The notes beneath the pieces are model-generated. The model did not search any database and was not told where the DNA came from. It was given only the letters and a program-made list of their open reading frames with translations. The position numbers and the translations under genes are program-made. A DNA stretch of 64,000 bases from Oscillospiraceae bacterium (GTDB taxonomy: Bacteria > Bacillota > Clostridia > UBA1212). The DNA lies in contig SVJA01000004.1 of NCBI GenBank assembly GCA_015069195.1, forward strand, positions 10,978 through 74,977. The letters run 5' to 3'. Of this stretch, positions 1-64,000 are shown piece by piece. Position 1 is the first letter of the stretch, and each line of letters opens with the position of its first letter.

Positions 1-547
1 CTTAGAACGCGAAAAGCAGAAAGAGAAAGAGCGCAAGCAAAAAGAAAGAGACAAAAAGAAAGCTCAGGAACAGAAAGCTTTGATGCTTGAAAAAGATAGA
101 AAAGAAAAAGAGCGTGCGAAAGCTAAAGCTTTAAAAGAGAAGCAACTTGCGGCAGAGAAAGCTCAGAAGGAAAAGGATGCCGCAAAAGCGAAGGCTTTGC
201 GCGAAAGAGAAGCCGCTAAGCTTTTAAAGGAAAGAGAAGCGGCAAAGGCTAAAGCTTTGAAAAAGAAAGAAGCCGAGGCTGAAAAACTTCGCAAGGAAAA
301 AGAGTTACAGCTTGAACGAGACCGAAAAGCTAAAGAACGCGCGAAAGCGAAGGCCTTGAAAGAAAAGGAACTCGAAAAAGAAAAGTTGCGCAGACAGAAG
401 GTCGCAGAAGCTGAAAAAGCTCGCAGACAAAAGGCTACAGAGGCTGAAAAGGCTCGTAGATTAAAGGCTAAAGAAGCCGAAAAGTTACGAATGAAAAAGC
501 AAAAAGAAAGAGAGCAAGAAAAAGCTAAAAAGACTAAGAAAGATTGA
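1..547 (+). CDS. Lys/Glu/Ala-rich charged repeat (coiled-coil-like) protein, C-terminal part; reading frame is open from position 2 so the 5' end lies outside the window
   Basis: ORF 80..547 continues upstream in frame without a stop. Tandem 11-13 aa repeats (KAKALKEKE..., EAEKARRQKAT x3) are mirrored by 33-39 bp DNA repeats. No enzymatic motif. Confidence 0.5.
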   Translation, partial: LEREKQKEKERKQKERDKKKAQEQKALMLEKDRKEKERAKAKALKEKQLAAEKAQKEKDAAKAKALREREAAKLLKEREAAKAKALKKKEAEAEKLRKEKELQLERDRKAKERAKAKALKEKELEKEKLRRQKVAEAEKARRQKATEAEKARRLKAKEAEKLRMKKQKEREQEKAKKTKKD

Positions 548-576
548 ATTTGACACAAATTATGAAAGGAGCGGCT

Positions 577-1473
577 ATGGCAAAGAAAAGCATTTTGAAA
601 AACATACTTATCATATGCGGACTGTTCATTGTACTGATAGCTGCAACTTTTTCGTGGTTTGTTATGAGAGACAGCGGTGATATCGGAAATCTGGAAATGG
701 CAGTTATCGATGCTGCGTATATAAAGGTTTCTAAGGACGAAGGTCTTACTTGGGAAAACAACTTGGACTTAGATCTGGGAACGATAGTTTCTTTGAGGGA
801 AACGACGGGTGACGGTGTAACTTTTTATGAACCTGTATACGACGGTACCGACAGTATAAGCGGATATGTACAATCGGCAAATGAAAATGTGTATTTTGAA
901 AGTGTAATTACTTTTAAGACTGACAGAACCCAAAGTATATATCTTACCGATGAGAGTTTTATTGTTCCGGCAGATACCGCGAGTGATACAAAGAATAAAA
1001 GTGAATTCGGTAATTACAGCAAGGATTATATAGCCGGTGCGATTCGTGTGGGATTTTTTGAGTTGACGGATGCTGGAGAATATAAGCCTGTTTTTATATG
1101 GGTACCAAATCCGAAAATTCAATATAATGCAAAGAATAACACGGTAACGGAAAACGGCACGGTTGAAGATTATTATTCATACTATGCAAATGGTGAAGAA
1201 CCGGGATTCGTGAAAATAATGACAAACGGCGAGTCAGATGGCATGTCAGATCCTTTGGTGTGGGGCAGTTTACAGCAAGACGGAGTAAAACCGGTGTTGT
1301 CTTTTGATAAAGAGACCGAAGCCGAACCTGACGGTAGCATCACTAAAAAGCTTATTGCTCGTGTCTGGGTAGAGGGTACTGACCGCGAATGTGTCAGAGC
1401 ATTGTATCAGGGTAAGTTCAAAATGTATTTTAAATTTCAGGCGGTAAGGGAGGTTAGCAACAATGAAGAATAA
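577..1473 (+). CDS. Secreted protein with SipW-cognate-type signal peptide (paralog 1 of 3); function unknown
   Basis: Start chosen at MAKKSILKN (RBS AAAGGAG 5 nt upstream). N-terminus has a K-rich n-region, a hydrophobic h-region, then TFSWF. Shares DYIAGAIRVxFxELTD, NPK and RVWVEGTDREC motifs with the next two genes. Confidence 0.7.
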   Translation: MAKKSILKNILIICGLFIVLIAATFSWFVMRDSGDIGNLEMAVIDAAYIKVSKDEGLTWENNLDLDLGTIVSLRETTGDGVTFYEPVYDGTDSISGYVQSANENVYFESVITFKTDRTQSIYLTDESFIVPADTASDTKNKSEFGNYSKDYIAGAIRVGFFELTDAGEYKPVFIWVPNPKIQYNAKNNTVTENGTVEDYYSYYANGEEPGFVKIMTNGESDGMSDPLVWGSLQQDGVKPVLSFDKETEAEPDGSITKKLIARVWVEGTDRECVRALYQGKFKMYFKFQAVREVSNNEE

Positions 1474-2605
1474 GAATAAATTAGTAATAAGTATAGTTGC
1501 TATCCTTGTTGCGCTTACGGCTATCGGCGGAACTCTTGCATGGTTCTTCATAAATGAAAGTTCTTATGTAGACTATGGTTCTGACATTTCCTGTGAAGCC
1601 GGACAGAGCTTAGAGATATCTATCGACGGAGGTAAGAGTTGGTCGGGATTTGTGTCAAACGAAGGTTTCAAATCATCCACTGTTGATATAACAGGGGATG
1701 GTATAAATATGTACAGACCCGTTTCTATCGACGAAACTTCAAATCCGACGGGTTACCAACCGGCAGTTGCAATTGATGAAAATGGTGTGGGAGATTTTAT
1801 AGATATTGACTTGATGTTCCGTACCACTTCCAAGATGAATGTGTATCTGAACGGTGAATCATATATTTCTCCTACAAATCCTACGTTGGGCGGAAATATG
1901 TTCGGCAATTTCAGCCGTGATTATATTGCAGGAGCTACCAGAGTTGCTTTTATAGAAGTGACAGATAATGTCGAAACCGGTGCAGAAGAATATGATTTGA
2001 AAATGATTTGGGCGCCCAATCCTAAATATCAGCTTTCGAAGAGTACAGGCGGCATATATACTTTTACTGTTAACGGATCAAGAGAAACATATTACTATAC
2101 TGTCTATGAGGATGGTGAGTATGTAAAGAAAGCTTATACATCTGATGATTTTGCAACATCTCGTTTCCTTGCGGGAAATACCGGTGCTGACATATCAAAC
2201 GGCGGTGAGAGTGCTGTTTTGTTTTCTACAAATCCGGCTGCCGGAGAGTTTGATTACAAAAAAATGAAGATAAGAATTTGGTTTGAGGGAACTGACCGTG
2301 AGGCAAGTGAAGCTCTTGCCGGTGGAAAAGTTGCGGCAAAACTGAAGTTTACCGGATTAAATAAAGCCGTTCCATCCGAAGAGAATTTGAATGCGCTGGA
2401 TGCGGTAGAATATGATGTTTCTTCAAAGTCTTTAACCGGTGTGCTATCGGGAATGGCGTTCTCAACAGACGGATATACTTGGACCGCTTACAATGATGCA
2501 AAGCCTAATTTGCCGAATTTTGACAGCGGAATGATTGTATATTTACGGTACAATGAAACAAAGGGCAGTCTTAGGACTGACATTAAAAAAATAATGATTC
2601 CATAG
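1463..2605 (+). CDS. Secreted protein with SipW-cognate-type signal peptide (paralog 2 of 3)
   Basis: RBS GGGAGG. N-terminus MKNKNKLVISIVAILVALTAIGGTLAWFF. Motifs TGDGINMYRPV, FGNFSRDYIAGATRVAFIEVTD, IWAPNPK, RIWFEGTDREASEAL are shared with paralog 1. Overlaps the upstream gene by 11 nt. Confidence 0.7.
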   Translation: MKNKNKLVISIVAILVALTAIGGTLAWFFINESSYVDYGSDISCEAGQSLEISIDGGKSWSGFVSNEGFKSSTVDITGDGINMYRPVSIDETSNPTGYQPAVAIDENGVGDFIDIDLMFRTTSKMNVYLNGESYISPTNPTLGGNMFGNFSRDYIAGATRVAFIEVTDNVETGAEEYDLKMIWAPNPKYQLSKSTGGIYTFTVNGSRETYYYTVYEDGEYVKKAYTSDDFATSRFLAGNTGADISNGGESAVLFSTNPAAGEFDYKKMKIRIWFEGTDREASEALAGGKVAAKLKFTGLNKAVPSEENLNALDAVEYDVSSKSLTGVLSGMAFSTDGYTWTAYNDAKPNLPNFDSGMIVYLRYNETKGSLRTDIKKIMIP

Positions 2606-2615
2606 AAAGGGGCAT

Positions 2616-3491
2616 ATGCATATGAAAAAATTAAAAGGTCTTATGTCCGTGGTTTCTGTGGTGTGGGCGTTTTTTCTGTTGATTGCATTTACGTTTACAT
2701 GGGTTGCCAGGAACTGGACACCGAGTTTTGAGCAAAATGAAATACAGATCAGTACAGCAGGTGCGCTGGTTATAAGCTTGACCGGTGACGATAATCATGA
2801 CGTTGTTTCTCTTAATGAGGTTGTCCAACTCGATTCATTTGTCTTTAAGCAAGTGTCCAGCCAAGATGGTGAGACATTCTTCTGGAAGGATTTTACTCCT
2901 ACTCTTAATGACGAACCCGCGGTTTACAAAAAGGTTACCGATTTGCAGAAAGAAAACTATATAGACACGGAGTTTGCTTTGAAACTTGACGATTCGCTTA
3001 CTGAACCGAAGTACATATTTATACATCCTGATTCGATTTTGTCCAGCGAAAACATCGGAATATCCTCTGATGTTGCAAAGGCTATAAGGATTTCTTTGCA
3101 GTATGAAGATATCGATGAAAACGGTCAGCCTGTAAAATATTCATATATTTTAGGCAATACAGAAGATAAGGATGAACCGGATTATTCTACTTCGGCGGTT
3201 TTACCCGATGCTGACGGTAAAAATGATAAGGATGAGACTGCTACAAACCAGCAGAAAGTATACAATCTGCGCTATTTCAATGCCGGTTGGGATAATTATA
3301 CAAACGGGCAGACTGATCATAATTTTACGGTTGAACCGTCGAGAACACTGTTCAAACTTAACCCTGGTGGAATAAGATGGATAAAGATGAGAATTTGGCT
3401 TGAGGGTGCAGATGAAAACTGCGTAAATGAAATTGCAGGGCAGTCTTTTGATATGGTGTTGAAATTTGATTCAATCAGTGTATCACAATAA
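2616..3491 (+). CDS. Secreted protein with SipW-cognate-type signal peptide (paralog 3 of 3, more divergent)
   Basis: N-terminus MHMKKLKGLMSVVSVVWAFFLLIAFTFTWVARNW. C-terminal motif RIWLEGADENCVNEIAGQSF aligns with the WxEGTDRE motif of paralogs 1 and 2. Confidence 0.65.
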   Translation: MHMKKLKGLMSVVSVVWAFFLLIAFTFTWVARNWTPSFEQNEIQISTAGALVISLTGDDNHDVVSLNEVVQLDSFVFKQVSSQDGETFFWKDFTPTLNDEPAVYKKVTDLQKENYIDTEFALKLDDSLTEPKYIFIHPDSILSSENIGISSDVAKAIRISLQYEDIDENGQPVKYSYILGNTEDKDEPDYSTSAVLPDADGKNDKDETATNQQKVYNLRYFNAGWDNYTNGQTDHNFTVEPSRTLFKLNPGGIRWIKMRIWLEGADENCVNEIAGQSFDMVLKFDSISVSQ

Positions 3492-3525
3492 TTTTTAAGA
3501 CAAGAACACGAAAGGAGGCAGAGAT

Positions 3526-4143
3526 ATGCGTGATTTGAAAAAATTAATACTTCCGATGATCTCGATATTGCTTTGCCTCACTGCAACATTTGCTTGGATA
3601 AATGAGCTCCAGAATCCTGAGGGACGTTATCTTAATTTTGAGTTCAAAGACGGTAAGGCTGTTGTTACGGACACCGACATAGAAGTTAAAATGTACAGAG
3701 ATAGAACCGGGACAGATGATTTTGAGGATATTACGGCTTCTTTTGCAAATGGCAGTCTTGAAAATTTAGTTAATATAGATAATTTTGCACCGGGTGCAAG
3801 ACAAAAGTACAAAGTGGAAATTGCTAATACCGGTAAGATTCCGCTCTCACTTCAGATGGTACTTTCAAACATTTCCTGCCCTGATGAATTATTGCAGGAA
3901 CATCTTGTTGTGGGAACAGGTGGATTTGAAGGATTCACTGCGGAATATCCTGCTCCTGATTTGGTGCAGGACACTATGAAAAACAGTCTTGTCGGAGAGA
4001 GCATTGTCTTGATTGACGGTGCAGCTGTACCGGCGGACAAGACTGTAACTATTTACTTTTACGTAATGTTTTCGCGTACTGCGACAGAGGAAGTTTCCGA
4101 CTGTCACTTTACAATCGGAAGCGTTAACTTTATAGCATTATAA
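3526..4143 (+). CDS. TasA/camelysin-family (peptidase M73-like fold) secreted protein
   Basis: RBS AAAGGAGG. Signal peptide ends ATFAWINE. The mature region VNIDNFAPGARQKYKVEIANTGKIPLSLQMVLSN matches the TasA/CalY motif NLKPGDKLTKDFQFENNGSLAIKEV (comparison from memory). Confidence 0.7.
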   Translation: MRDLKKLILPMISILLCLTATFAWINELQNPEGRYLNFEFKDGKAVVTDTDIEVKMYRDRTGTDDFEDITASFANGSLENLVNIDNFAPGARQKYKVEIANTGKIPLSLQMVLSNISCPDELLQEHLVVGTGGFEGFTAEYPAPDLVQDTMKNSLVGESIVLIDGAAVPADKTVTIYFYVMFSRTATEEVSDCHFTIGSVNFIAL

Positions 4144-4160
4144 ACGGAGAAATTGAAGAA

Positions 4161-4724
4161 ATGGTTAAAAAGATTTTTAAAATTTGTTCAACTGTACTGT
4201 TTGTTTTGCTGATGATAATAACCGTAACACTTGTTGTTATGAGATTTATGGGGGAAAGCTACAGTTTCCTTGGGTATAATGCATATTATGTCCTAACGGG
4301 AAGTATGGAGCCTGAGATTATGGCCGGAGATGTTATTTTTTCAAAATCAGTTGATGATATGTCCAAACTTAAAGTCGGCGATGTTATTACATATAACGGC
4401 AGAGTCGGAACGGTAAAGGATAAATCAATAACTCATAAAATTATAGAGATGCGTGAAGAAAACGGTGAACTTGTTTTTGTGACGCAGGGCGTTGCAAATC
4501 CGGCGGCAGACCCGCCGATAACATCGGATCAGATTGTTTCTAAGATGGTTTTTAAAAGCAGTCTTTTAGGAAATGTCGTTTCGGTTGTAAACAACAAGGT
4601 CGGATTTTTAATGATAATAATATTGCCGCTTGCGGTATTCCTTACGAGTGAGGTTGTTTCACTTGTAAGAACATATAAAGAATGTAAGGAGGAACAGGTA
4701 GATGAAGAAAATGCAGCAGCTTAA
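4161..4724 (+). CDS. sipW: Signal peptidase I, ER/archaeal type (S26B), SipW-like
   Basis: N-terminal TM segment followed by YVLTGSMEPEIMAGDVIF, the GSMEP catalytic-Ser box of ER-type SPases. A conserved His lies in GTVKDKSITHKIIE. C-terminal second TM segment. 187 aa. Confidence 0.85.
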   Translation: MVKKIFKICSTVLFVLLMIITVTLVVMRFMGESYSFLGYNAYYVLTGSMEPEIMAGDVIFSKSVDDMSKLKVGDVITYNGRVGTVKDKSITHKIIEMREENGELVFVTQGVANPAADPPITSDQIVSKMVFKSSLLGNVVSVVNNKVGFLMIIILPLAVFLTSEVVSLVRTYKECKEEQVDEENAAA

Positions 4725-7700
4725 AATTTCAAAACTGAAAAATCTTGTAGGTCGACGCTACGGTATGCTTGCACTTGTTCTTTCTTTTGTTATGTTGCTT
4801 ACTACAATATCCTTTGCTTGGTATCAGAATCAGGTTTCTTTGGAAGGTAACACTTTTTCAACCGGTGATATCGATTTTGTGTCACGCGGATATGATAGCG
4901 AGGGAAATCTTGTTACAACTATTTTGCAAGGCGACAAAGATCCTGCCGGCTATGAGAAAGTAAACCAGCCTCTTTTTAATCACATCGGTTGGGATGCAAA
5001 CATGCAGACCGAAACTTCGTACATAGTTGTCGAAAAGACCGGTTCTTTGGAGATGGATTATAAGATAAGCTTTACTGCAGCCGGAACTGTTGAGTATCTC
5101 GGCGGATTTTGGTATGCACTTACCGACGTGACAAATGAGGTTGTGGGTACAAGTTCAAACAGTGACCATTCAGCGCTTCTCAAAGATTATATTGCAAAAG
5201 GCAACAATCCTAAGGCTGAAACTGATGGCTATAATATGGCGACAATGGACAGATATGCGACGATAGGCAGTATTTTAGATGGTTCAAATATAACCGCAAG
5301 ATATTATCGTTTGGACTATGGCATGAAATCTTCTGCAATTCCTGAAGAATACACAAACATGTCTGTTGAGATATTTGCAAAGATTTTTGTGACTCAGGTC
5401 GGCGCTTTGGACAGTGAAGACGGTACAGGTTATACATACAACTGTTCTTCACAGCTTGATATAGAAAAGGCAAGAGAGCAGGCTCTCCCCGGAGATAATA
5501 TTGTATTGCTTAACAATATTACTTTCGAGGGCGATTTGGTTTTCAATAAAGGTGTAAATCTTTTCACAAACAACTACACTTTGGAAGTTCTCGGTAATTT
5601 GATTTACGAATATGTTGCTCCGACTGCGATGACCGTGAATGTTTCCGGTAACGGACGTATTCTTGTCAGTTGCCCTCGTGCGGGAGTCGGCGGCAACTTT
5701 ACAATCGAGGCTCCGAACAGTGATGTAACAATCATCGGAAGTAACACTTCGGACGGTGATATTGTTACTGAGAGCAGATTCACTGTAAGCGGAACACGCG
5801 CCTATGGTGCGGCTGGTGTTACCCTTAGAAACTTAAGAGTTGTAGATAAAGCGTACGGTACTCTTAAAACTATATATGTAAACAGTAATTCAAGAGTGAC
5901 CGTTACTGACAATACAACAATTTCAAGATTGGAAGCTGTTGCCAGAGCTACAAATATCGAAGTTCAGAATATGGGTATCATCCATGAGCTGTCTTTGATA
6001 AATATGTATATTTTGCCGCAGACATTGAGCCCGCAGATTTATGTATATAATATGGGTATTATTACTCAATCTATACAGCTTCCTGCATGGTCTACTCCGT
6101 TCGAAATTGTTACTCAGTCGCCGCTTACATGCTCCGGCAATACAAAAATTGTTCAAGCGATTACGGGTAATGATATGTCCGTAACAGGTGCTACAGTAAC
6201 CGGGGCATTCACAACTGCTGATATTGAAAGAGAAAACATAGACGATACTGTTGTTCCTATGGGTAACAGCAATACTCAGCTTATAGTTTACTATCAGAAT
6301 ATTAAAAAAGACGGTCAGACAGTTGAAACGACTATTCAATCATTACTTGAAGATTATTTCAGAGAGATAAATGTTGTAAATGTTGCGGCAGCTATTGCCG
6401 AAATTACAGATTTGAGAGTTATATCTGTTGAAGGCAAGCAAGTTCTGAATTCTGATATACAGTATCTCAGAGGTGCTGCGTTGCCGTATCTTAAGAATAT
6501 TGATTTGGAACGTGCTATCTTATTTGATACTGTTACTTCAAGAGAAAATCATTTGTTCGACAATGCTTTCAACGGTGATACAAGGATTGAAAATCTTGTA
6601 TTGCCACAGCGACTTGAGTCTATCGGTGTCGGTGCTTTGAGCAATATGTCTTGTGATAATGTTATAAGAATTCCGGAGTCTGTAAAGGAGTTTGGTGTGA
6701 ACTGGTTTAGAGGAACAAAATATGTTTGCTTTGAATCACCCACCCCTGTCATTGCCGCATATAATGCTGCTTCAGGTCTTTCTGGTGTTAAGGCAATATT
6801 TACAGAAGAACCGTATCTTTCTGCATATAGACAAAATTATGCAAACTATGCAAATATTATTTACTGTGTTGGTCAAAAGGATGACAGCGGTAATAATTTT
6901 GTGCGCCGTCTTAATCAGGGAAATGATTGGGAGATTGTTTACTATATTGGTAATCAGGGGAATATAACAAGTCTTTCCGTGGGATCAAATGTTCGTGTCG
7001 ACGGTCAGCTTATTAATATTGTAAATATAGGTGAAAATGCATATGGAAATACTTTGCCGGATTCGGTTACAACTATAAGCTTTGCCGATGGAGTTCGTGT
7101 GATAGGTAAGAGAGCTTTTTACGGTCGACCGATAAAGTCTGTTGAAAGTTGGGGAATATCTTTAACTACAATTGGTTATGGTGCTTTTGAAAATTGCTCC
7201 CTTCTGCAAGGCGAGATAATGCTTCCGGCAACAATGCAGACAATTGACTCGTATGCATTTGCTTCTTGTGGCATGCTTGAGGGTATAAATGCAGGTGGTA
7301 CAAAATTTGTCTATACCGGTGCATTTTTAAATTGTTCCGGTATGGTTTATGCAGATATGTCGAGTGTTGAGACATTTGAGACTGTTGGTACTGTTGGCGT
7401 TTTCAATAATTGCCCCAGACTTGTATCAGTGACTGCTCCGACACTTAAGAAAACAATAGGAAATGTATTTTGGAATTTAAGCTCTCTTAGAGAGGTTGTT
7501 TTCGGTGCGGCTTCTTTTGAAGAAGTTGCTGTTTCCGGATTCACATCATTTTATGGTAGTGTAGGAAATAATACTAAAATATATTTTGATGTGGATGATA
7601 CCTCTTTGGTAGCTATAAACGGTGTGTCTTCTGAACGTATTTATTCTGCTGGTAATAAACTTGGCGAAGTTATTGTTAATGACTATAATATAGGTGAATA

Positions 7701-10700
7701 TATTATTCGAAACAATGACAACGGTGAGGTTGTTTTGGTTACTTCGAATATTGATTATGTTTCAAATGGTAGCAGTGCTGATTTGATATCATTCCCTGAA
7801 GAGTACAATGGAAGTATAGTTACTGAAATTGGTAGAAATGCTTTTCGATATCAGACTTTTGATAATGTGAAAATTTCGTTCGGTAGTGGATTGAAAAAAA
7901 TAGGCGAGTATGCTTTTTATGAGAAGAGCGGTATCGAATATTTGGATTTTAGTCAAGCTGTAAATCTGAAGAATATCGGTGAATATGCATTTTGTAGAAA
8001 TGTCGGAATTGAGGGCGATTTAATTTTGCCCCAAAGTATGCATGAGATTGGTGCATATGCATTTTATAGCTGTTCCGAGATAAGTAATATAAATACAGGT
8101 GGAACTTCTTTTGTCAGAGAAAGTGCATTTGAGTTGTGTGGTAAAATTGTAAAGGCTGAATTGCCTGAAGTTTTGATATTAGGTGGAGCTACTAATGACA
8201 ATTCTGCCGTTTTCTTAAATTGTAGCTCATTGGTAGCTGTATATATGCCGAAATTATATTTGATTAATGGCTTTTACACTTTTCGATATTGTACAGCGTT
8301 ACGCGAACTTCATATGGCAAGTAGCAATGCGGAAATGAATTTTAATGGATATTCTTTTACTGATTGTGATAGTTCTAAAATTAAGATTTTTGTGCCGGAA
8401 GAATTAGTTGATTTCTACCGTGCAAAGGGACTTGCTGGTCTTCAAGATCGTAGTGTGTTTGAAGAGGGTGAGAAGCTAGGTGAAAATATTATTTTCGGAT
8501 ATAATATTGGTGAATATATTGTCAAAGAAAATCATGATGGAACGGCAACTCTTATAACTTCTCGTATTGATTTTTCTAGTGAGGTAGTACTTCCTAGTGT
8601 GTGGAATGATAACGGGGTAGAAAGAAAAATTACTGTTATCGGTGAGAGTGCATTCAAAAATGGTATATTTAATAATGCAACTCTTTCTATTGGTGAATAT
8701 GTGGAATTGATTGAAACAAATGCCTTTGATTCTGCTAATGGGCTTAAGGCGGTTAATTCTTGGGGCAATGCATTAACAACAATTGCAAATAATGCATTTT
8801 TTAATTGTGCAGATTTGACTGCAGATATTGTGTTGCCTGATTCATTGGATTACATAGGTGATTCTGCCTTTGCTTCAAGCGGTATAAAGAGTGTTGTTAC
8901 TGGTGGTGCTACTGCAGTTGGTTGGGACGTTTTTAAGAATTGTCAAAAACTTATATGGGCTGAGCTATCAAATGTGGTGATGATTGGAAAAGCTGGCCGT
9001 GATAATTGTTTATTTGAAGGTTCTGAAAATTTAGTATCTGTTAGAGCTCCGTTGTTATCCGTAGTTAAAGGTCAGTTTATTTTTATTGGCTGTGGCTCTT
9101 TGCGAGAATTGTATTTAGGCGCTTCCGACTTTGAGTCTTTAGGTGGTTATGCTTTTTACTTGTGCCAAACAGATAAGATAAAGATTTTTGTGCCTGCGGA
9201 GTTGTTGGATTTTTATAAAAGTAAGAATCCAGATGGACTAGGTGCTACTCATATTTATCCTATTGGTGAAAAAGTTGGTACAAATGAACTTAATGGTTAT
9301 AACCTTGGAAGATATATAGTTAAAGTTAATGAAGATGGTCAGACTGCTACACTTATAACATCGAATGTATCTTTTGAGGGCGATGTGACATTGCCTAATA
9401 CATTTACGAGTGACGGAAAAGAATTTCCTATTACTGCGATATTTAAAAATGCATTTATGAATGAGTCTTTTACAAATGTGAATCTTACTGTGGGTGCACA
9501 CGTTAAAGAAATCAGTGAGAATGCGTTCTATGGCAGAAAAGGTATTTTGAATGTAAATCTTAAAAATACAGAAACTGTTTGTGATTCTGCTTTCTATAAT
9601 TGCTCGGACATGACAAATCTTGTGGCAAATTATTTGAAAACGATAAAGGGAAACAATGCATTTAACGGATGTTTATCGCTTACAATATTGACTTTGCCCT
9701 CACTTGAAAATGTTACTGGATCGCAGAACTTTGCAAATAATACATCTATCAAGAAGGTTTATTTACAGAATATTGTATCGTTAGGTAATCAGACTTTCTA
9801 CGGTTGTTCAAATCTTGAAGAATTTGTAGTAAATAAAAAGCTTTCTTCTGCAAACGATATACCTACGGCGACAGATGCATTTTCAGGCGACGTTCGCACG
9901 GATCTTCCGATAAGAGTTCCTGCTGCTTCTATGAGTTACTATGGTGGTAGCTGGCAGGGCAGACCGGTGCTTGCTTACGGAGATACTATCGTCGTGGGGG
10001 ATGAGTCTTTTGTTGTTCTTCCTATGAATGGTGGATATATTATCCAATCATATATCGGTGGATCAGAATCCGTTGTGATTCCGGAGACTCTTGGGACGTT
10101 AAATGTTGTAGGTCTTGAAGAAAATGCTTTTGGAATAGTGACACAAACTATTACATCTGTTACTTTACCAAAGTATCTGTATTTCCTTGGTTTTGATGCT
10201 TTGTCGGAACTTTTGGGACTTAATGAGATTGCAGTAGATTCCGAGAATAGATTCTTCTCTTCTGTTGACGGTGTTCTTTATAGCAAAGACAAAAAAATGC
10301 TTGTAAGATATCCGCACGGAAAGACTGATGCATCGTTTACCGTTCCTGATATGGTCGTTGCAATTTCGGGTAATGCATTTAAAAATGCAAGAAATCTTAA
10401 CTCAATAATCCTTGGTAGCGGGTTAGGTGCTATAGACAGTGTTGCATTTATCGGATGTAATTATCTCGGACAGATCACATTCACCGGAGCTGTTCCACCC
10501 GTACTTATGGGAGCCTCGATATTTGATACGAACCTTACCGGATTTACAATGACTGTTCCGACTGGTAGTGTTGATGCATATATACGTGCAATGAATTTTG
10601 CAGAGTATGCACCGTATATGAACGGTGGAATTGAGATCCCGACAAGCGGTGATATGAATATGATTCATTGGGGCCCTGCGGTTGCACAGCAGACAAACGT

Positions 10701-10773
10701 TTACCCAACTTCTTCCAGAAAAAAAGATGAAGAAGATTATGTCGTGAACAGAACTACGACATCAGGCAATTGA
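4702..10773 (+). CDS. Giant (2023 aa) secreted surface protein: SipW-cognate signal peptide plus TasA-like N-terminal module, a beta-helix-like region and many BspA-type leucine-rich repeats (LRR_5)
   Basis: RBS AAGGAGG. N-terminus ...LLTTISFAWYQNQVSLEGNTFSTGDIDF (compare TasA ATFASGTLDL). Dozens of repeats of the form IGxxAFxxCxxLxxIxLP. Four ~260-aa super-repeats each begin with LGENIIFGYNIGEYIVKEN..-like blocks. Overlaps the sipW 3' end by 23 nt. Confidence 0.8.
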   Translation: MKKMQQLKISKLKNLVGRRYGMLALVLSFVMLLTTISFAWYQNQVSLEGNTFSTGDIDFVSRGYDSEGNLVTTILQGDKDPAGYEKVNQPLFNHIGWDANMQTETSYIVVEKTGSLEMDYKISFTAAGTVEYLGGFWYALTDVTNEVVGTSSNSDHSALLKDYIAKGNNPKAETDGYNMATMDRYATIGSILDGSNITARYYRLDYGMKSSAIPEEYTNMSVEIFAKIFVTQVGALDSEDGTGYTYNCSSQLDIEKAREQALPGDNIVLLNNITFEGDLVFNKGVNLFTNNYTLEVLGNLIYEYVAPTAMTVNVSGNGRILVSCPRAGVGGNFTIEAPNSDVTIIGSNTSDGDIVTESRFTVSGTRAYGAAGVTLRNLRVVDKAYGTLKTIYVNSNSRVTVTDNTTISRLEAVARATNIEVQNMGIIHELSLINMYILPQTLSPQIYVYNMGIITQSIQLPAWSTPFEIVTQSPLTCSGNTKIVQAITGNDMSVTGATVTGAFTTADIERENIDDTVVPMGNSNTQLIVYYQNIKKDGQTVETTIQSLLEDYFREINVVNVAAAIAEITDLRVISVEGKQVLNSDIQYLRGAALPYLKNIDLERAILFDTVTSRENHLFDNAFNGDTRIENLVLPQRLESIGVGALSNMSCDNVIRIPESVKEFGVNWFRGTKYVCFESPTPVIAAYNAASGLSGVKAIFTEEPYLSAYRQNYANYANIIYCVGQKDDSGNNFVRRLNQGNDWEIVYYIGNQGNITSLSVGSNVRVDGQLINIVNIGENAYGNTLPDSVTTISFADGVRVIGKRAFYGRPIKSVESWGISLTTIGYGAFENCSLLQGEIMLPATMQTIDSYAFASCGMLEGINAGGTKFVYTGAFLNCSGMVYADMSSVETFETVGTVGVFNNCPRLVSVTAPTLKKTIGNVFWNLSSLREVVFGAASFEEVAVSGFTSFYGSVGNNTKIYFDVDDTSLVAINGVSSERIYSAGNKLGEVIVNDYNIGEYIIRNNDNGEVVLVTSNIDYVSNGSSADLISFPEEYNGSIVTEIGRNAFRYQTFDNVKISFGSGLKKIGEYAFYEKSGIEYLDFSQAVNLKNIGEYAFCRNVGIEGDLILPQSMHEIGAYAFYSCSEISNINTGGTSFVRESAFELCGKIVKAELPEVLILGGATNDNSAVFLNCSSLVAVYMPKLYLINGFYTFRYCTALRELHMASSNAEMNFNGYSFTDCDSSKIKIFVPEELVDFYRAKGLAGLQDRSVFEEGEKLGENIIFGYNIGEYIVKENHDGTATLITSRIDFSSEVVLPSVWNDNGVERKITVIGESAFKNGIFNNATLSIGEYVELIETNAFDSANGLKAVNSWGNALTTIANNAFFNCADLTADIVLPDSLDYIGDSAFASSGIKSVVTGGATAVGWDVFKNCQKLIWAELSNVVMIGKAGRDNCLFEGSENLVSVRAPLLSVVKGQFIFIGCGSLRELYLGASDFESLGGYAFYLCQTDKIKIFVPAELLDFYKSKNPDGLGATHIYPIGEKVGTNELNGYNLGRYIVKVNEDGQTATLITSNVSFEGDVTLPNTFTSDGKEFPITAIFKNAFMNESFTNVNLTVGAHVKEISENAFYGRKGILNVNLKNTETVCDSAFYNCSDMTNLVANYLKTIKGNNAFNGCLSLTILTLPSLENVTGSQNFANNTSIKKVYLQNIVSLGNQTFYGCSNLEEFVVNKKLSSANDIPTATDAFSGDVRTDLPIRVPAASMSYYGGSWQGRPVLAYGDTIVVGDESFVVLPMNGGYIIQSYIGGSESVVIPETLGTLNVVGLEENAFGIVTQTITSVTLPKYLYFLGFDALSELLGLNEIAVDSENRFFSSVDGVLYSKDKKMLVRYPHGKTDASFTVPDMVVAISGNAFKNARNLNSIILGSGLGAIDSVAFIGCNYLGQITFTGAVPPVLMGASIFDTNLTGFTMTVPTGSVDAYIRAMNFAEYAPYMNGGIEIPTSGDMNMIHWGPAVAQQTNVYPTSSRKKDEEDYVVNRTTTSGN

Positions 10774-10779
10774 TAAAAT

Positions 10780-10947
10780 TTAATATTTTTTAAAATTAAA
10801 ATTCGGAGGCATAAGCTGATTTGCTTGTAATAAGTAAAAGGCGAGTGCCTCTGTTTGATTTTCTCTGAATTTTCCTTTTGTGTTTTCATCTGCGAGTGAT
10901 GCGGATAAATCGCGAATCCTTTTCTGGATGTATTGGAATTCTGTCAT
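10780..10947 (-). CDS. Small hypothetical protein (55 aa), MTEFQYIQKRIRDLSASLADENTKGKFRENQTEALAFYLLQANQLMPPNFNFKKY
   Basis: Not in the ORF track (shorter than 60 aa). ATG is preceded by GGAGG with 6-nt spacing. Convergent with the giant gene. No homology recognised. Confidence 0.3.
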   Translation of the reverse strand: MTEFQYIQKRIRDLSASLADENTKGKFRENQTEALAFYLLQANQLMPPNFNFKKY

Positions 10948-11015
10948 AGTAATCCTCCGGTTTTGTAGTTATAAATGTAGTTTATCCCGACAATAAAAAA
11001 ATATGAAAAATGTGG

Positions 11016-11044
11016 TTGACAACGCCTGACGATGCGTATAAAAT
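11016..11044 (+). promoter_or_regulatory. Putative sigma-A promoter of the str operon (TTGACA-17-TAAAAT)
   Basis: TTGACA at 11016-11021, 17-nt spacer, TAAAAT at 11039-11044, about 70 nt upstream of rpsL. Confidence 0.5.
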
Positions 11045-11112
11045 AATCTAGTCTGCGTACAAGGGATTACTATGCCTTGTAGACGGATAGAATATTATTG
11101 GAGGTGAATTGA

Positions 11113-11538
11113 ATGCCAACATTTAACCAGTTAGTTCGTAAGGGAAGAGAGACTCAGACAAAGAAGTCTACATCTCCTGCATTGCAGAGAGGTATAAACT
11201 CACTCAAGAAAAAGTCTACTGACATCAGTTGTCCTCAGAAGAGAGGCGTTTGCACAAACGTAAGAACAACTACCCCTAAGAAGCCTAACTCAGCTTTGAG
11301 AAAAATCGCCAGAGTACGTTTGACAAACGGTATGGAAGTTACTGCTTACATTCCGGGTATCGGACATAACTTGCAGGAGCACAGCGTTGTTCTTATCAGA
11401 GGCGGTAGAGTTAAGGATCTGCCTGGTGTAAGATACCACATTATCAGAGGTACACTCGACGCAGCAGGTGTTAACAACAGACTTCAGAGCAGATCTAAAT
11501 ACGGTGCAAAAGCGCCTAAGGCTGCTGCTAAGAAATAA
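11113..11538 (+). CDS. rpsL: 30S ribosomal protein S12
   Basis: [12 protein letters not shown]...[59 protein letters not shown]; canonical S12. Confidence 0.97.
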
Positions 11539-11665
11539 TATCTGAATATTATTCTCAGCGAAATTTTAAGAATTTTTCATACCGGTTATACCGGAAGGTG
11601 CCGAGTATTTAATATATATGTGCGATAAGCCTTGTTAAATACGCGAGCACTGACTGCGGATATAA

Positions 11666-12187
<522 letters not shown>

Positions 12188-12207
12188 TATCAAGGAGATT
12201 TTAGACT

Positions 12208-14310
12208 ATGGGAAGAGAATATTCACTTAAGAATACCAGAAACATAGGCATAATGGCTCATATCGATGCCGGTAAGACAACAACTACCGAGCGTATACTC
12301 TACTATACAGGTAAGAACCATAAAATCGGTGAGACACACGACGGTGCTGCTACAATGGACTCCATGCAACAGGAGCAGGAGAGAGGTATTACTATCGCCT
12401 CTGCTGCTACGACTGTACACTGGGTTACAGACCGCGGAACAGCTAATGAAAAGGACACAAGAATAAACATTATCGATACTCCCGGACACGTTGACTTCAC
12501 AGTAGAGGTTGAGCGTTCACTCCGTGTACTCGACGGTTCTGTTACACTTTTCTGTGCTAAGGGCGGCGTTGAGCCTCAGTCAGAGACAGTTTGGAGACAG
12601 GCTGACAAATACGGCGTTCCGAGAATAGGTCACGTAAACAAGATGGATATTTTGGGTGCTGACTTCTATCGTGTTGTTGACATGATTAAAACACGTCTCG
12701 GTGCAAATGCAGTGCCGATTACATTGCCTATCGGTAAAGAAGATACATTTACAGGTATTATTGACCTTGTAAAAATGGAAGCTCATATCTATGAGGGAGA
12801 ACTCGGTGAGAAAGTTACCGTTACAGAGATTCCCGCTGATATGATCGAGCTTGCAGAACAGTACAGAGGAGAGATGCTCGAAGCTATCGCTTCTGAAGAC
12901 GAAGAGCTTATGATGAAGTACCTTGAAGGTGAGGAACTCACTATTGATGAAATCAAGGGTGCTATCCGTAAAGCTACTATCGGTCTCAATATCATCCCTG
13001 TTACTTGTGGTTCATCATACAGAAACAAAGGTGTACAGCAGTTGCTTGACGCTATCGTTGACTACTTGCCTTCACCGCTCGACGTTCCTGCTATAAAGGG
13101 TGAACTCCCGGATGGTTCTGAGACAGTTCGTCACTCAAGCGACGAAGAGCCTTTCTCAGCTCTCGCATTCAAAATTTTGACTGACCCGTTCGTAGGTAAG
13201 CTCTGCTTCTTCAGAGTATACTCGGGTTATGTTGACGCAGGTTCTTATGTTCTTAACTCAACAAAGGACAAGAAAGAGCGTATGGGTCGTATCGTATTGA
13301 TGCACTCAAATCAAAGACAGGAAATTGAACGTGCTTATGCCGGTGATATCGCCGCTGCTATCGGTCTTAAAGATACAACAACAGGTGACACACTCTGTGC
13401 AGAGAACAGCCCTGTAATCCTCGAGCGTATGGAATTCCCGGATCCGGTTATTTCAGTTGCTGTTGAGCCTAAGACAAAAGCAGGACAGGAGAAGATGGGT
13501 ATCGCCCTTCAGAAACTTGCTGAAGAGGATCCTACATTCAGAGTAAAAACTGATCCTGAAATCGGACAGACAATCATTTCCGGTATGGGTGAGCTTCACC
13601 TCGAAATCATTGTTGACCGTTTGCTCCGTGAGTTTAAGGTAGAAGCTAACGTAGGTAACCCGCAGGTTGCTTACAAAGAGGGTATCAAGAAAGCTGCTAT
13701 CAAGCAGGAAGGTAAGTTCGTAAGACAGTCCGGTGGACGTGGTCAGTACGGACACTGTGTAATTGACGTTGAACCTTTGGAAAGAGGTAAAGGATACGAG
13801 TTCGTTAATAAAATCGTCGGTGGTGTTATTCCTAAGGAATACATCGGACCTGTTGACCAGGGTATCCAGGAAGCTCTCCAGAGCGGTATACTTGCAGGCT
13901 ATCCTGTAGTAGACGTAAAGGTTACTTTGGTATTCGGTTCATACCACGAAGTCGACTCATCTGAAATGGCGTTCAAGATTGCCGGTTCTATGGCTATCAA
14001 AGAAGCTATAAAGAATGCAGGACCTGTACTTCTCGAGCCTATCATGAAGGTTGTTGTAGTAGTTCCTGAGCCGAACCTCGGTGACGTAATCGGTTCGATC
14101 AATGCTAAACGTGGTCGTATCGAGAGCATTGATGACGGTGCTGCCGGAATCAAGCAGATCACATCTTTCGTACCGCTTGCAGAAATGTTCGGTTACACAA
14201 CACAGCTTCGTTCTATGACTCAGGGTCGTGGTTCATTCTCTATGGAGCCGAGCCACTACGAAGACGTTCCGAAGAGCGTTCAGGATAAGGTTATCGCTGA
14301 GAAAAAGTAA
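12208..14310 (+). CDS. fusA: Elongation factor G
   Basis: [23 protein letters not shown], 700 aa; canonical EF-G. Confidence 0.97.
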
Positions 14311-14320
14311 TAAATTAAAT

Positions 14321-14342
14321 CGCGGCGGCGTGACGCCGCCGC
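14321..14342. other. GC-rich perfect hairpin GCGGCGGCG-TGA-CGCCGCCGC after fusA (no clear U-tract)
   Basis: 9-bp GC stem; likely a partial terminator or attenuator between fusA and the tuf promoter. Confidence 0.4.
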
Positions 14343-14391
14343 AAAATAACTGATTAGCAGGCTTAGTTTTCGCTTAAAATAAAAATTAAGC

Positions 14392-14420
14392 TTGATATAT
14401 AGGTAAAAAATGTGTATTAT
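14392..14420 (+). promoter_or_regulatory. tuf promoter, TTGATA-17-TGTGTATTAT (extended -10)
   Basis: TTGATA at 14392-14397, 17-nt spacer, TG at 14413-14414, TATTAT at 14415-14420. Confidence 0.6.
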
Positions 14421-14478
14421 GTACACATTGAAATTTACCAAAAAATTCTTTTATTTTATCAAAAGGAGGACATTTTAA

Positions 14479-15690
14479 ATGGCTAAATCAAAGTTCGAAA
14501 GAACAAAACCCCACGTAAATATCGGTACTATCGGTCACGTTGACCATGGTAAAACAACTCTTACAGCTGCTATCACAAAGACTCTCGGTCTTGGTAACGC
14601 TAACGTTGCAGCTATGGCTTACGACCAGATCGATAACGCTCCGGAGGAGAAGGCAAGAGGTATCACGATTAATACTTCACACGTTGAGTATGAGACAGCT
14701 ACAAGACACTACGCTCACGTTGACTGCCCCGGACATGCCGACTACGTTAAGAACATGATCACAGGTGCTGCTCAGATGGACGGCGCAATTCTTCTCGTTT
14801 CAGGTCCCGATGGCCCGCAGGCTCAGACAAGAGAGCACATCCTTCTCGCTCGTCAGGTTGGCGTTCCTTACATCGTAGTATTCATGAACAAGTGCGACCA
14901 GCTTGCTGAAGAAGATATGGAGCTCCTCGATCTTTCAGAGATGGAGATCAGAGACCTTCTCAATCAGTACGAGTTCCCGGGTGACGATATTCCGATCATC
15001 AGAGGTTCAGCTCTCAAAGCTCTCGAGTGCGAAAGCTCAGATCCCAGTGATCCGGCATACGCTCCTATCCTCGAGCTCATGGCTGCAGTAGACGAGTACA
15101 TTCCTACTCCTGAGAGACCGACAGACAAGCCGTTCCTTATGCCTGTTGAGGACGTATTCACAATCACAGGTCGTGGTACAGTTGCTACAGGTCGTCTTGA
15201 GAGAGGTATCATCAAAGTTGGTGACGCTGCTGAAATCGTTGGTATCAAAGAAGAAGTTAAGAGCACAGTTATCACTGGTGTAGAAATGTTCAGAAAGCTT
15301 CTCGATCAGGCTGAAGCAGGCGACAACATCGGTGCTCTTCTCAGAGGTATCCAGAGAACAGAAATCGAGCGTGGCCAGGTTCTCGTAAAACCCGGTACAA
15401 TCAATCCTCACACACATTTCTTTGGTCAGGTATACGTACTTACTAAAGAAGAGGGTGGACGTCACAAACCTTTCTTCTCAAACTACAGACCTCAGTTCTA
15501 TTTCCGTACAACAGACGTTACAGGTGTTATCACTCTTCCCGAGGGAACAGAAATGGTTATGCCTGGTGACCACGTAACTATGGAAGTTAAACTCATTACT
15601 CACATCGCTATGGAGGAAGGTCTCCGTTTCGCTATCCGTGAGGGTGGTAGAACTGTTGGTGCAGGTACTGTTTCTAAGATCGTAGAATAA
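14479..15690 (+). CDS. tuf: Elongation factor Tu
   Basis: [23 protein letters not shown], 403 aa. Confidence 0.97.
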
Positions 15691-15754
15691 TTTATTATTT
15701 GAGATTTTGACAGTGTTCATGTTTATATGAACGGCAAAACAAATTCTAGAATTA

Positions 15755-15791
15755 AAGTTCCTCTTGCTTTATGGCAAGAGGAACTTTTTTT
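15755..15791 (+). terminator. Intrinsic terminator after tuf
   Basis: GTTCCTCTTGC-tttatg-GCAAGAGGAAC followed by TTTTTTT. Confidence 0.85.
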
Positions 15792-15812
15792 ATGCGTCGA
15801 TGGTCTTGTGGG

Positions 15813-15841
15813 TTGAATTATGCTTTTCGGAAATGTATAAT
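15813..15841 (+). promoter_or_regulatory. Sigma-A promoter TTGAAT-17-TGTATAAT upstream of the PucR-family regulator
   Basis: Consensus-like -35, 17-nt spacer, extended -10. Confidence 0.55.
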
Positions 15842-15874
15842 TATAAATGAATAATTATGCGAAAGCGAGGTTGA

Positions 15875-17035
15875 GTGCTATTGATTAGTAAAGGCGGAAG
15901 ACAACAACTTGAAAAACTTGCTGATATCATAGGTGATGTTTTCGGAGTTGCAGCCTCTACCGGTGTTGTTTTATTCAGCAGCGTTGATGATTTGCCCGAA
16001 GGCTCTTTTATAGAACTTCCGGATCAGGAGGATGCATCTAATCTTGCAGAAAGCGGTTTTATTCAGACAAATCGTTATTCGTATATGAAATATTTTATAA
16101 ATGATGAGGAATACTTGTGGTTTTTTGTAGGACGCAGCAAGATTGACTCTAAAAAAATTTTGGAGCTTGCTGTGTGTGCTTACGATAATAAAGAGGATTC
16201 TGACCGAAGAAAGACACTTGATTTCTTCAGGAGTCTTATGGTGAATGGCGTTGATTCCGTCAGTGCCGTTGATATGAGCCATTACGGCAGTATGAGAGCA
16301 TCAGTTTCAGGATATGCAGTTATTGTGATCGTGAATGAAAAGAAGAAAAATATTGTATCGGTAGATTCGGAAGCGCAGATTGCTATTCTAGAGAGTATTT
16401 TTCCGATGGGACAGGGATTCTATGTGGTGCCGGTAGAGATGGGAAAGACTGCTGTAGTATGTCCTCTTCACAGCGGATTTACTTTTGATGATGCAGTGAA
16501 TCAGGCTTCCTTGATAAAGGATACGGTTCTTTCGGAAGTTATGATGAATGTAAGTGTTGCTGTCGGTATGGCGGCAGACGGTATCAGAGCGTTGCCTGCG
16601 GCATACAAGACTGCTGAGAGAGCAGAGGCTGTCGGCAGTACTTTCGAGTTGAACGAAAAGTGCTTTGTATATGATAAGCTCGGTGTACATAGGCTTGTGT
16701 ACGGTCTCGGCGCAGAGAGTTGTCTTGCTTATATGAAAGAAGTTTTCGGAACTGAATTTTTGAGTGAGCGCTTCAGTAAGGCAAAGTCGAACACTAAGGA
16801 TGAGCTTTTGGTGACTATAAAACTTTTCCTTGAAAATAACCAGAATATAAGTGAAACATCGAGAGCTTTATATGTCCACAGAAATACACTTATTTACAGA
16901 ATAGATAAGTTTAACAAAATTACAGAACGTGATTGTACGAAATTCGAAGACGGAATGTTGATAGGAGTAGCTCTGCTCATAATGCAATATTTCGTAAAGA
17001 TGTTCCCTGAGCGTCTTGAAACTGATTTTAATTGA
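15875..17035 (+). CDS. PucR/CdaR-family transcriptional regulator (C-terminal PucR HTH)
   Basis: C-terminus SETSRALYVHRNTLIYRIDKFNKITERDCTKFEDGMLIGVAL is a PucR-type HTH. Start is GTG; the exact start is uncertain. Confidence 0.7.
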   Translation: MLLISKGGRQQLEKLADIIGDVFGVAASTGVVLFSSVDDLPEGSFIELPDQEDASNLAESGFIQTNRYSYMKYFINDEEYLWFFVGRSKIDSKKILELAVCAYDNKEDSDRRKTLDFFRSLMVNGVDSVSAVDMSHYGSMRASVSGYAVIVIVNEKKKNIVSVDSEAQIAILESIFPMGQGFYVVPVEMGKTAVVCPLHSGFTFDDAVNQASLIKDTVLSEVMMNVSVAVGMAADGIRALPAAYKTAERAEAVGSTFELNEKCFVYDKLGVHRLVYGLGAESCLAYMKEVFGTEFLSERFSKAKSNTKDELLVTIKLFLENNQNISETSRALYVHRNTLIYRIDKFNKITERDCTKFEDGMLIGVALLIMQYFVKMFPERLETDFN

Positions 17036-17055
17036 TAGAACAGAGGGTTTTAAGT

Positions 17056-17778
17056 ATGTCAAACAGTGAATTTAAGGGACCTAAAATAGTCTTTGAAAAT
17101 GTAACGAAAGAATATCCTAACGGCGTAAAGGCGTTGGATAATGTTAATTTTACAATAGAACCGGGAGAATTTGTGTTCTTAATGGGACACAGCGGTTCGG
17201 GAAAGTCGTCGCTTATAAAACTTATGATGCTCGAAGAACGTCAGACTTCAGGTAAGATTACTATCGGAAAAGATGACCTTTCAGATATAAAGGGCGGAAA
17301 GATTCCTTATTACAGACGAAAAATCGGTGTCGTATTCCAGGACTTCAGAATAATAAAAAGCAAGTCTGTATTTGAGAATGTTTCATTTGCTATGGAACTG
17401 ACCGGCGAAAAACGCAAGGAAATTGCCAGAAAAGTAAAACTCGTTCTCGGCATTGTTGGCTTGCAAAGAAAAATAAATGAGATGCCGGATTGTCTTTCAG
17501 GCGGTGAACAGCAACGTATTGCTATTGCCAGAGCTATTGTGAATGTTCCAGGACTTATAATTGCAGATGAGCCTACCGGCAACCTTGATCCGAAGAACTC
17601 AGTGGAGATAATGAATTTGTTGCAACAGATAAACCAAAGAGGTGCAACTGTTGTTATTGCAACTCACGAAAAAGAACTTGCAGAGCGTATGGGCAAGCGA
17701 ATTATAATGCTTGACCACGGAAAGGCAGATACCGGCGATGATGCAAGAGTCGATAACGGAGGTGAGTCTGATGAATGA
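17056..17778 (+). CDS. ftsE: Cell-division ABC transporter ATP-binding protein FtsE
   Basis: Walker A GHSGSGKSS, signature LSGGEQQRIAIARA. Start MSNSEF with RBS AGAGGG; the track start at 17032 lacks an RBS. Confidence 0.85.
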   Translation: MSNSEFKGPKIVFENVTKEYPNGVKALDNVNFTIEPGEFVFLMGHSGSGKSSLIKLMMLEERQTSGKITIGKDDLSDIKGGKIPYYRRKIGVVFQDFRIIKSKSVFENVSFAMELTGEKRKEIARKVKLVLGIVGLQRKINEMPDCLSGGEQQRIAIARAIVNVPGLIIADEPTGNLDPKNSVEIMNLLQQINQRGATVVIATHEKELAERMGKRIIMLDHGKADTGDDARVDNGGESDE

Positions 17779-18694
17779 GTTCTTTTCGAGAGTCCGTGTT
17801 TTCGGATATATGCTTAAGCAGGGTGCAAAAAATATTCTTCAAAATATGTTTATGATATTTGCTTCGGTAAGTGTGATATTTGCTTCTCTTATGATTATCG
17901 GTGCTCTCGTATCCGTTTCGACAAATATGCAGACTATAATTGATCACTACAATGACAGACCGGAGATAAGAATAAATTTTGAATCTCGGATTACTGAGGA
18001 AGAATGTCTTAAAGTAAAAGATATGCTTCTTGCAGATTCGCGTGTCGAGGAGGTTGTATATATCTCTGCTGACGAGAATATGAAAGGTTTGATAAAAACT
18101 TTTGAGAACGAAGGAAACGGTGACTTGTTTGCCGGATATACCGATAATGCTCAGCTTAGATTCGTAAGCCTGGATGTAAGTCTTGTACCAGCTGTGTCGG
18201 GTGATGAGTTTGAAAGCTTTGTGCGAAGTGATGTAGAAGGTGTTTCCGATGTCAGAAACATTGCAGGAGTAGTAAACAAACTCGAAACAATAAAAGTTGT
18301 CGTCAGAACTTGCTCGGTAATTGCAGTATTGGTATTTGGTTGCCTCTCTGTGTTGCTTGTATTTAATACCGTAAAATTGACTGTTTTTGCGAGAAAACGT
18401 GAGATAGAGATTATGAAATATATAGGTGCAACCGATGTGTTTATAGTCGGACCGTTCATAATAGAAGGTTTCTTTGTAGGACTTGTAGGTTCGGTATTTT
18501 CATACGGTGTATTGAAACTTTCGTATTCGCTCGTATACGAATATTTCACAAAAAATACATTGTTCGGAGATTCGGTAGAATTGGTGAAGTTTGATGCATT
18601 AGCAGGAAGCTTCTTATTGTGGTTTGTTGTTGCGGGAGTTGCCCTCGGTATCAGTGCCGGTGCTCTTGCCGTAAAAAGACATGTTAGAGTCTGA
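17771..18694 (+). CDS. ftsX: Cell-division permease-like protein FtsX
   Basis: Start MNEFFSRV (RBS GGAGGTGAG) overlaps the ftsE stop by 8 nt. Four TM segments plus an extracellular loop; canonical ftsEX order. Confidence 0.8.
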   Translation: MNEFFSRVRVFGYMLKQGAKNILQNMFMIFASVSVIFASLMIIGALVSVSTNMQTIIDHYNDRPEIRINFESRITEEECLKVKDMLLADSRVEEVVYISADENMKGLIKTFENEGNGDLFAGYTDNAQLRFVSLDVSLVPAVSGDEFESFVRSDVEGVSDVRNIAGVVNKLETIKVVVRTCSVIAVLVFGCLSVLLVFNTVKLTVFARKREIEIMKYIGATDVFIVGPFIIEGFFVGLVGSVFSYGVLKLSYSLVYEYFTKNTLFGDSVELVKFDALAGSFLLWFVVAGVALGISAGALAVKRHVRV

Positions 18695-18712
18695 TGATAC
18701 ACGGAGGTTATT

Positions 18713-20149
18713 ATGGCAGACGATGAAAAAATAATAGAAAATCAGCAAAGTGACGAGCAACCGTTGCTTGACTATGCGGCTACGGTAAACGGAAAGGCAC
18801 CGGAGAAAAAGAAAAAATCGTTGTTCGGAGGAAAAAATATATTTAAAAATGTAAGAAAAAAGGCAGAAGTTAAAGTGAATGCTTTTGTTCTGTTTTTGCT
18901 TGCGGCAGTACTTATAGTGGTTACCGTATTTGCGACATTTATTCTCGCGGATAAGTTTTACTATAACGGATATGCCCTTGAAAAGGGAAACAAAGTTACC
19001 TTTCGTGACAAGGATGCCGATTCGGTGAAAATTGCGAAGTTTCAGGATATTTTAGATTTCATAAATGAGAACTATTATACCGACTATGATATAAACGAGT
19101 TGATAGAGGGTGCGATAAACGGTGTAGTAGAAGAACTCGAAGATCCGTACAGCAAGTATTACAGTCCAGATACAATGGACGAGTACATTTCGTTTGTAGA
19201 GGGTACATATTCCGGTATAGGTATAACCGTAACAAAGACTGACACAGGTTATCTTGTAGAGGAAGTGACCGCGGATTCTCCCGCTGCCAAAGCCGGTGTA
19301 AAGGTCGGCGAAACCATGACTGCCATAAACGGAGAGTCTGTTATCAATATGGAAGCTGAGAAGTTCAATTCATATCTCAAAACAGACGGTAACGCTTTGA
19401 CTGTATCATTTATAACGGCTGACGGCAAAACCGTTGACAGAAAAATAACTGTTGCGATTATAAAAGAACAGACAGTAAATGTTAAAAAACTTGAGGGTGA
19501 CTTGGTTTGCGTAAGCATCACACAGTTTGTTCCCGGAACTGCGGATTCGTTTAAGTTCGCCATAGAGAAGATTGTTGCTGACAAGACGTATAAGGGAGTA
19601 GTAATCGATCTGCGCAATAACCCCGGCGGATATGTAGACGAGGCTTCTAAAGTTGCCGATATGATTTTGCCGGAAGGAACGGTTGCTACTGCTCAAAACA
19701 GAAAAGGTGAGACTGTAAAGAAAATAACATCTGACACGGAATGTATTTCAATTCCGATTGCAGTAATTATAAATGAAAATACCGCTAGTGCCGCAGAACT
19801 TCTTGCCGGTGCGATAAGAGATTTTAAATACGGTGCATTGGTGGGTGTAAAGTCTTACGGTAAGGCGCTTGCACAGATAAATAAAAAGTATGAGAATGAC
19901 GGCAGCGGAATTGTACTTTCTACTTCCAGATACTTCACCCCATCGGGTGAATGTATAGATGGTGTAGGAATTACTCCTTCGACTGTGGTTGAGCTTGCTG
20001 ACGAGTATAAAGATGTTTCGGTTGATAAAATTCCTACCGGATATGATGTTCAGCTCTATGCTGCGATGTCCGCTCTGGGAGTAGAATCGACTGAGAAAAT
20101 CACACCTCCCGCAGAGACTGATTTGGATGCTGAAATGAAAGCTGAATGA
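18713..20149 (+). CDS. S41 family C-terminal processing peptidase (CtpA/CtpB-like) with N-terminal TM anchor and PDZ domain
   Basis: VIDLRNNPGGYVDEASKVADMIL, ...NENTASAAELLAGAI..., PDZ-like segment GIGITVTKTDTGYLVEEVTADSPAAKAGVKVGE. Confidence 0.85.
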   Translation: MADDEKIIENQQSDEQPLLDYAATVNGKAPEKKKKSLFGGKNIFKNVRKKAEVKVNAFVLFLLAAVLIVVTVFATFILADKFYYNGYALEKGNKVTFRDKDADSVKIAKFQDILDFINENYYTDYDINELIEGAINGVVEELEDPYSKYYSPDTMDEYISFVEGTYSGIGITVTKTDTGYLVEEVTADSPAAKAGVKVGETMTAINGESVINMEAEKFNSYLKTDGNALTVSFITADGKTVDRKITVAIIKEQTVNVKKLEGDLVCVSITQFVPGTADSFKFAIEKIVADKTYKGVVIDLRNNPGGYVDEASKVADMILPEGTVATAQNRKGETVKKITSDTECISIPIAVIINENTASAAELLAGAIRDFKYGALVGVKSYGKALAQINKKYENDGSGIVLSTSRYFTPSGECIDGVGITPSTVVELADEYKDVSVDKIPTGYDVQLYAAMSALGVESTEKITPPAETDLDAEMKAE

Positions 20150-20150
20150 T

Positions 20151-20921
20151 ATGTACGGAAATATAGCAAATTTTTACAACAGATATACTTCCGATATTGA
20201 TTATAAAAAAATCGCTGACTATCTGGAAAAATTATTCCGAAAGTACGGTCTTCCTGAAAGAAGTGACGGCGGCGACGTACCGATGATTCTCGATGTCGCT
20301 TGCGGTACCGGGGAACTTACCTGTATTCTTGCAAATCGCGGTTATGAGATGATAGGTCTTGATCTGAGTGAGGAGATGCTTGAGGAGGCTCGTGATAAAG
20401 CATTCTCGGAGAATTTGGATATTCTTTGGCTTTGTCAGGATATGTGCAAAATGGATATGTACGGCACCGTAAGTGCGATGATATGCATTACAGACGGTAT
20501 AAATCATATAGTATCGGAAAAATCTCTCCGGAACTTTTTCTTACGAATAAGAAATTTTATTGACGACGGAGGTTTGTTTATTTTTGACGCGCTTTCCGAA
20601 AATTACTTTGGAAAGGTTGTCGGGAATAATACTTTTTTTGATGACGGCGAGGATGGAACTTGTATCTGGACCAGTAAGTATAACCCTGGAAAAAAGCTTT
20701 GTAAGTATAACATAACATTTTTTGAATGTTGTGATGAAGAGGAGCAACTTTACGAAAGATACGATGATGTTGTTCGTGAAAAAGTCTGGTCGGACGAGGA
20801 GTTTGAGAATGCCGCCAATTCGGCCGGTTTCAGTGCTCTTGCGGTATATGACGGTATGTCACTGAAAAAAGCAACTGATGATACCTGTAGAAAGTTTTTT
20901 GTATTGAGAAAAAATAATTGA
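20151..20921 (+). CDS. Class I SAM-dependent methyltransferase
   Basis: Motif I ILDVACGTGELTCILANRGYEMIGLDLSEEML. Confidence 0.75.
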   Translation: MYGNIANFYNRYTSDIDYKKIADYLEKLFRKYGLPERSDGGDVPMILDVACGTGELTCILANRGYEMIGLDLSEEMLEEARDKAFSENLDILWLCQDMCKMDMYGTVSAMICITDGINHIVSEKSLRNFFLRIRNFIDDGGLFIFDALSENYFGKVVGNNTFFDDGEDGTCIWTSKYNPGKKLCKYNITFFECCDEEEQLYERYDDVVREKVWSDEEFENAANSAGFSALAVYDGMSLKKATDDTCRKFFVLRKNN

Positions 20922-21122
20922 TATAAAATGTTAAAAATTATCGAATTTTGTTTGCTTTTAAAATTCCGCTGTGATAAAATCCAACTTGTGAATGTCACCG
21001 GTTGTTTTGTACAGCGGGATATGTATATGCGGCCGGACTTATTTGTGTAAGTCTGGCTTTTTATGTTTCCTTTGTGCGAGAAATCAGTGGGTTTACGGAG
21101 AAAAAATTTTTGGAGGCAAAAA

Positions 21123-22316
21123 ATGAAAAAAATTATTGCTTTACTTCTCGTTGCCGTTATGGTACTCGGTTTGGTAGCTTGCGGCGGAGACAAAAAAGAC
21201 AAAGATACATTCAAAGTCGGATTTATCTTCCTTCATGACGAGAACTCAACTTATGACAACAACTTTATGATGGCTGCTAAAGCAGTTCAGAAAGAACTCA
21301 ATCTTACAGACGATCAGGTTATCTTTAAAGTAAACGTTCCTGAAGGCAACGAGTGTTTCGATGCTGCTGAAGATCTTGTAGATATGGGTTGTGACGTAAT
21401 TTTCGCTGACAGCTTCGGTCATGAGTCATATATGATTCAGGCTGCTAAAGAGTATACAGACGTTCAGTTCTGCCACGCTACAGGTACACAGGCTAAGGTT
21501 GAAAAACTTTCTAACTATCACAATGCTTTCGCTTCTATCTACGAAGGTCGTTTCCTCGCAGGTATTGCTGCAGGTCTCAAACTTAACGAGATGATTGCTA
21601 GCGGTAAGATTACTGCTGACAAGGCAAAGATCGGATATGTAGGTGCATTCCCGTATGCTGAAGTTAAATCAGGTTATACATCATTCTTCCTCGGCGCAAG
21701 ATCTGTATGTCCTACAGCTACCATGGATGTAAAGTTTACAGATTCATGGTTTGATATTGGTAAAGAAAAATCAGCCGCAGAGTCTCTTATGAGTGACGGT
21801 TGTGTACTTATCAGCCAGCACGCTGACTCAGAGGGTGCTCCTAAGGCTTGTGAAGCTGCAGGTGTTCCTAACATCGCTTACAACATCAGCACTATTTCTA
21901 TGGCTCCTAATACAGCTATCATTTCTTCAAAAATCAACTGGGCTCCTTACTTCAAGCTTATGATTGAGTCTGTACAGAAGGGTGAGGCTATTCCTACAGA
22001 TTACTGCGGAACAATCGAGACAGGTTCTGTTGAACTTACTGAACTCAACGAAAAAGCTGCAGCTGCAGGCACAAAAGAAGCTATTGACGCTGCTATGGCA
22101 AAATTCAAAGCAGGCGAGCTCAAAGTATTTGATACTTCTAAATTTACTGTAAAGGGTGCTGCACTCGCAGAGTATGCTGCTGACATCAACGGCGACTACA
22201 AACCTGATGAAGGCGTAAACGTAATCAAAGACGGTTACTTCAATGAGTCAGACGCTAATGCTCACAGATCTGCTCCTTACTTTGATCTTGACATCGACGG
22301 TATTACAATAAAATAA
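21123..22316 (+). CDS. BMP-family (PnrA/Med-like) ABC transporter substrate-binding lipoprotein, nucleoside-type
   Basis: Lipobox LVACGG. Conserved BMP blocks GFIFLHDENSTYDNNF, YVGAFPYAEVKSGYTSFFLGA, ISQHADSEGAPKACEAAGV. Start MKKIIALL with RBS GGAGG. Confidence 0.85.
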   Translation: MKKIIALLLVAVMVLGLVACGGDKKDKDTFKVGFIFLHDENSTYDNNFMMAAKAVQKELNLTDDQVIFKVNVPEGNECFDAAEDLVDMGCDVIFADSFGHESYMIQAAKEYTDVQFCHATGTQAKVEKLSNYHNAFASIYEGRFLAGIAAGLKLNEMIASGKITADKAKIGYVGAFPYAEVKSGYTSFFLGARSVCPTATMDVKFTDSWFDIGKEKSAAESLMSDGCVLISQHADSEGAPKACEAAGVPNIAYNISTISMAPNTAIISSKINWAPYFKLMIESVQKGEAIPTDYCGTIETGSVELTELNEKAAAAGTKEAIDAAMAKFKAGELKVFDTSKFTVKGAALAEYAADINGDYKPDEGVNVIKDGYFNESDANAHRSAPYFDLDIDGITIK

Positions 22317-22465
22317 TATTCGCTATTAATAATGATTATAAAGATGTTGAGCGAAGATTGTCTTCGCTTGACATCTTTAAATTTTTAATTTTAAAAAGAA
22401 TGTCGCAATAAATACTTAAAATTTGCGGGATTGTTTTTAAATTTAAAAACGGAGGTACTTCCAAA

Positions 22466-24001
22466 TTGCAAGAAAATGCTATAGAACTCAAGCACATAAC
22501 AAAGCGTTTCGGAAATGTTGTTGCAAATAACAATGTCAGCCTTTGTGTGCGAAAAGGCGAAATTCTTTCATTGCTCGGAGAAAACGGCAGCGGAAAGACC
22601 ACACTTATGAATATGATTTCGGGCATTTATTATCCCGACGAAGGGCACATATTCATTGACGGAAAAGAAGTTGTGATATCTTCTCCTAAAGATTCTTTCA
22701 AATACGGAATCGGTATGGTTCACCAACATTTCAAGTTAGTTGACCTTTTTACCGCTACAGAAAATATTGTACTCGGTCTTAAGGAAAAGGGACGCTTTGA
22801 TATAAAGATTGCAAAGGGCGATGTAAAAGCCATCAGCGAAAAGTATGGTTTTGCTCTTGATCCTGACAAGAAGATTTATGAAATGTCTGTTTCGGAAAAG
22901 CAAACCGTTGAAATTATAAAGGTATTGTATCGCGGTGCGGAAATTCTCATATTGGACGAGCCTACGGCAGTTCTGACTCCGCAGGAAACACAAAAACTCT
23001 TCAAAGTTCTCCGGAGAATGAAAGAGGACGGAAAAGCGATAATTATTATCACGCACAAACTTCACGAGGTTATGTCAATCTCTGACAGAGTTGCAGTTCT
23101 CAGAAAAGGTGAATGTATCGGCGTTGTAAATACCGCTGAAACAAACGCATCGACACTTACCGAGATGATGGTGGGCAAGAAAATTGAGCTTAATATTGAG
23201 CGCAGTGACGTTGTAAATCCTGCGGACCGTCTTGTAGTTGAAAATATAAATTATTTTGACAAAGAAGGCGTGAAAATACTTGATAACATTTCTTTTACTG
23301 CTCGCTCAGGTGAGATACTCGGTATTGCCGGAATTGCGGGTAGCGGACAGAGAGAACTTTTGGAGTCGGTTGCAGGTCTTATAACCGTGGCATCAGGCAA
23401 AATTACATATCATGATCCTGTGACAGGAGCAGAGGAAGACCTGTGTTCTAAAAATCCCGTACAGATACGAGATCTCGGCGTAAGACTTTCTTTTGTACCT
23501 GAGGATAGATTGGGTATGGGTCTTGTTGCCAATATGGATATTGTCGATAATATGATGCTCAGAAGCTACAACGACGGAAAAACTGTTTTTGTAGAGCGAA
23601 AAGAACCTAAAAATCTTGCAGAGAGAATTATCGAACAACTTGAGGTTGTTACCCCTAACGCACAGACTCCCGTAAGACAGCTTTCGGGAGGAAATGTTCA
23701 GAAAGTTCTTGTAGGCCGTGAGATTGCTTCGTCGCCTACCGTTCTTATGGCTGCGTACCCCGTAAGAGGACTTGATATAAACTCTTCTTATCTTATATAC
23801 AATCTTTTGACAAAACAAAAGGACAGCGGCGTTGCTGTTGTATTTGTAGGAGAAGACCTTGATGTTCTTTTGGAATTGTGCGACAGAATAATGGTAATTG
23901 CCGGCGGTCGAATCAGCGGAATTGTTGATGCACGTACTGCTACAAAAGAAGAAGTCGGATTCCTTATGACAAAGACGGACGGAGGGTTGGCAAATGAGTG
24001 A
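22466..24001 (+). CDS. ABC transporter ATP-binding protein with duplicated NBDs (BMP/nucleoside importer)
   Basis: TTG start with RBS GGAGGT. Two Walker A motifs (GENGSGKTT, GIAGSGQRE) and two signature motifs. Confidence 0.85.
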   Translation: MQENAIELKHITKRFGNVVANNNVSLCVRKGEILSLLGENGSGKTTLMNMISGIYYPDEGHIFIDGKEVVISSPKDSFKYGIGMVHQHFKLVDLFTATENIVLGLKEKGRFDIKIAKGDVKAISEKYGFALDPDKKIYEMSVSEKQTVEIIKVLYRGAEILILDEPTAVLTPQETQKLFKVLRRMKEDGKAIIIITHKLHEVMSISDRVAVLRKGECIGVVNTAETNASTLTEMMVGKKIELNIERSDVVNPADRLVVENINYFDKEGVKILDNISFTARSGEILGIAGIAGSGQRELLESVAGLITVASGKITYHDPVTGAEEDLCSKNPVQIRDLGVRLSFVPEDRLGMGLVANMDIVDNMMLRSYNDGKTVFVERKEPKNLAERIIEQLEVVTPNAQTPVRQLSGGNVQKVLVGREIASSPTVLMAAYPVRGLDINSSYLIYNLLTKQKDSGVAVVFVGEDLDVLLELCDRIMVIAGGRISGIVDARTATKEEVGFLMTKTDGGLANE

Positions 24002-25106
24002 TTTAAAAACAAAAAAACATGAGCCGGTGATTCACATCACAAAACGTGCGGATTTGGTTTGGTATAAGGCCTGGATAATACGTGCCGTTGCTGTTCTTGC
24101 AGCTTTGATTGTAAGTGCCGTTGTAATAATGCTTTTGACCAAAGAGAACCCTATACAGATATATGCTTCGATGATCGAAGGTAACTTCGGTACTGAAAGA
24201 AGAATATGGGTTATGCTCAAAGAACTTGCCATTCTGCTGTGTGTATCTTTGGCGGTAACGCCTGCGTTTAAAATGCGATTTTGGAATATCGGAGCAGAAG
24301 GACAGGTTTTGGTTGGAGCTCTCGGATCTGCTGCCTGTATGTTTTATTTAGGCGATTCGTTGCCGTTACCGGCTATGCTTATACTTATGTTTATTGTATC
24401 CGTAATTTGCGGAATAATATGGGGAATAATTCCTGCATTCTTTAAGGCAATATGGAATACAAACGAAACTCTTTTTACTCTTATGATGAACTATGTTGCT
24501 ATGCAACTTATATCGTTCTTTATAATGGTTTGGGTTCCCAATGGTTCCAGCGTAATGGGAGTAATAAACCCTCAGACAAAAAGCGGTTGGCTTCCAGAAG
24601 TTTTCGGACAAAAGTATCTTTTAAGTATTTTGTTTGTTGCGGTTACGACAATAATCCTTTTCATATATCTTAAGGAAAGTAAACAGGGATATGAGATAAC
24701 GGTTGTCGGAGAGAGTGAAAATACTGCCAGATATGTAGGTATAAACGTTAAAAAAGTTATTATCAGAACAATGGCAATATCAGGCGGAATATGCGGAATG
24801 GCTGGATTTTTGCTTGTTTCCGGAATCAATCATACCGTTTCGGCTAACCTTGCAGGCGGTGTAGGATTTACTGCGATCATGGTGTCATGGCTTGCTAAGT
24901 TCAACCCGATAGTTATGGTACTTACTTCGTTTATAATAGTATTCTTACAAATCGGTGCCGGTGAAATAGCCACATCGTTCCGCTTGAATCAAAGTATTGC
25001 CGATATAGTAACCGGTATAATTTTGTTCTTCATAATCGGTTGTGAATTCTTTGTAAGATATAAAATAAACTTCCGTACGAAAGAAAAGGAGGAAAAAAAT
25101 GCTTGA
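23994..25106 (+). CDS. ABC transporter permease (BMP-system, first subunit)
   Basis: Polytopic membrane protein. 8-nt overlap with the ATPase gene. Confidence 0.8.
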   Translation: MSDLKTKKHEPVIHITKRADLVWYKAWIIRAVAVLAALIVSAVVIMLLTKENPIQIYASMIEGNFGTERRIWVMLKELAILLCVSLAVTPAFKMRFWNIGAEGQVLVGALGSAACMFYLGDSLPLPAMLILMFIVSVICGIIWGIIPAFFKAIWNTNETLFTLMMNYVAMQLISFFIMVWVPNGSSVMGVINPQTKSGWLPEVFGQKYLLSILFVAVTTIILFIYLKESKQGYEITVVGESENTARYVGINVKKVIIRTMAISGGICGMAGFLLVSGINHTVSANLAGGVGFTAIMVSWLAKFNPIVMVLTSFIIVFLQIGAGEIATSFRLNQSIADIVTGIILFFIIGCEFFVRYKINFRTKEKEEKNA

Positions 25107-26067
25107 GAAAATAATTGCTTTTATTTGCGCAGCGATAGTGCAGGGTATTCCTCTTTTGTACGGCGCAACAGGTGAAATTATTACCGAGAAAAGCGGTAAT
25201 CTGAACTTGGGAATTCCCGGAATAATGTATGTCGGCGGTATATCAGGTATTATAGGAGGATACTTCTATGAGAAAAGTACGGCTGAACCTAATGTTGTGC
25301 TTTGCATATTGATTCCTCTTCTTGCTTGTATAATAGGATCAGTATTGATGTCGTTGATATACAGCTTTCTGACAATAACTTTGCATGCAAACCAAAATGT
25401 AACAGGTCTTGCTCTTACTACTTTCGGAATGGGTATCGGTAACTTCTTCGGCGGCTCGCTTTTGAGCTTCTTTGGTGAGAGCGGTTCAATATCACTTCTT
25501 ACAACCGGTACTTATTATGCAACTCCGTTGGGCTTCTCAATAGGAAAGATTGAAATATCTTTCGGATTTATGGCCTATCTGGCTGTAATTATTGCTTTGG
25601 CAACATCGTTTGTCCTTAATCGTACGAGAGTAGGTCTCCATCTACGTGCTGTCGGTGAAAATCCGGCTACGGCAGATGCGGCAGGTATAAATGTAACATT
25701 GTACAAATATCTTGCGACTTGTATCGGCGGAGCCATTGCCGGAATGGGTGGTCTGTACTTCGTTATGGACTATACTACGGGTGCATGGACAAACAACGGT
25801 TTCGGTGACAGAGGCTGGCTTGCTGTAGCGATAGTAATATTTGCTCTGTGGAAACCAAAGTCTGCAATCTGGTGTTCGTTTGTATTCGGCGGACTTTATA
25901 TAGTTTGCGTGTACATCCCCGGATTGTCGTCTGCGACGAAGGAATTGATAAATATGCTCCCGTACATTGTAACAATACTTGTTCTTATCATTACAAGTGC
26001 CAGAAAGAAACGTGAGCATCAGCCTCCTGCAAGTCTCGGACTTCCGTATTTCAGAGAAGAAAGATAA
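25099..26067 (+). CDS. ABC transporter permease (BMP-system, second subunit)
   Basis: Polytopic. Overlaps the previous permease by 8 nt. Confidence 0.8.
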   Translation: MLEKIIAFICAAIVQGIPLLYGATGEIITEKSGNLNLGIPGIMYVGGISGIIGGYFYEKSTAEPNVVLCILIPLLACIIGSVLMSLIYSFLTITLHANQNVTGLALTTFGMGIGNFFGGSLLSFFGESGSISLLTTGTYYATPLGFSIGKIEISFGFMAYLAVIIALATSFVLNRTRVGLHLRAVGENPATADAAGINVTLYKYLATCIGGAIAGMGGLYFVMDYTTGAWTNNGFGDRGWLAVAIVIFALWKPKSAIWCSFVFGGLYIVCVYIPGLSSATKELINMLPYIVTILVLIITSARKKREHQPPASLGLPYFREER

Positions 26068-26144
26068 CTTAAATAAAGTATTATATGATTGCGGGTGCTG
26101 TCTGGGTATGGATGCGCCCGTAAGTTTTTATAGAAACATTTTGT

Positions 26145-26173
26145 TTGACTTTAAGATAATAATATGATATTAT
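26145..26173 (+). promoter_or_regulatory. Sigma-A promoter TTGACT-17-TGaTATTAT for the amino-acid ABC operon
   Basis: TTGACT at 26145-26150, 17-nt spacer, extended -10 at 26165-26173. Confidence 0.55.
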
Positions 26174-26262
26174 GCTGTCGGTTTAGCAAAGTAAAGTAAA
26201 AAAGCAAAGCTTGCTGAATCATAAAGCTACAGAAAATTATTGATTTTGAAAGGAAGTTCATT

Positions 26263-27168
26263 ATGAAACGTACAATTACAACTATTCTTTCCGTTATGCT
26301 TATTGTTGCGACATTGTTTACCTTTGTTGCATGCGACGGAGATAAGAAAGATGAAAACAATAACAAATTCGGTAAGGAGCTCCTCGGTGTTACATCACAG
26401 CTCGATGCTCTTAACGGACTTAAGAAAGGTGACGCTGACATCGCAGTTATCGACTCTGTTATGGCAGGTTACTACATGAACAGCACAGAAGAGTTCAAAG
26501 ATTATCAGGTTCTTGATAAAGTTGCTCTTGCTGAAGAAAAGTACGGTATTGCCGCTAAGAAAGGCAACGAAGCTCTTATGTCAAAGATTAATGAAGCTCT
26601 TATCGCTCTCGTTGATTCAGACTATAAGACAGTAGCTGCTACATACGGACTTACAACTGAGCTCCTCGTAAAGGCTGACACAACAAACCCTTATGCAAAC
26701 GCAACTGACAAGTCCTGGGATGATGTTGCTGCTGCAAAGAAACTTATCGTAGGTTACACACTCTTTGCTCCTATCGCTTACAATGACGGCGAAGGCGCTG
26801 ATGCAAAACTCGTAGGTTTTGATATTGACCTTGCTAAGGCTGTTGTAAAATATCTTAACACAACATATTCTACAGAAGTTGAAATCGAATTTATCGTAAT
26901 TGACTGGAATCAGAAAGAAGCTCTTCTTGAGAACGGTTCTATTGACCTTGTTTGGAACGGTATGACAATTACTCCCGAGAGAGAAGCAGGTATGTGTGTT
27001 TCAGTTCCTTATCTTGCAAACAAGCAGGTTGCTATTGCTTCAAAGACTGACGCTGAAAAGTACAACAAAGCGTATGATGAGTTTGTAACATTGACAGCAG
27101 ATGCAGTTATCATTGTTGAGAAAGGTTCTGCAGGAGAGTCACAGGTTCTTCCTGACGAAGAGAAATAA
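26263..27168 (+). CDS. Amino-acid ABC transporter substrate-binding lipoprotein (family 3 SBP)
   Basis: Lipobox FVACDG. Tandem SBP_bac_3-like halves. Confidence 0.85.
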   Translation: MKRTITTILSVMLIVATLFTFVACDGDKKDENNNKFGKELLGVTSQLDALNGLKKGDADIAVIDSVMAGYYMNSTEEFKDYQVLDKVALAEEKYGIAAKKGNEALMSKINEALIALVDSDYKTVAATYGLTTELLVKADTTNPYANATDKSWDDVAAAKKLIVGYTLFAPIAYNDGEGADAKLVGFDIDLAKAVVKYLNTTYSTEVEIEFIVIDWNQKEALLENGSIDLVWNGMTITPEREAGMCVSVPYLANKQVAIASKTDAEKYNKAYDEFVTLTADAVIIVEKGSAGESQVLPDEEK

Positions 27169-27171
27169 TAA

Positions 27172-27858
27172 ATGGAATTTTGGCCGTTAATTTATGAATT
27201 GTGCGAAGGCTTCAGTTTAACGCTGAAGCTTTTTGCACTTACTTTAGTTTTTTCAATTCCGCTCGGTTTTATTTGTTCCTTTGCAGCTATGTCGCCATTC
27301 AAACCGCTTAGCTGGCTTATGAACGGAATTATATGGATAGTCAGAGGTACACCGCTCCTTTTGCAGTGTATCATTGTGACGTTTATACCATCTACACTTC
27401 TTGATATGCCTAACAAGGACTTTGCTGCAATGCTTCATATAGACACGATGGCAGACTTGCAGTTCTTGTTTGTACTGATTGCATTTTCCCTTAACTACGC
27501 ATGTTATTTTGCCGTTATTTTCGAAGGCGGAATAAAGAATGTGTCGGTAGGTCAGCACGAAGCCGGTCAGGTTCTCGGAATGACAAAAGGACAGATCTTC
27601 AGACATGTAATATTAATGCAGGTTGTCAGAAAAATTACAGCTCCGATGAGTAACGAAATTATTACTCTCGTAAAAGATACGGCTCTTGCAAGGGCACTCA
27701 GCGTTGTTGAAATCATTGCAGTTGCATATCAGAATGTAAACAAATTTGCGGTATTGTCGCCGCTTATCTACGCAAGCGTTTTCTATCTTGCATTCAGCGG
27801 AATTCTTACGATTGTATTCCACTTGGTTGAAAAGAAACTCAGTTACTACACTGTATAA
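27172..27858 (+). CDS. Amino-acid ABC transporter permease (HisM/GlnP type)
   Basis: EAA-like loop ...[38 protein letters not shown]. Confidence 0.85.
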
Positions 27859-27875
27859 TAGTTTGGGAGATAAAA

Positions 27876-28658
27876 ATGAATGTACTTGAAGTAAAAAATT
27901 TAACAAAAAGCTTCGGCGACCATCAGGTTATCAAAGGCGTATCGTTCACTCTCAAACAGGGCGAGGTACTGGTTCTGATAGGTTCATCCGGAAGCGGCAA
28001 AACGACTCTGTTGCGATGCCTCAATTTTCTTGAAACCCCTGACGGCGGCATCGTAAATGTCTTAGGCGAAGATGTATTCAATGCAGCACTTCATCGCAAA
28101 TTGACCGAAAAAATGCTTCGCGACCGAAGACTTCACTTCGGACTTGTTTTCCAGTCGTTTAATTTATTTCCGCAACACAATGTCCTTAAAAATGTAACTC
28201 TGGCACCGCTCCTTCGCCTCAAAGAAAAGAAACTTCCAAAGGCTGAAATGAAGAAGGCGCAAGAGGAAATAATCGAGAACGGCAAGCAGTTGATTTCAAT
28301 GGTGGGGTTGTCCGATAAACTTGACGCATATCCTTGCACATTATCGGGTGGTCAACAGCAACGTGTAGCAATTGCACGTGCCCTAGCTCTCAACCCGGAT
28401 ATACTGTGTTTTGACGAACCGACATCTGCGCTTGATCCGGAGCTTACCGGAGAGGTATTGCGAGTTATCCGTTCCCTTAAAGACCAAGGAAGAACAATGA
28501 TTGTCGTTACTCACGAGATGGAATTTGCAAAGAATGTTGCAGATCATGTGATTTATATGGCGGATGGCGTGATAGAAGAAGAGGGTACACCTGCTGATGT
28601 GTTTGATAATCCGCAGTCCGAAAGAACGAAAGCTTTTTTGGCAGCAGGAAAGAAGTAA
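27876..28658 (+). CDS. Amino-acid ABC transporter ATP-binding protein (GlnQ-like)
   Basis: [33 protein letters not shown]. Confidence 0.9.
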
Positions 28659-28660
28659 AG

Positions 28661-28737
28661 AAAATTCTACAGGGGCTATGTAAAATTATGGTTTACGTTC
28701 CGTAAAAAAAATTTTACATAGCCCCTGTAGAATTTTT
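28661..28737. terminator. Long perfect hairpin (~27-bp arms) directly after the ABC ATPase gene; probable bidirectional terminator and first part of the composite element
   Basis: GAAAATTCTACAGGGGCTATGTAAAATT - loop ATGGTTTACGTTCCGTAAAAA - AATTTTACATAGCCCCTGTAGAATTTTTTC. Confidence 0.7.
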
Positions 28738-28770
28738 TCGAATGTTTTGTCGGTGCAGAGTTTTCAGCTA

Positions 28771-28799
28771 TTGACACGATTTTTTGAGTAAGTTAATAT
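28771..28799 (+). promoter_or_regulatory. Sigma-A promoter TTGACA-17-TAATAT driving the small RNA (copy A)
   Basis: TTGACA at 28771-28776, 17-nt spacer, TAATAT at 28794-28799. The conserved RNA body starts 8 nt later. Confidence 0.6.
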
Positions 28800-28805
28800 A
28801 CTAAA

Positions 28806-28902
28806 AAGGGCATTGCCTGAAACGGTTATGCTCCTTGGAAGATTATTTTAGGGAATGGCTGCGTTCGTTGGTAAAATTATAGAGCGCAGTCATTTTTGTT
28901 GG
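28806..28902 (+). ncRNA. Candidate ~95-nt small RNA (copy A); putative type I antitoxin convergently overlapping a BsrG-like toxin gene
   Basis: Bounded by a consensus promoter and a 3' hairpin GCTGCG...CGCAGT plus U-run (CATTTTTGTT). About 80% identical to a second promoter-plus-terminator unit at 52726-52824. Contains the anti-SD-like UGCUCCUUGG. Confidence 0.55.
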
Positions 28903-28973
28903 CTTTTATAAAAAATTATAAAGATAAGTTCTAATATGTTAAGTGTGATCATTAGAGTTTCGTATGTGCTCAT
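28890..28973 (-). CDS. 27-aa hydrophobic peptide MSTYETLMITLNILELIFIIFYKSQQK; candidate type I toxin (BsrG-like)
   Basis: ATG preceded by GGAGGTGA with 8-nt spacing. Single TM helix plus a polar SQQK tail. Its 3' end overlaps the plus-strand RNA 3' end by 13 nt. Resembles B. subtilis BsrG (MTVYESLMIMINF...SSQKKK, recalled from memory). Confidence 0.5.
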   Translation of the reverse strand: MSTYETLMITLNILELIFIIFYKSQQK

Positions 28974-29176
28974 GCCAATCACCTCCTCTACGTCGGTGTG
29001 GACTTCATGACATTCGTTATGGCACAAAACCATCACTCACTCATTTCGTCACGCTTTCTTTTCGCAAAAAGTCACGCTCTGCAAACCTGTTCAGTTGTAA
29101 ACGCCTTCACAACGGTTTGCTGTCGCTACCAACTTTTTACGACTGAAAGGAGTAACCCAACCGACAAATATTCTAA

Positions 29177-29258
29177 CCCCAAACAGAACGCTGAAGGAAT
29201 ATTCTTTTTACGGACAAAGGACGTAAAAAGAATATTCCTTCAGCGTTCTGTTTGGGGG
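29177..29258. repeat. Perfect palindrome with 34-bp arms and 13-nt loop, abutting the pckA -35
   Basis: CCCCAAACAGAACGCTGAAGGAATATTCTTTTTA - CGGACAAAGGACG - exact reverse complement. The apex reads TTTACG..CGTAAA, as in two other long hairpins. Confidence 0.65.
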
Positions 29259-29287
29259 TTGACAACCAACCCAAAAAAACATAAAAT
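29259..29287 (+). promoter_or_regulatory. pckA promoter TTGACA-17-TAAAAT
   Basis: TTGACA at 29259-29264, 17-nt spacer ACCAACCCAAAAAAACA, TAAAAT at 29282-29287. Confidence 0.6.
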
Positions 29288-29366
29288 CAATTAATATGTA
29301 TTTTTATACATATTATAAAATGGGTAATGATATGTATTTATTGCAGAATCTTAGGAGGATTTATAT

Positions 29367-31037
29367 ATGGCTACTAAAGCTTACTTTAAAACAGAAGAGA
29401 TCGGAAAGGGCAAAGTTGGTTTTGCAAAGACCCGTTCTATCATCGAAGCAGCTTTTTACGGAAATAATGTTGAGAAAGTAACTTCTCTTGCACAGGCTTA
29501 CGAGCTTGCTAAAAATTCACCCGGAACTATCGTAACTGATATGCCGGTATACAAAGGAGAGACTTTTGGCCTTCCGGCTGATGCTAAAGTACTTTTGTTC
29601 AACGACGGTTCTATCACAGGTCGATATGCCGCTGCGAGAAGAATTGCAGGTGAGCCCGGCGTTGATTGCGAGTCTCTTGACAAACTCGTTATGGATGCTG
29701 TTTATGACACAAGATGGAAAAAGATGTATCATGCAGAAGTTTTCATCGGCCTTGATCCGGAGTTTATGGTTAAGGCACACCTTCTTATTCCTCAGGGCGA
29801 GGAGAACATTATGTACTCTTGGATGCTCAACTTCCAGTATATGAGCGAGCAGTACATTGAGATGTACAAGAATTCAAAGGTTTATGACAACGAGGCTGAC
29901 ATTTACATATTCTCAGATCCTCAGTGGAAGGGTTCTGACAGAACTGATATCTGCGACGGAAAGTGCCTCTCATATTTCAACACTGCTACAAACTGTGCAG
30001 CTATTTTGGGTATGAAGTATTTCGGTGAGCATAAGAAGGGTACTCTTACAATCGGTTGGGCTATCGCTAACAGAAACGGTTATGCATCATGCCACGGCGG
30101 TCAGAAAGAGTATTTGCTTGCTGACGGCAAGAAATATGTTGCATCTGTATTTGGACTTTCAGGTTCAGGTAAGTCTACTATCACACATGCTAAGCACGGT
30201 GGTAAGTACGGCGTAACTGTATTGCACGATGATGCTTTCATTATCAATACTGAGACATGTTCTTCTGTTGCTATGGAGCCTACATATTTTGATAAGACTG
30301 CTGACTATCCGACAGGTTGCGAGGATAACAAATATTTGCTTACAGCACAGAACTGCTCCGCTACTTTGGATGCAGACGGAAAAGTTGTTCTTGTAACAGA
30401 GGACATCAGAAACGGTAACGGCCGTGCGATTAAGTCAAAGCTTTGGTCACCTAACCGTGTTGATAAAATCGATGCACCGGTTAATGCGATTTTCTGGATT
30501 ATGAAAGATCCTACAATTCCTCCGGTTGTTAAACTCAAAGGTGCTTCACTTGCATCAGTTATGGGTGCTACACTTGCTACAAAGCGTTCAACTGCCGAAA
30601 GACTTGCTCCCGGCGTTGACCCGAATGCACTCGTTGTTGAGCCTTACGCTAACCCGTTCAGAACTTATCCGCTCGTAAATGACTACGAGAAGTTCAAAAA
30701 GCTTGTTGGTGACAAGAATGTTGATTGCTATATCATCAACACAGGCGACTTTATGGGTAAGAAAGTTCAGCCTAAGGATACTCTCGGAGTTATCGAAGCT
30801 ATCGTAGAAGGCAAAGCAGACTTCAAACCTTGGGGACCGTTTGAGGATATCGAAATCTTTGAGTGGGAAGGATTCGTTCCGGATCTTAACGATGCAGAGT
30901 ATGTAAAACAGCTCAAAGCTCGTATGCACGACAGACTCGAGTTTGTTCAATCCAGAGACGATGTAAAGGGTGGCTTTGATAAGCTTCCTGCTGACGCTGT
31001 TGCAGCACTTGCAAAAGTTATTGCAGAGCTTGGCTGA
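29367..31037 (+). CDS. pckA: Phosphoenolpyruvate carboxykinase (ATP)
   Basis: Kinase-1a region VFGLSGSGKSTIT; PEPCK-ATP family length and architecture. Confidence 0.88.
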   Translation: MATKAYFKTEEIGKGKVGFAKTRSIIEAAFYGNNVEKVTSLAQAYELAKNSPGTIVTDMPVYKGETFGLPADAKVLLFNDGSITGRYAAARRIAGEPGVDCESLDKLVMDAVYDTRWKKMYHAEVFIGLDPEFMVKAHLLIPQGEENIMYSWMLNFQYMSEQYIEMYKNSKVYDNEADIYIFSDPQWKGSDRTDICDGKCLSYFNTATNCAAILGMKYFGEHKKGTLTIGWAIANRNGYASCHGGQKEYLLADGKKYVASVFGLSGSGKSTITHAKHGGKYGVTVLHDDAFIINTETCSSVAMEPTYFDKTADYPTGCEDNKYLLTAQNCSATLDADGKVVLVTEDIRNGNGRAIKSKLWSPNRVDKIDAPVNAIFWIMKDPTIPPVVKLKGASLASVMGATLATKRSTAERLAPGVDPNALVVEPYANPFRTYPLVNDYEKFKKLVGDKNVDCYIINTGDFMGKKVQPKDTLGVIEAIVEGKADFKPWGPFEDIEIFEWEGFVPDLNDAEYVKQLKARMHDRLEFVQSRDDVKGGFDKLPADAVAALAKVIAELG

Positions 31038-31066
31038 TAAAAATTTAAACATATAAAAATTTTAGG

Positions 31067-31105
31067 CACCACAGTTTCCGTGAGGAAACTGTGGTGCTTT
31101 TGTGT
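31067..31105 (+). terminator. Intrinsic terminator after pckA
   Basis: AGGCACCACAGTTTCC-gtga-GGAAACTGTGGTGCTTTTGTG. Confidence 0.8.
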
Positions 31106-31117
31106 GTAGTGATTTGT

Positions 31118-31146
31118 TATGCGCGAATTTACTTTTGCCCTTCATT
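31118..31146 (+). promoter_or_regulatory. Promoter TTTACT-17-TATAAT for the unknown-gene / sbcDC operon
   Basis: TTTACT at 31118-31123, 17-nt spacer, perfect TATAAT at 31141-31146. Confidence 0.55.
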
Positions 31147-31176
31147 GAATTATAATGAACCAAAGGCGGTGACTCT

Positions 31177-31989
31177 ATGGGATTATTCAAATTTTTTCAC
31201 ACAACAAAAACTTATGAAGAGGATATTCAAAGGGAGAAAGATTGTGTTACCAGAATAAAACAGGCTGTCAGCCAAAGGTGCGGTATTGATAATTTTATAG
31301 ATTACGACGAGTTCACGGTTGCTTTTTCAGGTTCAAAAGATAATATGGAATTGATGCTTGAAATTTGTACTCAAAAGTGTGAAGGCAAAAAATATCTGTA
31401 TGCTTCCGTTGATGATGACGTTTCGTGGCAAGAATGGGATTTTGATAACACTGAAGAGTTTGAAAACAGTATTATCGAATTTATCGCAAATCGTGTTAAT
31501 CGCACCATAAAAACTGTTACGGAAGTGAATAATAAGAGTTTTCGGGTTGCATCGTATTATTTAGATGAAAATAATGAGTGGGTGTGTTTCGAAGATGAGA
31601 GTTCCTATAGTAAGTTATTTTGCTATATTACAGCACACTTGACGAAAACAAGTGAAATAATAAAAACTTATAAGCTAGAGACCGGTACTGATATTGAATC
31701 GGAGATTAATCAATCTTCTTGGGATGACAAGTATAAGAAGTTGGATTTAAATGACGGAAAACTGCAAAGTTTTTGCGATGACGATGAAGATATGTTGCTA
31801 ATCACGTATGAAGATGGTATGCAGATAGATGTCGGTTACATTAAAGCGGAAGAAAGTTACTATATTACTGTCGTACAAGATGAAACAATAGAGTCGTGGA
31901 ATAATCCGCTGGGAGTAGTTGTGATTACCGATAAATCAAAAATACCGGAAGAATTACAAAAAGCAATATATAAATATCGAAATATGTAG
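31177..31989 (+). CDS. Hypothetical protein (270 aa), first gene of the sbcDC operon; has a paralog at 47756..48238
   Basis: FIDYDEFTVAFSGSKDNMELM..SWQEWDFDNTEEFENSIIEFIANRVNRTIKTVTEV aligns with FIDINETSAAFSGTKDNFDLY..EWKEWDFKSQDDFENAIVEWLCKRINHTIKTVTEM of the minus-strand paralog. No known domain recognised. Confidence 0.7.
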   Translation: MGLFKFFHTTKTYEEDIQREKDCVTRIKQAVSQRCGIDNFIDYDEFTVAFSGSKDNMELMLEICTQKCEGKKYLYASVDDDVSWQEWDFDNTEEFENSIIEFIANRVNRTIKTVTEVNNKSFRVASYYLDENNEWVCFEDESSYSKLFCYITAHLTKTSEIIKTYKLETGTDIESEINQSSWDDKYKKLDLNDGKLQSFCDDDEDMLLITYEDGMQIDVGYIKAEESYYITVVQDETIESWNNPLGVVVITDKSKIPEELQKAIYKYRNM

Positions 31990-32008
31990 TATACCTACGG
32001 AGGGTCAT

Positions 32009-33148
32009 ATGAAATTCCTACACATTGCTGACCTTCACATCGGAAAACGAGTTAATGAGTTTTCGATGATAGAAGATCAAAAATATATACTTAATGGAAT
32101 ACTGAAAATCATTGATTCGGAGAAAGTACAGACCGTGCTTATGGCGGGTGACATTTACGATAAGGCAGTACCGTCTGCTGAGGCGGTGCAGCTTTTTGAT
32201 ACCTTTTTGACGAGGCTTGTGAAAAAAGACATAAAGGTTTTTGCCGTGAGCGGAAACCATGATTCTGCGGAGAGAATTGCCTTTGCGTCACAGATTATGA
32301 AAGACAGCGGTGTGTATATGTCACCGGTTTATGACGGCGTGGTTAAACCGATAAAAATGACGGACGAGTTCGGAGAGGTAAATATTTATTTGTTGCCTTT
32401 TATAAAACCGATACATGTGAGAAGTTGTTTTGATGATGCAGAGGAAATCCGTACGTATGACGATGCGGTAAAGTTTGCCGTTGAGAAGATGAATGTTGAT
32501 ACGGAGGCAAGAAATGTAATTGTTGCTCATCAGTTTGTTACGGGTGCGGAAAGATGCGATTCGGAGGAAGTTTCGGTAGGCGGCCTTGATGATATAGAGT
32601 ACCATGCGTTTGATAAGTTTGATTATGCGGCGCTCGGACACATTCACGGAGCACAGCACATAGGCAGAGCCGAGGTCAGATACAGCGGTACTCCGCTCAA
32701 ATATTCATTCTCGGAAGTGAAACATAAAAAATCGGTGACGATTGTTGATATAAAAGAAAAAGGCAGGGTGGAAATTACTACCGTTCCGCTTGTGCCGCTT
32801 CACGATATGCGTGAGATAAAGGGTACATATATGGATGTCAGCAACAGACAGAATTATGAAGGTACAGATACCGAGGACTATATGCATATTACATTGACCG
32901 ACGAAGAGGATGTGCCGGATGCGATAGCAAAGCTTCGTGCAATTTATCCTAACATTATGTGTCTTGATTACGACAACAAACGCACGCGGAACTACAATGT
33001 TATCGACAGTGCAGATATAAGCAAAAATAAAAGTCCTGTTGAACTTTTTGCGGAACTGTATGAAAAGCAAAACAACAGCGAAATGTCGGATGCACAGAGA
33101 GAGATAGTAGAGAAAATTGTTGAAGAAGTAACGGAGGGAGCAGTATGA
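32009..33148 (+). CDS. sbcD: Exonuclease SbcD (Mre11-family metallophosphoesterase)
   Basis: MKFLHIADLHIGK, GDIYDK, GNHDS motifs. Confidence 0.85.
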   Translation: MKFLHIADLHIGKRVNEFSMIEDQKYILNGILKIIDSEKVQTVLMAGDIYDKAVPSAEAVQLFDTFLTRLVKKDIKVFAVSGNHDSAERIAFASQIMKDSGVYMSPVYDGVVKPIKMTDEFGEVNIYLLPFIKPIHVRSCFDDAEEIRTYDDAVKFAVEKMNVDTEARNVIVAHQFVTGAERCDSEEVSVGGLDDIEYHAFDKFDYAALGHIHGAQHIGRAEVRYSGTPLKYSFSEVKHKKSVTIVDIKEKGRVEITTVPLVPLHDMREIKGTYMDVSNRQNYEGTDTEDYMHITLTDEEDVPDAIAKLRAIYPNIMCLDYDNKRTRNYNVIDSADISKNKSPVELFAELYEKQNNSEMSDAQREIVEKIVEEVTEGAV

Positions 33149-35919
33149 AACCGATAAAACTTACAGTGTCTGCTTTCGGTCCGTATGCAGATAAAAAAGT
33201 GATTGATTTCGGGCTTTTAGGTGCGTCAGGCATTTATCTCATTACCGGAGATACCGGAGCGGGAAAAACGACCGTTTTTGACGCCATATCCTTTGCTCTG
33301 TTCGGAGAGGCAAGCGGTGAGATGCGAGAACCAGCGATGCTTAGAAGTAAATATGCTACGCCTGATGTACCGACGTATGCAGAACTTGAATTTGAAAACA
33401 AAGGAAAAGTATATCGTGTAAAAAGAAATCCCGAGTACGAAAGACCGCGCGAACGCGGAGAGGGTATGACGACGGAAAAGCCGAATGCAGAACTTGTATT
33501 TTCCGACGGCAGAACACCGGTTACAAAATACACGGAAGTAACCGCGGCGATAACTGAAATTTTAGGTTTTGATCGCAAACAATTTACCCAGATAGCGATG
33601 ATTGCACAGGGCGATTTTATGAAGCTTCTGACCGCTGATACCGACAACCGCGGAAAGATATTGAGAGATATTTTCAAAACAAAAATGTACGCTGACATTC
33701 AGGAAGAAATCAAAAAGTTTTCCCTGGAAATAAGCAAGCGTTATGAGACTCTCAAAAAAAGCACAGAGCAGTATATAAACGGAATCCGTGTCGATGAAAC
33801 AAGTGAATTTTATTATGAAGCGGACAGGCTGAAAGGACTTTTGAAAAAATCGTGTCCTTTTGAAGATGCGGTAAGACTTCTTGAAGATATTATAAAAGAA
33901 GACAGCGGAAAAATTCGTGAGATTGACACCAAGATTGCGGAGATAAACGCAAAAATCAAAGAACTTGATACATTGTACGGAAAAGTTGAAACGGCAGAGA
34001 AATCCGTTGCAGAGATAAGTCGTCTTATAGCTGAAAGAGAAAAGGCGTTGGAAGTCGCAGAGCAGAAAGCTAAACTGTATGAAGAAAAGAAATCTTTGAT
34101 TGCAGAAGCGGAAGCTTTGACAGGTAGAATCGCAGAACTTAAAGCCACTGCTGAAAAGTACGGAGCGCAGACAAAATTAAATGAAGCCATTGAACTTTTA
34201 AATAAAGAAATTGTTTTGATAAACGGCCGAGTATCTGCTTTGCAGAAGAAAAAAGCCGACACGGAAAAAGAACTTGAACATTTGAAAAAAGAACAGTTGG
34301 CTTTGAAAGGTTCCGACAAAAAATTAATCGAACTCAAAAATTCTCTTGAAGCTCACAACAGACGAAGAGAAGAACTCCGCATAATATATACAGATTTGCA
34401 ACAATACAAAACCATAAAGGCGGAATGGCAGACTTTGACGGCAGAATATAAGGCCGCGGCAGAGATATGCGATGCATCAAATCATAGATATTTGGCCGCT
34501 GAGAGAGCATTTTTGGATGCACAGGCAGGTATTCTCGCAAAAAAATTGGTAGACGGCGAATGTTGCCCCGTATGCGGATCTGTTTCGCATCCGGCACCGG
34601 CGGTACTTCACGCAGATGCTCCGTCGGAAGATGATGTAAAATCATTAAAAGCACAATATGAAAAAGATCATAAAGCTGCAGTTGAATTGAGTGAAAAGGC
34701 GAGCGGTAAAAAAGCAGAAGCTGAAACGCTGTGGAAAAAGATTGTTGCTGAAACGACAGTTTTCGGTGTTCTTACAGCAGAGGAACTTTTAGTTGCAGTG
34801 TCCGAAGAAGGCAAAAAAGAAAAGCAGAGCATTGATGATATAAATGCCGAAATAAAGGTTTGTGAGGCCGGTGCAAAACGTCTTACGGAAATCGAAGACG
34901 ATTTGCCACTCAAAGAAAAAGCTCTTTCAGATACAAACGACGCTCTTTCGAATGCAAAAGCTGAGGCGGCTACCGCAACGGCAAAATTATCTGAAACAGA
35001 AAAGCAACTTGCCGATATAAATAAAACACTTGAATTTGACAGCATAGATGCTTTGAACGGTGCAGTGAAAACTGCTGAAAAAAGAAAAACAGATATTGAA
35101 ACTGAACTTGAAAAAGCAAAGAAAGAAGCAGAAGACTCGCAAAAACGAGCAGACGAATTAAATGCCTCAATAAAGGCGCTTGAAAAGAATCTGGATAAGA
35201 CTTTGCCTTTGGATAAAGAAACGTTGACAGAGAACCGTAAGGCGCTTAAAACTGAATTAGCAACACTTAATTCAGAACGTGACAGAGCAACTTCACGATT
35301 TGATGCCAATAGCGAAACACTTGCCGCTATAAAATCAAATCTTGCCGAATCTGTAAAAACCGAGGCACAGTATCAGACTGCCGTAGCTCTGTCAAATACC
35401 GCAAACGGAAATGTTTCAGGCAAAGAGAAAATAAGCTTTGAAACATTTGTTCAGGCAACTTACTTTGAACGAATTATACGTCGTGCAAACATTCTGCTTA
35501 TGGATATGAGCCACGGTCAATTTGAATTGAAACGTCGTGAAAAAGCTGATAATCACAGAAATAAAAGCGGTCTTGAACTCGATGTAATCGACCACTACAA
35601 CGGTACCGAAAGAAGTGTAAAAACTCTTTCCGGCGGTGAATCGTTTAAAGCTGCACTTGCACTTGCTCTTGGTTTATCGAATGAAATCCAATCAATGGCA
35701 GGCGGCATTCGCATCGATTCAATGTTTATCGACGAAGGTTTCGGTTCGCTTGACTCAGAATCACTTGATCAGGCAATAAAAGTCCTCAACCAACTTTCTG
35801 ACGGCAATCGTATCGTAGGAATAATTTCTCACGTAGCAGAACTTAAAAATCGCATAGAAAAGCAAATTGTTGTCACTAAAGATAAAACCGGTGGCAGCAA
35901 TGTAAAAGTGGTAGTGTAA
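33145..35919 (+). CDS. sbcC: Exonuclease SbcC (Rad50-like SMC ATPase with zinc hook)
   Basis: Walker A GDTGAGKTT, long coiled coil, central CPVCGS zinc hook, C-terminal LSGGESF signature and D-loop. 4-nt overlap with sbcD. Confidence 0.85.
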   Translation: MKPIKLTVSAFGPYADKKVIDFGLLGASGIYLITGDTGAGKTTVFDAISFALFGEASGEMREPAMLRSKYATPDVPTYAELEFENKGKVYRVKRNPEYERPRERGEGMTTEKPNAELVFSDGRTPVTKYTEVTAAITEILGFDRKQFTQIAMIAQGDFMKLLTADTDNRGKILRDIFKTKMYADIQEEIKKFSLEISKRYETLKKSTEQYINGIRVDETSEFYYEADRLKGLLKKSCPFEDAVRLLEDIIKEDSGKIREIDTKIAEINAKIKELDTLYGKVETAEKSVAEISRLIAEREKALEVAEQKAKLYEEKKSLIAEAEALTGRIAELKATAEKYGAQTKLNEAIELLNKEIVLINGRVSALQKKKADTEKELEHLKKEQLALKGSDKKLIELKNSLEAHNRRREELRIIYTDLQQYKTIKAEWQTLTAEYKAAAEICDASNHRYLAAERAFLDAQAGILAKKLVDGECCPVCGSVSHPAPAVLHADAPSEDDVKSLKAQYEKDHKAAVELSEKASGKKAEAETLWKKIVAETTVFGVLTAEELLVAVSEEGKKEKQSIDDINAEIKVCEAGAKRLTEIEDDLPLKEKALSDTNDALSNAKAEAATATAKLSETEKQLADINKTLEFDSIDALNGAVKTAEKRKTDIETELEKAKKEAEDSQKRADELNASIKALEKNLDKTLPLDKETLTENRKALKTELATLNSERDRATSRFDANSETLAAIKSNLAESVKTEAQYQTAVALSNTANGNVSGKEKISFETFVQATYFERIIRRANILLMDMSHGQFELKRREKADNHRNKSGLELDVIDHYNGTERSVKTLSGGESFKAALALALGLSNEIQSMAGGIRIDSMFIDEGFGSLDSESLDQAIKVLNQLSDGNRIVGIISHVAELKNRIEKQIVVTKDKTGGSNVKVVV

Positions 35920-35943
35920 ATTTTATCGAAGTAAAAAATATGT

Positions 35944-36140
35944 AGCGAAAGCGCGCCAACCTGTTTGGGTTTGGCCCGCTTTCGCTTTACCAACGGAGCC
36001 GCGGCTCCGTTGGTTCGAACAAGCTGTCGCAGAATCAATTCCCACAAGCTGTGGGAATTCTAAATTTTAACCTGAGGGAAACTCGAAGGAAGTCCTATAA
36101 ATAAACCCACAAATTGTGGGAAACCCTGTGGGTTTTATTT
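35944..36140. repeat. Cluster of four palindromes in the convergent intergenic region, including CCCACAA-N3-TGTGGG twice
   Basis: AGCGAAAGCGCGCC...GGCCCGCTTTCGCT; CCAACGGAGCCGCGGCTCCGTTGG; GAATTCCCACAAGCTGTGGGAATTC; AAACCCACAAATTGTGGGAAACCCTGTGGGTTTTATTTT. Confidence 0.5.
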
Positions 36141-36174
36141 TCGGGTCTGTCGAGCAAATAAGAATTTTGTCGAA

Positions 36175-36537
36175 TTACGTGGCACAAACGTTTGGATATT
36201 TTGCAAGTGCACATGCTCTGTGCGTCGCACCGTCATATTCTCGCTGTAAGAACTTTTCACAAGAACCCCAGTATTCGGGTCGCGAGAACGTTACAAGCGG
36301 ATAAGAAACCTCTTTTTTCCCCGAAAGATGAAATCTCATACAATCTTTGCATTTTCTGGAATCAAAATCCATTTTCCTTATGATGGGTTCAGCTTCTTGC
36401 TTTTGTTGGAATTTTTCACAGAAAGTCATATCGATAACCGGACCATGAAGTGAGCATAAAAGCATTCCGTCAATAAGTCTTCCGATATAGTTTTCGCAAG
36501 ATAGACAATTTATAATAACTGTCGAATTTTTAGGCAT
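36175..36537 (-). CDS. Cysteine-rich hypothetical protein (120 aa), putative metal-binding
   Basis: RBS AGGAG plus ATG. Eleven Cys, including CLSCEN, CSLHG and CKDC pairs. No recognised domain. Confidence 0.6.
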   Translation of the reverse strand: MPKNSTVIINCLSCENYIGRLIDGMLLCSLHGPVIDMTFCEKFQQKQEAEPIIRKMDFDSRKCKDCMRFHLSGKKEVSYPLVTFSRPEYWGSCEKFLQREYDGATHRACALAKYPNVCAT

Positions 36538-36616
36538 AATATCAACTCCTGTTGTCTTTTGTATTTAATTGTATAGACATTATAGCGGAGTTATGAGGAA
36601 AAGATTATTTCCCAGG

Positions 36617-36697
36617 AAATCTCCGTAGGTACAACAAAATATTATGGTTTACTTCTTACGGTCGTAAAATAGTATTTTGCTGTACCTACGGAGATTT
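36617..36697. terminator. Long near-perfect hairpin (~27-bp arms); second member of the hairpin family
   Basis: AAATCTCCGTAGGTACAACAAAATATT - loop ATGGTTTACTTCTTACGGTCGTAAAA - TAGTATTTTGCTGTACCTACGGAGATTTT. The loop shares ATGGTTTAC...CGTAAAA with the 28661 hairpin. Confidence 0.6.
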
Positions 36698-36817
36698 TGC
36701 TTAAATTATAAAAGTGTTGTTTAGTACCTATGGCTCTAAAAATAACTCTGTATATATTTATCAGATGTTTTACGAGGGCTTACAGTTTTTTCCATTTATG
36801 TAATTTTATTATCATTT

Positions 36818-36893
36818 ATGACGATTTTGAACGCAGTCATTTTGTTTGATTTTGGCGAAACAGTAAAATGATAGGTTTTAAAACGTAAAGCAT
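36818..36893. pseudogene. Degenerate third copy of the RNA/toxin module: promoter fragment fused directly to the RNA 3' terminator, plus an 18-aa toxin remnant on the minus strand
   Basis: TGACGATTTTGA matches the copy-A -35 region, then GAACGCAGTCATTTTGTTTGATTTT matches the copy-B 3' end. The minus strand encodes MLYVLKPIILLFRQNQTK*, ending like the toxin (..QQK*), with no RBS. Confidence 0.4.
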
Positions 36894-36907
36894 AATTGCC
36901 GGTATTT

Positions 36908-36920
36908 GTATATACGGATA
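36908..36920 (-). repeat. Degenerate partial duplicate of the tRNA-Leu 3' end (GTCCTGTTATCCG), 190 bp from the intact gene, same orientation
   Basis: CGGATAACAGGAC occurs at 36908-36920 and again at 37110-37122 inside the tRNA; the typical signature of an att-site duplication. Confidence 0.45.
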
Positions 36921-37062
36921 ACAGGACTGCGACTCGCCTGGAATGATTAAGGCTCGCTGCATAAGTTCGACATAGCCGTTCAACCTTCGCTGACACTCGG
37001 TTTCACGGTTTCTCACAAATTGAACCTTTACGGTTCTGCGTCCTGTTTATGAACTGATATTA

Positions 37063-37104
37063 AAATGTACAGGCACTACCTAACGGCAGTGCCTGTACAT
37101 TTTA
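37063..37104 (-). terminator. Hairpin terminator downstream of tRNA-Leu
   Basis: AAAATGTACAGGCACT-gccgttaggt-AGTGCCTGTACATTTT. Confidence 0.6.
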
Positions 37105-37107
37105 ATA

Positions 37108-37190
37108 TGCGGATAACAGGACTTGAACCTGCATGAAGTTGCCCTCACTGGTACCTGAAACCAGCGCGTCTGCCATTCCGCCATATCCGC
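37108..37190 (-). tRNA. tRNA-Leu (anticodon CAG), class II with long variable arm
   Basis: Reverse complement GCGGATATGGCGGAATGGCAGACGCGCTGGTTTCAGGTACCAGTGAGGGCAACTTCATGCAGGTTCAAGTCCTGTTATCCGC-A. 7-bp acceptor stem, anticodon loop TTCAGGT, T-loop TTCAAGT. Confidence 0.85.
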
Positions 37191-37485
37191 TTTTGACACT
37201 CTTTATTTTTACACGGCAAGAGCCGGCCGAGGCGGAGCACGAGGCTGTTTCCGCAGATATCATACTTCTCTTGTTTTTACACGACTGAGAGAAAGCCGAG
37301 GCGGAGCGTATGTCACCTACCAGGTACGCTTATATCCGCAAACGTTAAAATTATACCGCATAAGAAATTTAAATGCAACCTTTCATAAGAAATTTTGAAA
37401 GAATGAGGGCGTTGGTACGGCATACCTTTAGAAGACTGTTCATATATTGAGTACAGACGTAGTGAAGGAGGCATTTTTGTAGGAA

Positions 37486-38574
37486 ATGGCTATTGATATA
37501 GGGGCACTTGTGCAGGAATATTACGGGATACGTGTCATTAAATGTTGTAATACGCGTGAAGGCTGGGTTATAGAAAACGAGGTGCAGGAGAGACTTTTAT
37601 GCAGGGCGTTACCGCTTCGGGGTGAGAAAATTGTCGGAACTTATGTGATATTGAACCATTTGAGAGAGAATGGTTTTGAAAAGACTGACAGGTATGTTGC
37701 GGCGTTAAACGGGTTGCCTTTTATGCCGGGATACGGTGTGAATTATGTTTTGATGAGGCGGAGTGTCGGGCGTGAATGTGATATAAATTGCTGTGAGGAC
37801 CTTGCGGATGCTTCGAGGTTGCTTGCTGAGATGCACCTTGCTTCAAAGGGGTTTACCCAGCCTAAGGCGGTGGGTGAGCTGATGCGGTTCCATAATTTGA
37901 TTAATTCGCCTGAGGATGCAAGCGAGGAGCCGAGGCAGGGGCTCAGCGACGAGCGTGGAGAAGCGGTGTTTAATTTTAATTGCTACATAAAAAATGATTT
38001 GGGGAATATTCCCGATACATTTAAGCGGCGGCTTGAAGAATTGAAGAAATTCAGAAAGACGGCGAAGAAGAGCAGGAATACATTTGATTATGCGTATCTT
38101 TCCGTTGCAGATTATTATTGCAATCTGGCGGAGCAGATTTACGGTGAAATAGAGTTGTCGCCTTACAGAAAGTTGACGGAACTGTACTGCGAAGAAGGTT
38201 GCCTTTGTCACAGGGATTATACCGGACACAATATTTTGCTTGGGAAGAATGAGGCTGTACTGAATTTTGAAAGCTCGTGTATTGATTTACCTGTTTATGA
38301 TGTTGCGAATTTTCTGAGAAGGAGAATGCGAAAGTGCGGTTGGTCGGTGGAGGATGCCGAATTTATACTTAATAATTACAGCAAGACGAGGCCGCTTTCA
38401 GATGATGAAATAGTTGTTTTGAAAGTATTGCTTCAATTTCCGCAGAAGCTTTGGAGGATAATCAATAAATACTACAACAGCCGCAGATCGTGGTGTGAGA
38501 AAAGTTGCTTGATGCAACTTGAAGAGGTTAAGCAGGAAAAAGATCCGTTGGCGGAATTTGCAAAGAAATTTTAA
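37486..38574 (+). CDS. CotS-family spore coat protein / kinase-like phosphotransferase
   Basis: HRDYTGHNILL catalytic-loop-like motif. CotS/YutH-family length. RBS spacing is long (14 nt), so the start is slightly uncertain. Confidence 0.7.
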   Translation: MAIDIGALVQEYYGIRVIKCCNTREGWVIENEVQERLLCRALPLRGEKIVGTYVILNHLRENGFEKTDRYVAALNGLPFMPGYGVNYVLMRRSVGRECDINCCEDLADASRLLAEMHLASKGFTQPKAVGELMRFHNLINSPEDASEEPRQGLSDERGEAVFNFNCYIKNDLGNIPDTFKRRLEELKKFRKTAKKSRNTFDYAYLSVADYYCNLAEQIYGEIELSPYRKLTELYCEEGCLCHRDYTGHNILLGKNEAVLNFESSCIDLPVYDVANFLRRRMRKCGWSVEDAEFILNNYSKTRPLSDDEIVVLKVLLQFPQKLWRIINKYYNSRRSWCEKSCLMQLEEVKQEKDPLAEFAKKF

Positions 38575-38680
38575 TTTAATTCATTGAAATTAAGTCAAGC
38601 ACGCATATAAGCGGGGGATATTGCATAATATTTAGCGTATTCAAGGCGAGAATACATACATTTAAGGAGGTTAAAGAGCT

Positions 38681-40240
38681 ATGCCGGAGTTAATAAAAAA
38701 TTATATTAAAACAAGCAGACTTCTTTCTACTGAGGTTTTGAGAAGTGTTTTTGATTCCGATTATACTATTCCGGAGGTAATGCCGGAGATTAAACAAGTA
38801 TTGACCGTAGATGCGAAAGCATTTGTTGAAAAAACTTCTGTTGACGGTGACAGAGTTTCGGCGGAAGTTTTGATAAAATACACAGTTTTGTATATGCCGG
38901 AGGGCGAAGAGGTATCGGTAAAGAGCGTGTCGTTTAAAAATTCACAGACATTTTTGATAAATGCGCCGGGCATCGAAGAGGAGTTCAGGGCAGTTGTAAA
39001 GTGCTGTGTTGAACAGACTGAGGTTCTAAGTGCGGGCGGAAGAAAATTGTCGGTTCGATGCGTGGTAAAGTGTTCTTCACATATAGAGAATATTTCGGAA
39101 ATTGCCGTGCCCTGCGATATTTTGGGAATTGAAGACGTTCAGACACGAGATGATATTTGTCCGATGAATGTGACGATTGAAAATCTGACCGATGTGCTTG
39201 ATTTGAAAGAGCGCATCTCATTGCCGGTCGGAAAAGACCCAATTTACAGAGTAATAAAAAGCAACGCATCGATTTCGGATATTACATACTCCGTCGCTTC
39301 GAATGAATTGACTGTAAAGGGTATTTTAAATGTGACAACTCTTTACGAGGCGGACGGTGTGACAAAGGATTTGCAGGTTATGGAAAGTGAAGTGCCTTTC
39401 AGCGAGGTAATTTTCGTGGAAAATGACAGCGACACACTTGATTGGAGCATAGATTATTCACTTGTTTCATTTTGCCTTGATGCCGAAGAGGATGCAGACG
39501 GTGAAAAACGAGTTCTGTGCATAGTATCTTCAATTAAATTTGATGTGACGTCTTCTGAAAATGTGCCGGTTAAAATGATGACGGATGCGTATTCACTTTC
39601 GTGTGCATTTGACCTCTCTCGCAAAAATTTTGACGTGTATACAAAGTGCGGAGATCTTATGTCTCAGTTCGTTCTTAAAAATGCGGTGAGTGTGCCGGAG
39701 GGCTTCCCTGCTATCGCAGAAATTGTAAACCTTGATGGTCAGATAGGTCAGATGGAAGTTACCGCGGAAGATGGCGGCGCAATTATTGAGGGCGCAGTTG
39801 TCTGCAACATTCTTTATCTTGCAAAAGACGCTGAAAGTCCGATCGCATCATTTACCGAGCAAATTCCGTTCGCTCAGAAAATCGACCGCCGCGATATAAC
39901 ACCGGAAACATTGATAAACCTTAATCTAAACGTAAATCATACTTCGTACAGTTTGCTTTCTCCAACTGAAACTGAGCTCAGAATTGCACTTTCGGCACAG
40001 GGCGAAGCTCTCAATGCTCAACCGATAAATATGATAAGCGATGTCGGAACAGTTTACGAACTTGACGCAAATGCCGCAAACCGTGCATCAATTTTGATTT
40101 ACGTTGTACAGCCGGGAGATACAATGTGGAAAATCGCAAAACGTTACAATGCACCGATTGAAATTCTGAAATCAATAAATGATATAGAAAATGCCGATTT
40201 GATTCTGCCGGGACAGAAATTATTAATCCCTCGCAGCTGA
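38681..40240 (+). CDS. LysM-domain protein with large DUF3794/SPOCS-like N-terminal region (SipL/SpoVID-like sporulation protein)
   Basis: C-terminal LysM YVVQPGDTMWKIAKRYNAPIEILKSINDIENADLILPGQKLLIP. N-terminal repeated beta-rich region. Adjacent to the cotS-like gene. Confidence 0.7.
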   Translation: MPELIKNYIKTSRLLSTEVLRSVFDSDYTIPEVMPEIKQVLTVDAKAFVEKTSVDGDRVSAEVLIKYTVLYMPEGEEVSVKSVSFKNSQTFLINAPGIEEEFRAVVKCCVEQTEVLSAGGRKLSVRCVVKCSSHIENISEIAVPCDILGIEDVQTRDDICPMNVTIENLTDVLDLKERISLPVGKDPIYRVIKSNASISDITYSVASNELTVKGILNVTTLYEADGVTKDLQVMESEVPFSEVIFVENDSDTLDWSIDYSLVSFCLDAEEDADGEKRVLCIVSSIKFDVTSSENVPVKMMTDAYSLSCAFDLSRKNFDVYTKCGDLMSQFVLKNAVSVPEGFPAIAEIVNLDGQIGQMEVTAEDGGAIIEGAVVCNILYLAKDAESPIASFTEQIPFAQKIDRRDITPETLINLNLNVNHTSYSLLSPTETELRIALSAQGEALNAQPINMISDVGTVYELDANAANRASILIYVVQPGDTMWKIAKRYNAPIEILKSINDIENADLILPGQKLLIPRS

Positions 40241-40313
40241 CAAAAAGCGTGGCGGTGAAAAAAGGGCGAAGGCAAAGCCTTCGATATTTTTCACTGCCAC
40301 GCTTTTTGTCAGC
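40236..40313. terminator. Long inverted repeat terminator after the LysM gene
   Basis: GCTGACAAAAAGCGTGGCGGTGAAAAA...TTTTTCACTGCCACGCTTTTTGTCAGC. Confidence 0.75.
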
Positions 40314-40410
40314 TTAGTTGGGGAAGAGGAGGAGTGAAGGCGGAACTTTCGATGTTTTGTTTGACAATAAGTTTGACTGCATTTAGTATATAACCGTGGA
40401 GGGATTCAGT

Positions 40411-40953
40411 ATGAAATTATTGATTGCATCGGATATACACGGTTCTGCAGAGTATTGCAGACAACTTTTGGAAGCGTACAAAAGAGAAGGTGCGGAGAAA
40501 CTAATACTTTTGGGAGATATCTTATATCATGGTCCGCGAAATGATTTGCCCGTAGGTTATGCACCGAAAGAAGTTATTAAAATGTTGAATGATATAAAGC
40601 ACGAGATTTTGTGCGTGAGGGGGAATTGTGATACCGAAGTTGACCAGATGGTGCTGGAGTTTCCGATTCTTGCAGAGTACGCAATTATGTATCACGGCGG
40701 TAGACTGATGTTCTTTACTCACGGACATACGCTTAATGAGTCAAAGCCGCCGTTGCTCAAAAAAGGTGATATTTTGTTTAACGGACACACCCATATCCCG
40801 TGTGTCAGAGAGTATGACGATTACACTTATATTAATCCCGGATCGATATCAATTCCGAAAGAAGGTTCAGAACATAGCTATATATTGATTACGGATGGAC
40901 TTGTCGAGTGGAAAGATTTGACCGGAAAGACATACGACAAATATAATTTTTAA
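40411..40953 (+). CDS. Metallophosphoesterase (YfcE/MJ0936 family phosphodiesterase)
   Basis: MKLLIASDIHGS, LGDILYHGP, GNCD, GHTH motifs. RBS GTGGAGGGA. Confidence 0.8.
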   Translation: MKLLIASDIHGSAEYCRQLLEAYKREGAEKLILLGDILYHGPRNDLPVGYAPKEVIKMLNDIKHEILCVRGNCDTEVDQMVLEFPILAEYAIMYHGGRLMFFTHGHTLNESKPPLLKKGDILFNGHTHIPCVREYDDYTYINPGSISIPKEGSEHSYILITDGLVEWKDLTGKTYDKYNF

Positions 40954-40976
40954 AAGTTTTAGCAGAACTGTTTGAT

Positions 40977-41012
40977 TTGCAGGTACATAAAATATTGTAC
41001 CTGCATTTTTTT
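40977..41012 (+). terminator. Intrinsic terminator
   Basis: TGCAGGTACataaaatattGTACCTGCA followed by TTTTTTT. Confidence 0.8.
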
Positions 41013-41074
41013 GCGTAAATTACACAAAATAGAGGCAAGAATGTAAATAGAATTGAATTTTTCGGAGGTTTTGA

Positions 41075-43681
41075 ATGGAAAAAATTGTAGATTCAAAGGA
41101 ATCGTTGATTGAACTTATAGATAGGGTGAGATTGGCCCAGAAAAAGTTTGCGGAATTTTCACAGGAACAGGTTGACAGAATTTTCAAGGAAGTTGCGATG
41201 GCGGCAAACAAAGCACGGATAGAACTTGCAAAGCTTGCTGTAGAAGAAACTAAAATGGGTGTTATGGAAGACAAGGTTATAAAGAATCATTATGCCGCGG
41301 AGTACATTTACAATGCATATAAAAATACAAAAACCTGCGGAGTAATTTCAAATGATATGACTTACGGAATAAAGACAATCGCAGAGCCGATCGGAGTTAT
41401 CTCGGCACTTATTCCGACGACAAATCCGACATCGACAACTATTTTTAAAATATTGATTTGTTTGAAAACTCGTAATGCAATTATAATCAGCCCTCATCCG
41501 AGGGCTAAACGGTGTACCGTGGCCGCCGCCAAGCTTTTGGCAGAGGCGGCGGCTCGGGCGGGCGCGCCGGAGGGAATTGTCGGGTGGATAGATGCGCCCG
41601 CCGTGGATCTGACTGAATTATTGATGAAAAAGTCAGATACAATACTTGCCACGGGCGGCCCCGGAATGGTAAAGGCCGCCTATTCGAGCGGCAAGCCGGC
41701 ACTCGGTGTCGGTGCGGGAAATGTGCCGGCGGTGATTGATGAAAGTGCCGATATATTGAATGCCGTCAATTCGATTATTCATTCAAAAGTATTTGATAAC
41801 GGAATGATTTGTGCGTCGGAGCAGGCGGTGATTGTGCCTGAAAAAATTTATGCGACAGTGAAAAAAGAATTCGCAAGGCGCGGTTGTGCTTTTTTGAATG
41901 ATAACGAGATTGAATTGATGAGAAAGACGATTTTAGTTGACGGCTCGCTTAATTCGAAGATTGTAGGACAGACGGCTGAGCAGATTGCGGAAATGGCAGG
42001 GATTACCGTGCCGCAGGGCACTAAGATATTGATAGGCGAGGTAGAGTCAACCGATATAAGCGAGGCTTTTGCACACGAAAAACTTTCACCGGTGCTTGCT
42101 ATGTACAAGGCAAAGGATATTGACGATGCATTTTCAATAGCAGAGAAATTGATAGAGGGCGGCGGTGCAGGTCATACTTCGTCGGTATTTATTGATGAAA
42201 AAGATGAAACGGCAAAGAAGAATCTTAAAAAGTTTGAAGAGAGAATGAAAACCTGCAGAATATTGGTCAATACGCCTGCGGCACATGGCGGTATCGGCGA
42301 CCTTTATAACTTCAGATTGATTCCTTCACTTACGCTTGGTTGCGGTTCGTGGGGCGGAAATTCGGTGCCGGATAATGTGGGGGTAAAGAATTTGCTTAAT
42401 ATAAAAACTGTTGCAGAAAGGCGTGAAAATATGCTTTGGCTTCGTTGCCCCGAGAAAATATATTTCAAGAGAGGTTGTATGGCAACGGCACTTGACGAAT
42501 TGCGCGACGAACTCGGCAAAAAACGTGTTTTTATCGTTACGGACAATTTCCTTTACACGAACGGTTACACAAGACCGATAACCGATAAGCTCGACGAACT
42601 CAAAATTGATTACACAGTTTTCTTCGATGTTGAGCCTGACCCGACGCTTGAATGTGTAAAGATGGGTGCGGAGCGAATGAGAGAGTTTAAACCCGACTGC
42701 ATATTAGCCTTCGGCGGTGGTTCTGCAATGGATGCGGCAAAAATTTGCCATGTGCTTTACGAACATCCCGACGTGTCGTTTGATGACCTTGCAATGCGTT
42801 TTATGGATATTCGAAAGCGTATAAATAAGTTTCCGAAAATCGGTGAAAAGGCTTACTTTATTGCAATTCCGACATCTGCCGGAACTGGCTCTGAGGTGAC
42901 GCCGTTTGCCGTAATAACCGATGAAAAGAGCGGTATAAAATACCCGATAGCAGATTACGAATTGATTCCGGATATGGCAATTGTCGATGTCGATTTTCAT
43001 ATGTCGGCACCGAAGTCACTTACGGCGGCTTCGGGTATTGATGCAGTGACACACGCGTTAGAAGCGTATGTATCAATGCTCGCAACCGACTACACCGACA
43101 GCCTGTCGCTTTCTGCTCTGAAAATAATATTTGAATACTTGCCGAGAGCATACGAAAACGGTGAAAAAGATCTTGTCGCACGAGAAAAAATGGCCAATGC
43201 CGCAACAATGGCGGGAATGGCTTTCGCAAACTCATTCCTCGGAATATGTCATTCAATGGCACACAAGCTCGGCGCTGCTTTCAACTTGCCTCACGGTGTT
43301 TCAAACGCACTTATGATTAACGAGGTGATTCGCTTCAATTCAAGTGAAAGACCTCTCCGCATGGGAACATTCCCTCAATACAGCTATCCCCACACGGCAA
43401 GGCGATATGCAGAGATTGCTGAAAACCTTGGTTTAAAAGGTAAAAACGATGATGAAAAAATTGACCGATTAATTGAACTTATCGACAATCTGAAAGAGCG
43501 GATAGGAATTAAAAAGACTATCCGCGATTATGTTCCCGATGAAAAACTTTTCATGAGCAAACTTGACACAATAACGGAGCAAGCATTTGACGACCAATGC
43601 ACCGCCGCAAATCCTCGCTACCCGATGATGTCGGAATTGCGGCAAATCTACCTTAACGCTTACCACGGCATTCAGAATTAA
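41075..43681 (+). CDS. adhE: Bifunctional acetaldehyde-CoA / alcohol dehydrogenase
   Basis: 868 aa: N-terminal ALDH domain plus C-terminal iron-containing ADH domain (GGGSAMDAAK, HxxxH motifs). Confidence 0.95.
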   Translation: MEKIVDSKESLIELIDRVRLAQKKFAEFSQEQVDRIFKEVAMAANKARIELAKLAVEETKMGVMEDKVIKNHYAAEYIYNAYKNTKTCGVISNDMTYGIKTIAEPIGVISALIPTTNPTSTTIFKILICLKTRNAIIISPHPRAKRCTVAAAKLLAEAAARAGAPEGIVGWIDAPAVDLTELLMKKSDTILATGGPGMVKAAYSSGKPALGVGAGNVPAVIDESADILNAVNSIIHSKVFDNGMICASEQAVIVPEKIYATVKKEFARRGCAFLNDNEIELMRKTILVDGSLNSKIVGQTAEQIAEMAGITVPQGTKILIGEVESTDISEAFAHEKLSPVLAMYKAKDIDDAFSIAEKLIEGGGAGHTSSVFIDEKDETAKKNLKKFEERMKTCRILVNTPAAHGGIGDLYNFRLIPSLTLGCGSWGGNSVPDNVGVKNLLNIKTVAERRENMLWLRCPEKIYFKRGCMATALDELRDELGKKRVFIVTDNFLYTNGYTRPITDKLDELKIDYTVFFDVEPDPTLECVKMGAERMREFKPDCILAFGGGSAMDAAKICHVLYEHPDVSFDDLAMRFMDIRKRINKFPKIGEKAYFIAIPTSAGTGSEVTPFAVITDEKSGIKYPIADYELIPDMAIVDVDFHMSAPKSLTAASGIDAVTHALEAYVSMLATDYTDSLSLSALKIIFEYLPRAYENGEKDLVAREKMANAATMAGMAFANSFLGICHSMAHKLGAAFNLPHGVSNALMINEVIRFNSSERPLRMGTFPQYSYPHTARRYAEIAENLGLKGKNDDEKIDRLIELIDNLKERIGIKKTIRDYVPDEKLFMSKLDTITEQAFDDQCTAANPRYPMMSELRQIYLNAYHGIQN

Positions 43682-43687
43682 GCTATA

Positions 43688-43730
43688 CCCGGTAGCAAAA
43701 CGGCATTCTGCCGTATTGCTACCGGGATAT
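43688..43730 (+). terminator. Terminator after adhE
   Basis: CCCGGTAGCAAaacggcattctgccgtaTTGCTACCGGG followed by ATATTT. Confidence 0.7.
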
Positions 43731-44061
43731 TTCAACTATATGTATGCCGTTAAATGAATGAAAACTGTAAAATGTTGCAAAAATCTTTTCTAAAAACTGC
43801 ATTTGCATTGACTTTTTTACTTGAATATGCTACTAAACAAATGGAAAGTGTAAATATTTGCAAACCCCTTTTCTTCGAAAGTGTCATATGTTGTAAACTG
43901 CATTTACAGAATAACATATTCTATAAACATCTTATCGACAGCGGAGTCGAAGAGCACCATATGATTCGGTTTGCCTTTGATTCTGCTGCCGATCTCTATT
44001 TGATAGAAGAGAATTTTATTGCGATAGAGAAAAAAACCGGTATTACAAGGAGAAATTACAT

Positions 44062-45492
44062 ATGAAAAAATTCGACACAAAGGTTCAACATTTAAAATAT
44101 AAAGTGCTTCGTGAAGTTGCCCGCCACGAGTGGAACGACACTCTCGAGGAAAACATTATCGATTTGCCCAAGAGCATTATTCCGGGAAATATTCCGACAA
44201 TGCGCTGTTGTGTATACAAGGAGCGTGCTATTCTCTCTGAACGCATAAAACTTGCTATGGGCGGCGATAAAACAAATCCGAATGTTATAGAAGTAATAAA
44301 TATTGCATGCGACGAATGTCCCGTCGGCGGCTACGAAGTAACCGATGTGTGTCGCGGATGTCTTGCACACCGCTGTGAAGATGTATGCCCAAAAGATGCA
44401 TTTACTTTTGATGAAAACCATGTGGCACGAATTGATAAATCCAAATGTATAAACTGCGGTCTCTGTGCAACGGCGTGTCCTTTCAATGCAATAATAAACC
44501 GAATCCGTCCTTGTCAGAATGCCTGCAAAATAAATGCAATTTCGGTGGATGATGATTTTTCTGCAAAGATTGACAATGATTCCTGTACTGCTTGCGGTGC
44601 ATGCGTCTATCAATGTCCTTTCGGTGCGATTTCTGACAAATCCTACATACTTGATCTCGTAAGACTCCTCAAAAAAAGTTCCGAACAGGGCAGTAACATC
44701 AAAGTTTACGCAGTTGTCGCTCCGACCGTTTCCAGCCAGTTTACTTATGCAAAACTCGGTCAAGTGGTCACCGGTCTTAAAAAACTCGGTTTCTGCAATG
44801 TAACCGAGGCTGCACTCGGCGCCGATATGGTTGCTCAGGCAGAGTCAAAAGAACTCGCTGAAAAAGGCTTCATAACGAGTTCTTGTTGCCCCGCTTTTGT
44901 TGCCTACATAGAAAAGAATTTCCCTGATTTAAAACAGTACATTTCTCACAATCTTTCACCTATGGCAACCGTATCAAAATACATAAAGGATCACGACGAA
45001 AATGCCAAAGTGGTATTCATCGGTCCATGCACAGCAAAAAAGGCGGAGATAAAAAAAGAAGAAGTCAGCAAATATGTTGACATTGCGATTACTTTCGAAG
45101 AACTTCAGGCACTCTTTGACAGCAGAGATATTGACATAACGTCACTCGAGGAAGGCACTCTTGACAATGCATCATATTTCGGCAGAATTTTTGCAAGGTG
45201 CGGCGGCCTTTCCGAAGCGGTTGCCCAAGGATTAAAGGAGCAGGGCTTTGATGATTTTGAATTAAAACCGATTTCCTGTGACGGTATAGAAGCTTGCCGA
45301 ACGGCACTTTTAAAGAAAAGCAAAAATCTGCTTGATGCAAACTTTATTGAAGGTATGGCATGTGTGGGCGGTTGCATCGGCGGCGCCGGTTGTCTGACTC
45401 ATAGCCCGAAAAACAAATCTCACATAGAAAGTCACAGCAAGCAATCTATTGAAAAAACAATTTCCTCGGCAATTGAAAAGTATTCAAATTGA
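44062..45492 (+). CDS. [FeFe]-hydrogenase-like protein (ferredoxin-like Cys clusters plus Fe_hyd_lg_C domain) with non-canonical H-cluster motifs
   Basis: RBS AAGGAG. Two CxxCxxCxxxCP ferredoxin motifs. L1 TSSCCPAFV (canonical TSCCPxW), L2 GPCTAKKAE (canonical MPCxxKxxE), L3 EGMACVGGCIGGAGC (canonical ExMxCxxGCxxGGGQ). Confidence 0.8.
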   Translation: MKKFDTKVQHLKYKVLREVARHEWNDTLEENIIDLPKSIIPGNIPTMRCCVYKERAILSERIKLAMGGDKTNPNVIEVINIACDECPVGGYEVTDVCRGCLAHRCEDVCPKDAFTFDENHVARIDKSKCINCGLCATACPFNAIINRIRPCQNACKINAISVDDDFSAKIDNDSCTACGACVYQCPFGAISDKSYILDLVRLLKKSSEQGSNIKVYAVVAPTVSSQFTYAKLGQVVTGLKKLGFCNVTEAALGADMVAQAESKELAEKGFITSSCCPAFVAYIEKNFPDLKQYISHNLSPMATVSKYIKDHDENAKVVFIGPCTAKKAEIKKEEVSKYVDIAITFEELQALFDSRDIDITSLEEGTLDNASYFGRIFARCGGLSEAVAQGLKEQGFDDFELKPISCDGIEACRTALLKKSKNLLDANFIEGMACVGGCIGGAGCLTHSPKNKSHIESHSKQSIEKTISSAIEKYSN

Positions 45493-45507
45493 TTTTATCA
45501 AAAATAT

Positions 45508-45557
45508 GACAAAACGACGCGGCAACCATCAAAGGATGGTTGCCGCGTCGTTTTGTC
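45508..45557. terminator. Bidirectional terminator between the hydrogenase-like gene and the M23 peptidase gene
   Basis: GACAAAACGACGCGGCAACCATcaaaggATGGTTGCCGCGTCGTTTTGTC. Confidence 0.75.
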
Positions 45558-45558
45558 A

Positions 45559-46398
45559 TCATCCTACCGAGGTTGCCGTAGGTTGCATAATATTTATAGT
45601 TGAAGTAGGCTTTGAAGTGGCTGTGGGAGTTGTAGTTGAAGTTGAAGTAGGTGAAGGGGTGGAACTGTCGGAATCTTCTGCATCAGATGCATCCGCCGAA
45701 GTTTCTTTCGGGAAGAACAATGTCGGGTCGACTTTCTTGCCGTTTTGGATTACTTCAAAGTGAAGATGTGTTCCTGTTTCTTTTTCGCAGAAAATCGTAT
45801 CACCCAAAGTTCCGAGAACCGAGCCTGTTGTCACCTGTTTGCCGACTGTAAGATCATTCATCGCTGCAATTCCGCAGTAAATAGTCTTTGTTCCGTTTCC
45901 GTTATCAATGATAATCGTTGTTCCGTAAAGCGGGTCGGACTTTATATCGATGACAGTTCCTGTCACTGCGCACTTAACATCTTCTCCCTTTTTGCCTGCA
46001 ATATCGATTGCCGGATGAACTTTCCATTCCTTGAGTGTCTTGTTGTAAACGAGTTTTTTATCGGAAAATTCAACGAGTATTTTGCCCGAGACCGGCTTTG
46101 CGAGAGTCAACTTTTCAGGCTCTGCCGTTCCCTGAGGTGCAGTTGCACTTGGCTTTACCGGTTTGGAAACGCTCGTACTTCCGCCGTTTGCCGAACTTTG
46201 CTGGCTGTCAGTGGATTGCGGCATAGATGCTGTCGGTATTAAATCCGCAGATACGGGATCTTTGTTCAGCAACGTAGATGTATCATCATTTGACTTGTGC
46301 TCAAGTATCGCAATTCCGGCAATACATACCGCAAAAACGCATACAATCAATATCAAATAATAACCGTTTGTTTTTAGAAATTTTTTCATGTATATCAA
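45559..46398 (-). CDS. M23 family metallopeptidase (LytM domain) with N-terminal TM anchor and Ser/Thr/Pro-rich linker; possibly SpoIIQ-like
   Basis: HPAIDIAG (HxxxD) and GTHLHFEV (HxH) motifs. TM segment YYLILIVCVFAVCIAGIAIL. Confidence 0.8.
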   Translation of the reverse strand: MIYMKKFLKTNGYYLILIVCVFAVCIAGIAILEHKSNDDTSTLLNKDPVSADLIPTASMPQSTDSQQSSANGGSTSVSKPVKPSATAPQGTAEPEKLTLAKPVSGKILVEFSDKKLVYNKTLKEWKVHPAIDIAGKKGEDVKCAVTGTVIDIKSDPLYGTTIIIDNGNGTKTIYCGIAAMNDLTVGKQVTTGSVLGTLGDTIFCEKETGTHLHFEVIQNGKKVDPTLFFPKETSADASDAEDSDSSTPSPTSTSTTTPTATSKPTSTINIMQPTATSVG

Positions 46399-46571
46399 CC
46401 TCCGCAGTTAGTTTTGCCGTAAAATTCCATTGGTATACATGGGTTATTAAAAAATTGCTTTAAGAAGTTTTAGGCTAATCTTTATATTGTTTTAGCCTGT
46501 GTTTTATGAGATAATAATTCTATCATATGTATCAAGGGTAAACTTTCCGAATAAAGTTTTTAGGAGGATTC

Positions 46572-47684
46572 ATGCAAAAGTCTGTACATTCTGAGCTTTC
46601 GGCGCAGATAGAATTGCCGAAATTATCGGTCATTATTCCTGTTTACAATGCCGCCGGAAAAATTGAAAAATGCATTGCTTCTGTTCTAAAACAAAAATTT
46701 TCAGATTTTGAATTATTGTTGATTGATGACGGTTCGACTGATAATACTGCTGAGATTTGTTTGCTCTATGCCGAAAAGGACAAGAGAGTTCGTTACTTTA
46801 AAAAGGAAAATGGCGGGCCTTTTCAGGCACGAATTGTAGGATTTGAAAACTCGTGCGGTACATATGTTACTACTTGTGATGCAGATGACTATTACGCGAA
46901 TGATAAGGCTTTTGGCATCATGTATAATTCAATAGTGAAATCCGGTTGTCAGGCTTTGCAATTTGCCTTTTACCGAAAATTTAACCATATAAAAGTGGGA
47001 CGCAGACAAGTTTCTGCTCCGTTGGTTATTGACAATCAAGACGAGTTTCTTGAGAAAGAATATCCAAAGCTCATGTGCAGTTTTTGGGACGAATCGCACC
47101 TGACTCCGTCAGTTTGGAACAAAGTATACCACAGAAGTTTGCTTAAAAATCTTCCTGTATTAGAGGATACTGACAAGTTCTTTTTCGGTGAGGATATGTT
47201 GTTGAATTTGTTCTTATTGAAAGATTGCACATCCTTTTTATTGATTCCTGACAAGTTGTACGTGTATCAGGAGAATGTTGGATTGAATGGTTCGTTTTCC
47301 ACGCGCACTATGTTTGATCTGGATATTTTGAAAAAATACCAGCTTCGGTTTATTGAGCAACAAAACCATGCGAAGAAAGACACTATTCTGACTAATTATT
47401 TTGTAGAGATAGTGGGTTGGTTACTCTCATACGTACAACAGGGCCTGTCACATATCGAGGAAGAAGAACTTTTGGAACTGGTACGAAGCATACTTGATTT
47501 ACCGCGATTTAAAATTGCTTCAGAGTATTATCAGGAAAGATCGCACATTCATTGGCTTCCTGCAGATCTGATTAGAAACCGTAACCCTGAAGAGTATATA
47601 AAATCCGCTCGTGAAGCTTGCAGGAACTCTTCGTTGAAAAACAATATTGCTCTTTTTATCAGAAAAATTATCTATAAGATATGA
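46572..47684 (+). CDS. Family 2 glycosyltransferase
   Basis: LSVIIPVYNAAGKIEKCIASVLKQKFSDFELLLIDDGSTDNT, DxD at CDADDYY. Confidence 0.8.
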   Translation: MQKSVHSELSAQIELPKLSVIIPVYNAAGKIEKCIASVLKQKFSDFELLLIDDGSTDNTAEICLLYAEKDKRVRYFKKENGGPFQARIVGFENSCGTYVTTCDADDYYANDKAFGIMYNSIVKSGCQALQFAFYRKFNHIKVGRRQVSAPLVIDNQDEFLEKEYPKLMCSFWDESHLTPSVWNKVYHRSLLKNLPVLEDTDKFFFGEDMLLNLFLLKDCTSFLLIPDKLYVYQENVGLNGSFSTRTMFDLDILKKYQLRFIEQQNHAKKDTILTNYFVEIVGWLLSYVQQGLSHIEEEELLELVRSILDLPRFKIASEYYQERSHIHWLPADLIRNRNPEEYIKSAREACRNSSLKNNIALFIRKIIYKI

Positions 47685-47704
47685 ATTGTTGAGTATTCGG
47701 AAAA

Positions 47705-47742
47705 TAAAATGCACGGTATGATTTTTATCACACCGTGCATTT
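47705..47742. terminator. Bidirectional hairpin terminator
   Basis: AAAATGCACGGTatgatttttatcacACCGTGCATTTT. Confidence 0.75.
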
Positions 47743-47755
47743 TGATGATAGGTTT

Positions 47756-48238
47756 TTACAAATAATATTCTTTTATTCTTTCCTCAAACATATCCTCTGT
47801 AATTACGAGGCGCACAAGTAAATTCGATACTTTTTCATCAGATGTTAAAATCCACTCATTTGTTTCTTTGTTGAGAGTGTATTCGGTTACCTTGATGTAT
47901 TTATGACGTTTCATTTCCGTTACAGTTTTGATTGTATGATTGATTCTTTTACAAAGCCATTCGACTATAGCGTTTTCAAAGTCGTCTTGTGATTTGAAAT
48001 CCCATTCCTTCCACTCAAAATGATCATCCATATAAACGCTGAGATAGTCCTTGCCTCTCTTTTTTTCGACACTTACAGAAAAGTACAAATCAAAATTGTC
48101 TTTCGTTCCTGAAAATGCGGCACTGGTTTCGTTTATATCAATGAATTTTGATATGCCTGTTTTTGCGGATATTTTGTTTTTTATATTGTTTAAACATTCT
48201 GTCGAATTTTTTGTAATTGAATTTTTTCTTTTAAACAA
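47756..48238 (-). CDS. Hypothetical protein (160 aa); shorter paralog of the 31177..31989 protein; TTG start, overlaps the upstream gene by 49 nt
   Basis: Alignment to the 31177 gene over ~140 aa, including WxEWDF and RxNxTIKTVTE blocks. Start-codon and overlap oddities may indicate decay. Confidence 0.5.
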   Translation of the reverse strand: MFKRKNSITKNSTECLNNIKNKISAKTGISKFIDINETSAAFSGTKDNFDLYFSVSVEKKRGKDYLSVYMDDHFEWKEWDFKSQDDFENAIVEWLCKRINHTIKTVTEMKRHKYIKVTEYTLNKETNEWILTSDEKVSNLLVRLVITEDMFEERIKEYYL

Positions 48239-48689
48239 GCGTGGAATTTTTTTAATGGTTTTCTTCCCGGGAACGGTTTATCCAACACCCACGGCAACTC
48301 AAAAACATTATTTACTGAAATTGTAAAATAATCTCCTGTTTGTTCGTTTGGTGAGGCAAATCCCTCGGTAATGACAAGGCTAAAAAACAGATTGTCATGT
48401 ATGTCGATTTCGTATTCACCCATAGTTGATACTTTGCCACATACTGTATAATCAATTCCAAAATATTGAATCTCATCATCTAATTCAACACTCATACACT
48501 CGTCGGGCTTCGTTATATCCACGCCAAAGTCAGCAAGAAAAGATTCGAGTTTTGGAAATTTACCTTTGATTTGGGCATAATAATTTTCGCAGTATTCGCA
48601 TTCGCAAAGTGAGTGCGTCTTATAATAGTCTATCGTTTTTTTCAGGTCTACTTCAAACACGTATCCATCTTTCTGGATTGTGGTCATAT
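48190..48689 (-). CDS. Hypothetical protein (~166 aa from MTTIQKDGYVFEVDL)
   Basis: The internal ATG at 48689 has RBS GAGGTGAG. The track ORF extends to 48813 without an RBS. Contains CECEYCENYY. No domain recognised. Confidence 0.5.
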
Positions 48690-48901
48690 ATCTCACCTCA
48701 CTTTCTGTTATTATACCACACCGTGATTGAAAGTGAAGATTTTCTAAACTAATTGGTCCTACTTGACCACATACAGAGGGGGTTATTCTTGGCGTAGGTG
48801 CTAATATGTTCAAAATAGCAGGGCCCGTGATTGTATACGGTACGGTGGCATCGGTTGCTTATGGGCTTATTTATTGGATAACACCCCTGTTTTTATGTGC
48901 A

Positions 48902-48932
48902 AAAAAAGCGACACTTGTACAGTGCCGCTTTT
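48902..48932 (-). terminator. Terminator after the 48933..49430 gene (minus strand)
   Basis: Minus-strand sense AAAGCGGCACtgtacaaGTGTCGCTTTTTTT. Confidence 0.6.
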
Positions 48933-49430
48933 TCATTTCTTAAAAGGTTTTTCTTCATACCAAGCAGGTTTTCGGTATTCATCCCACTCAAGTGTAACGG
49001 AATCAAAAGAAAACTGTACTTGAAACCAAGGCTCGTTTCCGTTGCCTTCGAAATACGGAGTTCCGTTTTCAAGTGTTCCAAATTCGAAAACAGTTACACC
49101 AACACGAAGTTCATTTAATAATTTTTCTTCTGCTGTTTGCCCTTCGAAAATAACCTGTGGTTCATCGGTGTAGAGTTTTCCGTTTGCATCTTGTTTCCAT
49201 GCTCTGCCGGGTTCGAAACATTTTACTTTGAAATCTGTAAAAGTGATTTGTGTAAGTTCAATTTCCATATCCGTAGGATAATGATTTTGCTCGGTATTCT
49301 TGTGAATATTCAAGTATTCTACAGAAATATTTAATATATTGTTCTCAAAACTTTCGAACTTAAAATAAGCATCGTGAAATTCAAAATCCGAAAAGATATT
49401 CTTAGATAAGTATTTCATCACTTTCTCCAA
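48933..49430 (-). CDS. Hypothetical protein (165 aa), co-transcribed with the UDP-sugar genes
   Basis: Start overlaps the epimerase gene 3' end by 12 nt. No domain recognised. Confidence 0.6.
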   Translation of the reverse strand: MEKVMKYLSKNIFSDFEFHDAYFKFESFENNILNISVEYLNIHKNTEQNHYPTDMEIELTQITFTDFKVKCFEPGRAWKQDANGKLYTDEPQVIFEGQTAEEKLLNELRVGVTVFEFGTLENGTPYFEGNGNEPWFQVQFSFDSVTLEWDEYRKPAWYEEKPFKK

Positions 49431-50554
49431 ACCATCTTGTTTACGATGCCTGTGTAGCTCTGAATGATTTTGACAACTTTTGTGCTGACATTTTCGTCGA
49501 CGTAGTTCGGAACGGGGAGTCCGAGGTCGCCGTTTTCAAACATTGCAACGGCTGTGTCAACTGCCTGTAGAACATGTTCTGTGCCGATTCCGCCGAGGAT
49601 AAAGTTTCCTTTGTCGATTGCTTCGGGGCGCTCGGTGCTTGTTCTTATACAAACTGCCGGGAATGAGTTGAAGTACGAAGCCTCTTCGGGAAGAGTACCG
49701 CTGTCAGAAACTACGCAGAAAGCGTTGAGCTGCAGGTGGTTGTAGTCCGAGAAACCGAACGGTTTGAGGCTTCTTACGAGCGGGTCGAAAACGAAACCGC
49801 GTTGCTCTATAAATTTAGCACTTCTCGGGTGCGTGCTGTAAATGACAGGCATATTGTATTTCTGCGCCATTGCATTCACTGCGTTCATCAAATCAAAGAA
49901 GTTCTTTTCGTTGTCGATGTTTTCCTCTCTGTGTGCTGACAGGAGGATATATTTGCGAGGCTCAAGGCCAAGTCTGTCAAGAACATCGCTTGCTTCGATT
50001 TTAGCGCGGTTTGCGGAAAGTACTTCTGCCATAGGAGAGCCTGTTACGTAAGTTCTTTCCTTTGCAACGCCTTCGTGATTTAAGTATCTTCTGGCATGTT
50101 CACTGTAGCAAAGATTCACATCGGCAATGTGGTCAACAATTCTGCGGTTCGTCTCCTCGGGGAGATTTTCGTCAAAGCATCTGTTACCGGCTTCCATATG
50201 GAAAATCGGGATTTTGAGTCTCTTTGCAGGGATAGCTGAAAGCGCGGAGTTTGTGTCGCCGAGAATGAGTACGGCGTCAGGTTTAACCTCTGCCATAAGT
50301 TCGTAGCTTTTTGCTATGATGTTTCCGATAGTGGCACCAAGATTGTCGCCTACTGCATCAAGGTAGTAGTCCGGCTCACGAAGTCCTAAATCTTCAAAGA
50401 AAATCTGATTAAGTGTGTAGTCCCAATTCTGTCCCGTGTGAACGAGTATCTGGTCAAAATATTTGTCGCATTTTTTTATAACTTCGGAAAGTCTGATGAT
50501 TTCAGGCCTTGTGCCGATGATTGTCATAAGTTTAAGTTTCTTTGCATCGCTCAT
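49418..50554 (-). CDS. UDP-N-acetylglucosamine 2-epimerase (WecB / FnlC-CapG type)
   Basis: Start MSDAKKLKLMTIIGTRPEIIRLS with RBS GGAGG (6-nt spacing). Epimerase_2 family. HTGQ, DSG and similar blocks. Confidence 0.85.
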   Translation of the reverse strand: MSDAKKLKLMTIIGTRPEIIRLSEVIKKCDKYFDQILVHTGQNWDYTLNQIFFEDLGLREPDYYLDAVGDNLGATIGNIIAKSYELMAEVKPDAVLILGDTNSALSAIPAKRLKIPIFHMEAGNRCFDENLPEETNRRIVDHIADVNLCYSEHARRYLNHEGVAKERTYVTGSPMAEVLSANRAKIEASDVLDRLGLEPRKYILLSAHREENIDNEKNFFDLMNAVNAMAQKYNMPVIYSTHPRSAKFIEQRGFVFDPLVRSLKPFGFSDYNHLQLNAFCVVSDSGTLPEEASYFNSFPAVCIRTSTERPEAIDKGNFILGGIGTEHVLQAVDTAVAMFENGDLGLPVPNYVDENVSTKVVKIIQSYTGIVNKMVWRK

Positions 50555-50555
50555 A

Positions 50556-51668
50556 TTAAACCTCCAAAAAGTAAGTGTCGGGATTTGCGGGATCGAAAGG
50601 CTCATTTGCCCACATAAATGTTACCATATCGGTATCGCCCAAGTTTTCTATGTTGTGAGTGTATCCGGGCGGAATGTCAACTACTTCTAATTTTTCATCT
50701 GATACGAAGTATTCTATAATCTCTCCGCCGTTTATATCTCTGAATCTGATAACACCGTTGCCTTTTACAACGAGGAACTTTTCGTTCTTTGTGTGATGCC
50801 AGTGGTTGCCCTTTATGATGCCGGGCTTTGAAATATTGACTGAGAACTGGCCTTGGCCGACCGTCCTTATAATCTCGGTGAATGAACCTCTGTTATCGAC
50901 ATTCATTTTGAGGTTGTACGAAAAATCGTCTGTCGGAAGTGCGCTTAGGTAAGTAGAGTAGAGTTTCTTCTCAAAAGCATCATTCATATCGGGAACGGAA
51001 AGTGTTTTGCGGCTCTCTTTGAATTTGTACAAAAGGTCTGTAATGTGACCGAGTGTCGCTTTGTGAAAAATAGGTACTCTGCAGTAACCGTCAGCTTCTG
51101 TGTTTGCATTGCCTGCGAGAGCTGCCTTAAGTTCGCATACCACATCGTCAATATAAACGAGTGTGAGTTCTATTTTCGGGTCTGTGACGGTAATCGGCAA
51201 ATCTCTTGAAATGTTGTGGCAGAACGTCGCAACTGCGCTGTTGTAATTAGGTCTGCACCATTTACCGAAAACATTCGGAAGTCTGTATACATAAACTTTT
51301 GCACCGGTCTCTTTGCCGTAATTCAGAAGGAGATTTTCGCCTTCTTTTTTGCTTTTGCCGTAAGGGTTGTCAAGCTCTGCCTGAGTAGAGGAAGTCATGA
51401 GAATAGGACAAGTGTTTCCGCTCTTTTTAAGATAATCGAGCAGAGTGCTTGTGAAACCGAAATTGCCTTTCAAAAATTCTGCCGGATCTTTCGGTCTGTT
51501 TACCCCGGCAAGGTGAAATACAAAATCACAGTCTTGCGTGAATCTTGCAAGTTCTGTCTCGTCCGTATCAATGTCGTACGAATATATTTCAATCTCTTTA
51601 TTTTGGCTAAGCTCTGCAACAAGATTTTTACCTACAAAACCTTTTGCACCTGTTATGAGAACTTTCAT
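50556..51668 (-). CDS. CapF/FnlB-like bifunctional protein: N-terminal NAD-dependent SDR epimerase/reductase plus C-terminal cupin
   Basis: MKVLITGAKGFVGKNL Rossmann motif, YGKSK catalytic dyad, C-terminal cupin region ...GNHWHHTKNEKFLVVKGNG. Confidence 0.8.
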   Translation of the reverse strand: MKVLITGAKGFVGKNLVAELSQNKEIEIYSYDIDTDETELARFTQDCDFVFHLAGVNRPKDPAEFLKGNFGFTSTLLDYLKKSGNTCPILMTSSTQAELDNPYGKSKKEGENLLLNYGKETGAKVYVYRLPNVFGKWCRPNYNSAVATFCHNISRDLPITVTDPKIELTLVYIDDVVCELKAALAGNANTEADGYCRVPIFHKATLGHITDLLYKFKESRKTLSVPDMNDAFEKKLYSTYLSALPTDDFSYNLKMNVDNRGSFTEIIRTVGQGQFSVNISKPGIIKGNHWHHTKNEKFLVVKGNGVIRFRDINGGEIIEYFVSDEKLEVVDIPPGYTHNIENLGDTDMVTFMWANEPFDPANPDTYFLEV

Positions 51669-51740
51669 ACTGCGCCTCCGTTAATATAACTGGTTTTATG
51701 ATATACCAAAAAGTGTTTTCTTTCAATAAATTATCGCACA

Positions 51741-52544
51741 TCAGGCGTTTTCGAGAATGAATTTTTCTATTACAAACGCGACTCCGTCATTTGCATTTGT
51801 TTCAGTTACAAAATCTGCGAGACTTTTTACATCGTCGGGTGCATTGCCCATAGCGACACCGAGGCCTGCCAGCTTTATCATTTCAACATCGTTGTAACCG
51901 TCGCCGATACAGATAATCTCTTCATTTTTTATACCGTAGTCTGCTGCAATGGCTTCTACCGCCGTAGCTTTTGATACAGTCGGGTCAAAGAATTCCAGAA
52001 ACTCGGGAGCCGTTCTGACACATGAAGATGTATTTCCGAAGAATGATTTCATTTCACTTAAATATGCGGTGATTTTCTCAGGCTCATCATACCAGACGAT
52101 TTTTGTGATGCCTGCATCTAATACAGGTGTCATATCGCTCAGAATCTCAGCTCGTCCGCGTGAATATCCCTCGTATATGCGCACATTGTCGTTATAGACA
52201 TTTGCGTAGAGTTTGCCGTTTGACCAGATGCAAAGAGTTGTGTTTCTCTTTAAGCCTTCCGAAATAACTTTTTCTGCAACATCTCTTTCAAATGCCTGTT
52301 TGAAAAGTAAATTGCCTTCGGGGAATTTTACAATCTCCGCACCGTTGCAAAGAATAACGGGGCTCTCAAGCGCGACAATTTCATCATAAATGTCAACGCC
52401 TGCAACGGCGCGACCTGTGGAAACCACCGTCAGTACGCCTTTTTCTTTTGCTTTCATAAGCGCGTCAAAGTTCCTTTTTGTAATGATTTTTTCGTGTGTT
52501 AAAAGTGTGCCGTCCATATCAACGGCGAGCATTTTGTATTTCAT
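51741..52544 (-). CDS. HAD-superfamily Cof-type hydrolase (sugar phosphatase)
   Basis: Start MKYKMLAVDMDGTLL (DxD motif I), motif IV GDGYNDVEMI. The upstream part of the track ORF has no coding signal. Confidence 0.8.
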   Translation of the reverse strand: MKYKMLAVDMDGTLLTHEKIITKRNFDALMKAKEKGVLTVVSTGRAVAGVDIYDEIVALESPVILCNGAEIVKFPEGNLLFKQAFERDVAEKVISEGLKRNTTLCIWSNGKLYANVYNDNVRIYEGYSRGRAEILSDMTPVLDAGITKIVWYDEPEKITAYLSEMKSFFGNTSSCVRTAPEFLEFFDPTVSKATAVEAIAADYGIKNEEIICIGDGYNDVEMIKLAGLGVAMGNAPDDVKSLADFVTETNANDGVAFVIEKFILENA

Positions 52545-52597
52545 AAAACTGCATATCCTCTGCTGTGATAAACTTACTTTAAAATAATACCACAAAA

Positions 52598-52661
52598 GGC
52601 TACCTGTGCAACAGTTAAAATCGACCCGATATCCGATTTTTGAACTGTCGCACAGGTAGCC
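52598..52661. repeat. Long hairpin (~27-bp arms, 2 mismatches) preceding RNA copy B
   Basis: GGCTACCTGTGCAACAGTTAAAATCG-acccgatatc-CGATTTTTGAACTGTCGCACAGGTAGCC. Confidence 0.55.
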
Positions 52662-52689
52662 TTTACCAAGAATGTCATTCAAAATGTAT

Positions 52690-52718
52690 TTGACAGCAAA
52701 ATAACATCAAAGTTATAT
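52690..52718 (+). promoter_or_regulatory. Promoter TTGACA-17-TTATAT of RNA copy B
   Basis: Same geometry as copy A. The conserved GGGCAT RNA start lies 9 nt downstream. Confidence 0.5.
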
Positions 52719-52725
52719 ATTTATA

Positions 52726-52824
52726 ATGGGCATGGTCTGAAAGGTTATGCTCCTTGGGTATTTTTTATTTGGGAATGGCTGCGTCTCTTATCTGAGTTGG
52801 AGGGCGCAGTCGTTTTGTTTGATT
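52726..52824 (+). ncRNA. Candidate small RNA, copy B (orphan antitoxin-like)
   Basis: GGGCATGGTCTGAAAGGTTATGCTCCTTGG...GGGAATGGCTGCGTC...GGGCGCAGTCGTTTTGTTTGATTT; about 80% identity to copy A, including the terminator. No intact toxin ORF on the opposite strand. Confidence 0.5.
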
Positions 52825-53054
52825 TATGTAAAGGCTGACTCGCAAGAAAATAATGCCATAAGCGTTTCTGTTTGTAAATGATGTCAAATATTTCCCGAGA
52901 AATATTCCGAAAGCAGTATATAAGATTAAACATAAATATACACTTGAATAACAGGCACATTTAGTATAAAATAACAAAAGTAATACATTATGTAGTTTTT
53001 TTTTACAGTAAGATAAGGGTTAGTTATAACATAAGTTACGAAGGAAAGAGTAAA

Positions 53055-54191
53055 ATGGGTAGTATTGATTTTTTGATATGTGCAGATATGCACCTTGATT
53101 CCACGTTTGCGCTTGATAATGATTTGCGCAGAGAAGAACAAAAATTCACTTTTGAAAAAATTATAGATACTGTTTATGAAAACGGCGCGGAACTTTTATT
53201 GATTCCGGGCGACCTTTTTGATGTCAGAAATCCTGCACAGGAGACAGTAGATTTTGTAATTCGTCAGTTTAAAAGAATTCCCGACACAGATATATTGATC
53301 GCTCCGGGTAATCATGATCCGTATACGACCGACTCACCGTATTTTTATGCGGAATGGCCGGAGAATGTTTATATATTCAAAGCGGACAAGATGCGTTGCT
53401 TTGAAATATCTCTTCGTGATACCTGTGAGAAAAAGCTTCGTATATACGGAATAGGAAATGCGGGACATTTCACGAGAAAGACATTGCTTCGTGATGCGAA
53501 TGATACACTTCCTGTTCTTGATCATGACTATACAAATATATTGCTTATGCACGGCGATGCAGAAGTTTCAAAGTCTGTTTATAACCCCATTCATACACAG
53601 GACTTGAAGGAATGTGAGTTTGATTTGTGTGCTCTCGGTCACAGACACCGCTTTGAAAAGTCACCCTTTTATGTTTATTCAGGGGTACCTTACCCAAGAG
53701 GATTTGACGAGTGGGGCGACTGCGGCGTTGTTGAAGGTACTATAAGTGACGGCGGAACCATTATCAGTTGGTTCGAATCTATAGAGGGAAGACGCTACAT
53801 TGATACTGAAATAAATATAGAAGAACTTGATGATTGTACTCCCGAGGATATTTGCATCGAGATACTTAAAAAGATAACTCCCGGAAAAAATTTTTATAAA
53901 GTCAGAATAGAGGGCAGAATCGCAGAGGGCAAAAAAATAAATTGCAGTGCGATAGAGATGCGACTTGAAAAGGATTTTCCCGGAATAAAAATAGAGGATA
54001 ATACTTCGCCGATGACTGATTACAATCTTATTTCAAGAGAAAATTCACTCAGAGGAATTTTCATAAGAAAATTGCTTTCAATGCAGCGCGGAGCGAGCAT
54101 GGAAAAAGTTGTAGACAAGCAGGCTGTTGCAGATGCGATGAACCTCGGTATGAAAGCTTTTGACGGAACGCTTACGGCGTCGGATGACTAA
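53055..54191 (+). CDS. SbcD-like DNA repair exonuclease (YhaO-type metallophosphoesterase)
   Basis: ICADMHLD, PGDLFD, GNHDP motifs. Confidence 0.8.
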   Translation: MGSIDFLICADMHLDSTFALDNDLRREEQKFTFEKIIDTVYENGAELLLIPGDLFDVRNPAQETVDFVIRQFKRIPDTDILIAPGNHDPYTTDSPYFYAEWPENVYIFKADKMRCFEISLRDTCEKKLRIYGIGNAGHFTRKTLLRDANDTLPVLDHDYTNILLMHGDAEVSKSVYNPIHTQDLKECEFDLCALGHRHRFEKSPFYVYSGVPYPRGFDEWGDCGVVEGTISDGGTIISWFESIEGRRYIDTEINIEELDDCTPEDICIEILKKITPGKNFYKVRIEGRIAEGKKINCSAIEMRLEKDFPGIKIEDNTSPMTDYNLISRENSLRGIFIRKLLSMQRGASMEKVVDKQAVADAMNLGMKAFDGTLTASDD

Positions 54192-54208
54192 TTCGGAGGA
54201 GTGAATTT

Positions 54209-56095
54209 ATGATTATACGAAAAGTTAAAATTTACGGCTTCGGCAGACACAAAGACAAAGAGTGGTCATTTGAGGACGGTCTTAATGTTATTTACGGAGA
54301 GAACGAAACAGGAAAGTCTACGATATTTGCATTCATTCGCTCTATGCTTTACGGTCTTACCGGAAGAGGTACAGAGAATTTCAGAAAAAAATATATTCCC
54401 TGGAACTACACAAAAGGTACAGACCGTTTCGGCGGCGAGCTTGAATTTGTTCACAAGGACATTGAATACAGAGCCATCAGTTTATGGGGCGATTCAAAAC
54501 GCGAGGACAAAGTAAGTTTGTTCAACAACACAACAGGTGCTGAGATAAGAATTCCCGACGGCAGAACTATCGGCGAACACATATTGCAGCTTACGGCAGG
54601 CGCCTATGATTCATCCATTTATATAGGTCAGATGGGTTCCGTGATAAATGCTTCAGATGATAAGGATGGCATACTTGTTTCAAGACTTTCTGCAGTATCA
54701 GGTCTCGGTGAGAGTGAAGCTTCCGCTGTAAAAGTTATCGGTCGGATAAAAGAATGTATGGATAAAATACGTTCCCCCAGAGGTAATGCCGGAATACTTG
54801 ACAAACTCTATTTCCGGAAGACTCAATGTGAAAACGATATGAACCGTCTGGAACTTACTGACGGAAATGCTTCTGAATCAAGTCTGAAACTTAACGAACT
54901 TATGGCAGAACGCGAAAATATTTCCGAGGAAATAAAGGGACTCAAAGGAAAAATTCGCATCATAAAGGCCATAAAAATAATAAACAAAAAGAACAAGATT
55001 ATAGAACTTTTCGAAGCGCTCGATGAGCTTAATGAGAAAGCAGAGTACTACAAAAAGAAAATAAAAGACCTTTCTTCCTATTCGACTGATTCCGAGACTT
55101 CTGCTAAAAAGAATATATCCGGAATTGTGGCTGTTGTGCTTGCGGTATTGTTTGTTGTAGCAGGATTTTTGCTTTTTGGAAAACTCAGAACGGTTGCAAT
55201 TATACTTTTTGCAGTTGCATTGATATCGGTTGCACTTGCCGTTGTTTCGTTTGTCGGCAAATCAAAGAGCAAACAGAGTGCACAGGAAAAGCGAAACCAT
55301 GAAAAAGCCGATGTGATACAGAAGCTCGATGAAACCGAGGCTTTGATTGCAGAAAAAGAAAGTGTTCTCGACGATAAAATGGAAGGATATACTTTTGAAC
55401 AATTGGAAGAACGCTGGAAGAAAGCAAAGGAAATAATTGATGTCGCAGGTTCTCGTGTATGTACGTCACTTGCTCTCGAATCTGCTGAAAAACATACTGC
55501 AACGGTTGAAGAGTTGTCTGAAAAGTTGAATTCATACGATTCTGAAATCGGTTATCTCAAAGCTACAATCGACAACATGTACAAAAACGAGAGAATGTCT
55601 TTCTCCGAAGCTTCTGCAAAATATTACGATATCTGTGCAAAGATAGATTATTACGAGAGAAAGTACGACGGTTTGAAACTTGCAAAGGAAGTTGCCGAGG
55701 AGAGTTTTGAAGAACTCAGAACAACATTTGGTCCTGTGCTCAGCAATGAGACCGAAAACATTCTTTCAAAGATTGTCGGAACAAAAGGTAATGTGAAAAT
55801 CGGTGATGATTTCAATATTTCGGTATTCGACGAAGATATGCCGAGAAATATTTCATCGTACAGCGGTGCAGCGGTAGATCAGACATACTTTGCACTTCGC
55901 CTTGCAATAGCCGGCGTTATAGCTCCGAAGGGACAGCCTTATCCGTTGTTGCTCGATGACCCGTTTGCTCAGTATGATGATGACCGTCTTGCTAAAGCTA
56001 TGGAGTTTTTAAACACATACGAAGGATCGCAGATAATTCTTGCGACTTGTCAGAAACGTGGTGCTGACATGGGCAAATCATTTTACAAATTATAA
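54209..56095 (+). CDS. SbcC/Rad50-like AAA ATPase (YhaN-type) with central predicted TM hairpin
   Basis: Walker A GENETGKST. Coiled-coil arms. Central hydrophobic pair IVAVVLAVLFVVAGFLLF / VAIILFAVALISVALAVVSFV. C-terminal D-loop LLLDDPFAQYDDDR. Confidence 0.8.
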   Translation: MIIRKVKIYGFGRHKDKEWSFEDGLNVIYGENETGKSTIFAFIRSMLYGLTGRGTENFRKKYIPWNYTKGTDRFGGELEFVHKDIEYRAISLWGDSKREDKVSLFNNTTGAEIRIPDGRTIGEHILQLTAGAYDSSIYIGQMGSVINASDDKDGILVSRLSAVSGLGESEASAVKVIGRIKECMDKIRSPRGNAGILDKLYFRKTQCENDMNRLELTDGNASESSLKLNELMAERENISEEIKGLKGKIRIIKAIKIINKKNKIIELFEALDELNEKAEYYKKKIKDLSSYSTDSETSAKKNISGIVAVVLAVLFVVAGFLLFGKLRTVAIILFAVALISVALAVVSFVGKSKSKQSAQEKRNHEKADVIQKLDETEALIAEKESVLDDKMEGYTFEQLEERWKKAKEIIDVAGSRVCTSLALESAEKHTATVEELSEKLNSYDSEIGYLKATIDNMYKNERMSFSEASAKYYDICAKIDYYERKYDGLKLAKEVAEESFEELRTTFGPVLSNETENILSKIVGTKGNVKIGDDFNISVFDEDMPRNISSYSGAAVDQTYFALRLAIAGVIAPKGQPYPLLLDDPFAQYDDDRLAKAMEFLNTYEGSQIILATCQKRGADMGKSFYKL

Positions 56096-56206
56096 TTAAG
56101 CTAATTCATAGGAAACATTATTCTCCTTTCTAAAAATGCAAGAACCCGACGCAATGATAAAACATACATTGCGTCGGGTTCTTGCATTAAATCATTTTAC
56201 GATTAA

Positions 56207-57040
56207 TTATATTTTATATTCTCCGGTGCAAACTCTTACTGCCGGACCTTCCATAATGACATGGTTGTCGTCTCGCCAAGTGATTTTGAGATCGCCGCCG
56301 TTGAGCTTTACGGTGACTTGTCTTTCGCAGAGACCGTTGAGAATGCCTGCAACAGCAACCGCGCTTGCTCCTGTTCCGCATGCCATTGTTTCTGCTGAAC
56401 CGCGCTCCCATACTCTCATACGAAGTGTTTTGCGATCGAGTACGTTTACAAACTCTGTATTTGTGCGTGCAGGGAATATTTCATGGCTTTCGAAGAACGG
56501 TCCGATAGCTTCCAAATCCATATCTTCTACTTTTTCGTCTTGAAATATGATGGCGTGGGGATTGCCCATGGAAACTGCCGTGACATTGTATGTTTCTCCT
56601 TTTACAATCACAGGCTCGTTTATCATTTTATCGCCGTTGAAAATTACCGGAACTTTTTCAGGTGTCAGTATAGGTTCGCCCATATCAACGCTTGCGCCTA
56701 CGCATACACCGTTTTCGATTATGAGATCGAGGTGTTTTACTCCTGCAAGTGTTTCGATATCAACGCTGTCGCCTGTCACATAGCCTTCGTCGTGAAGGAA
56801 TTTGCCGACGCATCTGATGCCGTTGCCGCACATCTCGGCCTGTGAACCGTCTGCGTTGTAAATATTCATTGTGTAGTCTGCAATTTCAGATTTGCCTACG
56901 AGTATAAGGCCGTCTGAACCTACGCCGAAATGTCTGTCACTTATCTTTCTCGACACTTCTGCGGGATTATCTATTTTTTCTTTCATGCAATCAACATATA
57001 TATAGTCATTGCCGAGTCCTTGCATTTTTACGAATCTCAT
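56207..57040 (-). CDS. dapF: Diaminopimelate epimerase
   Basis: GLGNDYIYVD, CGNGIRC, MACGTGASA catalytic Cys motifs. Confidence 0.92.
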   Translation of the reverse strand: MRFVKMQGLGNDYIYVDCMKEKIDNPAEVSRKISDRHFGVGSDGLILVGKSEIADYTMNIYNADGSQAEMCGNGIRCVGKFLHDEGYVTGDSVDIETLAGVKHLDLIIENGVCVGASVDMGEPILTPEKVPVIFNGDKMINEPVIVKGETYNVTAVSMGNPHAIIFQDEKVEDMDLEAIGPFFESHEIFPARTNTEFVNVLDRKTLRMRVWERGSAETMACGTGASAVAVAGILNGLCERQVTVKLNGGDLKITWRDDNHVIMEGPAVRVCTGEYKI

Positions 57041-57141
57041 TGTGTTTCCTCCTGTAGTTGAACAATGTACGGGCTGATTTTATCATAAGTGCTCAAAAAA
57101 ACATACTATTTTTTTGGTGGGCGTGTTATAATTCAATAGAT

Positions 57142-58134
57142 ATGGAAAAGAATACAGCGTTGATAGAAAAATATATAAAGAAACCTTTTTACATAGGTGA
57201 TGTACGCGCGGACAACAATGTGTTCCTTGCACCGATGGCGGGTGTGTGCGACAGAGCTTTCCGTACAGTTTGCAAAATGCACGGTGCCGGTATGGTTTAT
57301 TCAGAGATGATAAGTGCCAAAGGTGTTCATTACAAAAGCGAGAACAGTATAATACTCGCCGAAACCGATGAACGAGAATTTCCTTGTGCTGTTCAGATTT
57401 TCGGTTCAGAACCTGAAATTATGGCAGAGGCCGCGGTAGTCTTTGAAAAAATGGGAGCACCGCTTATTGATATAAATATGGGTTGCCCGGTGCCGAAGGT
57501 TGCCGGAAACGGTGAGGGCTCTGCACTTATGAAGGATCAGAAGCTTGCCGGAGAGATAGTAAGGGCAGTCAGTGATGCGGTAAAGGTGCCTGTTACGGTA
57601 AAAATGCGCCGAGGATTTAAAATAGGCGATGAAAGTGCTGCAGAACTTGCTCAGATTGTATGTGAAAACGGTGCAAAGGCGGTTACGGTTCACGGAAGAT
57701 ACAGAGAAGAGTATTATTCGGGTGCTTCTAATCGTGATACGATAAAAAAGGTAAAACAGTCAGTCGATGTTCCGGTCATTGCCAGCGGTGATATTTGCTG
57801 TGTGCAGGATGCTTATGAAGTTTTTGAGGAAACCGGTTGCGACGCTATAATGATAGGCAGAGGTGCACTCGGAAATCCGTGGATATTCGAAGATATGTTA
57901 AACGGTTTTGATTCATCGCACAGCGGAGAGGATATACTAAAAGAAGTAGAACTTCACAGTAAACTCGTTATAGGGTTCAAGGGCGAAGACATCGGTGTGC
58001 GCGAACTACGCAAACATATGGCGTGGTATCTCAAGGGACTTCCCGGTAGTGCGGCAGTACGAGACAGACTTTTTAAGGCTGTGAAATATGATGAACTCAT
58101 AGGAGTTTTAAGTGAATATTTATTGAAAAAGTGA
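57142..58134 (+). CDS. dusB: tRNA-dihydrouridine synthase (DusB-like)
   Basis: LAPMAGVCDRAFR, DINMGCP, KMR, GDI motifs. Start MEKNTALI. Confidence 0.85.
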   Translation: MEKNTALIEKYIKKPFYIGDVRADNNVFLAPMAGVCDRAFRTVCKMHGAGMVYSEMISAKGVHYKSENSIILAETDEREFPCAVQIFGSEPEIMAEAAVVFEKMGAPLIDINMGCPVPKVAGNGEGSALMKDQKLAGEIVRAVSDAVKVPVTVKMRRGFKIGDESAAELAQIVCENGAKAVTVHGRYREEYYSGASNRDTIKKVKQSVDVPVIASGDICCVQDAYEVFEETGCDAIMIGRGALGNPWIFEDMLNGFDSSHSGEDILKEVELHSKLVIGFKGEDIGVRELRKHMAWYLKGLPGSAAVRDRLFKAVKYDELIGVLSEYLLKK

Positions 58135-58148
58135 GCGGAGGTATTTTT

Positions 58149-58400
58149 ATGAATTACAAATTCAGAACATCGGGTGTATGTTCAAGTATGATAGAATTCG
58201 ACTTAAATGATGGTATAGTTTCAAATGTAAAATATACGGGCGGCTGCAACGGAAATCTCAAAGGCATTTCTGCAATGGCAGAAGGAATGAAGGCCGAGGA
58301 TGTCATTCAAAGGTTGGAAGGAATCAAATGCGGTTTCAAAAATACTTCATGTCCGGACCAATTTGCAAAGGCTTTGCGCACCGCTTTGGCACAGGAGTGA
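58149..58400 (+). CDS. TSCPD-domain small protein
   Basis: Start MNYKF with RBS GGAGG 8 nt upstream, immediately after the dusB stop. Motif NTSCPDQ. Confidence 0.7.
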   Translation: MNYKFRTSGVCSSMIEFDLNDGIVSNVKYTGGCNGNLKGISAMAEGMKAEDVIQRLEGIKCGFKNTSCPDQFAKALRTALAQE

Positions 58401-58520
58401 CGACACTGTATGTATTGTCAGCAAATTAGTTTAAATGCTTGTCAAATATTGGTTGCCGAATAAAAAATGCGGTGATATAATAAAAAATGATTTAATGAAT
58501 ACATTAAGGAGATTTCATAT

Positions 58521-59387
58521 ATGAAAGCATGCCTTGCGAGAATTAAAGAAAGACCTATATTGATAGTCTTTATATTGTTTTCTACGTTGTTCTTCTGTGC
58601 AGCAGAACAGTTTAATCCGATAATCAGAGAGTATGGTTCTATGAGCAAGCTGCTCGAAGGTGACGGATATGTTGATTTGTTATCTGATTTTGCACATTGG
58701 TTGGCGACACATGTATCTTCGCCGCTCGTGGTACTGATAACCGTGGTTGTTGCAATTGTGTTCCTTTTTGCCGTATCAGCCGTAATCGGAATTTTCTTTT
58801 CAGGATATTCACATGTTCTGTATCTTTCACTTATAGATCATGCTCCTAAAAAAGGTGAGTTTAAGGTCGGTATAAATAAAAACTTCCTTAAAGTTACACT
58901 TTACTTTACATGTACATTCATTTTTTCGATACTGTTTGTAGTACTTGCTGCATATTCACTTATCCCTGCAGCTATGACTATAAAACAGCTTCTTGCGGCA
59001 GGAGATACGAGCGTTATTGTAAGATTGGTATTCCTTTGCATATTGACAGCGGTTGTGCTTTTCTTTGCTACCGTATTTTTCGCAATGTACCTTTCATTCG
59101 TGCTTCCGGGCCTTATCGGATTTAAGCGCGGTGGTGTAGGTGTTTCGATAAAGATGGTAAACGGTTACTGCTGGTATCTTATCCCCAGAACTCTTGCATA
59201 TCTTTTGGTTATGGCAGGTATCATAGTACTTATGCTTTTGCTCGGATACGGTGAAGCTACAGGTATTTCCGCAGTGATATTCCTTGCACTGAATACTATA
59301 TTGAAATTTTTTGCAAACTTTATATATATTTACTATGTATTCTCAACATTCATTGCGATGAAAGAAGATATGTTTGCTGCAGAGTGA
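58521..59387 (+). CDS. Polytopic membrane protein of unknown function
   Basis: Six or more hydrophobic segments. No catalytic motif recognised. Confidence 0.6.
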   Translation: MKACLARIKERPILIVFILFSTLFFCAAEQFNPIIREYGSMSKLLEGDGYVDLLSDFAHWLATHVSSPLVVLITVVVAIVFLFAVSAVIGIFFSGYSHVLYLSLIDHAPKKGEFKVGINKNFLKVTLYFTCTFIFSILFVVLAAYSLIPAAMTIKQLLAAGDTSVIVRLVFLCILTAVVLFFATVFFAMYLSFVLPGLIGFKRGGVGVSIKMVNGYCWYLIPRTLAYLLVMAGIIVLMLLLGYGEATGISAVIFLALNTILKFFANFIYIYYVFSTFIAMKEDMFAAE

Positions 59388-59412
59388 TTTTTAGAAGAAT
59401 ATTGATTGATGA

Positions 59413-59444
59413 CGCCCCTCGCAGAGGTTGCGAGGGGCGTTTTG
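59413..59444 (+). terminator. Intrinsic terminator
   Basis: CGCCCCTCGCagaggttGCGAGGGGCG followed by TTTTG. Confidence 0.8.
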
Positions 59445-59506
59445 TATACAAAACAGCCGCTGACTGTTTTGAAAGTCAGCAGCTGCTAAATTTTATAGAA
59501 TATAAC

Positions 59507-59998
59507 TTAGTTACCGTCCATATTGTCAGATACTGTAAGTATACAAAACACCGATATTCCCAATCCTTGACCGAATGCCGTGAGGCCTTCGCCGGTGGTG
59601 GCGGTGATGCCGATATCGTTTTTTGTTACAGAAAGAAGTTCTGCGATTTTTCCTTTCATTTCATCGATTTTCGGGGACATCTTGGGGACAAGACATTCGA
59701 TTGTTATTGAAAGATGATTTATTTTGTAGGGCGTTTTGGCAAGGTCGTCGAGTGCGACTTTCAGATATGCAGAGGAATCAATGATGCCGCTCTTGCAAAT
59801 GTCGTCTGCAACCTTTCCCAAAATGTTTCTGCCGGTGATTCCGGAAACTGCATTTGTTATAGCGTGAAGTACTACGTCGCCGTCGCTGTTTGCGCGGAGT
59901 CCTGTGCTCCCCGGAAATTCAACACCGCCCAAAATCAGCGGTTTAGCAGTTTCTTTATCAAATGCGTGAGAGTCCTGTCCTATGGAACATTTGACCAT
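59507..59998 (-). CDS. ispF: 2-C-methyl-D-erythritol 2,4-cyclodiphosphate synthase
   Basis: IGQDSHAF, HSDGDVVLHA, TTTEGL-like blocks. Confidence 0.88.
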   Translation of the reverse strand: MVKCSIGQDSHAFDKETAKPLILGGVEFPGSTGLRANSDGDVVLHAITNAVSGITGRNILGKVADDICKSGIIDSSAYLKVALDDLAKTPYKINHLSITIECLVPKMSPKIDEMKGKIAELLSVTKNDIGITATTGEGLTAFGQGLGISVFCILTVSDNMDGN

Positions 59999-60016
59999 TT
60001 TATTGCCTCCCGAAAA

Positions 60017-60469
60017 TCAGTTGTTGCCTGTGTGACCAAAGCCGCCGCCTCTGTTTTCGCCGATAGCGGAAACATCGTCAACAACTTCGAATTCCATCAT
60101 AGGAACTTTCTGGAGTACGAACTGTGCAACTCTGTCGTCCTTTGCAATAGCAAAGCTTTCTGTGGCAGAAGTGTTTGTGAGAATGATACCTACTTCGTCA
60201 CGGTAACCTGCGTCAATTGTACCGGGTGCATTTGCAACTCGGATGGGAGTTTTGAATGACATACCGGAGCGCGGTCTTACCTGTATTTCGTAGCCTACCG
60301 GAATCGCAACTTTGAGTCCTGTGGGAATGATTTTTGTTTCGCCGGGAGCGAGTGTTATATCAATGGCAGCACGCACATCCATACCTGCGTCGCCGGGTTT
60401 TGCATAAAAGGGAAGTGATACGCCTTCTCTGCAAATTTCAATAGCAACTTTTACTTTTTCCTGATTCAT
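60017..60469 (-). CDS. dut: dUTP diphosphatase
   Basis: AGYDL-type and RSG, GxIDxGYRG motifs (PRSGMSFKT, GTIDAGYRDEVGIIL). Confidence 0.9.
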   Translation of the reverse strand: MNQEKVKVAIEICREGVSLPFYAKPGDAGMDVRAAIDITLAPGETKIIPTGLKVAIPVGYEIQVRPRSGMSFKTPIRVANAPGTIDAGYRDEVGIILTNTSATESFAIAKDDRVAQFVLQKVPMMEFEVVDDVSAIGENRGGGFGHTGNN

Positions 60470-60493
60470 TTTTATTTCCTGCCTTTCATTTAA

Positions 60494-61288
60494 TTATCTG
60501 TAATCGTTTAAAATATTATATCTCAAAATACAATCTCCTGAAATATGTTTTTTTACATATTCTTCGTCAATTTCAATGTTTTTCGCAGAAAGTACAAGGT
60601 TTTGACAGTCAAGAGGCAATCCTATGAGCGGAAATTCGTTTCCTGCATTGTCGGTAATAGTGTATCCTGCCGTGCCGTTTTTGCCGCACTTACCGCAATG
60701 ATATTTCGGGTCGTCTGTTATGAAGCAATGTTCGCTTCTCATCACAATAACTTTGCCGCCGACAATTATCTCGGGCAGTATCGTTCCGTCCGGTAGCTTG
60801 CAAACTGCGTTTGCAAGCCGGATTTGTTCCGCCGCTTCCGGCTCGGGCGAAAACGTTATGCTGTTAAGGCCGGAAGCGGCCCAAAATGCGGCGCTTTCAG
60901 CGTTAAACACATTCAGACTGTAATCGCCGCATAAAAACTTGTCGGATTTATTTCCGGCGGCTTTGCCGCCGGGAGTGCCAGTTGCTGTCAAAATTCCATC
61001 GAGAAACGGCAGGTCGCCTATATTTTCAATCAAGAAACCGTCTGCCGTTTCGCAAACGGCGTCAAACTTATTTGCAAAATCAGTTCTTGCATTGCCTTTG
61101 TTTATATACGGCAATACAGCAACTTTTTCACACGGCATATCTGCGATGAGTCGGGTAATGTCGCTGGTCGTAAAAGCATTGTACGGAAGATATATTCGCA
61201 TTGCCTCTTCAAGGAAAGTGTTGTTTTTCGAGACGCACATTGATTTGAAAGTTTCAATACTGTAAAAGTAAAAAGATTTGTAAATCAT
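60494..61288 (-). CDS. Hypothetical protein (264 aa), likely the separately encoded C-terminal (DUF3656-like) partner of the upstream U32 peptidase
   Basis: The ATG immediately follows the U32 gene stop (TAAATG). Cys pairs HCGKCGKNG. No RBS other than AAGGGG. Confidence 0.55.
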   Translation of the reverse strand: MIYKSFYFYSIETFKSMCVSKNNTFLEEAMRIYLPYNAFTTSDITRLIADMPCEKVAVLPYINKGNARTDFANKFDAVCETADGFLIENIGDLPFLDGILTATGTPGGKAAGNKSDKFLCGDYSLNVFNAESAAFWAASGLNSITFSPEPEAAEQIRLANAVCKLPDGTILPEIIVGGKVIVMRSEHCFITDDPKYHCGKCGKNGTAGYTITDNAGNEFPLIGLPLDCQNLVLSAKNIEIDEEYVKKHISGDCILRYNILNDYR

Positions 61289-62842
61289 TTATCTGCGCCC
61301 CTTTCTTATGTCGGAAAGATTTTGAACAGCATTTCTGCGAAGTGATTTAATCACTGAAAAGGGTACAAAACTTTTGCCGTCGGTTTGAATTTCTGCCGAA
61401 ATCATATTGTAAGGAGTTCCGCCGAGTTCCGAAAGCTTCTTTTTAACATTTTCTATGTCAATTCCTTTGTCGGAAAAATCGCACGGTATGTCGCTTTCTG
61501 TCGTAACCTTGTTGCCGTCATTGTCGCAAAGTGTAAAAATACATTTTTGGCCGCAAAAAACTTGAAGAGTGCCTGAAACCGGAACTTTTCTGAGTTCTGT
61601 ATCGGGCGCATAGTATTTGCTGTAATTTTTCATAAGTTGCGCATCGTAATTTTTGTAGAACCGGAGGCCTTCTTTGTAGTTTGGTGCTTTTCCTGCAACG
61701 GTAATTTCTGTTTTGTTGCCTTTGGGTATTATAACATTTATGACGCCGCCGAAGTCTCCGCCTTCAAATGTGATGCCGTCGCCCTGAGAAAGACAATCCG
61801 AAAAAAGTGAAACTTCCGCTTTGAATATGCTGACAGGTCCTTTGACTTTCTGCGTAGGTGCAAGCAATTTGCCGGCTAAAATGCCTTGGTGACCGGGTTT
61901 GTTTTCCGTGATGCTGTCAAGTGACATCTTTCCGAGTTGGTGTCCGCTCGTAAAACCGCCGCGCGAAAAAATGACGCCGAGCTCTGCCATATCCTTGTCG
62001 GTACAGATTTCATATGAGTTTTTGCTGTTTGCAACAGCCGTAACAGCATTTTTATATTTTTCGGTAACGATTGCGGTGTACTCAGGTGATTTTAAGCGAC
62101 CTTCTATTTTGAGAGAATCGACACCTGTTTCAATAAGTTTTTCAATGTATGAAAGGCTGCAAAGGTCTGCCGGACTCATTCTCGGTGAGAATCGTAAATT
62201 TTTCCTGTTGTCAATTTTTGATGAATCCGGAACATTCAAATTGTAATTAAGTCTGCAAGGTTGTGAACAGGTTCCGCGGTTACCGCTTCTGCCTGTTAAA
62301 AATCTGCTCATCATACATTGACCGGAGTAAGAGATACAAAGTGCTCCGTGACAGAATACCTCTGTTTCCATAATGTTTGCATTGCAAATTTCGGCAATTT
62401 CTTCTAACGAAAGTTCGCGGGCCAGAACGGCACGGGTGAAACCGAGTTGCTTCAAAAATTTAAGTCCGTCAATGTTATAAACGGTAAGTTGCGTGCTTGC
62501 GTGGAGCTGCGCTTTTATTTTCCCGTAAAGTCTTTTTGCGATGCCTATGTCCTGAACGATAAATGCGTCAACGCCCAGAGCGTCTGCTCGCAGAGCCATT
62601 TCAACGGCATCATCAATTTCACTGTCCGAAATAAGTGTGTTAAGTGTGATATATACTTTAACACCGCGAATGTGGGCATAAAAAACACACTCCGCCAATG
62701 TTTCAAAAGTGAAATTATCGGCGGATATTCTTGCGTTGTATTTAGGCAAACCGATGTAAACCGCATCGGCTCCTGCCTGTGCCGCAGCTTTGAATGAATT
62801 AACGCCGCCGGCAGGTGAAAGAATTTCGGGAAATTTTTTCAT
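61289..62842 (-). CDS. U32 family peptidase (collagenase-like)
   Basis: N-terminal ILSPAGGVNSFKAAAQAGADAVYIG, conserved E..CxSYSGQC block. Confidence 0.85.
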   Translation of the reverse strand: MKKFPEILSPAGGVNSFKAAAQAGADAVYIGLPKYNARISADNFTFETLAECVFYAHIRGVKVYITLNTLISDSEIDDAVEMALRADALGVDAFIVQDIGIAKRLYGKIKAQLHASTQLTVYNIDGLKFLKQLGFTRAVLARELSLEEIAEICNANIMETEVFCHGALCISYSGQCMMSRFLTGRSGNRGTCSQPCRLNYNLNVPDSSKIDNRKNLRFSPRMSPADLCSLSYIEKLIETGVDSLKIEGRLKSPEYTAIVTEKYKNAVTAVANSKNSYEICTDKDMAELGVIFSRGGFTSGHQLGKMSLDSITENKPGHQGILAGKLLAPTQKVKGPVSIFKAEVSLFSDCLSQGDGITFEGGDFGGVINVIIPKGNKTEITVAGKAPNYKEGLRFYKNYDAQLMKNYSKYYAPDTELRKVPVSGTLQVFCGQKCIFTLCDNDGNKVTTESDIPCDFSDKGIDIENVKKKLSELGGTPYNMISAEIQTDGKSFVPFSVIKSLRRNAVQNLSDIRKGRR

Positions 62843-62862
62843 ATCAAACGTTTTTTATATAA

Positions 62863-63213
62863 TCAGAAACGATTTGTACGTCTTTTGAGTTCTTCGTTTT
62901 GTCTGAGGAGTGAATTAACCTGCTCCTGCAAATCCTGATAGTCTGTTTTAAGTCTGTCGTACTCTTCAACCATTCTGGAAGCATCGTTTGAAAGGGATGT
63001 AAAACTTTGCTGTGCTTTGAAAAGCTCATCAGTTACAGCAAGTGCCGCCATAGCGGTAGCTGTCTGTTCGCCGAGCTGGATTCCGTTTGTGGAGGCTGCT
63101 GCAATTTTTGTGTTGAGATAATGCTCAATTTGCTTTATATACTCTTCGTTTTCGTCATGAAGAATGGTGTAATATTTCTGACCGATTCTAACTTTGATTT
63201 TCTTCTTTTCCAT
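62863..63213 (-). CDS. zapA: Cell division protein ZapA
   Basis: Start MEKKKIKVRIGQKYYTI with RBS GGAGGT; ZapA N-terminal fold plus C-terminal coiled coil. Confidence 0.8.
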   Translation of the reverse strand: MEKKKIKVRIGQKYYTILHDENEEYIKQIEHYLNTKIAAASTNGIQLGEQTATAMAALAVTDELFKAQQSFTSLSNDASRMVEEYDRLKTDYQDLQEQVNSLLRQNEELKRRTNRF

Positions 63214-63373
63214 AATGACCTCCGCGAAACACAAACCGTGAAATTATATAGTAAAACTATATGGATAAATATAACAGAAAAAGAGGTATTTGTAAAATAT
63301 AAACGGTATATTGTGAGGAGAAGTGCGCATGTGATATAATTTCAGTATAAAAAGGGCGATTTTTGAGGAGTGA

Positions 63374-63832
63374 GTGAAATTGAAAAACAATATGAGAAAA
63401 GTATTTTTAATTTTCTTTATAATTTCCTTTTTTGCAATGGGTGTAACATTCATTTGTAGTGCATCTATGTCAAAAGATTTGGTTTTGCTCATCCCGGGTG
63501 GCATTGCCCTTATAGGTGCAATTTTTAGTGTTGTTTTACTATGCAAAAAACAATCAGAATACCGTGTTATCAACGAAGAATTGGTTGTCACATATAACGG
63601 AAAGGATGTAAGCCGGTTAAAAAAGGATGATATATGTTCTTTGAAATTTGTGTATGACGCTTTTGATGAGAGTTTGTATATGATACGATTTAGTGTACAA
63701 AACAAACGACACAACATTGTAATAAATCCTGAAAACAGGAGTGATATGTTGCTTTTTTTTGAAAACCATACAAAAACGATCTCTCGTAACTTGATATACT
63801 ACTTAGTAATGTTTCTGACAGGTTTGCAATAA
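63374..63832 (+). CDS. Hypothetical small membrane protein
   Basis: Two TM segments at the N-terminus. No homology recognised. Confidence 0.45.
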   Translation: MKLKNNMRKVFLIFFIISFFAMGVTFICSASMSKDLVLLIPGGIALIGAIFSVVLLCKKQSEYRVINEELVVTYNGKDVSRLKKDDICSLKFVYDAFDESLYMIRFSVQNKRHNIVINPENRSDMLLFFENHTKTISRNLIYYLVMFLTGLQ

Positions 63833-64000
63833 CAATTAAACTTTGTAAATTATTTATGAATTTATGTAAACCACTATGAGTATAAACCAAGGAAATCTGA
63901 TATCGAGCAGATTTCCTGTTTATACTCATATGGTTTTTTATCTTCTCATATCCGTGCTTATATTGCTGTTGTTGTTTTCGGGAATTAAATGACTTGCATC

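Follow-up and report, generated by a model that had tools for sequence, protein, structure and literature searches.

Here, we describe a locus at which a type I toxin-antitoxin (TA) module has very probably been reduced to its antitoxin half. In the window (the whole 64-kb stretch of DNA that we analyzed), a second sRNA-like unit, copy B, lies on the plus strand at 52690-52832, in the spacer between a HAD-hydrolase gene and a yhaO-like gene. The original prediction had described copy B as an antitoxin-type sRNA without an intact toxin, and comparison with related loci supports this description. Because the relative L008 carries an intact 28-aa toxin gene at exactly the same locus, we read copy B as an orphan type I antitoxin gene whose toxin half has been deleted and which is probably a relic. 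An intact paralogous module, copy A, is present in the same window. The copy B locus comprises the following features.

52595-52664, no strand assigned: long hairpin with 26-nt arms (52595-52620 and 52639-52664) that are 92% complementary, and an 18-nt loop
52690-52718, plus strand: promoter region of the copy B sRNA (sRNA-B), with the -35 element TTGACA (52690-95), a 17-nt spacer and the -10 equivalent TTATAT (52713-18)
52722-52727, plus strand: perfect TATAAT just 5' of the RNA body, 9 nt downstream of TTATAT and without a usable -35 element
52728-52824, plus strand: sRNA-B body of ~97 nt, consisting of a 5' stem-loop, a U-rich linker, a long terminator stem-loop and a U tract
52750-52757, plus strand: anti-Shine-Dalgarno-like motif CUCCUUGG, within the 15-nt block GGUUAUGCUCCUUGG that is invariant in copy A, copy B and L008
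52771-52824, plus strand: sRNA-B terminator, with the stem GGGAAUGGCUGCGUCUC / GGAGGGCGCAGUCGUUUU (52771-52816) followed by a U-rich tail
52809-52832, minus strand: toxin remnant, seven C-terminal codons (LYINQTK) followed by CGA in place of the TGA stop codon
52832-52833, no strand assigned: deletion junction, from the pairwise alignment with L008 and the multiple alignment
52850-52878, minus strand: promoter-like site TTTACA-17-CATTAT with an upstream TG, matched in L008 and L004
52944-52972, plus strand: yhaO promoter TTGAAT-17-TAAAAT, followed by a conserved ~80-nt leader

Copies A and B are homologous. A BLAST search of the window with copy B returned copy A at 28790-28912 (72.8% identity over 125 nt, E=3.8e-11) and an extra 21-nt match at 36832-36852. 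The two RNA bodies are identical at 79 of 99 residues (80%, or 73.8% with gap columns counted) and have perfect blocks of 15 nt and 14 nt in common; GGTTATGCTCCTTGG (52743-52757, which includes CTCCTTGG) and GGGAATGGCTGCGT occur without a mismatch in either copy. The ~80% identity of the RNA bodies and the shared CTCCTTGG-containing segment that had been predicted are thus borne out. The same is true of the shared terminator, of which the core GGCUGCG...CGCAGUC and the U tract are common to both copies, while the terminator loops differ. With the covariance model R1, copy B scored 109 bits (E=1.6e-21) and copy A 105.7 bits; over the 64-kb window, R1 revealed no further copy, the next score (18.9 bits) being that of an ordinary terminator. 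The minimum free energy (MFE) of sRNA-B is -31 kcal/mol (z=-3.2), and all 27 of 27 predicted pairs form. In an alignment of the sRNAs of copy A, copy B and L008, 97.5% of the pair cells are standard pairs. Covariation in this alignment is not significant, with 138 of 500 shuffles reaching the observed score, because the known sRNA sequences number only three. Stem-loop 1 partly sequesters the motif CUCCUUGG in its 3' arm. A scan of the window with Rfam 15 at gathering thresholds reported tRNA only and no sRNA family, and E-value scans of the copy A and copy B loci returned nothing but spurious matches of the long hairpins to miRNA precursors.

Copy B had also been predicted to have the same promoter geometry as copy A. 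This holds for the -35 element TTGACA and the 17-nt spacer but not for the -10 element, which is TTATAT in copy B compared with TAATAT in copy A and L008, the A at position 2 having changed to T. Consistently, a rule-based promoter scan found TTGACA-17-TAATAT in copy A and L008 and reported no plus-strand sRNA promoter for copy B. As an antitoxin gene, copy B therefore has an intact body, terminator, -35 element and spacer, and a -10 element that fails the scan rule. Because TTATAT lacks the conserved A, the sRNA-B promoter may be weakened and copy B may be silent. From its position, the TATAAT at 52722-27 could act as a substitute -10 element, in which case the transcript would start inside stem-loop 1.

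The sRNA-B unit is flanked by two signals that bear on minus-strand transcription. The first is the long hairpin located between the start of the HAD-hydrolase gene and the sRNA-B unit. The predicted hairpin ahead of copy B is real, with its 26-nt arms, but it is not specific to the unit: it is present in L008, which has the full module, and in L004 and L005, in which the site is empty, and hairpins with 22-41-nt arms are common across the intergenic regions of the window according to an inverted-repeat listing. For these reasons, we rejected it as a TA-specific feature. Read on the minus strand, the hairpin is followed by UUUUGUGG, and it is probably a terminator for minus-strand transcripts, i.e., the toxin mRNA or its remnant. 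The second signal is the promoter-like site at 52850-52878. In L008, TTTACA-17-CATTAT is located immediately upstream of the toxin 5'UTR; in the window, we infer that a non-coding transcript, antisense to sRNA-B and ending at the hairpin, would start from it.

Copy A has both halves of the module.

28771-28906, plus strand: copy A sRNA unit, with the promoter TTGACA-17-TAATAT (28771-28799) and the RNA body (28808-28906)
28890-28973, minus strand: copy A toxin ORF MSTYETLMITLNILELIFIIFYKSQQK, encoding a hydrophobic peptide of 27 aa, with the Shine-Dalgarno (SD) sequence GGAGGTG 6 nt upstream of the ATG

The terminator stem of sRNA-A contains, within its 3' arm, the stop codon of toxin A; the genes for sRNA-A and toxin A are therefore convergent, with overlapping 3' ends. 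Judged by this arrangement, copy A is a credible 3'-overlapping type I TA pair. The N-terminus of toxin A (MSTYExLM) and its basic C-terminus presumably resemble those of TxpA and BsrG. In Pfam, Hol_Tox (PF16935) matched toxin A with 14.3 bits (E=0.038) over residues 1-17 only, the gathering threshold being 23.3, and gave no match to the L008 toxin; NCBIfam gave no match for the toxin. A promoter scan of the copy A locus did not identify a promoter for toxin A. The copy A site is identical in other samples of the window species. Among the nearest relatives that were fetched, L016-18 have no TA module at this site and their spacer is unalignable; L019 and L020 have a different synteny.

To compare the copy B locus across relatives, loci were fetched via the YhaO-like protein encoded downstream of copy B, and the spacers between the HAD-hydrolase gene and yhaO were aligned, both in a multiple alignment and pairwise. 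Three states of this spacer were found, i.e., full (L008), sRNA-only (the window, L001, L022 and L023) and empty (L004-L006). In L008, with a YhaO 83% identical to that of the window, the sRNA scores 111 bits with the covariance model, has the promoter TTGACA-17-TAATAT and is ~85-87% identical to sRNA-B. The opposite strand carries an intact 28-aa ORF, MSDYELITILLYFVEIILLVNFYINQKK, behind GGGGGTG. [quoted passage not shown] In L004, L005 and L006 (YhaO 84% identical), the spacer contains neither sRNA nor toxin. The right-hand flank is kept in all three, and the hairpin is present in L004 and L005, whose contigs reach far enough. The window, L001, L022 and L023 represent one species; their spacers, sRNA-B included, are 100% identical in four independent assemblies.

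The alignment with L008 also shows what is missing from copy B. The window lacks ~165 nt (roughly positions 334-498 of L008) that comprise toxin codons 1-21, the SD sequence and the 5'UTR. Where the original prediction had proposed a decayed toxin, we thus find a ~165-nt deletion rather than gradual decay. The seven codons that remain encode LYINQTK, which aligns, in register with the respective stops, with the tails of the L008 toxin (NFYINQKK) and toxin A (FYKSQQK). The segment EIFDIIYKQK, which had been taken for a faint echo of the toxin tail, is a different matter: it is in the wrong frame at ~52870-52899, in flanking DNA that is also present in relatives without a TA module and in L008, where the real toxin is elsewhere, and we rejected it as a toxin remnant for these reasons. 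Its DNA overlaps the retained minus-strand promoter. As predicted, there is no toxin-like ORF opposite copy B, as a check of the ORFs on the opposite strand confirmed. A hydrophobic toxin ORF of <60 aa with a ribosome-binding site (RBS), as expected of a type I module, is therefore absent at copy B and present at copy A and in L008. In other words, the antitoxin gene is present and the toxin ORF and its translation signals are absent, as in a solo type I antitoxin. Because there is no toxin ORF at the locus, we consider copy B the remnant of a module rather than a module.

An additional relative, L009, has the same YhaO protein as L008 and derives from a different sample and run. Its contig starts with GCAGTCACTTTTTTTGATTT followed by GTAAATG, such that the sRNA terminator is joined directly to the flank, and the junction lies between two TTTTTTGATTT repeats, which in L008 flank the toxin on either side. 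On the basis of this one contig end, the toxin appears to have been deleted a second time, independently, in L009. An observation that counts against the deletion reading is that the right end of the deletion in the window falls within ~3 nt of that of the larger L004 deletion.

By analogy, copy B and its relatives would work like the 3'-overlapping type I systems of Firmicutes, although they fit no curated toxin or sRNA family. In Bacillus subtilis, the RNAs of txpA/RatA, bsrG/SR4, bsrE/SR5, bsrH/as-bsrH and yonT/SR6 pair at their 3' ends over 100-140 nt, and the duplex so formed stimulates degradation of the toxin mRNA, initiated by RNase III (PMC6562991; for the SR4 mechanism, PMC3834814). 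Similarly, the modules described here combine a hydrophobic toxin gene with a convergent antisense sRNA that has its own promoter and terminator, and the RNAs of an intact module would overlap by ~100 nt at their 3' ends, from which RNase III-dependent decay would be expected. Unlike the B. subtilis systems, they have no match in Rfam, and the match to Hol_Tox is below threshold (toxin A) or absent (L008); moreover, the host is an uncultured organism known from a metagenome-assembled genome labelled Ruminococcaceae bacterium, a name carried by the identical PEPCK, the toxin is shorter (27-28 aa), and it is missing at copy B. We suggest that, in the intact modules of copy A and L008, an sRNA of ~100 nt would be transcribed from the plus strand and a hydrophobic peptide of 27-28 aa, preceded by a strong SD sequence, would be made from the minus strand. 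The toxin mRNA would read through the sRNA gene to the long hairpin; its 3'UTR would thus be fully complementary to the sRNA, and, as for txpA/RatA and bsrG/SR4, the duplex would lead to RNase III-dependent decay of the toxin mRNA. The data show the homology, the synteny, the deletion and the structure of the RNA; transcription, RNase III-dependent decay and toxicity of the peptide are proposed.

In the window species, the ~165-nt deletion has left the sRNA gene, together with seven codons of the toxin, a stop codon that is now mutated, the toxin promoter and the hairpin. No toxin is made from the copy B locus and, if transcribed, sRNA-B would pair mainly with a leftover, non-coding antisense transcript that starts at the toxin promoter, which is retained; weak cross-pairing with the 3'UTR of the toxin-A mRNA is a secondary possibility. 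The best reading of these data is that sRNA-B is a relic whose sole perfect partner would be this antisense transcript, and a relic is most likely what it is at present.

The closest precedent is in Escherichia coli, in which >30% of genomes carry orz without zor, and the orphan OrzP is expressed, as shown by Northern blot; antitoxin-only states are expected, being harmless, while toxin-only states are not (PMC11264685). As in the orz-only state, copy B retains an antitoxin gene at a site that lacks both the ORF of the cognate toxin and the pairing region. The orz-only state is fixed in many E. coli genomes, and the copy B state is identical in four assemblies. The two cases differ in that zor/orz is proteobacterial and pairs via the toxin 5'UTR, whereas the copy B family belongs to a Firmicute and overlaps at the 3' end; that expression of orphan OrzP has been demonstrated, whereas sRNA-B is a predicted RNA whose -10 element is damaged; and that full, orphan and empty states occur at one syntenic site in related species only in the case of copy B.

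Could sRNA-B instead have been kept by selection, as a trans repressor of the toxin-A mRNA or as an "anti-addiction" shield against homologous TA modules that enter the cell, through imperfect pairing with the 3'UTR of the toxin mRNA? We consider this unlikely. In its favor, sRNA-B is predicted to form an extended but imperfect duplex with the 3'UTR of the toxin-A mRNA, with an energy of -112 kcal/mol, compared with -189 kcal/mol for the cognate sRNA-A and -55 ± 4 kcal/mol for shuffled sRNAs (mononucleotide shuffles), so that action in trans is thermodynamically possible. Also, copies A and B share the perfect 15-nt and 14-nt blocks, the helices of sRNA-B are all intact, four independent assemblies show an identical orphan state, loss of the toxin with retention of the sRNA may have occurred twice if L009 is included, and an expressed solo type I antitoxin is known from the orz-only E. 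coli (PMC11264685). In addition, sRNA-B is 87% identical to the L008 sRNA, while the four-fold degenerate sites of yhaO differ at 54%; therefore, the deletion is recent or, alternatively, constraint acts on the RNA. However, although sRNA-B is no more diverged than the flanking conserved non-coding DNA at a distance at which synonymous sites of yhaO are near saturation, the entire spacer is similarly conserved (82-91%), arguing that this conservation is not specific to the sRNA, and the deletion may simply be recent. Further arguments against selection for action in trans are that the -10 element of copy B lacks the key A and that the terminator loops, the usual site of first contact, differ between copies A and B. 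Moreover, most type I antitoxins are cognate-specific, with cross-protection in Clostridioides difficile only in a pair with three mismatches, far fewer than the 20-26% divergence between copies A and B would entail (PMC6563280).

Action in trans need not involve the region of overlap. In Staphylococcus aureus, the cis-encoded antitoxin SprA1AS acts on sprA1 in trans via a non-overlapping 5' domain, as cited in PMC6563280. As in sprA1/SprA1AS, the genes described here overlap at their 3' ends, and the motif CUCCUUGG in the sRNA 5' domain could, in principle, reach the toxin RBS. Unlike in sprA1/SprA1AS, the pairing predicted here does not exceed that of shuffled controls, and part of the motif is base-paired within stem-loop 1. 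Specifically, CUCCUUGG paired with the ribosome-binding regions of the toxins no better than shuffles did (fraction at or below the observed energy, 0.3-0.9). For this reason, we dropped anti-SD pairing in trans via CUCCUUGG as a supported mechanism.

In hok/sok, the toxin mRNA folds back through long-range pairing of its 5' and 3' ends. Similarly, the 5'UTR of the L008 toxin resembles the sRNA 5' domain, and in the MFE structure of the full L008 toxin mRNA, a single sequence, 34 long-range pairs connect nt 18-63 with nt 245-283 of the 3'UTR. This fold-back was not seen in the prediction for copy A, for which the position of the transcription start is not known, and it is inapplicable to copy B, whose 5'UTR is deleted. 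A more elaborate version of selective retention would be that the orphan was kept by selection after recurrent toxin loss, in the window lineage and in L009, as a cross-reacting repressor of the paralogous toxin A or for immunity against homologous modules that arrive from outside, with the sRNA 5' domain mimicking the toxin 5'UTR in a hok-like switch. We regard this version as doubtful; if true, the sRNA and the toxin 5'UTR would compete for the same site in the 3'UTR, and a fold-back switch would be run by a 3'-overlapping antitoxin.

Returning to copy B as an orphan that lost its toxin, the order of events has to be considered. Judged from YhaO identity, L008 and L004 have the window species as their outgroup and, therefore, the tree alone does not fix the polarity of the change. 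It could then be argued that the sRNA-only state is original, that the toxin segment of L008 is a later insertion and that copy B never had a toxin; the right edge of the missing segment, which coincides with the module edge defined by L004, would fit this scenario, as would the unset polarity. Nevertheless, we find such an insertion very improbable and, by parsimony, infer a deletion. First, the last toxin codons are still attached to the sRNA-B unit, seven of them in register and contiguous with it together with the former stop codon. Second, the complete arrangement of sRNA plus toxin recurs in copy A, which lies at an unrelated site and is homologous throughout. Third, the site of the L008 toxin promoter and the hairpin persist in the window and in L004, with nothing left to express, which argues that the orphan and the empty states are both deletion derivatives. 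Fourth, deletion between short repeats does take place, as is shown by L009, apparently a second and independent loss of the toxin.

We give hardly any credence to the idea that copy B is an independent regulatory sRNA or cis leader in which CUCCUUGG blocks other RBSs, e.g., those of yhaO/yhaN, the copy A ORF being incidental: in its favor, the block GGUUAUGCUCCUUGG is invariant in copy A, copy B and L008, as a cis-antisense pair would not need, and copy B persists without a toxin; however, the sRNAs of copy A and L008 face homologous, SD-led ORFs of 27 and 28 aa in unrelated contexts, the motif is half buried in stem-loop 1, its duplex energies with toxin RBS regions are no better than those of shuffles, the strong sRNA-B terminator ends ~120 nt before the yhaO promoter, and yhaO has its own promoter and leader, which are conserved in L004-L009 (largely so in L007), including relatives without the sRNA. 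The regulation of yhaO/yhaN by copy B that had been suggested is thus not upheld.

The window may contain yet another trace of the family.

36796-36915, minus strand: possible copy C (tentative), with the 3' arm of an sRNA terminator and a toxin-like tail ending in ...IMLYVLKPIILLFRQNQTK and a stop codon

Copy C has no start codon, SD sequence or sRNA 5' half, and R1 does not detect it; based on what remains, it is possibly a third, fully decayed module. Over the fetched loci, R1 added only the L008 sRNA, the copies of B from the same species and a weak match to the 5'UTR of the L008 toxin. When collections of genomes, metagenomes and viruses were scanned with DNA patterns, all matches were chance ones in GC-rich coding DNA. 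A phmmer search with the 48-aa extended toxin ORF against 1.8 billion representatives gave two irrelevant matches to the junk N-terminal extension, and tblastn of the toxin against phages and plasmids gave no match. The toxin was absent among called proteins, and an alignment with the extended ORF gave no candidates.

Altogether, the series of full, orphan and empty sites is fairly ordinary module decay that will not surprise a specialist, and the orphan state has a published precedent. Our understanding of such systems would change only if the orphan turned out to be expressed and to act in trans. The importance of the locus lies elsewhere. Type I TA modules are difficult to detect, and those of uncultured Clostridia from the gut and rumen have hardly been studied. 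The family described here, which has no annotation and no membership in Rfam or Pfam, occurs in three states at one syntenic site, and the same 64-kb window contains a paralogous module that is intact and another copy that has probably decayed completely. Thereby, the locus offers a concrete picture of how a module dies, in which loss of the toxin comes first and the antitoxin is tolerated, and adds a 3'-overlapping example from a Firmicute to the single documented case of a solo type I antitoxin, the orz-only state of E. coli.

The 5' domain of the sRNA is resembled by the 5'UTR of the toxin mRNA of L008, a relative's yhaO locus that carries both the sRNA and a 28-aa toxin ORF (GGGCAUUGCCC...CAUCCUCCUUGGGUGUUUUUUAU; L008 420-509, minus strand; 18 bits and E about 0.09 with R1, the covariance model of the sRNA). 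In the predicted MFE structure of the full-length L008 toxin mRNA, 34 long-range pairs connect nt 18-63 with nt 245-283 of the 3'UTR, a 5'-3'UTR pairing that would constitute a hok-like fold-back; in a fold of the 5' part by itself, the same 5'UTR motif is predicted to sequester the SD. At copy A, the window's sRNA with a putative 27-aa toxin ORF (toxin A) on the opposite strand, we saw no sRNA-like 5'UTR, fold-back, or SD sequestration of the L008 type. We also identified no promoter for toxin A (28915-28942, minus strand, and 28975-29170); the sole strong minus-strand promoter-like site near toxin A, TTAACA-16-TATAAT (11/12; 28915-28942), falls inside the toxin CDS. The toxin A start codon is preceded, at a distance of about 180 nt, by the element GGUUACUCCUUUC, which resembles GGUUAUGCUCCUUGG of the sRNA.

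L009 encodes the same YhaO protein as L008 but comes from another sample. At the start of its contig (1-30), the 3' arm of the sRNA terminator is fused directly to the right flank, and the junction falls between two TTTTTTGATTT direct repeats, which bracket the toxin in L008. From these sequences, L009 appears to represent an independent toxin deletion within the L008 species, through which the -10 of the toxin promoter would also be lost. The toxin-only deletion at copy B, the orphan sRNA of the window, and the whole-module deletion in L004, an empty site in another relative, have right ends (52832/52833 in the window, about 1197 in L004) that match to within about 3 nt and lie a short distance downstream of where toxin transcription is predicted to start. 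This coincidence could reflect either stepwise losses or a recombination hot spot.

The window probably contains a third, fully decayed toxin-antitoxin copy (copy C), as judged from the following remnant and a toxin-like tail ending in ...IMLYVLKPIILLFRQNQTK* that lacks both start codon and SD.

36796-36927 and 37108-37190, segments that cover copy C and the tRNA-Leu(CAG) 3'-end repeat
36832-36852, 3' arm of the copy C sRNA terminator, 20/21 nt identical to copy B

Copy C adjoins 13 nt (36915-36927) that exactly repeat the tRNA-Leu(CAG) 3' end (37110-37122); this arrangement could be the att-like scar of a mobile element. Many intergenic regions of the window carry unusually long, near-perfect hairpins with arms of 22-41 nt.

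28661-28736, long hairpin
29172-29262, long hairpin
36617-36697, long hairpin
37057-37108, long hairpin
40235-40314, long hairpin
45506-45559, long hairpin
52595-52664, long hairpin
56135-56188, long hairpin

TTATGGTTTAC and a TTTACG...CGTAAA inner stem occur at the tips of two hairpins with different outer stems, one left of copy A and the other left of copy C; TTTACG-9-CGTAAA is also present in the hairpin right of copy A. These three hairpins may be related by descent, with compensatory changes in their stems.

The entire HAD-yhaO spacer, in which copy B lies, is 82-91% identical between the window (52540-53054) and L008 (1-716), while 54% of the four-fold degenerate sites in the adjacent yhaO differ. 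The ~80-nt yhaO leader (52973-53054) is kept even in L007, a relative at 74% identity. Together, these comparisons suggest strong constraint on the non-coding elements of the spacer or, alternatively, its recent exchange.
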